31,416 bases of DNA, from the NCBI GenBank assembly GCA_026014495.1, contig JAOZIF010000114.1, positions 1-31,416 of the forward strand. Reading direction: 5' to 3'. Numbering within the stretch: the first letter of the stretch is position 1; every line of letters starts with the position of its first letter. A model generated the notes under the pieces. It was not told the origin of the DNA. It saw only the letters and a list, made by a program, of their open reading frames with translations, and searched no databases. Below are positions 1-31,416 of the stretch, piece after piece. The DNA comes from Candidatus Bathyarchaeum sp. (GTDB lineage: Archaea; Thermoproteota; Bathyarchaeia; Bathyarchaeales; Bathyarchaeaceae). Position numbers and translations under genes: made by a program.

Positions 1-1207
1 AAAGCCCTCCTTGGCAACGTATTTTCATCTCTGCGCGGTTAGGTGCCAACCTCTTTATATGCGCCTCATATATGTACTTTTCTCGAACTAAGTCCGCCCT
101 TCGATGTAAAACACGTAGAGGCGTTTGCTGATGAATAGTAGATTTTGTTAATGTTTTCGATGCAGTTTTCAATTCTTCATCCAAAACATCTCTGTCAAAG
201 TCAATAAAAACCTTGTAAACTTTTGTTGCTCCCTCTGCCTTCTTCAACCGCTTGACATCATCTTTCTTCGCGAAACAAAGATTCAAAACCTCGACTTTAC
301 CTTGGGCTTGCCCATTGATTATATCTGAAAGATTCTGAAGGTTTATGAATCGCCTTTGAGGCCGTTTGACTTCGATAATAAAGGGCCTTCCTGGCCCCAG
401 CATCCGTGCGTCCACATCTTCTCGCCCAGCCGCATGAAACGCCACATCAGTGCCTCCCGTTTTCTCCAAAAGGGGACCTGCAACGATTTCTTCAACCGAC
501 TCTTGGTACATCTTACCTGTTCCGTTACATTTTGAGCATCCTTCGCCTCTGCAACTCTTACAGAACCATTTTGATTGTGGAATATCGCGAACAAGTTTTT
601 TGTATTCTCCTCGAACATACAAAGGATTAGATTGGACAATAATCTCTCCAGTGAATGGCCTAATGAGAACAACAACGTCAGGCTTTTTGTAGTCAGCAAG
701 TTTCTTTGTGGCCGTAACAATCTTTTTTCCGATTTCGCGACTGAATTCGTTACGCATACTTTCGCCATAGCCTACCTCAAAGCGTGCCTTAAATTCGTCT
801 TCTTTCTCCTCAACGGCTGTTGGCAACTCTATTCCAACCAGAAAGGTGGTATATTCGTAAGCTTCAAGCGCTTCCAAAGCGTTTTCAACTAGCACATCCA
901 CACTTTTGAAGAGGCCTTGACACAGATAGCAATCCCTCTTTTTTCTAGGTCTTTTTCTCATGTTTCTAAGTATTTCAGCAGCCATTTCAAAAGATCCATT
1001 CGCAGCTAAGAGCCTCAAAGTAGAAAACCCTGTTTTTTTGCCAGAAAGCGCTAGTTGATGATTTTTCATGGTTAAAAGTAGTTTCAGGGTTTCGCCTCGT
1101 TTGTTGTCATTCAAGCCATACCCAAGAAGAGCAAATTGTCTTCCTAAACAGTGATTGCACAAAGGTTGTGCTTCTAGCATTTCTTGCGCCTTTTTGAGTA
1201 GTTCCAC
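1..1207 (-). CDS. pus10: tRNA pseudouridine(54/55) synthase Pus10, 3' end runs off the window
   Basis: Hand translation from GTG at 1207: MELLKKAQEMLEAQPLCNHCLGRQF...CYLCQG...SNPLYVRGEYKKLVRDIPQSKW...FHAAGREDVDARMLGPGRPF...QQTPLRVLHRRADLVREK...IRCQGGL. The catalytic GREDVDARM motif is present. The tracked 343..768 ORF is an out-of-frame shadow. Confidence 0.95.
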   Translation of the reverse strand, partial: MELLKKAQEMLEAQPLCNHCLGRQFALLGYGLNDNKRGETLKLLLTMKNHQLALSGKKTGFSTLRLLAANGSFEMAAEILRNMRKRPRKKRDCYLCQGLFKSVDVLVENALEALEAYEYTTFLVGIELPTAVEEKEDEFKARFEVGYGESMRNEFSREIGKKIVTATKKLADYKKPDVVVLIRPFTGEIIVQSNPLYVRGEYKKLVRDIPQSKWFCKSCRGEGCSKCNGTGKMYQESVEEIVAGPLLEKTGGTDVAFHAAGREDVDARMLGPGRPFIIEVKRPQRRFINLQNLSDIINGQAQGKVEVLNLCFAKKDDVKRLKKAEGATKVYKVFIDFDRDVLDEELKTASKTLTKSTIHQQTPLRVLHRRADLVREKYIYEAHIKRLAPNRAEMKIRCQGGL

Positions 1208-1256
1208 GAAAATTCCTCAGGTTTATGGAAGTTCAAGATTTAGTTTCAGATTTTTT

Positions 1257-2582
1257 TCAGGCTGTGGGAAGACCTTTTCCGAAGAAGGGCATTCGCTTTC
1301 TTCTAAAGGTTTTCATCATTTTTTTCATATTATTATATTGTGAAAGGAGTTCTTTCACTTCTTTTTCTGTGGTACCAGATCCTCGTGCAACTCGACGGAT
1401 TCTGGATGATGAAAGAATTTTAGGTTTTTCTCTTTCTTTTGGCGTCATAGACTGAATTATTACACGCCATCTTTTGAGGGCATCCTCAGCCATGTTCATC
1501 TGATCGTCAGGAATATTGTAACCCATTCCAGGAATCATCTTCAAAAGACCTTTTAGAGGCCCCATTTTTTTCATAGATTCAAATTGTTCATACATGTCCG
1601 TTAGGGTGAATTTTCCGCTCATAAAGGCGCGAGCTTTTTTCTCAGGCACCTTCACCTCTGCGTCACGAACTTTATCAACAAGACTCTGAAGATCCCCCAT
1701 TCCCAACAATCTGCCTACAAATCTGGAGGGAACAAACGGCTCTATGTCACCAAGTTTTTCGCCTGAACTGATGAATTTTATAGGTGCTCCGATAGCAGCC
1801 ACCGCAGAAAGGGCGCCTCCTCCCCTAGCAGAACCATCAAGTTTCGAAACTAAAATGGACCCAATTGGAGTGGCGTCATGAAGCGCTTTAGCCTGTATCG
1901 CAGCTTGTTGACCGATGGTTCCATCAATTACCAAAATTGTTTCATTGGGCTTGATTACTTTCTCCAGCCGTTTCATCTCATCAATTAGGCCTTTCTCTTC
2001 TTTGTGGCGGCCAGCAGTATCTATTATAACAAGGTCATAAGTTTGAAATTCTTTCAAGCCTCTCAAGGCAATCTTTTCAGACTTCTTTTCTTTTGGCTCA
2101 CCATAAACAGGAATGTTTGCTCGGCTTGCCAGTTGTTTTAGTTGATCATAAGCCCCAGGTCTGTAAGTGTCAGTACAAACTAGTCCAGTTTTGAGACCTC
2201 TTTTTTGGAAGTATTTTGCTAGTTTTCCAGATGCAGTTGTTTTGCCTGAACCTTGGATTCCTACAAGCATTATAACCTTCTTTTTTCCGGGCTCCATCTT
2301 TATCGAGGCAGATTTTTCGCCCAAAAAACGGGTTAACTCTTCGTAAACCACTTTTACTACATGCTCTCTTCTAGAGACACCTGAAGGAACTTTCTCTTTG
2401 AGGGCACGCTCTTCAATTCGATTAGAAACTTCGAGAACCAGCTTGACATTAACGTCGGCTTGGAGTAGTGCACGCTGGATGTCGCGGACAAGCTCCTTTA
2501 CTGTTTTTTCGTCCATAACTGGCGCTCTGAAAACCTTCTTTAAAGCATCGTTGAGTGAGGAGCCGAGACGATCCAGAACCAT
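1257..2582 (-). CDS. srp54: Signal recognition particle protein SRP54
   Basis: NG domain (GIQGSGKTT, DTYRPGA, DTAGRH, SKLDGSARGGG) and Met-rich M domain (GKFTLTDMYEQ, SSRIRRVARGSG). Confidence 0.98.
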   Translation of the reverse strand: MVLDRLGSSLNDALKKVFRAPVMDEKTVKELVRDIQRALLQADVNVKLVLEVSNRIEERALKEKVPSGVSRREHVVKVVYEELTRFLGEKSASIKMEPGKKKVIMLVGIQGSGKTTASGKLAKYFQKRGLKTGLVCTDTYRPGAYDQLKQLASRANIPVYGEPKEKKSEKIALRGLKEFQTYDLVIIDTAGRHKEEKGLIDEMKRLEKVIKPNETILVIDGTIGQQAAIQAKALHDATPIGSILVSKLDGSARGGGALSAVAAIGAPIKFISSGEKLGDIEPFVPSRFVGRLLGMGDLQSLVDKVRDAEVKVPEKKARAFMSGKFTLTDMYEQFESMKKMGPLKGLLKMIPGMGYNIPDDQMNMAEDALKRWRVIIQSMTPKEREKPKILSSSRIRRVARGSGTTEKEVKELLSQYNNMKKMMKTFRRKRMPFFGKGLPTA

Positions 2583-3081
2583 GATTTTTCTCCCACTTAA
2601 AAAAACAGATTTGCCTTTTATAGGTATTTAGTTTGTAGCATAATTCTGTTCTCGTAGTTAAAGATATTTATTCGCAGAAGAACCTGAATTTGTTTTCGTT
2701 TACTTGGATTAAACAAAAAAATTGAAAGATAAAAGTGCAATCCAAGCTAGAGGCCAAAATGGTTTCTAGTTTTTCCAGAAACAGGATTCAACAAGTTCTG
2801 TCCGTACACGGTTCTAATGGGTGTGTGAACTTTAGGAGGGAAAAGTGTGCGGTGCTGAAAAATTCAGAAAAAACCTAGTTTTCAACAATGAACTGCTATT
2901 AGTCTCCTAATATGCGTGATAAATGTGTGAATAAATAAATAGTAACTAACGTGTTGGTTTTTTGGGATTTTAGTTGTTGTTTTAGAAAATACAGGCTGTA
3001 AGTGTGATTTTTTAGTTTAGACGGAATGAAAAGTCTTAAACTAGTCTTTTGAGAGATATCCTAATTGAAGGGGAATGAATT

Positions 3082-3825
3082 TTGTCGGAATCAGTTAAAA
3101 TTGTAGAGAATAAACCAATACCCTCTGACGCTACAATGCTGATTGGATTGCCTGACGTGGGACTTGTAGGTCTCATAGCAACATCCTATTTAATAACTGA
3201 ACTCAACTTGGAAGAGATAGCGTACATGGACTCGGATTTGCTTCCGCCAGTTGTTGTCTTACACGATGGACTACCCCACGCGCCTCTACGAATCTACGGA
3301 AACAAAAACCTGATCGCCGTTATATCAGAGCTGGCGGTTCCAGCACCAGCCGTATACACGGTAATGCGAGAACTTGTTGATTGGGCACAAATCAAGAAAA
3401 TCAAAACAATTCTTTCCATGGGTGGAATACCTGTAGAAAACAGGCAGTCAATTAAAGAACCTGAAGTTTTTGCCGCTGCCTCTAACCAAGAACTGCTTAA
3501 CACTTTAACAAAAAATGGGTTAAAAACTATGAAAGAAGGCTACATAGTTGGACCCCAAGCACTTAGCATGCGATACAGTCTAAACAAAAAGATGCAGGCG
3601 GTAGCAATTTTGGCTCAATCATTTTACAATTATCCTGACCCACAAGCAGCAGCTATGGTGTTAAAGGAGCTTTCAAAGATTTCAGACATAAAAGTTGATG
3701 TTTCAAAGCTTCTTGAAAAAGGGGAAGAAATTCGATTAAAAGCCAGAGATATGATGAAACGCACTCAACAGGAAATGAATAGAATGCAAAAAACGCAGGA
3801 ATATGACCTTCCATTATACGTTTAG
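3082..3825 (+). CDS. PAC2-family proteasome assembly chaperone (PbaA/PbaB-like) with C-terminal HbYX motif
   Basis: GLPDVGLVGLIA, LRIYG, ILSMGG and YPDPQAA motifs; ends in LYV; TTG start. Confidence 0.9.
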   Translation: MSESVKIVENKPIPSDATMLIGLPDVGLVGLIATSYLITELNLEEIAYMDSDLLPPVVVLHDGLPHAPLRIYGNKNLIAVISELAVPAPAVYTVMRELVDWAQIKKIKTILSMGGIPVENRQSIKEPEVFAAASNQELLNTLTKNGLKTMKEGYIVGPQALSMRYSLNKKMQAVAILAQSFYNYPDPQAAAMVLKELSKISDIKVDVSKLLEKGEEIRLKARDMMKRTQQEMNRMQKTQEYDLPLYV

Positions 3826-3838
3826 AGGAGAAGAGAAC

Positions 3839-4282
3839 ATGTCAGATAAACGTAAAACGCTTTCAAGCTTTGACGAGATGGAAAAATACATTGAGGAAAT
3901 CGAGGCTTTGGCTAATGAACTTGTGGCATCAGCGTTTCCTGAAGGTCCAAGCTGGAACACGGAAACTTGTTGTCTCCATGCGCTCTCTAACGTCTTCATA
4001 ACTCCCAGAGAAGTTATTGTCACAGCGGATCTTCCAAACATTGAACCTGAAACGGTGAAGGTTGAAGCCGTGGATGAAAACCTCATTGAGATTACTGCTA
4101 AAATGAAGAAAAAAGTGCGGTTCGCCGATTTGGGAGTCTGTCATAGGCAGGGAGAGTTTTCGTTCTTACGTTGCAAAGGTCGCATAAATGTGGCTATTGA
4201 CGCAGAAAACATGACAATCTCTTGTGAAGAAGGCATCCTAGAGGTGCGGTTTCCTAGAAAAAAGATGCATAAAATCGAGTAG
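3839..4282 (+). CDS. hsp20: Hsp20/alpha-crystallin small heat-shock protein
   Basis: VIVTADLPNIEPETVKV and EEGILEVRFPR crystallin motifs; ATG at 3839 follows GAGGAG (the ORF track starts at 3803). Confidence 0.85.
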   Translation: MSDKRKTLSSFDEMEKYIEEIEALANELVASAFPEGPSWNTETCCLHALSNVFITPREVIVTADLPNIEPETVKVEAVDENLIEITAKMKKKVRFADLGVCHRQGEFSFLRCKGRINVAIDAENMTISCEEGILEVRFPRKKMHKIE

Positions 4283-4370
4283 AGTAAACGAAGAGGTAAC
4301 TAAAGGTTTAGTCACAAATAGACTGCACGCTTTTTTGGTTGCTGGAATATCTAAAAGGCAAGTTTGATTG

Positions 4371-5321
4371 CTAATTGTTCTTTTCGAGGGCTTCCAGTGC
4401 TGAAGCAACAATCAACGGAAAAGCTATGGTAACGTCGCAGATGACTGTTACCTCTTTTCCTTCAGGCTTTACTTTCCCCCAGCTTATTGCTTCTTTTAAA
4501 GTAGCGCCACTTAATCCTCCAGGTTCTGGACGATCCATTGTTATTTGTATTGCACGGTCGACACCTTCTCGGAAAGTGTTAGCAAAAAGTGCATAATGTT
4601 TGGGCCAGCCGCCACCCAAGATAATCATTCCTACTTTTTTGGCGTCATAAACGATGTCTACGATTGTGTGAGTGTCAAGAAGGGGGTCAAGTCTGAGTTT
4701 TTTGTCTTGTCCATACATCCACATGTGAAAACCAGCAATCGAGTCAACTAAGCCAGGACTTATTATGGGAACCCCTTTCTTTGCTGCGGTAGCGAGTATC
4801 GAGTTTGGGTCGGAAATATTTTTTCCTATTTCACAAAGAAGGTCAGTTGTGGATATGCGTTCTCTCTTTTTTTCAGGAATACTTTCGAGGACTTTATATA
4901 TCCAAGATTCTAAGCCCTTGAAGGCATCCTGCTCGATGAATATGTCGCCTATTCGTCCAATGTCTTTGTCTTTAAGGTCTTCATCTTCCGCAAGAAAACT
5001 GCCTATCCAGTGACGGTGACCAAGAGATTCCACCATATCATGCACCATATTCGCTCCAGTTGTCACAATTGCGTTGACGTATTCTTGGTCTATCAGGTCT
5101 TTGATTATCTGTCTCATGCCCCCAGGAACTAAAGGACCAGCCAAAGTCAAAAACACAGTGTAATCTTTGTCATTAAACATCTCTGTTACAATTTCTGCTG
5201 CCTTACCGATGTTTCCAGCGCCAAGCACCCCACATTTGTTCATTTCAGAAACAAGAGCGCCAACGGTTAAGCCACCATTCAGTTGAATATGCTTTACGCC
5301 TTTCAAGTCTTCCCGCCACAA
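4371..5321 (-). CDS. dys: Deoxyhypusine synthase
   Basis: TTGANMVHD, RIGDI, IILGGGWPKHY and PGGLSGATLKEAISWGK motifs; lies next to aIF5A. Confidence 0.96.
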   Translation of the reverse strand: MWREDLKGVKHIQLNGGLTVGALVSEMNKCGVLGAGNIGKAAEIVTEMFNDKDYTVFLTLAGPLVPGGMRQIIKDLIDQEYVNAIVTTGANMVHDMVESLGHRHWIGSFLAEDEDLKDKDIGRIGDIFIEQDAFKGLESWIYKVLESIPEKKRERISTTDLLCEIGKNISDPNSILATAAKKGVPIISPGLVDSIAGFHMWMYGQDKKLRLDPLLDTHTIVDIVYDAKKVGMIILGGGWPKHYALFANTFREGVDRAIQITMDRPEPGGLSGATLKEAISWGKVKPEGKEVTVICDVTIAFPLIVASALEALEKNN

Positions 5322-5400
5322 TTACAAGTACATAAAGTTGCAGTTAGTGTTTTAAAGGTAGTTGAAGAGACCAGAAAAGTTCTGGCCAGAAAATTAGGGT

Positions 5401-5796
5401 TTAGCCTTTTGTTCGGGTTATTCTGGTTCTACCTAGAATTTGCCAGTACTCAACTTCAACGCCAGAAGTCAATTTAGCTTTTAAGTCTTCATCATCAGGA
5501 TAAGGTGATTCAGTCATCTCATAGGTTTCCAAGTCCATCAACTGAACTACAGAGGGCAACAACGCAATAACTTGTCCAGTTTTTTTCTCTATGAGCGGAA
5601 CATCAACCTGTGCACTTACAGGCTTAACAATTGTCTTTTTTGTTTCGTCAAAAACACTTATGGCTACGATTCGTGCCTTTGCGGCGCCATGTTTCCCAGG
5701 TTTCGATTTACTATAGCTCACTATTTTGCATGGAGCATCGTCAATAATTATGTAACTACCAACTCGTAGGGAACCCACATCCGAAGGTTTGCTCAT
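5401..5796 (-). CDS. eif5a: Translation factor aIF5A (eIF5A)
   Basis: SKPGKHGAAK hypusination motif; likely start MSKPSD at 5796 (the ORF track starts at 5832). Confidence 0.97.
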   Translation of the reverse strand: MSKPSDVGSLRVGSYIIIDDAPCKIVSYSKSKPGKHGAAKARIVAISVFDETKKTIVKPVSAQVDVPLIEKKTGQVIALLPSVVQLMDLETYEMTESPYPDDEDLKAKLTSGVEVEYWQILGRTRITRTKG

Positions 5797-6043
5797 GATA
5801 TCCAGTTCTCCTGATAGAAGAATTTCACGCATTTCTCTGTTAATAATCTATCGCCTAAAAATAACATCAATTATAATCAGAACCGTTAGTAACGTAAAAT
5901 AGCAAGTTTCACGTTTTTGTATTAGGTGTAAACCGCAACAATGCTATCTTCTTGTGGGAAACCAGAAACGCTGAATACCACGAGATTAAGGCAGACTAAA
6001 ACAAGGCAGTTACAAATAGTAGTTTGATTTCAAGAGGCACAAA

Positions 6044-6568
6044 GTGTTGAAAGAAAAAGCAATAGTTCTGGATACTTCAGCATTCATAGCAGGTTTTGAT
6101 CCTCTTGCAGTTCCAGAGAAACAATACACGGTTCTTGAGGTTAAAAATGAGCTTAATTCAGGTACTATGCCTTGGATGCGCTTCAATGCAGCAATCGAAA
6201 GTGGGAAAGTCAGGATTCTAAAGCCGAAAGAATCAAGGGTTCAAGAGGTCCTGGAAGCGTCCAAAAAGGTTGGAGACATGCGTTACCTTTCTGAGGCTGA
6301 TTTGCAGGTTCTAGCATTAGCCTTGGAACTGAAGGGAAGGGGCTTAAACGCATTAATTGTCACTGATGATTATTCGATACAAAATGTAGCTAACAAGATA
6401 GGTGTAGAATTTACGTCGTTAATGACGTTTGGAATAAAGTTTAGGTTCAAATGGATTCTATACTGCCCTGCATGCTACCGAAAGTACCCAGCAGATTGCA
6501 AGATTGAATTGTGTGAAGTGTGTGGAACGGAACTTAAACGCAAGCCAAAGAAAAAGTCGCACCTATGA
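6044..6568 (+). CDS. nob1: Nob1-family PIN endonuclease (rRNA maturation)
   Basis: VLDTSAF, LSEADLQVLALA and TDDYSIQNVA PIN motifs, plus a C-terminal CPAC...CEVCG zinc ribbon. Confidence 0.93.
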   Translation: MLKEKAIVLDTSAFIAGFDPLAVPEKQYTVLEVKNELNSGTMPWMRFNAAIESGKVRILKPKESRVQEVLEASKKVGDMRYLSEADLQVLALALELKGRGLNALIVTDDYSIQNVANKIGVEFTSLMTFGIKFRFKWILYCPACYRKYPADCKIELCEVCGTELKRKPKKKSHL

Positions 6569-6582
6569 ACCCCAAAGTAAAA

Positions 6583-6695
6583 TGGCGCCGGGGAAGGGAT
6601 TTGAACCCTTGTGGCGCCAAGCACCACCGGTTGTCTTTTGACCCACATAATTGAGTCGTTTCGAGACCGGCACATTACCGCTCTGTCACCCCGGC
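6583..6695 (-). tRNA. tRNA-Ser(CGA) with 27-nt intron at position 37/38 (6633-6659) and encoded CCA
   Basis: Acceptor stem GCCGGGG/CCCCGGC, G73, CCA; anticodon stem CCGGT/ACCGG around CT-CGA-A|A; long variable arm GGTGC/GCGCC; T-loop TTCAAAT. Confidence 0.95.
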
Positions 6696-6765
6696 AACCA
6701 AAAGGTGTAGAGTTTGTTTTCACTTAAAAGCGCTTTTGCCAAAAAATTTGTAAACAAGAGCAAGG

Positions 6766-8325
6766 TTAACTAAAGCACACATCTAGGCGTTCTTCTAGTT
6801 GCTGAAAGCGTATGTGTTTTAGCCAGTTTTTGTCATCAGTTGCTGGATAGTCTGTTCGGTAATGGGTTCCTCTGCTTTCTTTTCGGGTTTGAGCAGCTTT
6901 TGTTATTAGGTTAGCAACGGTTGTCATATTTTTTAGTTCAAGAAAACGCGTGTTTACTCCATTTTTGCCAATAGTAACTAATCTTGTGTTAAGTTTTTCC
7001 AATTTACTAAGCATCAATTGCATTTGCTCGTTGTTACGAATTATTCCAACGTAATCCCACATCGCCTTTCTAAGGTCTGCCTTAAGATAGTTTAATTCTT
7101 GAGTTTCTATGTTAGAAAACACGGTTTCTTTTTGACTCGTCGTCTTAACCTTGTTTTTAAGATAATTTTTCGCTTTTTGTGCACCTAAAGACGAGAAAAC
7201 CACAGATTCCAACAATGAGTTACTAGCAAGTCTGTTAGCTCCATGTACTCCAGTGCAGGTGCATTCGCCAAACGCTAATAAATTAGCGATAGTAGTTTGT
7301 CCATATTCGTTTGTTTTAATGCCGCCGCAAAGATAGTGTGCGGCAGGAGACACAGGAATTAGGTCTTCTGTAATATCTAGATCATATTTTAAGCATTCTT
7401 GATGAATCATTGGAAAACGGTCCAAAACGAAGCTTTTGCCTTTATGACGAATGTCTAAGTAAACAGCCCCATTCTTGAGCTCGTTGAAGATTGTTCTCGC
7501 TATGATGTCACGCGGAGCAAGTTCACCCATGCTATCATAAGCTAACATGAAACGTTTCCCTGCTTCATTCACAAGAATTGCTCCTTCACCACGAAGAGCT
7601 TCTGAAATCAAAAAATGTGGAGCTCCAAGTTTATTCAATGTTGTAGGATGAAACTGAACAAACTCCATATCCTCAAGTTTAGCGCCAGCCCTGAGTGCCA
7701 TTGCTATTCCGTCGCCAGTAGCGATTTCAGGGTTTGTTGTATTCTGATAAATGTAGCCAACACCGCCAGTGGCAAGTATGGTTGCGCGCGCAAAGATGTC
7801 ACATACGTCTCTTTTTTTTATGTCAAGTATCTTTGCTCCAATACATTCGGCCTGATTTAAGAGGAGGTCTATTGCAAAACAGTCCTCGAAAACTTCAATG
7901 TCCTTGTTTTCGCGGACGCTTTCAGTCATTGCCTGTTCTATCTCTCGTCCAGTTGAATCGCCAGAATGGAGCACCCGTGCCATGCTGTGTCCGCCTTCTG
8001 TAGTCAAATGAAGCTCATCATTTTCTTTATCGAAGCTTACTCCGAAAGAAAGTAGACTCTTGATTGCTTCTGGACCTTGTTCAGCAAGGAGTTTTACGAT
8101 ACGCTTGTTTGATAAGCCAGAGCCAACAGTTAATGTGTCTTTGATGTGTAGTTGAACAGAGTCTCCTTTTTGGGTTACTGCAGCGATTCCGCCTTGAGCA
8201 AGGTTAGTGTTAGATTCCATTATTTCTTTTTTTGTTACAATGATTACTTTTCCATATTTAGCAATCTTTAGAGCAAAATTAAGTCCTGCTATGCCGCTTC
8301 CAACGATTAGAAAATCGGTTTTCAA
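6766..8325 (-). CDS. nadB: L-aspartate oxidase
   Basis: GSGIAG FAD motif, SNTNLAQGGIAA, EFVQFHPT, GVHGANRLASNSLLE and ESRGTHYR. Confidence 0.97.
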   Translation of the reverse strand: MKTDFLIVGSGIAGLNFALKIAKYGKVIIVTKKEIMESNTNLAQGGIAAVTQKGDSVQLHIKDTLTVGSGLSNKRIVKLLAEQGPEAIKSLLSFGVSFDKENDELHLTTEGGHSMARVLHSGDSTGREIEQAMTESVRENKDIEVFEDCFAIDLLLNQAECIGAKILDIKKRDVCDIFARATILATGGVGYIYQNTTNPEIATGDGIAMALRAGAKLEDMEFVQFHPTTLNKLGAPHFLISEALRGEGAILVNEAGKRFMLAYDSMGELAPRDIIARTIFNELKNGAVYLDIRHKGKSFVLDRFPMIHQECLKYDLDITEDLIPVSPAAHYLCGGIKTNEYGQTTIANLLAFGECTCTGVHGANRLASNSLLESVVFSSLGAQKAKNYLKNKVKTTSQKETVFSNIETQELNYLKADLRKAMWDYVGIIRNNEQMQLMLSKLEKLNTRLVTIGKNGVNTRFLELKNMTTVANLITKAAQTRKESRGTHYRTDYPATDDKNWLKHIRFQQLEERLDVCFS

Positions 8326-9278
8326 AGCTTCATCTCCAAGCTCATATCCAAGACCTTGGCAGAGTGTGTTAGATAACCTAAAGACAAAACATCGATTCCA
8401 GTTCTAGCATACGCTTGTATGTTTTCGGGTGTTATTTTACCAGAAGCCTCCAAAAGCACAGAATCATAAAGGTTCAAGTCACGAAGAGTCTCAAGAGTTT
8501 GTTCAATTTCTGTAGGTGTCATATTGTCAAGCAGTACAACACAAGGCGTTTTCAACTGTAAATTTTTGAATTTTGTTGCCGCCCTTACAGCTTCTTCGTG
8601 GGAGGTTACTTCAAGTTCTATGAAACCAACTCTATCTGCAAAAGCAGAGGCCCTAGCGATTGCGGATTCAATATAATCTGCTATGCCCGCGCTTTTCAGG
8701 ACTTCAAGATGGTTATCTTTAATCAAGATGGAATCCCAGAGCCCAAAACGGTGAGTTAAACCTCCACCCAAAAAGACTGCTTTTTTGTCAAAGTATCTCA
8801 AAAGTGTCTTTCGGGTTGCAGCTATTTTTGTAGCATATCCGTTTATAGAATCGGTTAAACGTTTAGTTTCTGTGGCTATCCCTGAAATTCTCTGCAAAAC
8901 ATTCAAAACTATTCTCTCTGTCGCCAAGATGTCTTTTTGTTTACCTTGAATTGTAAGAATTGTTTCTCCCTTTAGGATGTTTTGTCCATCTTTTGCGTGA
9001 ACTTTTACGTCTAAGCAACGTTTCAGAAGAAACCAGTTTACCTCTTCGAGTCCTCCAATGACTCCTGACGCTTTGGAATTCAAAAACGCTGTTCTAGACG
9101 TGTTTTTTGTTAGAACTGCATTACTGGTTACATCTCCAGCTCCAACATCATCAGTATATTCCCTAGCAAAAAAAGCTTCTAGCCAGCCAAAATAGTGTTT
9201 ATTATTTAAATTGAGTTCCTGTCCTTTTTGGTAGGCTAATTCAACAAATTTTCGCCTGTCCAAGACATCAAGCCACAT
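8322..9278 (-). CDS. nadC: Quinolinate phosphoribosyltransferase
   Basis: GDVTS, TERIVLNVLQRISGIAT, TRKT, HRFGL, ILIKDNH, LLDNM and EASG motifs. Confidence 0.96.
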   Translation of the reverse strand: MWLDVLDRRKFVELAYQKGQELNLNNKHYFGWLEAFFAREYTDDVGAGDVTSNAVLTKNTSRTAFLNSKASGVIGGLEEVNWFLLKRCLDVKVHAKDGQNILKGETILTIQGKQKDILATERIVLNVLQRISGIATETKRLTDSINGYATKIAATRKTLLRYFDKKAVFLGGGLTHRFGLWDSILIKDNHLEVLKSAGIADYIESAIARASAFADRVGFIELEVTSHEEAVRAATKFKNLQLKTPCVVLLDNMTPTEIEQTLETLRDLNLYDSVLLEASGKITPENIQAYARTGIDVLSLGYLTHSAKVLDMSLEMKL

Positions 9279-10176
9279 CTAACATTCTATCCAGAGCCTT
9301 TTTAGCCCTGACCCTTATATCTTCTGGAACTTTGACCGTAAACTGCTCATTCTTTAAAGAATCCAAAACAAGTGGCAAGGTAATCTTCTTCATTTGAAGA
9401 CAAGTCCCCCCAGGAGGTGCTTGAAAAAACACTTTTTCTGGAAACTCGAGCCTCAACCGCTCAACCACACCAATCTCCGTGGCGATAATGAACGTTTTAT
9501 CTGGACTTTGTCTAACATAGTTAACCATACCAGTTGTGCTAAAAACTTCATCAGCCAAATCAACAACAGCGGAAATACATTCGGGATGAACCAAAACTTT
9601 TGCATCTAAATGAATTTCTTTTGCGCGAAGAATACCCTCGGGAGAAAATTTTTGATGAACATAACACCACCCACTCCACGGAATAATTTTCTTAGCAGTA
9701 TTTCGCATCACATAATGTGCCAAATTAGAATCAGGCACAAAGATGACTTCGTCTTCCTCTAAAGAATTAACCACTTTTACGGCGTTTGCGCTAGTGCAAC
9801 AAATGTCCGATTCAGCCTTAACAGCCGCGGTTGTATTAACATAACTCACAACAGCAGCTTCAGGATGCTTTGCCTTAATTTTTCGCAAACCATCAACATC
9901 AACCATAGCCGCCATCGGACAGTTAGCCAACCTAGTTGGAATCAACACTGTTTTTTCAGGATTCAAAATATAAGCAGATTCAGCCATAAAGTCAACACCA
10001 CAAAAAACGATAATGTCTGCATCAGTTTCTGTTGCCTTTTTGCTCAATCCATAAGAATCGCCAATAAAATCTGCAACATCATAGATTTCTGGTCGCTGAT
10101 AGATATGCGCCAAAATTACAGCATTTTTCTCTTTTTTCAGCGCCTTTATTTTTTCAATTATATCCCGTCTGTCCAT
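9268..10176 (-). CDS. nadA: Quinolinate synthase (4Fe-4S)
   Basis: ILAHIYQ, FCGVDFMAE, CPMA, YVNT, CYVH, HPEC and CLQMK motifs. Confidence 0.97.
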   Translation of the reverse strand: MDRRDIIEKIKALKKEKNAVILAHIYQRPEIYDVADFIGDSYGLSKKATETDADIIVFCGVDFMAESAYILNPEKTVLIPTRLANCPMAAMVDVDGLRKIKAKHPEAAVVSYVNTTAAVKAESDICCTSANAVKVVNSLEEDEVIFVPDSNLAHYVMRNTAKKIIPWSGWCYVHQKFSPEGILRAKEIHLDAKVLVHPECISAVVDLADEVFSTTGMVNYVRQSPDKTFIIATEIGVVERLRLEFPEKVFFQAPPGGTCLQMKKITLPLVLDSLKNEQFTVKVPEDIRVRAKKALDRMLDVA

Positions 10177-10228
10177 TGTGCCACACTACTTGCCCTAAAA
10201 AACTAAAGTTCCTCACAATTTAAACAGG

Positions 10229-11227
10229 TTACGGAAGCTTTGGCATAACAAGATCAGCTATATCCAAACTGTTATCGTAAATTCTGCGTATTGAAGAAGC
10301 AACAGCAAGAAGATAGCGTCCCATCTCAGCGGGAAGGTCAAGAATAGCTGTTTCAATTTCGTGAAAGACAAAAGCAATCTTCTTTTTTTCAGCCCGCACA
10401 GACTCTGCAACAGAAACGTCACGATAAAACACAGCATTTATCGCGTTTTCGTGAGAATTGTAGGCAATCTGGTGAAGTTGAAGAAGCTGTTGTGAAAGAT
10501 TCTCGGCAATTTTTGCACCAGCTAACTGGATTGCAGTCTTACCGATAGAAGCAGAATGATCACCTATAGACTCAACCAAACTCGCCGCCAAACGGTAATC
10601 TAAACAATCAATCGGTAAAATACCAAGTTTTTCGCTTAGCCCAGGGTGTTGAATAACTGTTCGAAGAACACGCACCAGCAGAAAATACAGGCGGTTAACC
10701 TCGTTGTCTCGGGCAACAACATTTTTGGCTAGCTCCACGTCACCTTCAAGAAGCGCAGTCATTGCGTCACGATGCACCCCCGAAACTATCGAGTATTCTC
10801 TTCGAAGAATCTTTTGAGGCGGAAACGTGGAGGGCTCCAACAGGCACTGCATGACAATTTTTGAGTGATTCTCTTCAACAATTTCAAGACCAACCAAACG
10901 AGTTGACGCCTGTTTTACCCGCTCACGATCCATTGGACTAATTCTATCTTTAGCCTGAACCTGAATTATGTCATACCCCAACAAGTATTTTTCAATAATT
11001 ACACGATCAAGTAAAGAAGAGGGCGTAATAACCGCCACTTGAGGACTTCGCTCTACATTATATTTCGGATTAATAACAAGTGTCCCATCAGCGGTTTCTG
11101 TAACGGAAACAACTGCTCCACGATCAAGCCCATTTTTTTCAGCCCAATCTTTAGGAAGACACACAAAAAAGGTTCCACCACTGGTTCTTTGAATCTTGCG
11201 GAGATCCACCTTTGAAGCCTCAGGCAA
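10229..11227 (-). CDS. phoU: Archaeal PhoU-family regulator with N-terminal AbrB/SpoVT domain
   Basis: RKIQRTSGGTFFVCLPKDWA AbrB start and PhoU repeats (DNEVNRLYFLLVR, ESIGDH, RRIYDNSLDIA). Confidence 0.88.
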   Translation of the reverse strand: MPEASKVDLRKIQRTSGGTFFVCLPKDWAEKNGLDRGAVVSVTETADGTLVINPKYNVERSPQVAVITPSSLLDRVIIEKYLLGYDIIQVQAKDRISPMDRERVKQASTRLVGLEIVEENHSKIVMQCLLEPSTFPPQKILRREYSIVSGVHRDAMTALLEGDVELAKNVVARDNEVNRLYFLLVRVLRTVIQHPGLSEKLGILPIDCLDYRLAASLVESIGDHSASIGKTAIQLAGAKIAENLSQQLLQLHQIAYNSHENAINAVFYRDVSVAESVRAEKKKIAFVFHEIETAILDLPAEMGRYLLAVASSIRRIYDNSLDIADLVMPKLP

Positions 11228-11435
11228 ATATTAGATTAATTTAAAGTAAAACCAATTATTAATAGTTAACTTAAAACATTTGAAGCACAAAAAAATATCC
11301 TAACAGGTATAGACAAACCCAGTAAAGGCGACCGCACGAAAAGATAGCTTTTTGTCCACAAGTAAAGAACATAATTAATAGGACACCAAGCACATATTAC
11401 CGTTTCAACAGAGGGAATCAAACGAGGCTAAAACT

Positions 11436-12980
11436 ATGAGTGAGGGCGAAAGGCTACAGAAAGCCGTTTCCTTCACACTAGAATCAGGGTACCAACTGGA
11501 CAAAGAGGCTTTCGAATTCTTACATTCAGTAGCTAAAACAGAAGACCCACTGCAGTTAATGGAAGAAGCTGTCAAGAAAATCAGAGATTTGTCTCAAAAA
11601 CCCCTATTTATAGACCGTGTTTTTCTGGAAGACATGAAAAAAGCGTCGTGTGTTGAGGAAGCGAAACCGTTTTCTTCAGTTTCTTCAGTAACAAATGTGG
11701 AATCCAAAAAAAGTTTTAGACCGTATGCCAAAGATGTTGATAGTGAATTAAAAGTTCTCGTAGATCCAACAAAAAAAATATGCACAACAGGATCAATCAA
11801 CGAGTATCTGCAATATTTCCAAGATAGGTTTGAAAGGTTAAAGAAGATTCTTAGAAAAAGAATGGATGTAAAAAATGCGGTACCCATATCAGTTGCGCTA
11901 AAGTCACCAACAAAATCAAAAGTTAACATCATAGGTATGGTTACAGAAAAAATCGAGTCTAAAGAAAGACTCTTCGTGAAAATTGAAGATTTAGAATCAA
12001 GCGCCACCGTACTAGTGTCCCCAAACTTAAGCAAAGAAATTATAGAAAAAGCTCGTTCTTTACTCTTAGATCAAGTTGTTTGTATAAACGCCATAAAAGG
12101 AAGCAACGATCTAATTATCGCAAAAGACTTTATTCTGCCAGAAGTGCCACAAAAGACGCCCCACAGAGCGCCCATTCCAATCTATGCCGCTTTAATGTCG
12201 GATCTTCATGTTGGAAGTAAAAAGTTTATGGAAAAAGAATTCAACCGATTTCTACTATGGTTAAAAGGAAAAAGTGGGAATGAAAAGCTCAGAAACATTG
12301 CCAGTCACACAAAATATTTGCTAATAGCTGGCGATATTGTAGATGGAATAGGAATATACCCAGGGCAACTTGAAGGACTGGATATAACAGACATTTATGA
12401 GCAGTATGAACAAGCCGCAAAGTTTCTCGAGCAGATTCCAGAGTATATTGAAGTAATAATTATTCCAGGCAACCATGATGCATCTAGGAAGGCGTTACCA
12501 CAACCAGCGATACCTAAAGAGTACGCAGAACCGTTACACGAAGCACGTAAGATATATTCGCTCGGAAGCCCATCCACAGTCAGCTTGCACGGAGTGGAGA
12601 CGCTTTTATTTCACGGGCGAAGTTTAGACGACATCGCAGCTGTAGCCCCAAACGTCAGTTTTGATACCCCAGAAAAATCTATGAAACTTTTGTTACAGGG
12701 TAGACACCTTGCTCCCATCTATGGAGAAAGAACCCCTATCGCTCCAGAAAAACGAGATTTTATGGTTATAGAAAGACCGCCAGACATTTTTCATGCTGGA
12801 CATGTTCATGTCCTAAAGTGTAACAAGTATAGAGGAACCCTTATTGTGAACTCGGGGGCATGGCAAGAACAAACAGATTTTCAACAAAAAATGGGACTTG
12901 TTCCTACTCCGGGAATCGTACCTGTGGTGAACCTCCAATCTTCTACGATTTCGACAATAAATTTCACGGAACCTTGGTGA
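11436..12980 (+). CDS. polB: DNA polymerase D small subunit DP1 (proofreading exonuclease)
   Basis: OB fold plus phosphoesterase motifs SDLHVGS, AGDIVDG, PGNHD, HGRSLDD, RHLAP and GHVH. Confidence 0.97.
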   Translation: MSEGERLQKAVSFTLESGYQLDKEAFEFLHSVAKTEDPLQLMEEAVKKIRDLSQKPLFIDRVFLEDMKKASCVEEAKPFSSVSSVTNVESKKSFRPYAKDVDSELKVLVDPTKKICTTGSINEYLQYFQDRFERLKKILRKRMDVKNAVPISVALKSPTKSKVNIIGMVTEKIESKERLFVKIEDLESSATVLVSPNLSKEIIEKARSLLLDQVVCINAIKGSNDLIIAKDFILPEVPQKTPHRAPIPIYAALMSDLHVGSKKFMEKEFNRFLLWLKGKSGNEKLRNIASHTKYLLIAGDIVDGIGIYPGQLEGLDITDIYEQYEQAAKFLEQIPEYIEVIIIPGNHDASRKALPQPAIPKEYAEPLHEARKIYSLGSPSTVSLHGVETLLFHGRSLDDIAAVAPNVSFDTPEKSMKLLLQGRHLAPIYGERTPIAPEKRDFMVIERPPDIFHAGHVHVLKCNKYRGTLIVNSGAWQEQTDFQQKMGLVPTPGIVPVVNLQSSTISTINFTEPW

Positions 12981-13015
12981 TGTTTCAACAAAAAACTAAA
13001 CTGTGTTTTGCATAC

Positions 13016-14254
13016 TCAGTGAAAGCCAGCAAAACAATTAGGAACGTAGCCTAACAGTTCACGGAAGCGATCATTGTTTGTGAATACATTTCTAACAAGA
13101 CTACGTCCTATGCCCAAACGAATCTTCTTTGTGCGACCATGTCGACCCATGCTCACAACACGTGCATTTAATAATCCAATCATGTCCAACTCGCTGATTA
13201 AGCCGCTTACTCGCCGTTGAGTTAAAGGTGAAAGGCCGGTTTGGTCACATAATTCGCAGTATATTCCATATATATCTCCAGTTATGGTATAGCTAAGTTT
13301 TGTTTTACCTAACAGGTAAACACTACACAAAACTAATTTGGAATGCACTGGAAGATTTTCTAAGACTTCAAAAATACGATCGTGTTCAACACGTTTCTCT
13401 GCCTCTCGTACATGATTTTCACTAACAAAAGCTGTACCTTCACGCTCTGCTAATTCGCCTGCAACACGAAGTAGGTCTAAAGCTCGTCTGGCGTCACCGT
13501 GCTCTGCGGCAGCCAAAGCAGCACATAAGGCCACAGCACTATCATGAAGAGCACCATCTGAAAAAGCTAGTTGAGCACGTCTCCAGAGGATGTCTTGGAG
13601 TTCGGCTGCGTCATAAGGCCTAAAAACGATTTCTTCTTCGCTTAATGAGCTTAGAACTCGTGGATCCAAAAACTCCTTGAATCGAAGATCGTTTGAGATT
13701 CCTATTATGGATGTTCTGCCGTGACGAAGAGTCTCGTTTATTCTGGTTAATTCATAAAGGAGTTTGTCTCCACGGACTTTTATTAGGGCATCTATTTCGT
13801 CGAGTACAACAATGAAAATTTTTCTTTGCTGATCTAAACCGTCTTTGAAGCGATCAAATACTTCTCCGACTGCCAAACCAGTGAAAGGAACTTTCACATC
13901 TAAAGCGTCACATAAGCTTGAAAGAACTCTATATTCCGTGCCAGCTAAACGACAGTTTACATAACAGATTTCAATTAATGCCCCCAATTCATGTGCCTTA
14001 GATGATAGTTTATTCAAGACATACTTTGTGACTGCTGTTTTTCCTGTTCCCGTTTTTCCATAAATAAACACATTGGAACAAGGAGAGCACCTCAAGACGG
14101 GCGCAACTATTCCACCTAAACAATGAATCTGCTCATCGCGGTGTGGAAGTTTGTTTGGAATATAATCATGACGTAATACTTCTCGATCTTTGAAAATATG
14201 AGTATTACTCAGAAAACGATCGAAAACGTCTTCAAGAGTATCAATTTTTGTCAG
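13016..14254 (-). CDS. cdc6: Orc1/Cdc6 replication initiator (about 412 aa, probable CTG start)
   Basis: Walker A GKTGTGKT, Walker B VLDEID, GDARRALDLL and C-terminal winged helix. The frame stays open upstream of the tracked 14095 start through IFKDREVLRHDYIPNKLPHRDEQI to a CTG at 14254 preceded by AGAGGAG. The start choice is inference. Confidence 0.95.
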   Translation of the reverse strand: MTKIDTLEDVFDRFLSNTHIFKDREVLRHDYIPNKLPHRDEQIHCLGGIVAPVLRCSPCSNVFIYGKTGTGKTAVTKYVLNKLSSKAHELGALIEICYVNCRLAGTEYRVLSSLCDALDVKVPFTGLAVGEVFDRFKDGLDQQRKIFIVVLDEIDALIKVRGDKLLYELTRINETLRHGRTSIIGISNDLRFKEFLDPRVLSSLSEEEIVFRPYDAAELQDILWRRAQLAFSDGALHDSAVALCAALAAAEHGDARRALDLLRVAGELAEREGTAFVSENHVREAEKRVEHDRIFEVLENLPVHSKLVLCSVYLLGKTKLSYTITGDIYGIYCELCDQTGLSPLTQRRVSGLISELDMIGLLNARVVSMGRHGRTKKIRLGIGRSLVRNVFTNNDRFRELLGYVPNCFAGFH

Positions 14255-14302
14255 TCTTGTAATCTCCTCTAAGAGGTCGTGAAATTATTGCCTCGATTGC
14301 GT

Positions 14303-14315
14303 TTCCAGTAGATAA
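14303..14315 (+). promoter_or_regulatory. mini-ORB-like site in the cdc6 promoter/leader
   Basis: TTCCAGTAGATAA shares its first 10 nt with ORB3 and lacks the G-string. Confidence 0.6.
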
Positions 14316-14433
14316 AAACTATCATAAAAAAAAGTAGACAAATTGCACAAAAAGCTAAAGGGAAACAAAACTTTCTGAGTAACAGCGGTTTTAGTTTGTT
14401 TGTAGATATGTAAACAAGTTTATTGACGCTCGC

Positions 14434-14454
14434 ACCCCTTTGTTTCTTATGGAA
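14434..14454 (-). repeat. ORB element 1
   Basis: TTCCATAAGAAACAAAGGGGT matches the archaeal ORB consensus TTCCAnnnGAAAC-AAAGGGG. Confidence 0.88.
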
Positions 14455-14645
14455 AAAATAAGGTTTCTATGAGGTTTATCTCAAAAAAGAATCTAAAATT
14501 ATAAGGGATTTATTATATTAAAAAAAGAATCTTTCAGGCATTATTTGTTAAATTAGTATTTAGTGTTAATCATCAAAAAAAATGTAGTTATATCTACAAT
14601 TTTTTAACTTTAAGGTTGAATATTAATCCTAGCTCAACTTCTTTG

Positions 14646-14666
14646 ATACAATGGAAACAAAGGGGT
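14646..14666 (+). repeat. ORB element 2 (left arm degenerate)
   Basis: ATACAATGGAAACAAAGGGGT; the last 13 nt are identical to ORB1. Confidence 0.82.
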
Positions 14667-14764
14667 CGGAGTCTTGTTTACACTTTAAAATGTTAACGTA
14701 ATTTCCTGAGACACAAATATACTAATCGACGAAGAGCCTTCTTTATTTAATAACTAATTTAGCT

Positions 14765-15066
14765 GTTAACTCCACTGTGAACTAATGTGAAGTTAACTAG
14801 AACATTTCACCTTTCTCACTCCTTATTTTGTAAAATAGGCTTGATTATGCCTTTTTACAAGTATAGCGCCAACCCCTTGGTTTCTACTGGAAAACAGTCT
14901 TCATCTCTTTCTCTTTTTCTATTTTAAAAACAACACCCATAGTGAAGCTTGTGAACCTAATAACTTGTGAAAATTGCTTTTTTTAGATTTTTAGCCGATT
15001 TTAAAGGTTTTTCACTGTAAACTAAATACCACAATATCTATAACTTGTGAATAGTTACTTAGTGAA
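14765..15066. repeat. GTGAA-core repeats on the right side of oriC
   Basis: GTGAA/TTCAC at 14777, 14787, 14806, 14942, 14951, 14967, 15011, 15047 and 15062; TAACTTGTGAA exactly duplicated at 14961 and 15041. Confidence 0.6.
14872..14892 (-). repeat. ORB element 3
   Basis: TTCCAGTAGAAACCAAGGGGT. Confidence 0.9.
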
Positions 15067-15084
15067 CACTAACTGGTGTATGGC

Positions 15085-15495
15085 ATGCCTACCAAAAAAA
15101 TGCGCGTAGAGATCTTCAATAATGGGGACCGTTACACGATAACTTTTGAAGGTCAGGTTACGCGAGATAAGGCTCTTCGTTTACTTGATTTGGTTGAACT
15201 TTTAGGTGGAATGCCAGCAGTAAATCCTGAAACATCTTGTTCTACATCTGAGATGCTTAAGATAGAGAAAGTTCGTTTAGCTGCAGAAAAAAGTTTTCCT
15301 GTAGGTTGGTTTTCTTCAAAAGAATTGCAAGTTGAATATGAAAAACAGTTTAATGAACCAATCAGCCTAAGCACAGCCTCAACTTATTTGTCCCGTTTAA
15401 CAGATAGGGGGTTCTTCATCAAAAAAGGCGCTTCAAATCAGCGACGTTACAGAATCATGACTGCAATATCGAAACACCAACTTCACGAAAGATAA
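15085..15495 (+). CDS. Small two-domain protein with C-terminal winged helix-turn-helix, origin-adjacent
   Basis: C-terminal FSSKELQVEYEKQFNEPISLSTASTYLSRLTDRGFFIKKG...RRYRI wHTH pattern; ATG at 15085 follows GGTG (the ORF track starts at 15076). Confidence 0.75.
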   Translation: MPTKKMRVEIFNNGDRYTITFEGQVTRDKALRLLDLVELLGGMPAVNPETSCSTSEMLKIEKVRLAAEKSFPVGWFSSKELQVEYEKQFNEPISLSTASTYLSRLTDRGFFIKKGASNQRRYRIMTAISKHQLHER

Positions 15496-15572
15496 TAAAT
15501 AACCTGTCTTTTAAGATAAATGATTTAGCGCCGAATTGTAAGACTCTTCGTGTTTGAGGGGAAGACTCATCT

Positions 15573-16604
15573 ATGAACAAAATTCAAAATGATTTGGTTG
15601 AACTGAAAACTAAACTTAAATTATATGTCGATAAGGGTCGGCAAATAGGCTTTAGCGATATCAAACCGCAGCCTTTGATTGTCAAAAAGCCTGATGCAAA
15701 CAAAATTAAGCCTATAAAGAAAGTTAAACGTTGTAATTCACGATTTCTAGCTGTAGACTGCTCTACTCGAACTTTGAAAAGAGCCCATAACTGGGGCATT
15801 TACCTGATGCGCGTTGCATATGCTTCGGTGGAAAACCGCAAAGTTACTTGGGGCTACGATGAAAGCATTGTAAGTCCAGTTGGGGACCGTCGTTACCGCT
15901 CTAACTTTTTGATGGATCGACGACTACAACTAGAAAGCGAACTGGCTTTGAGGCTTCTTCACGAAGAGCCTACTGGGGGTCCAGAGTCAGGTGTGGAGAC
16001 TCTTCGTGGACTGGATGCCGGCGATTATATTCTGTTAGATGGTGCCAGTTTTTTTGGCGGAAAAAGAGGCTTTCACACCTCGCTTTACGAAGAGGCTCTT
16101 CGTAAAAAGGTTAATCTTTTTGCCGTGAGTAAACAGTCTCCTATGTTGTGTGATGAGAAGGGACGAGATTTTATGGCATCAACAAGTATTCTTGCGTCCT
16201 ATCCTCTATGGGTTTATCATCCAGTTAAAGAGGCAAATATGGAGGAGCATCTGTATGGGGATGTGTCTCTTGTAAAGTTGTGTGAAGACAGTAAACATGT
16301 TTTTCGTTGCGACATAATGAAGTCGGCAACATCCAGCGACGTTTCTGAACTACTTTCTCCTCTTACCTCACTTTCTGAAGACCCTCGATGTTTAGGTTAT
16401 CCTGTTACTCTTTGGCTTGCTCACGACTTTTCTGGAGCATCAAACTCAAAAATTCTTCAATATTATGATTTAATCGAGAAAACTCTGTCCGATGAAGGAA
16501 TCTTAGAGCCTCTTCGCATGGAAGAGCTTTCCTGCAGTTTTGCTGACAAGATTCATGGACTAACAAATCCTTTTGAAGGTGGTGAAGGCTTTGACAGAAT
16601 TTGA
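15573..16604 (+). CDS. nurA: NurA-family (RNase H-like fold) nuclease
   Basis: FLAVDCS, LESE, ILLDG, FAVSKQS and GYPVTLWLAH match NurA motif order; overlaps the HerA-like gene. Confidence 0.78.
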   Translation: MNKIQNDLVELKTKLKLYVDKGRQIGFSDIKPQPLIVKKPDANKIKPIKKVKRCNSRFLAVDCSTRTLKRAHNWGIYLMRVAYASVENRKVTWGYDESIVSPVGDRRYRSNFLMDRRLQLESELALRLLHEEPTGGPESGVETLRGLDAGDYILLDGASFFGGKRGFHTSLYEEALRKKVNLFAVSKQSPMLCDEKGRDFMASTSILASYPLWVYHPVKEANMEEHLYGDVSLVKLCEDSKHVFRCDIMKSATSSDVSELLSPLTSLSEDPRCLGYPVTLWLAHDFSGASNSKILQYYDLIEKTLSDEGILEPLRMEELSCSFADKIHGLTNPFEGGEGFDRI

Positions 16605-18147
16605 GCCTGTTGGTTTTGTTCGTGAAGTGAAAGGGGACACAGTCTCTTTTTTCTTAAATCAGGCGGTTACTCTTTCTTTTGGTCAGATTGTTCGAATAGA
16701 CTGTGATAACCGGAGTTTTTATGCGCGTGTCGTAGATGCTGGGAGCTCCTCTACCTTGAACACTAATGAGCAACTTCGTGAAGCTGAAGGAAAAGAGTCT
16801 TTTGGACCGTACTCCAGCTATAGGCATGTCGATGCAGTTTTATTGCTTGAAAGTAATGCTGGGAAAATTCGTTCTCCAACCTTCAATCCTAACTATATGG
16901 ATCATGTGTACACAATAACCGAGGAAGACTACGCGATTTTGAGGCTTTCGGGCGATTTAGAGATAGGGCGCCTGCGTTCTGGAGAAACTGTTCTAGGTGA
17001 AGTAGGAATAAGTGTAAAAGCTATCCCGAAGATGATGGGCATGTTCGGAATGACCGGTTCAGGAAAAACCAATACTGAACTTATTTTAAACGCCCGCATA
17101 ATCGATAACCCTGAAACTGTTGGACTTATCTTCGATTTCGCCGGTCAATTACTCTCTGGCAAAGATATTGGGGCCGAGAGCGGTCTAAGAGAACACCCTC
17201 TTTTTCATAGTAAGGTTCGTTACTATTCAGCACGAGAAGGCAAACTTTGCATCGGCTTGCGCACTCTTACTCCTGGACGATTATGGACCATTTTTCCTGA
17301 CATTGGGCGGCCTCAAATTCGGGTTTCTCGGAGGCTGTATGAGCAACTGGGCACCTGCTGGATTGAGCAATCGCTTGAAACATATCGTATGGAAGGGCAC
17401 TCTGGGGTCGGACGAATTATCAATTATCAACAAAAGAATGTTATTAGCGCTTTGATGAGCCGGCTTTCCGATCTTCCTCCACACCTCTACCCACCTTCTA
17501 ACTATAATTTCATAGACGATGTTGTTCAAAACATCAGTAAAGGAATCACTTGTCTTATTGACATATCTGGCTTAACGTCTGAAGAGCAACAAAACGTCAC
17601 CTGTCTCACAGCAACAAACGTTGCACGGCACTACAAGCGGTCGTGGGAGACCAATTTTGAGGCTTGGAAAAAGCTCCCAACTCTGTTGATAACTTTAGAG
17701 GAAGCTCACGAGTTCCTTGATCCAGAAATACACAAAACCATCTTTTCTGACATTGCTCTCACGTATCGTAAGTATCGCGTTGGGTTAAATGCTGTGACTC
17801 CAAGGCCTTCCAAGATAAATCGTGACGTCTTTGCTGAGCTTTGGACCAAAGTTATTATGAAAACTGAGCTAAAACGAGACAGGGACTATCTAACCCAAAA
17901 TACGCCGTATATGGAATATAGTGATACTGAAATCAAAATGCTTGACATCGGAGAAGCTTTGCTGATTTCAGAGCCACAGATTCGGTTCGCAGTTCCGATA
18001 AAAGTTATTCATTACCCTGATTACCTACGGCGGAGAGGGAAACCCGATTATGATTTACCTGAGTCGAAACCTCTTTCTGAAATGGAATCAAACCTGAAAC
18101 GACTTAAAGCTGCCGGAAAGTCTCTTTCGTCTGAAGATACTGTCTAG
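16591..18147 (+). CDS. herA: HerA/FtsK-family ATPase with N-terminal HAS barrel
   Basis: VGFVREV...GQIVRI barrel, Walker A GMTGSGKT, Walker B ITLEEAHEF and RKYRVGL; TTG at 16591 follows GGTGGTGAAGG (the ORF track starts at 16573). Confidence 0.88.
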   Translation: MTEFEPVGFVREVKGDTVSFFLNQAVTLSFGQIVRIDCDNRSFYARVVDAGSSSTLNTNEQLREAEGKESFGPYSSYRHVDAVLLLESNAGKIRSPTFNPNYMDHVYTITEEDYAILRLSGDLEIGRLRSGETVLGEVGISVKAIPKMMGMFGMTGSGKTNTELILNARIIDNPETVGLIFDFAGQLLSGKDIGAESGLREHPLFHSKVRYYSAREGKLCIGLRTLTPGRLWTIFPDIGRPQIRVSRRLYEQLGTCWIEQSLETYRMEGHSGVGRIINYQQKNVISALMSRLSDLPPHLYPPSNYNFIDDVVQNISKGITCLIDISGLTSEEQQNVTCLTATNVARHYKRSWETNFEAWKKLPTLLITLEEAHEFLDPEIHKTIFSDIALTYRKYRVGLNAVTPRPSKINRDVFAELWTKVIMKTELKRDRDYLTQNTPYMEYSDTEIKMLDIGEALLISEPQIRFAVPIKVIHYPDYLRRRGKPDYDLPESKPLSEMESNLKRLKAAGKSLSSEDTV

Positions 18148-18857
18148 AAATAGCTGGCTTCTCTTTTCTTTAGTATCTTTTGCATTTCCTCTTTTAGTCT
18201 ATAGACATAAGGCATCTTATGGGTGTCTCTTTCTAGATATCCGTCTTTGTATAACTTTTTCATTAGCCGTGCAGTGTGTTCCCTTGTGAGGCTAATCTTT
18301 TCTTTTATTTCTGGCGCTGTTTTCTCTCCCTCTTTACCGATAGTTTCAAGAACCATCAGTTCTGTTTCTGTCAGCGGCTCTAAGGCTTTCTCCTTTTTTA
18401 TTGGAATTGCTGCCTCTATCTTTGTTTCCGGAACATGAGCCTCATGTTTGATTTTCTCGATCTCAGCCAGATTCTTTATAACTTTCTCCTGAGCTTCCTT
18501 TATGCCTTCAACCTCATTTTGCATCTCTTTAAGATGACCTGAAACTTTCTCCTCAATGTGTGGAATGTCTTCTACTCGCTTAGTAAAATCGGTTAGCCTC
18601 CCTTCATAATCTTCTACTTTTTCTACGACTTTTTTATTTTCCAACACTATGTTTTCCATTTTCTGAGCAACAAACAGAAATCTGTCTTTTTGCCTCCTGA
18701 ATTGTCCATCAACGCTTACAACAATGTCGTCTACAACTTCTTTTGCCCTATCATATTCTTGGCGTAGTGTCATTATTCGTCGATAGTAAAGAAATAGTGC
18801 CGAAATTGTGCCCAGTAACAGCACCGACGTCACTACTAACATAACGTCTGAACTCAC
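18144..18857 (-). CDS. Membrane-anchored coiled-coil protein with C-terminal MarR-like winged helix
   Basis: N-terminal hydrophobic helix MLVVTSVLLLGTISALFLYY followed by RR; about 110 aa of E/K-rich heptad region; then LTETELMVLETI...TAPEIKEKISLTREHTARLMKKLYKDGYLER...YVYRL. Confidence 0.85.
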   Translation of the reverse strand: MSSDVMLVVTSVLLLGTISALFLYYRRIMTLRQEYDRAKEVVDDIVVSVDGQFRRQKDRFLFVAQKMENIVLENKKVVEKVEDYEGRLTDFTKRVEDIPHIEEKVSGHLKEMQNEVEGIKEAQEKVIKNLAEIEKIKHEAHVPETKIEAAIPIKKEKALEPLTETELMVLETIGKEGEKTAPEIKEKISLTREHTARLMKKLYKDGYLERDTHKMPYVYRLKEEMQKILKKREASYF

Positions 18858-18869
18858 AGTCTCAACTCC

Positions 18870-20732
18870 TCACATGTGATTTCAACGTGATGTCGTGTGA
18901 TGTGCATGAGTTATCACATATCACAATACTATATAAGTAAACTTAAAGTTTTTCCTAAATTCTGGCTTCGTGACATCACACGTCACAATTGCTTCGCGTT
19001 GAAGCTTCAGTGAAACTGTGCTTCTTAGCAGAGTCGTCTGCTTTTTTCTCTCCCTCTGTTTCGCCTTCTTGTTATTTAAAACTGTTTAAAAGCGTTATTT
19101 TTTGTATTTGAGCGTAAAATGGGCTTTTTTTAAGATGGACTTTTTCGCTCTATTGCTATTTGTACTTGTGTTTTGCTTTGGCCTTTGCTTGGGTGTAACT
19201 CAGTCTTTTTTTGTGATTATTTGGTTGTGATTTGTGATGTCACGCTCTTTTTGATAATTTCCGGGGGTTAGTTAACTCTTCTAGGCTGTTTTTGAGCTCT
19301 TCGTGGAGTTGTGCCACTGTCCTAACATGTTCTTCTTTTGGTCTCTTTTTTGCAAATTCTCGTTGGGTGTTTATGTATGTTTTTAGCTTGTTTGCTGCCT
19401 CTAAATATGGTTCTAAGCTGATTTCTTCGAGAATTCCTAGGTATCCGAGAAGCAGAATTGTGTATATTGATTGGGTGACGTTCTGTCTTGCTTGCCTTAA
19501 ACTCCTGTTAAAAGCGCCTCTAGTTACGGCTAAAATTCGTAATTTGGCTTTTTCGTCGTATTTTAGGCTTTTATCGGATATATTTTCGGCTAAAACGTCT
19601 ATTAGAAGAGTTTCTATCTGTATTTTTGTTAAATTGCTATTTTTTGACATTATTTTTACTAACGGGTCATTTAATGAGTAATTTAACCAATTTTGAGCCT
19701 TTTCCTTCAATTTCAAACTCTTTACACCATTCCCTATTCTAAAGGATACGCTTTTGTATACCGTGCCTTGTGATAAAAAACTTTGCTGCCTATCGCCCAA
19801 AAAATCAATGCCCTTCTTGTCTATATTTCCTAAAAAATAATTAAAATTTTACTAGAACATTATGCAGCATCTATAAATCCAGTACTGAAGAATCATTAAT
19901 GCATAATGAGAAACAACTCTTTTTCTTGAATTTTAGTGGAAAACCTTTTCTGATATAGAATGCGCTGCTCCCTTGTTCTTTGCTTTATGTTTTGCTTGGT
20001 GGACGTTAACTTACTCCCTCCAAACATCGACTGTTTGCTCTAATCTTGTGATTTGTTTGCCTTTTTGTGATTTTGTTCGTGTATGATATGTGATTTTCTA
20101 GTAACATCTAAATCACGTGTGATTATCACAGAATCACGTGTGACGTCACGTATACCGGGTGTTTAAAAACACGCTATTTTTTGACTCCTTTTCTGTTTTA
20201 ACCTCTTTTTTGGCCTTTTTACTTGTGCTTGTTTGTGGCATGCCTATTTTTTTGTGATTCTTTTGATATCACATAAAGCTTCATTATCTGTCTGTGTTGA
20301 TGGCTATTATACAAACGTTTTTAGTGAATATGCTGTGTTGTTTGTCTGAAACTCAAATTCGAACTTTTGTGTGTGCTTGTCTGTTTGATTTTATTCAACT
20401 ATATGTATTTTTTTATTTGTTGTTGAGTCTGTTTGATGTGTTGATGAATAATTGGTTGGAGCAACCTGTGTGGTGGGTGTGTGTGAATTATGCATCTACT
20501 ACATAAATTTTTACTTAAAACTTATTATTTATGATTGATATGTTGATAAACTTTTGTTTATTTTATATGTTGGTGATGTTTCTGTTGTTTAAAACACTCC
20601 TCCTTTTTCATGTCTTTTTCTTTTTGATTTAGTGTTTTCACTTCTGGCTTTTAGGACAAATATTTAAGCCAATGTTGAATTATAATTTGAAACAAGTATA
20701 TCACACACGGAATTAAACAGATTCATGTCACA
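18870..20732. repeat. Clusters of 7-bp NRTCACR units (direct and inverted)
   Basis: Examples: TATCACA-TATCACA 18912-18925, CATCACA-CGTCACA 18974-18987, TGTGATT-TGTGATG 19226-19239, AATCACGTGTGA twice (20111, 20132), palindromes TCACATGTGA 18870 and GTGACGTCAC 20140. Confidence 0.75.
19240..19716 (-). CDS. Uncharacterised helical protein, possible HTH-like DNA binder (about 158 aa)
   Basis: Open frame with SNLTKIQIETL...DEKAKLR...VTRGAFNRSLRQARQNV; probable TTG start at 19716 after GGTG (the ORF track starts at 19800). Confidence 0.7.
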   Translation of the reverse strand: MKLKEKAQNWLNYSLNDPLVKIMSKNSNLTKIQIETLLIDVLAENISDKSLKYDEKAKLRILAVTRGAFNRSLRQARQNVTQSIYTILLLGYLGILEEISLEPYLEAANKLKTYINTQREFAKKRPKEEHVRTVAQLHEELKNSLEELTNPRKLSKRA

Positions 20733-20743
20733 GGGGCTTTGAA

Positions 20744-20983
20744 ATGGGCAGAAGGAGAAGAAAAGTTGTTCATGTACCGAAAAAGAAGTTGCCTACTGTT
20801 TTCCTTTGTCCTCGCTGCGGTAAACAAGCAATTAATGTTGAGATTTTTCAGGGCGGTGAACGTGCTAAGGTACGGTGTGGTAGTTGTGAGTTGACAGAAG
20901 AACTAGATACTAGACCTGCTTTTAGGGAGATTGATATATACTGCCAGTTCACAGACCTTTTTTATTCAAGGTTGGCTGTTTAA
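20744..20983 (+). CDS. elf1: Transcription elongation factor Elf1
   Basis: MGRRRRK basic tail, FLCPRCG and CGSC zinc ribbon, IDIYCQFTD. Confidence 0.93.
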
Positions 20984-20996
20984 TTAGGGATCGATT

Positions 20997-21743
20997 ATGG
21001 TTGGTCGAGTAGAAAAGTATCTCTTAGAGAAGATCGAGAACGACGGAACAATTCACATGACTCTTATTGATCCAGAAAAGGTTACGACATCCTCTGCCTC
21101 TCGTATAGCTAATGATGCTGAGTCTTGTGGTACATCTGCTATAATGGTGGGTGGTTCAACCTCTGTTTCCGCTTCTCATCTTGATAAAGTCGCAAAAGCT
21201 TTGAAAAGCTCTGTAGAAATACCTGTGATTCTTTTTCCTAACAACATTACTGGAATAACCCGGCATGCTGATGCTATCTGGTTTATGTCTCTTCTTAATT
21301 CTGCAGACCCCTACTTTCTTATGGGCGCTCAAGTCTTAGGCGCTCCAATAATCAAAAAATTTGGTCTAGAATCTATTCCTCTTGGATACATTATTGTGGG
21401 CGAAGGGGGTGCAGTTAGCGTCGTAGGGAAAGCCGTTCCTATACCTTATAGTAAACCTGAACTTGCAGCTGCCCATGCTCTAGCAGCCGAATATTTTGGT
21501 ATGCGCTTTGTTTACTTGGAAGCAGGTTCTGGTGTCGGAAACCCTGTTCCAGCTGATATGGTACGAACTGTCAAGGCTATAACTGGTCTTCCGTTGATTG
21601 TAGGCGGCGGTATACGAACTGGTGAACAGGTGAAGGAGATAGTGAAAGCTGGAGCTAGTATAGTTGTAACTGGCAATGTTTTGGAGGAAAACAAAGGGAA
21701 GAACAAGATAAGAGAACTGGTCGATAACATGAACTCCCAGTAG
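20997..21743 (+). CDS. Geranylgeranylglyceryl phosphate synthase (PcrB/GGGPS family)
   Basis: TLIDPEK, IMVGGS, ILFP, VYLEAGSG, LIVGGGIR and VVTGN motifs. Confidence 0.93.
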   Translation: MVGRVEKYLLEKIENDGTIHMTLIDPEKVTTSSASRIANDAESCGTSAIMVGGSTSVSASHLDKVAKALKSSVEIPVILFPNNITGITRHADAIWFMSLLNSADPYFLMGAQVLGAPIIKKFGLESIPLGYIIVGEGGAVSVVGKAVPIPYSKPELAAAHALAAEYFGMRFVYLEAGSGVGNPVPADMVRTVKAITGLPLIVGGGIRTGEQVKEIVKAGASIVVTGNVLEENKGKNKIRELVDNMNSQ

Positions 21744-21870
21744 CATCTGCCTAAACTGGTGCTTGACTGTTTTTGACTTCACTGGTTCTGTTTTATCTTT
21801 TTTATGTTAGAAAGACTCAATACAGCGCGTATTGAAATCTATTTTAAGGAGAACCATTTTGACGATTCCG

Positions 21871-24800
21871 ATGAGCAAAGAGTACAAGCGTTACGCTGAT
21901 TCTTTGGAGAAAAGCCTTGCAGATATTTACTCTGTAGCAGAAGAAGCGCGCAAAAAAGGGTTAGATCCTGCTCTTGTTGCTGAACCTGAGGTTGCAAAAG
22001 ACTTGGCTGCGCTTGTAGAAGGGCTTGTTGGTCCATCTGGGGTCGCCGAGAGCATACGTGCTTTAGCTGAGACAATGTCTCGAGAAGAACTTACCTTCAA
22101 AATTACTGAGCAGATAATAAATGGAAAATTTGGTTCTATGGCTGCTCGTGAAGCTGCTGAACAAGCAATGAGAACTGCTCTTGCCATCTTAACTGAAGGT
22201 ATAACAGCGGCTCCAATACAAGGCATCGCTAAAGTCGAAATAAAGACTAATCCTGATAGGACAGAATACTTGGCAATATATTATGCAGGTCCAATCCGTT
22301 CCGCTGGGGGCACAGAACAGGCTCTAACAATAATTGTGGGTGATTATATTCGTCGCCTGCTAAAATTGGATCGCTACAAAGCAACAGAAGATGAGATTGC
22401 CCGTTTCATAGAAGAAGTGCGGTTGTTCGAACGTTCAATTGCCCGCTTTCAGTATCACATCTCCGATGAAGAGCTACGAAGAGCCATCCAAAACATACCC
22501 GTAGAGGTAACTGGCACCGAATCAGACCCAGTTGAAGTTTCGTCCTTTAGAAACCTTCCTCGGATCGAAACAAACAATGTTCGGGGCGGAGCTCTTCGAG
22601 TCGTAAACGACGGAATAGTGGGACGCGCATCAAAAGTGCTAACAACCATCGAAAAACTCCAGTTGGATGGCTGGGAATGGCTTGGAAACTTAAAAGAATT
22701 TTCAAAGAAAAAGAAATCTGGCTTCATGGAGGACGTTATAGCTGGGCGCCCAATTTTCTCGTTCCCCTCAAGATTTGGCGGCTTTAGGCTTCGATACGGA
22801 CGGTCTCGTAACACAGGACTTGCAGCGGTTGGCATCCACCCAGCCACAATGCTAGTTGTACAGAATTTTCTTGCTGCTGGAACACAGCTTCGTTTAGAGG
22901 GGCCTGGAAAAGGAGGAATTGTAGTTCCAGTCGATAGTATTGAGTCTCCTGTTGTGCGCTTAAAAGACGGGTCTGTTGTGCGAGTTACTTTGCAGAACTT
23001 TAAACGAATTGAAAAATTAGTTGCCAAAATTCTTTTTCTTGGAGATATCCTGATTGGGTTTGGCGACTTTCTTTACACCAACAAGCCTCTTCGTCCCTCT
23101 GGGTATAACGAGGAATGGTGGCAAGAAGAGCTTGTGGTAGCACTTGACAAAAAGTTTGGTTCTGACTTAAGCAAAGCCGCCAAAGCTACTGGATTATCTG
23201 CTGGGTGCCTTGACGCAATTATTACTAATCCTTTCAAGAACAAGCCAAACGCAAAGGAAGCTATTGTTATTTCTTCTGTTTTTGGGGTTCCTCTTCATCC
23301 TTTTTTCACCTTTTTCTGGGATCATGTTTCTCTTCAGGAATTTGAGATTTTAAGGAACTGGCTGTTAGCTTCTAAAACTAACGTCGAAGATTCTGTGGTT
23401 AAAGAGATTGTTGGGTTAAAAGATAAAGCGGCAAAGGGTGTTCTTGAGAAACTTTGTGTTCCTCATACGGTCGTCGGAAACAATGTTCTAATAAACGGTG
23501 ATGAAGCGCATGTTTTTGCTTTTTGTCTTGGGTTGAACGTTTCTGATGCTGTGGTAGACTCTTCGGTGAGCGTTTTTGAGAATATACAAAAGTTCACTGG
23601 AGTTTTGGTTAGAGCGAAGGCTCCCAGTTTTGTTGGTGCCAGAATGGGTCGCCCAGAAAAAGCTAAACATAGAGAGATGAAGCCTCTTGTTCACGCTCTG
23701 TTTCCTGTTGGGCTTGCTGGCGGTTCGCGTCGCAACCTTTCTGAGGCTTGCACTAAAGCCTCGATTGAAGTTGATCTTGTGAGGCGTCACTGCCTAAAAT
23801 GTGGTGGCTTTACTTTTCTGATTCGTTGTCCTACTTGTGGTTCAGATACTGTTTTAGAAAAGTTTTGTCCTCAATGCGGAAGGAGTTTCAAAGATGATGC
23901 TTGTCCTGTCTGTAAATCTTCAACCAGAAGTTACGCTAGACAACAAATTGATATACGTTCTTTGATGTCTTCGGCTTGTAGAGGTCTTGGGCTTCATGCT
24001 CCCAGTCTTGTGAAGGGCGTGAAAGGCATGACTAACGAAACAAAGACGCCAGAGATTTTAGAAAAGGGGATTTTACGCGCTAAACATGGTTTGTCTGTTT
24101 TTAAGGATGGGACAATTCGTTTCGATGTGACAAATGCACCTCTTAGCCATTTTACTTCTAAAGAGATTGGGGTTTCTGTTGAGCAGCTTAGATTGAATGG
24201 ATATCTGAATGATCATGAAGGAAAGCCTTTAACAGACCCTGAACAGATTTGTGAGCTTAAGGTGCAGGATGTAGTTATTCCTAAAAACTGCGCAGAATAT
24301 TTTGTTCGTGTTGCCAGCTTTTTAGATGAACTGCTTGAAAAAGTGTATGGGATTCCTGCATACTACAAAATCAAGCAGGCTTCAGATTTGATTGGGCAAA
24401 TAATTATTGGTTTGGCGCCGCACACATCGGTTGGTATTGTTGGGAGAATAATTGGTTTTACGCCCCTAAAGGTCTGTTATGCTCATCATATGTGGCATTC
24501 AGCAAAACGTAGAGACTGTGACGGCGATGAGGACACATTGATTTTGGCTTTAGATGCGATTTTGAACTTTTCTAAAGTCTTTTTGCCTTCACAGATAGGA
24601 GGGATAATGGATGCGCCTATCCTGATTATTCCTGTTGTTAATCCTGTGGAGGTGCAGCGGCAAGCCCACGAAGTGGATGTTGCAGGAAACTATCCTTTAC
24701 TCTTTTACGAAAAAACACTGCAGAATGCAGACCCCCGACAAACAAGCACAATAATCGACACAATCGAAGACAGATTAAACACTGCAGCTCAGTTTGAGGG

Positions 24801-25269
24801 CTTCAAGTATACTATTCCTGTTTCGAATGTTAACATGGGCAACCAAGAGAGCATATACAAAAAATTTGGAAAGATGACCGACAAACTACATAGCCAACTT
24901 GTTTTGGCAGAAAAGATTGAAGCTGTTGATGCTGATGTGGTTGCTCAAAAGGTTCTGACAACTCATTTTGTGCGTGACATAGCTGGTAACCTGAGAGCTT
25001 TTACTAATCAAAAGTTTCGTTGCAAAGGTTGTAACAGAAAGTTCAGAAGAATGCCTCTAATTGGCAAGTGTCCGTCTTGCAACAGTGATTTGATTCTTAC
25101 CGTTTATCGTGGGGGGATTGAAAAGTATTTGCCTGCAGCCACTCAACTCGTTAAAAAGTATGGGCTTTTAGAGTATTATGCTCAACGGCTGGCTATGGTG
25201 GAAGAGGAAATCTTGACTTTATTCGAGGGCAAAAAACCTAGGCAAATTAGCCTTACATCGTTTTCGTGA
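21871..25269 (+). CDS. polC: DNA polymerase D large subunit DP2, no intein seen
   Basis: YYAGPIRSAGGT, IAGRP, RLRYGRSR, GARMGRPEKA, KRRDCDGDED catalytic motif, zinc fingers and C-terminal PIP box QISLTSF; likely ATG at 21871 (the ORF track starts at 21832). Confidence 0.98.
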   Translation: MSKEYKRYADSLEKSLADIYSVAEEARKKGLDPALVAEPEVAKDLAALVEGLVGPSGVAESIRALAETMSREELTFKITEQIINGKFGSMAAREAAEQAMRTALAILTEGITAAPIQGIAKVEIKTNPDRTEYLAIYYAGPIRSAGGTEQALTIIVGDYIRRLLKLDRYKATEDEIARFIEEVRLFERSIARFQYHISDEELRRAIQNIPVEVTGTESDPVEVSSFRNLPRIETNNVRGGALRVVNDGIVGRASKVLTTIEKLQLDGWEWLGNLKEFSKKKKSGFMEDVIAGRPIFSFPSRFGGFRLRYGRSRNTGLAAVGIHPATMLVVQNFLAAGTQLRLEGPGKGGIVVPVDSIESPVVRLKDGSVVRVTLQNFKRIEKLVAKILFLGDILIGFGDFLYTNKPLRPSGYNEEWWQEELVVALDKKFGSDLSKAAKATGLSAGCLDAIITNPFKNKPNAKEAIVISSVFGVPLHPFFTFFWDHVSLQEFEILRNWLLASKTNVEDSVVKEIVGLKDKAAKGVLEKLCVPHTVVGNNVLINGDEAHVFAFCLGLNVSDAVVDSSVSVFENIQKFTGVLVRAKAPSFVGARMGRPEKAKHREMKPLVHALFPVGLAGGSRRNLSEACTKASIEVDLVRRHCLKCGGFTFLIRCPTCGSDTVLEKFCPQCGRSFKDDACPVCKSSTRSYARQQIDIRSLMSSACRGLGLHAPSLVKGVKGMTNETKTPEILEKGILRAKHGLSVFKDGTIRFDVTNAPLSHFTSKEIGVSVEQLRLNGYLNDHEGKPLTDPEQICELKVQDVVIPKNCAEYFVRVASFLDELLEKVYGIPAYYKIKQASDLIGQIIIGLAPHTSVGIVGRIIGFTPLKVCYAHHMWHSAKRRDCDGDEDTLILALDAILNFSKVFLPSQIGGIMDAPILIIPVVNPVEVQRQAHEVDVAGNYPLLFYEKTLQNADPRQTSTIIDTIEDRLNTAAQFEGFKYTIPVSNVNMGNQESIYKKFGKMTDKLHSQLVLAEKIEAVDADVVAQKVLTTHFVRDIAGNLRAFTNQKFRCKGCNRKFRRMPLIGKCPSCNSDLILTVYRGGIEKYLPAATQLVKKYGLLEYYAQRLAMVEEEILTLFEGKKPRQISLTSFS

Positions 25270-25316
25270 GTGTTCAGGCAAATCTTTTTTGGCTTAAACT
25301 CCATGTTTTGAGACAT

Positions 25317-25583
25317 ATGTTCAGGATTCCTTATCACCCTAATGCTTTCCTGTCTCTAAAACGGAACATTCAACCCGGATTGTCAGCTAGGACAAAAATA
25401 ATATTAGCTCTTGAAAAGAGAGCAACCACTGCCACAAAGCTTTCCCGAAAAATAGGTCTTCGTTATGCAACTGTTCTTTATCATCTTCACCTTCTTGAGG
25501 CAGAACAAATTCTAAGCCATAAAGGAAGGCGATTTTATATTTGGACCTTAACTGATATGGGACAACAAAAACTGGTAACTTAG
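25317..25583 (+). CDS. Small ArsR-like winged-helix protein
   Basis: RTKIILALEKRATTATKLSRKIGLRYATVLYHLHLLEAEQIL; the start at ATG 25317 is uncertain (the ORF track starts at 25266). Confidence 0.72.
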   Translation: MFRIPYHPNAFLSLKRNIQPGLSARTKIILALEKRATTATKLSRKIGLRYATVLYHLHLLEAEQILSHKGRRFYIWTLTDMGQQKLVT

Positions 25584-25591
25584 CCGTGACG

Positions 25592-25879
25592 CTAAAACTT
25601 GCAGTTACAGGGTGACAGTCCACATTTTGGGCATTTATTGTTATATTTTGTGAGTGCTGCACTCTCCAAGTCTATGTCAACAATATTGGCCAGAGAAGCT
25701 AACCATGCCAAGACATCAGCAAATTCTTTTGCAGCACTATTCCTGTCGCCTTCTTCAAGGGCTTCTTTTAGCTCTTCAACTTCATCTGCAAGCCAATCTG
25801 TTGTTCCTTTTGTTCCTCGTTTTGTGTCTCTTTCAAAATATAGTTGTCGCATCATCTTCTGAAACTCGTGGATGTGCAT
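25592..25879 (-). CDS. mazG: MazG-like nucleotide pyrophosphohydrolase with C-terminal Cys cluster
   Basis: WLADEVEEL...EFADVLAWLASLAN; CPKCGLSPCNC tail. Confidence 0.88.
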   Translation of the reverse strand: MHIHEFQKMMRQLYFERDTKRGTKGTTDWLADEVEELKEALEEGDRNSAAKEFADVLAWLASLANIVDIDLESAALTKYNNKCPKCGLSPCNCKF

Positions 25880-25973
25880 TCTGTTTTCCCTCGTAGCTTT
25901 TAGTTGGTTTTTGTCAGCTTCTTGGTCTAATAAACCCTTTCTAGACTTGAATTGACTGTTTAGTTTTTTTGTG

Positions 25974-26795
25974 TTACTTTCTTTGTTTGTATCCTTCTAT
26001 GCAGCCTTGCTTTATTTGCTCCACTAACTTGGTAATCTCTGGTAGCGTTGTTTCAGGGTTTTTGAGGTTCTTTTCGTAGATTCTTGCGTATGCGCTTCCT
26101 GCTATTGCGCCGTTTGCTCCTGCTAAAACTACTGCTGCGGCTTGTTTTTTGGTTGATATGCCAAATCCAGCCATCAGTGGCATGTCTGTGTGTTTTCGGA
26201 CTCTTTGTACAAGTTTTAGTGTTGAGTCGCCTAGGCTTTCTCTTACTCCTGTGACGCCTTCGACTCCTATGACGTAAAGAAAGCCTGATGCGATGTCTGT
26301 GATTTTTTTCAGTCTCTCTTCTGTTGTTGTTGGTGCTATCTGAAATATGGGATGTATTCCGCTTTTTTTGCCTTCAGCCAACAAAACATCGGCTTCCTCA
26401 ACTGGAACGTTAGGCACGATTATCGCTTGGGCGCCTGCCTGCTTTATTTTGTCAAGGAACTTTCTTACACCCATAACGTAAGGGATATTATAGTAAGTGG
26501 TAACCACAATCGGATTGTCTATGCCCTTGGTTCTTAGCTTTTTTATGCCCTCGATACACCTGCTTGGGGTCATGCCATTCTCTAGTGCTCTTTCACATAC
26601 TGCCTGAAAGGTCGGTCCGTCAGCTGTCGGATCAGAGAAAGGAATCCCAAACTCGATTATATCTGCCCCGTTTTCCACAAGAGTTTCTAGTAGCTTGAGG
26701 GAAAACTCTTCGTGGGGGTCGCCATAGTAAACATGGGGCATGTGAGCACCCTCCCCTTTGTTTTGGAGTTCTCGGAATTTGTTTTCAAGATTCAT
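25974..26795 (-). CDS. trpA: Tryptophan synthase alpha chain
   Basis: IEFGIPFSDPTADGP, GVTG and GFGIS motifs. Confidence 0.96.
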   Translation of the reverse strand: MNLENKFRELQNKGEGAHMPHVYYGDPHEEFSLKLLETLVENGADIIEFGIPFSDPTADGPTFQAVCERALENGMTPSRCIEGIKKLRTKGIDNPIVVTTYYNIPYVMGVRKFLDKIKQAGAQAIIVPNVPVEEADVLLAEGKKSGIHPIFQIAPTTTEERLKKITDIASGFLYVIGVEGVTGVRESLGDSTLKLVQRVRKHTDMPLMAGFGISTKKQAAAVVLAGANGAIAGSAYARIYEKNLKNPETTLPEITKLVEQIKQGCIEGYKQRK

Positions 26796-27957
26796 TAAAA
26801 TACCTCATAATCGTTTCTAGATCCTTGTCGCCTCTTCCAGAATAGTTCAAAACAACAACTTCGTTTTTGTCAAACTCGTCTTTATTATTCACCATATATG
26901 CGATGGCATGGGCTGTTTCAAGGGCAGGTATTAGCCCCTCAGTTCGAGCCATCACCTTCACTGCCTCAAACACCTCGTTGTCGAAAGCGGAACCAGACTT
27001 CGCCCTTCTGCTGTCAACTAGCCCTGAGATTTCTGGTCCTCTTCCAGGATAATTAAGTCCAGCTGCTCGTGTTCTTGACGGCTTTATCTGCCCGTTTTCG
27101 TCTTGCAGAACTTGCATTACTGCACCATGTAGGACGCCTGGTTTGCCTATCTTGAATGCTGCAGCACTGTTGTCGGCTTCTAGGCTTTCGCCTCCACCTT
27201 CAACAAAAATGAGCCTAACGTCTTTTTCTTTGATGAATGGTCTGAATGCTCCTAGTGCGTTGCTTCCTCCGCTGCCGCAAGCAACTATGGTGTCTGGCAA
27301 TTTGTCCTCTTTTTTCACTATTTGTTTTTTGATTTCTTTTCCAATCACACTTTGGAATGTTGCGACAATCTCTGGGTATGGGTGTGGACCTACAGTTGAG
27401 CCCATCAGATAGTGGGTTGTCTGTGAGCAGGTAGTCCATTTTCGTAATGTGTCTGAGACTGCGTCTTTTAGAACTCCCATTCCAATATCAACTGGGGTTA
27501 CTTTTGCTCCTAGTAGTTTGATTCGTTTTACGTTGCTTGCCTGCCGTTTAATGTCTTTTACACCCATGAAGACTTCGGTTTCTAGTCCGCAGACGTTGCC
27601 TGCCATGGCTGTTGCGAGTCCATGCTGTCCTGCAGCGGTTTCTGTTATCATCCTTTTTTTGCCCATCTCTTTTGTCAGTAGCGCCTGTCCTAGGGCGTTG
27701 TTGAGTTTGTGTGAGCCTCCACACACTAGGTCTTCTCTTTTTAGGTAAACTTTGCAGCCGATGAGCTTGCTGAAGTTTTTTGCGTGATAGAGTGGGGTTG
27801 GTCTTCCAGCATAATCTCGTAGTAATGTATTGAGTTTGTCTTGGAATTCTGGGGTCTTGTAATGCTTCTCAAAAGCTGCTTCCAGCTCAATTAGAATCGG
27901 CATTAGTACCTCGTTGACGTACTGTCCACCATACTTTCCGAATTTTCCGTTTTTCAC
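26785..27957 (-). CDS. trpB: Tryptophan synthase beta chain (TrpB1 type)
   Basis: GRPTPL, LKREDL, HKLNN PLP lysine, AGQHG, GPHPYP and SGRGDKD. Confidence 0.96.
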   Translation of the reverse strand: MKNGKFGKYGGQYVNEVLMPILIELEAAFEKHYKTPEFQDKLNTLLRDYAGRPTPLYHAKNFSKLIGCKVYLKREDLVCGGSHKLNNALGQALLTKEMGKKRMITETAAGQHGLATAMAGNVCGLETEVFMGVKDIKRQASNVKRIKLLGAKVTPVDIGMGVLKDAVSDTLRKWTTCSQTTHYLMGSTVGPHPYPEIVATFQSVIGKEIKKQIVKKEDKLPDTIVACGSGGSNALGAFRPFIKEKDVRLIFVEGGGESLEADNSAAAFKIGKPGVLHGAVMQVLQDENGQIKPSRTRAAGLNYPGRGPEISGLVDSRRAKSGSAFDNEVFEAVKVMARTEGLIPALETAHAIAYMVNNKDEFDKNEVVVLNYSGRGDKDLETIMRYFNES

Positions 27958-28628
27958 TTTATGTTCACCTTGTTGTTTAGTTTGATTTGTTTTGCATTTT
28001 CAATAAACGCCCTGACCTTCTTGTGGTCTTTAATTGCTGGGCTTGCTTCCACGCCGCTGGCAACGTCAACCGCATAGGGATGCACCGCTAGGATGGCGTC
28101 TTTGACGTTTTCTGGTTTTAGTCCTCCAGCTAAAATCACTGGAACAGGCGTAACAGCTTCTTTGATTTGTCTGCTTAACATCCAATCGTGAACTTTACCT
28201 GTTCCACCATACTGCCCCTTGATAAACGAGTCAAGCAGCACTGCGTCAAAAGTTTTTAGTTCCTCTATAGCCTTTTCGTTAAGAGCGTCTTTTGTTACGT
28301 AGACCGTTTTGATGAGTCTAGTTTCTTTTATTTTTTTGTGGATTTTTGAAGAATCAAGCATCTCTTTTCCATGAATCTGAATTGCTGACGGCTTTAAGCG
28401 TTCACAGACTTTGACTAACCATTCAATACTCGTGGGAGGCGTTACCACTACGCTGTCAACAAAAACTGGAACTTGCTTTAACAGAGTTTTTGCTTTTTCT
28501 AGCGTCAAATTTCGTGGAGACGAAGGAACGCCCACAAGAAAACCAACTGCATCAGCTCCTGCAGCCACGGCTACAGCCAAATCTTCTTCTCTTGTTAAGC
28601 CACAAATTTTCACTCTTGGATTTCTCAA
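27954..28628 (-). CDS. trpF: Phosphoribosylanthranilate isomerase
   Basis: VKICGLT, SPRN, QIHG, GGTG, LAGGL and DVASGVE. Confidence 0.96.
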   Translation of the reverse strand: MRNPRVKICGLTREEDLAVAVAAGADAVGFLVGVPSSPRNLTLEKAKTLLKQVPVFVDSVVVTPPTSIEWLVKVCERLKPSAIQIHGKEMLDSSKIHKKIKETRLIKTVYVTKDALNEKAIEELKTFDAVLLDSFIKGQYGGTGKVHDWMLSRQIKEAVTPVPVILAGGLKPENVKDAILAVHPYAVDVASGVEASPAIKDHKKVRAFIENAKQIKLNNKVNIK

Positions 28629-29404
28629 TGGGCAGTAACAAACTCCTTGACTTTTTGTTCGATGTTGTCAGACATCATGATTGCTGAGCCAATTAAAAAA
28701 GCTTGGGCGCCACAGTTTCGCAGAAAAACTAGATCTGTGACGGTCATTATTCCGCTTTCGCTAACAACAACCTTGCCCCTCTTTTCATGTTTCTTTAGTA
28801 TTGCCTTTGTTGTTTCAAGGTCGATCTTAAGTGTTCGCAGGTCACGGTTGTTGATTCCAACCAAATCAGCGTTTGTTTCTATGGCACGTAAGAACTCATC
28901 TTCATTATGGGTTTCTAGTAGCACTTCAAGACTTCTGGAGTGCGCCTGTGTTATCATTTCATCGACGCTGAATTCGCAGTATCCCCGCTCAAAGACTGCT
29001 TCTATAAGAAGAACAATGTTAGCGCCTATTCTTGTTGCAGCTTCAAGCTGTATAGGGTCGACAATTATGTCCTTCATGAGTATTGGAAGCTTAACAGCTT
29101 CTCTGACTTTTGCTAGGTAACTAAGAGCCCCGTTAAAATGCTTGGGCTCTGTCAGAACCGATATTCCTATTGACCCGCCCTTTTCCATCGCACTTGCGAT
29201 TTCTGCGGGGTCAACGTTAGTTTTGATTGTTCCTCTGGAAGGTGACGCGGCTTTAACCTCTGTGATTATCGCATTTGTTTTGCTTTCTTTAATTGCCTCT
29301 TTGAGACTAACCAAAACTGAGTTGTGCTGAGTTGAAACGTTGTAGTAACCTTCAGCGACTGTTTGCTTGGCATCCTGTGCCAGAGTATCAAGATAATCAG
29401 GCAT
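28625..29404 (-). CDS. trpC: Indole-3-glycerol-phosphate synthase
   Basis: ITEVKAASPSRG, ISVLTE, LMKD, GINNRDL and SESGI; the real start is MPDYL at 29404 because the tracked extension overlaps trpD. Confidence 0.95.
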   Translation of the reverse strand: MPDYLDTLAQDAKQTVAEGYYNVSTQHNSVLVSLKEAIKESKTNAIITEVKAASPSRGTIKTNVDPAEIASAMEKGGSIGISVLTEPKHFNGALSYLAKVREAVKLPILMKDIIVDPIQLEAATRIGANIVLLIEAVFERGYCEFSVDEMITQAHSRSLEVLLETHNEDEFLRAIETNADLVGINNRDLRTLKIDLETTKAILKKHEKRGKVVVSESGIMTVTDLVFLRNCGAQAFLIGSAIMMSDNIEQKVKEFVTAH

Positions 29405-30458
29405 ACTTTTTTTCCAACTGTTCAATATTAGAAGTGTCTCCGCCAGAAAATTTGACCAGTTCCTTGAGCTTCTTGTAGGCGCCGCCGCTTTCAATCGATT
29501 CTTTTGCAGCTTCTATTGCATAACCGAAATCTTCAGCCCTACCAGCAACAATAATTGCGGCTGCACCGTTAACTTGCACAATTTCTCTTCTAGGGTCATC
29601 GGCATTAATGCAGCCATATAGGAGTTTGAATACAAGTTCAGCGCTTTCTTCTAGCGCAGTTCCTTTGATGTCTTCTAGTTTGGCTTGTTTTATGCCGAAA
29701 TCTTTTGGCATCATTTCTTTTGTTGAAACTTTGTCGCCTTTTAACCATGAGATGCGCGTTTTCCCAACAGTAGAGATTTCATCTAATCCATCTAAACCGT
29801 GGACAACCATCGCTTCCTCACAACCAAGATTCTTCAGGGAATAAGCTAGTGGCTCTGTTAGTTTGGGGTCATAAACTCCTAGTAACTGGGCATTAGCATC
29901 GGCAGGATTTGTCAGGGGACCAAGAACATTGAAAACCGTTCTAATTCCAAGCTCTCTTCTTGGACCAATAGCGTATTTCATGGCTGGATGGAAGGCTGGA
30001 GCAAACATGAATCCAATGCCAACATTTTCGATGGCTTTTTCAACTTTTTCGGGTTCAAGAGTAAGGTTAAGTCCAAGTGCTTCTAAAACGTCGGCGCTGC
30101 CACATTTGCTTGTAACCGACCTGTTTCCGTGCTTAGCTACAGCAATACCTGTTCCCGCAACAACAAAGGCTGCTGTGGTGCTGATGTTAAATGTTTTAAT
30201 TTTATCTCCGCCTGTTCCACAGGTGTCGACCAGTCGCCCTTTCACGTTTGGATGAATTTGGTTGCAAACCTTCTTCATTACCGTGGTGAAGGCTGTTATT
30301 TCTTCAGATGTTTCGCCCTTTAGTCTTAGGGCGGTCAAGAATCCACCTATCTGAGCATTTGTTGCCTTGCCAGACATAACCTCGTTCATGGCTACCGTAG
30401 ACTCTTCGTGGCTCAAATCGGCGCCATCAATCAACTTTTGTATGTTATCCCTGATCAT
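29397..30458 (-). CDS. trpD: Anthranilate phosphoribosyltransferase
   Basis: DTCGTGGD, KHGNRSVTSKCGSAD, RTVFNVLGPL and GLDE. Confidence 0.97.
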   Translation of the reverse strand: MIRDNIQKLIDGADLSHEESTVAMNEVMSGKATNAQIGGFLTALRLKGETSEEITAFTTVMKKVCNQIHPNVKGRLVDTCGTGGDKIKTFNISTTAAFVVAGTGIAVAKHGNRSVTSKCGSADVLEALGLNLTLEPEKVEKAIENVGIGFMFAPAFHPAMKYAIGPRRELGIRTVFNVLGPLTNPADANAQLLGVYDPKLTEPLAYSLKNLGCEEAMVVHGLDGLDEISTVGKTRISWLKGDKVSTKEMMPKDFGIKQAKLEDIKGTALEESAELVFKLLYGCINADDPRREIVQVNGAAAIIVAGRAEDFGYAIEAAKESIESGGAYKKLKELVKFSGGDTSNIEQLEKKYA

Positions 30459-31045
30459 TTTTCATTTCTTCCTTCAAGAAAGTTTTTGACCATCTTTTTT
30501 CCATCCTCACACAATATTGACTCGGGATGAAATTGCACTCCAGTGATTGGATATTTTCTGTGTCGAACTGCCATAATTTCGTTATCATCTGTGGATTTGG
30601 CGCTTACTTCTATACATGAGGGGATGGATGTTTTTTCTCCAACAAGAGAATGATAACGGGTTGCCGTGAACGGGTTTTTGACGCCTTCAAACAAGCCTTT
30701 GCCATCATGCTTTATTTGACTCGTTTTTCCATGCATCAGCCGATTTGCTCTTACAACTTTTCCACCAAAAACAGAAATTATTCCCTGATTTCCCAAACAC
30801 ACTCCTAGTGTAGGAATTTTTTGACCCATCTCTTGAAGGACCGCTGCGCACACTCCAAAATAGTGTGGATCTTCAGGTGTTCCAGGTCCGGGAGAAATTA
30901 CTATCCGCTCTGGGTCTAATTCCATGGCTTGTTTTAGTGTCAATTGGTCATTTCTATATACTATTGGTTCTCCTCCGAGCTCTCCAACATATTGGACCAA
31001 ATTGTAAACAAAGGAGTCGTAATTGTCTATAACCAAAACTTTCAC
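30455..31045 (-). CDS. trpG: Anthranilate synthase component II (glutamine amidotransferase)
   Basis: IDNYDSF, SPGPG, GVCLG, RYHSL and QFHPES. Confidence 0.97.
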
Positions 31046-31416
31046 TTGTTTTCACTTCCTGAAACTTCTAATGCCTTAATTAGTGCACGCGCTTTGTGCT
31101 CTGTTTCGTACCATTCTTTTTCTGGGTCCGAATCTGCTACTATGCCTGCCCCAACTTGAATGTGCGCGTTTTCTCCGTTGGCGACAAGTGTTCTGATTGT
31201 TATGGCAAAATCTGCATTGCCATTGTACGAAAAGTAGCCTACTGCACCCGCGTATGGTCCCCTTCTTGTTGGCTCAAGCTCTTCAATTATCTCCATTGCG
31301 CGAACTTTGGGAGCGCCTGAGACTGTACCTGCTGGAAAAACAGCCCTTATTGAGTCATATGCGTCGTATTCGTCTTTTAAGTGAATTGCCCTCCAATAAA
31401 CTGAGATCTCTGTTGC
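31042..31416 (-). CDS. trpE: Anthranilate synthase component I, C-terminal part only
   Basis: [46 protein letters not shown] and EWYET; the frame is open to the window edge. Confidence 0.93.

Follow-up and report, generated by a model that had tools for sequence, protein, structure and literature searches.

An ancient origin-proximal neighbourhood of three small proteins and two private repeat arrays in Bathyarchaeia

The window analysed here, a stretch of 31,416 nucleotides from the 2.19 Mb genome of an uncultured Bathyarchaeia archaeon, contains an initiator gene, its adjacent replication origin and five confirmed genes between oriC and elf1. A sequence-only reading had earlier described these five genes together with two dense families of short repeats; all are present, and the repeat clusters are the densest of their kind genome-wide. 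The genes and origin elements are:

13016..14281 (end approximate), minus strand: cdc6/orc1 initiator gene (Pfam Cdc6_C 8e-28, Cdc6_lid, AAA)
14433..14896, unstranded: oriC core, with ORB1, ORB2 and ORB3 and AT-rich DNA between them
14435-14455: ORB1, full element (pattern search)
~14650-14670: ORB2, inverted partial element
14873-14893: ORB3, full element (pattern search)
15085..15495, plus strand: wHTH1, 136 aa (alignment of orthologues and structure model)
15573..16604, plus strand: NurA-like nuclease (Pfam NurA, 24.5 bits against a cut-off of 21)
16573..18147, plus strand: HerA-family hexameric ATPase (DUF87 1.2e-12)
18144..18857, minus strand: TM-coiled-coil-wHTH protein (TM-wHTH), 237 aa (Pfam MarR 33 bits, 5.6e-8; TrmB 25.8 bits)
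19240..19710, minus strand: orphan, a family-less, all-helical protein of 156 aa (orthologue alignment)

The open frame of cdc6 comprises 422 aa, or only 359 aa from the first canonical start codon. The pattern search found two exact ORB matches where 0.02 were expected by chance, and ORB1, ORB2 and ORB3 are all conserved blocks in 15 relatives. Across the origin, wHTH1 is transcribed divergently from cdc6, with its start corrected by orthologue alignment to a conserved ATG at 15085. Its structure model (pLDDT 72, rising to about 90 in the wHTH) has an N-terminal beta-hairpin and helix followed by a C-terminal winged helix, which compares with the winged helices of Fur, MarR and ORC at VIA Z values of up to 10.7. 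The protein itself has no Pfam match, and 10 of 17 orthologues match Penicillinase_R weakly. Across Bathyarchaeia and in Brockarchaeota, wHTH1 stays beside Cdc6.

The first repeat family, GTGAA, lies around the origin and in front of wHTH1:

14776..15068, unstranded: GTGAA (TGTGAA) array (site list, footprinting and genome-wide window count)
14776-14791: GTGAA pair between ORB2 and ORB3
14942-14956: second GTGAA pair
14967 and 15011: further single GTGAA sites
15046-15068: promoter-proximal GTGAA pair that immediately follows a conserved TATA-like CTATAAC (15038-15044)

With eight sites, positions 14751-15050 carry more copies of this motif than any other 300-bp window in the genome, and footprinting of the cdc6/wHTH1 region shows 84% conservation at motif positions versus 72% elsewhere. 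The arrays occur only in loci with wHTH1: where the gene adjoins the origin, the 900 bp upstream of Cdc6 hold 3-11 GTGAA sites (median about 6), while the three loci with Cdc6 and no wHTH1 hold three, which equals background. One genome with a rearrangement has kept the array with wHTH1 and not with Cdc6.

The synteny and repeat conservation on which the sequence-only reading hinged were both borne out. About 30 species share the order Cdc6-oriC-wHTH1-NurA-HerA-TMwHTH-orphan-Elf1, even where amino-acid identity falls to about 50%, and both repeat families recur as phylogenetic footprints at the same intergenic places in relatives. That reading had further joined the five genes into one origin-segregation machine, in which the wHTH proteins would load on the repeats and HerA would translocate DNA. 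All five genes are indeed syntenic and well conserved in f1 and f2, two families of the window's order (HerA is 61-89% identical), and HerA belongs among the FtsK-HerA pumping ATPases. However, NurA-HerA occupies this slot only in f1 and f2: it is absent there from the sister family f3, from all other Bathyarchaeia families sampled and from Brockarchaeota, while the trio of wHTH1, TM-wHTH and orphan persists with its arrays. In the lineages that lack the pair in the slot, either wHTH1 abuts the TM-wHTH gene or unrelated genes have been inserted, examples being hypF, acetolactate synthase and an XRE regulator. A role for HerA as the translocase of such a module is unsupported because of this restricted occupancy, and the phyletic pattern largely refutes the five-gene machine, which we regard as very improbable. 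NurA-HerA is a later, lineage-specific joint insertion into an older origin-side neighbourhood.

The two genes overlap by 32 nt, coupling HerA to the nuclease. In the NurA orthologues D62, D156 and H284 are invariant, and the orthologue profile finds Sulfolobus NurA (2ygk, E 0.018) as its top PDB match; the best PDB match of HerA is Sulfolobus HerA (4d2i, 4.6e-15). Among NCBIfam models HerA scores best on the DSB-repair model HerA_Thermprot, at 69.5 bits and far under the equivalog cut-off. The pair is most likely an ordinary DSB end-resection pair working with Mre11 and Rad50, which are encoded on contig C142, unlinked to it; the statement that none of the five genes has a housekeeping role is doubtful for these two. 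Weak matches of HerA to the PADLOC and NCBIfam anti-phage HerA models could alternatively place it, with the regulators, in a defence island. This we consider the least credible of the readings weighed here, since in NCBIfam HerA fits the DSB-repair type best, a defence partner such as SIR2 or DUF4297 is absent, PADLOC gives no specific match for the remaining four proteins, and conservation is high and vertical. The anti-phage-like HerA of this genome is instead a paralogue on contig C46, which carries a second NurA-like/HerA-like pair.

On the far side of the pair, TM-wHTH consists of an N-terminal membrane helix (hydrophobic residues 6-25, then RR), a coiled coil of about 115 aa and a MarR/TrmB-type winged helix; about five residues are predicted to lie outside the membrane. 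Over residues 35-150 the heptad contrast amounts to 0.60, versus 0.28 +/- 0.05 in shuffled sequences (0 of 500 reach 0.60). The architecture is kept class-wide, with the recognition helix TREHTARLMKKLY near-invariant. The neighbouring orphan is assigned a TTG start at 19710, corrected because several relatives carry upstream stop codons. It is single-copy and more widely distributed than any other member of the set: 246 of 301 Bathyarchaeia genomes and 138 of the 152 high-quality ones encode it, and it extends to eight further Thermoproteota families. It has no match in Pfam, PDB or NCBIfam. Its structure model is weak (pLDDT 71 in one of five models, 44-48 in the others).

The second repeat family, GTGAY, flanks these two genes:

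18871..18992, unstranded: GTGAY arrays over the TM-wHTH promoter (site list and footprinting)
18871-18925: GTGAY sites between a conserved TATATAA (18930-18936) and the TM-wHTH start codon
18969-18992: GTGAY block upstream of this TATATAA box
19213..19243, unstranded: GTGAY array abutting and overlapping the orphan stop codon
20048..20273, unstranded: second GTGAY region (genome-wide window count and footprinting)
20048-20094: three direct GTGAY sites
20112-20149: 38-bp block of overlapping GTGAY palindromes
20254-20273: weak GTGAY pair

In all, about 20 GTGAY half-sites form four clusters over a span of 1.4 kb, 4-5 kb from oriC. The two top GTGAT clusters of the genome are both found here, at 20001-20300 (nine sites) and 18851-19150 (six sites), and the paired forms, of which the genome holds only 3-6 copies each, have up to three of them at this locus, to which paired sites are almost confined. 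Between TM-wHTH and orphan, GTGAY positions are 95.8% conserved, a value that none of 2000 circular shifts reaches, versus 54.3% elsewhere, and in the orphan/elf1 region the figures are 71% versus 44%. Positions 19226-19243 keep at least 90% identity in 20 relatives, and the 38-bp palindrome block does so in 19, while its flanking spacer is unconserved; the block is remote from both promoters, with the start of orphan about 400 bp away and that of elf1 about 600 bp away. Both the GTGAA and the GTGAY motifs are under purifying selection. GTGAY arrays were found only where TM-wHTH is present: the 500 bp 3' of orphan contain 6-16 sites in 13 loci with the gene and 0-1 in five loci that lack it (background about 1.4). 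These protein-DNA pairings rest on co-occurrence among related, hence non-independent, genomes.

The old core of the locus is Cdc6/oriC, wHTH1, TM-wHTH and orphan, and its genes and arrays are conserved from genus level to several classes. The core synteny also occurs in 20 distant Bathyarchaeia families, and the core reaches Brockarchaeota, which keep the full order Cdc6-wHTH1-TMwHTH-orphan-Elf1-GGGPS-DP2, as well as Caldarchaeales and Terraquivivens (orphan and TM-wHTH are both present in Ca. Caldarchaeum and Ca. Terraquivivens); in three of four outgroup genomes the set lies 14-32 kb from cdc6. The origin linkage previously proposed for the TM-wHTH unit is strong, and it is not obligatory. 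Family f19 retains TM-wHTH, the GTGAY array and orphan and has neither an orthologous cdc6 nor wHTH1, a joint loss that may represent a single deletion, as the two genes are adjacent; in a single-contig f19 genome the sole Cdc6-like gene is 344 kb from the TM-wHTH unit. Since TM-wHTH and its arrays have also been lost in at least five families, the unit is dispensable and its tie to the origin is not a strict one. The locus is an ancient origin-proximal neighbourhood of three small proteins and two private cis-arrays, and not one five-gene machine.

Because wHTH1 and TM-wHTH each track their own conserved array, the set is a good candidate for tying origin-region DNA to the membrane. The reading that we favour, tentatively and at somewhat below even odds, is that each binder acts on its own array, with wHTH1 occupying the origin and its own promoter, while a membrane-anchored dimer represses its own gene and holds origin-proximal DNA at the membrane. 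wHTH1 would bind the TGTGAA sites, repressing itself and occupying the origin, because pairs lie between ORB2 and ORB3 and right after its own TATA box, and it could modulate the access of Orc1/Cdc6. TM-wHTH would dimerise through a parallel coiled coil, anchored in the membrane and exposing its two DNA-binding heads to the cytoplasm, and would bind the GTGAY half-sites, those over the TATA box and 5' leader serving autorepression. The number of sites and the promoter-distant palindrome block suggest an additional, architectural role, in which the origin-proximal stretch would be held at the membrane with the orphan gene possibly looped out; the orphan protein is a possible partner or target.

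A purely regulatory account, to which we give roughly one chance in three, is that wHTH1 and TM-wHTH are ordinary local transcription factors that autoregulate and control their neighbours (orphan, elf1-GGGPS-DP2 or nurA-herA), the membrane anchor only sequestering a factor or freeing it on a signal, with no positioning of chromosomal DNA. Many of the conserved sites lie exactly where an autorepressor would sit, covering the leader and the DNA near the TATA box in wHTH1 and TM-wHTH alike; MarR and TrmB are classic regulator families (PMC4706686), TM-wHTH is publicly annotated as a MarR regulator, and the unit survives in f19 with no cdc6 nearby and was lost from several families. However, simple autoregulation would need far fewer than about 20 half-sites in four clusters, and the super-conserved block is 400-600 bp away from every start codon. 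In Caldarchaeum the arrays lie within the coding sequences of TM-wHTH and orphan, so array position is independent of promoter geometry. With so few residues outside the membrane TM-wHTH has no sensor domain, genome-wide site counts show no sign of a regulon elsewhere, and the set remains near cdc6 across classes. It is also improbable, though slightly less so than the five-gene machine, that the GTGAY arrays are iterons of a second replicon-type origin or, with orphan and TM-wHTH, a domesticated plasmid or partition relic whose winged-helix protein is a Rep-like or centromere-binding factor. Iteron-like direct and inverted heptads do lie beside an AT-rich, strand-skewed, unconserved spacer, array and binder gene move together, as they do in parS/parB and iteron/rep pairs, and in f19 the unit outlasts the Orc1-type origin; yet no Rep, ParA, integrase or other mobile-element genes were found nearby, the unit is single-copy and vertically conserved in a fixed chromosomal context across classes, and the G+C dip is modest.

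Set against known systems, SegAB of Sulfolobus and AspA-ParB-ParA of pNOB8 likewise pair a site-specific binder with palindromic sites beside its own gene, and wHTH1 has the AspA winged helix as one of its weak fold matches. Beyond the generic fold, nothing in sequence resembles SegB or AspA, a membrane anchor such as that of TM-wHTH is unprecedented in those systems, and they differ from this locus in their linked ATPase: as the sequence-only reading had stated, no ParA, SMC or CdvA was found within the window, and this upheld claim concerns the window, as SMC, Mre11-Rad50 and 13 ParA/MinD-family ATPases are encoded elsewhere in the genome. The nurA-herA pair resembles canonical HerA-NurA in its translational coupling, its structural relatives (4d2i and 2ygk) and the presence of Mre11-Rad50 in the genome, but it lies outside an mre11-rad50 operon and is divergent, falling far below NCBIfam equivalog cut-offs. 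The haloarchaeal oapABC (= arvABC) genes are likewise a conserved, uncharacterised set beside orc1/oriC, with proteins (a small GTPase and zinc-ribbon proteins) unrelated to the trio. They proved to drive vesicle formation and not replication, and serve here as a caution rather than a model, since origin synteny alone can mislead (PMC10927574).

TrmB-type winged helices such as those of TrmBL1/Tgr read TATCAC half-sites, and the TGM element is TATCAC-N5-GTGATA; the core of the TM-wHTH array, RTCAC/GTGAY and often TATCAC, equals the TGM half-site (PMC4706686), and the TM-wHTH winged helix scores on both Pfam TrmB and MarR. TrmB proteins are soluble, with a sugar-sensing C-terminal domain and dispersed regulons, whereas TM-wHTH is membrane-anchored, has no ligand domain and finds its sites at essentially one locus. 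The closest likeness in design is to three bacterial origin anchors. These are RocS of S. pneumoniae, RicO of S. aureus and RacA of B. subtilis, which share with TM-wHTH a small HTH or winged-helix domain, a self-associating coiled coil and membrane attachment. RicO and RacA moreover bind a specific motif clustered near the origin, a likeness to the TM-wHTH arrays. In the archaeal protein, however, the modules run in reverse (TM, coiled coil, wHTH), a true transmembrane helix takes the place of the amphipathic helix or DivIVA, and a MarR/TrmB-type domain binds DNA where the bacterial proteins use a MerR-like one; the sites are crowded into about 1.4 kb next to the gene of their binder and do not spread over the origin region. 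The resemblance is one of design rather than of established homology, and membrane tethering by TM-wHTH and its arrays is a plausible hypothesis. A DNA-binding domain, a coiled coil and a membrane anchor are an established combination in RocS, RicO and RacA, and the amphipathic helix of RocS can be replaced by an unrelated TM domain (bioRxiv 10.64898/2026.03.06.710092).

The window comprises all 31.4 kb of contig C63 and belongs to a 2.19-Mb metagenome-assembled genome with a completeness of 93%; among public genomes, those of Candidatus Bathyarchaeum and further Bathyarchaeia are nearest to it. Outside the 13-25 kb stretch the flanks are of housekeeping nature, encoding SRP54, PAC2, deoxyhypusine synthase, nadABC and the trp operon. 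These flanks also carry a tRNA of 110 nt with a presumed intron (window 6586-6695 (-); Rfam 47.9 bits), that ARAGORN missed. Around the origin the order of features is as follows.

PhoU gene (-)
PolD DP1 gene (+)
Cdc6/Orc1 gene (-)
oriC
15085..15495 (+), wHTH1, winged-helix protein
NurA gene (+)
HerA gene (+)
18144..18857 (-), TM-wHTH, TM-coiled-coil-wHTH protein
19240..19710 (-), orphan, helical protein
0.94-kb spacer
20112-20149, 38 bp of overlapping palindromes, an isolated block inside the otherwise unconserved spacer, with the start codons on both sides 400-600 bp away
Elf1 gene
GGGPS gene
PolD DP2 gene

The sequence-only reading treated five of these genes and two repeat families as linked to cdc6/oriC, and in close relatives this linkage is borne out. 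Thirty loci, each of another species of Bathyarchaeia, have all eleven genes in order at identities down to about 50%, and in close relatives both repeat families, the GTGAA array of the cdc6/wHTH1 origin region and the GTGAY arrays around the TM-wHTH and orphan genes, hold their intergenic positions. Other scans concerned the DNA at large: Rfam and tRNA searches of the long intergenic DNA gave zero matches within 18.8-20.7 kb, a sigma-70 promoter and terminator scan was uninformative, the host being an archaeon, and GC skew across the window tracks gene orientation and cannot tell one origin from two.

The oriC beside cdc6 contains two exact ORB elements (0.02 expected) and one inverted partial element, all of which are kept in relatives, and repeated ORB elements adjoining cdc6 are a feature of Orc1/Cdc6-dependent archaeal origins. 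The cdc6 open frame spans 422 aa, the first ATG/GTG/TTG yields 359 aa only (window 14096-14281 (-)) and falls about 13 residues ahead of the Walker A motif, and cdc6 likely uses a non-canonical start codon. The genome encodes a second Cdc6/Orc1 of 402 aa with a short upstream region (contig C80, 13761-14969), which has neither an ORB nor a GTGAA array, nor a neighbour resembling wHTH1.

Counted in 300-bp windows, GTGAA density peaks genome-wide at 14751-15050, with 8 sites. In the footprint map, TGTGAA pairs lie in the ORB2-ORB3 interval, past ORB3 and immediately past the conserved TATA-like box of wHTH1, and in alignments of 15-20 relatives the GTGAA positions at the origin are 84% conserved vs 72% elsewhere (p about 0.02). 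The protein encoded next to them starts at a conserved ATG at 15085, a start moved after comparison with relatives, and has 136 aa. In its model the C-terminal domain, the part covered by the fold searches, is a winged helix predicted with confidence (VIA Z up to 10.7). Loci with an adjacent wHTH1 have 3-11 GTGAA sites (median about 6) in the 900 bp upstream of Cdc6, and at three loci with Cdc6 and without wHTH1 the same interval contains 3, the background level. In the rearranged genome of locus L054, the array and one ORB remain with wHTH1 and cdc6 lies 5 kb off. GTGAA arrays thus track wHTH1.

The second candidate binder, TM-wHTH, consists of a hydrophobic helix (residues 6-25) followed by RR, a heptad region (35-150; heptad contrast 0.60 vs 0.28 +/- 0.05 in shuffles) and a wHTH (160-225). 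The C-terminal domain passes the Pfam cut-offs of MarR (33.0 bits against 24.6), TrmB (25.8 against 25.6) and HTH_27 (28.5 against 22.2), and its recognition helix is almost invariant throughout the class, as expected if its target is conserved. Winged helices of the TrmB type read TATCAC half-sites (PMC4706686). The two windows with the highest GTGAT density among all 300-bp windows of the genome are 20001-20300 (9 sites) and 18851-19150 (6 sites), and the paired forms RTCAC-N2-GTGAY or GTGAY-RTCAC are nearly unique: the 2.19 Mb contain 3-6 of them, of which up to three belong to this locus. In the TM-wHTH/orphan intergenic region, GTGAY positions show 95.8% identity to the window vs 54.3% at other positions, a value equalled by 0 of 2000 circular shifts in the alignments of 15-20 relatives; in the spacer between orphan and elf1 the figures are 71% vs 44% (p about 0.003). 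The repeats proposed near oriC are therefore real features, the densest genome-wide, conserved and under selection. In addition, about 500 bp of the spacer (window 20150-20650), adjoining the super-conserved 38-bp palindrome block, are GT-rich, strongly strand-skewed and wholly unconserved among close relatives, in which this spacer is 0.56 to 1.4 kb long, or 3.4 kb with inserted genes.

The distant comparison covered 20 kb around the orphan in 20 distant families, scored by tblastn and HMMs, and the core that recurs is DP1 / Cdc6 / oriC / wHTH1 / TM-wHTH / orphan / Elf1 (GGGPS) DP2. Thirteen distant loci with TM-wHTH have 6-16 GTGAY sites in the 500 bp 3' of the orphan, and five without it have 0-1; L035 was excluded from this count as the relevant stretch is masked, and L041, which reaches just 38 bits with the TM-wHTH profile, was counted as ambiguous. 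Since the orphan is present at all of these loci, the GTGAY array follows TM-wHTH and not the orphan. In f19, another Bathyarchaeia family (four genomes, three genera), the only Cdc6 is a 29-33% identical paralogue, located 344 kb from the orphan in a single-contig genome. Here wHTH1 is missing, yet TM-wHTH, the GTGAY array and the orphan are retained between DP1 and Elf1-GGGPS-DP2. wHTH1 is therefore tightly linked to the Orc1-type origin, though a single deletion could account for their joint loss, and the TM-wHTH unit can persist without an adjacent cdc6.

Outside the class, the orphan profile matches in eight further families of Thermoproteota, and in many more it has no match. Brockarchaeota have the complete order Cdc6-wHTH1-TMwHTH-orphan-Elf1-GGGPS-DP2, Ca. 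Caldarchaeum subterraneum has the orphan-TMwHTH pair with GTGAY arrays within both coding sequences (L055 9750-10400) and the best cdc6 14.5 kb away, and in Ca. Terraquivivens the pair lies 32 kb from cdc6, with no GTGAY arrays seen at it. From these occurrences it follows that the set is old and tends to stay near the origin. The TM-wHTH of Ca. Caldarchaeum subterraneum has about 146 aa and almost no coiled coil, only a short linker.

The orphan itself is all-helical; of 301 Bathyarchaeia genomes, 246 carry one copy of it (138 of the 152 high-quality ones). Its start was placed at TTG 19710, giving 156 aa, because stop codons precede that point in several relatives. The profile had no match in PDB, Pfam or NCBIfam, and fold searches with a weak model returned generic helical-bundle matches only. 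Residues about 27-80 (window 19243-19710 (-)) show a pattern resembling the sigma-70 region-4 HTH, for which the sole support is an Atlas cluster at rank 22 (score 0.82; 14% of its members have Sigma70_r4) with Pfam silent on it, and we note this candidate as a lead and do not claim it. The complex prediction for the orphan and the cytoplasmic part of TM-wHTH scored 0.00, which speaks neither for nor against binding.

The proposal that the five genes form one HerA-driven machine is not supported, as NurA-HerA lies between wHTH1 and TM-wHTH only in families f1 and f2 of the window's order, and in the sister family f3 and all other sampled loci the genes of wHTH1 and TM-wHTH adjoin each other. 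Insertions elsewhere in the lineages differ, among them hypF, an XRE-type regulator or acetolactate synthase; at L044, L045, L041 and L035, hypF and an XRE-type HTH gene of roughly 190 aa sit between TM-wHTH and the orphan. On the Bathyarchaeum chromosome CP070820.1 (L014), nurA is truncated to 141 aa (9577-10002) and Cdc6 and wHTH1 are absent from the 10 kb upstream, and therefore a rearrangement breakpoint lies inside the block.

The window NurA matches PF09376 with 24.5 bits (cut-off 21), the top PDB match of its orthologue profile is NurA 2ygk at an E value of only 0.018, and the putative catalytic residues D62, D156 and H284 do not vary among 14 sequences, one of them the paralogue on contig C46. 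The nurA/herA overlap of 32 nt (16573-16604) is retained in relatives. HerA (PF01935) matches DUF87 (1.2e-12) and PDB 4d2i (4.6e-15), and its translation contains the Walker A motif GMTGSGKT. It reaches 69.5 bits on NF040937 (cut-off 800) and 42.6 on NF040819 (970), both below the equivalog cut-offs; DSB-repair HerA is the best-ranked family and the window protein only a distant member; it is the closest to this type among the HerA paralogues of the genome. Contig C46 encodes a second NurA-like/HerA-like pair (L031 7842-10387, -), for whose HerA the anti-phage model gives the highest score, and which may be a defence system. Because the window HerA is nearest the DSB-repair type, NurA matches and Mre11 and Rad50 lie together on contig C142, and because the anti-phage-like HerA with its NurA-like partner sits on C46, we read NurA-HerA as probably the ordinary resection pair, inserted at this place by chance. 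A defence-island reading was rejected: PADLOC gave only generic HerA matches, none for NurA, wHTH1 and the orphan, weak wHTH/coiled-coil matches for TM-wHTH and no system-specific partner proteins, and the best NCBIfam match is DSB-repair HerA. Elsewhere in the genome, a 681-aa SMC/Rad50-like ATPase adjoins a 592-aa SIR2_2-domain protein on contig C81 (L033 3047-7285), possibly as a defence pair, and contig C146 encodes a 717-aa HerA/VirB4-like ATPase.

Few archaea of sediments are as abundant as Bathyarchaeia. The locus bears on how archaea without SegAB or clear ParABS position and separate their chromosomes. It encodes a putative membrane-anchored DNA binder whose own site array, strongly conserved, lies within a few kilobases of oriC, and another putative binder, wHTH1, with sites interleaved with the ORBs. 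Each array is co-distributed with one of the two, and on sequence grounds we favour two dedicated putative binder-array pairs; which protein binds which array, and for what purpose, we infer from this pattern. In such a scheme wHTH1 would occupy the origin and its own promoter. GTGAY sites flank the conserved TATATAA of the TM-wHTH gene on both sides and cover its leader, and one overlaps the stop codon of the orphan. TM-wHTH would act as a membrane-fixed dimer repressing itself, and plain local regulation by the binders is the main rival explanation; even then, the locus would stand out for two dedicated autoregulators, conserved over great distances, next to an archaeal origin. In the tether reading, which we favour, TM-wHTH would additionally hold origin-proximal DNA at the membrane via many sites, the promoter-distant block included. 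Tentatively, and with more doubt than conviction, we propose that TM-wHTH and the GTGAY arrays are the first archaeal chromosome-membrane anchor for an origin region, convergent with RocS/RicO/RacA and ancestral to Bathyarchaeia, Brockarchaeota and early Nitrososphaerota, with wHTH1 as a lineage-specific accessory that would bind within the Orc1-type origin and adjust its firing.

Origin synteny can mislead, as the haloarchaeal oap/arv genes show (PMC10927574). In ParABS and SegAB, binder genes have adjoining repeated sites, and here the genes of TM-wHTH and the orphan are bordered by conserved GTGAY arrays. These systems encode a Walker-type ParA/SegA ATPase together with the centromere binder, whereas the window, as the sequence-only reading had noted, contains none, and thirteen CbiA/ParA-MinD family matches all lie on other contigs of the genome. 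Membrane regulators of the ToxR/CadC type have an extracytoplasmic sensor domain, which TM-wHTH lacks, with about 5 residues before the TM and nothing past the wHTH. The putative role of TM-wHTH in placing the origin at the membrane draws on the co-occurrence of protein and array and on a position 4-5 kb from oriC. The established bacterial origin anchors RocS, RicO and RacA, like TM-wHTH, are single polypeptides with a DNA-binding domain, a coiled coil and a means of membrane attachment, but in reversed module order and with a MerR-like DNA-binding domain, whereas Pfam puts that of TM-wHTH in MarR/TrmB and not in MerR. The amphipathic helix of RocS is replaceable by an unrelated TM domain (bioRxiv 10.64898/2026.03.06.710092). 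If the tether reading is true, origin tethering by head, coiled coil and membrane anchor would have arisen independently in archaea and Firmicutes.
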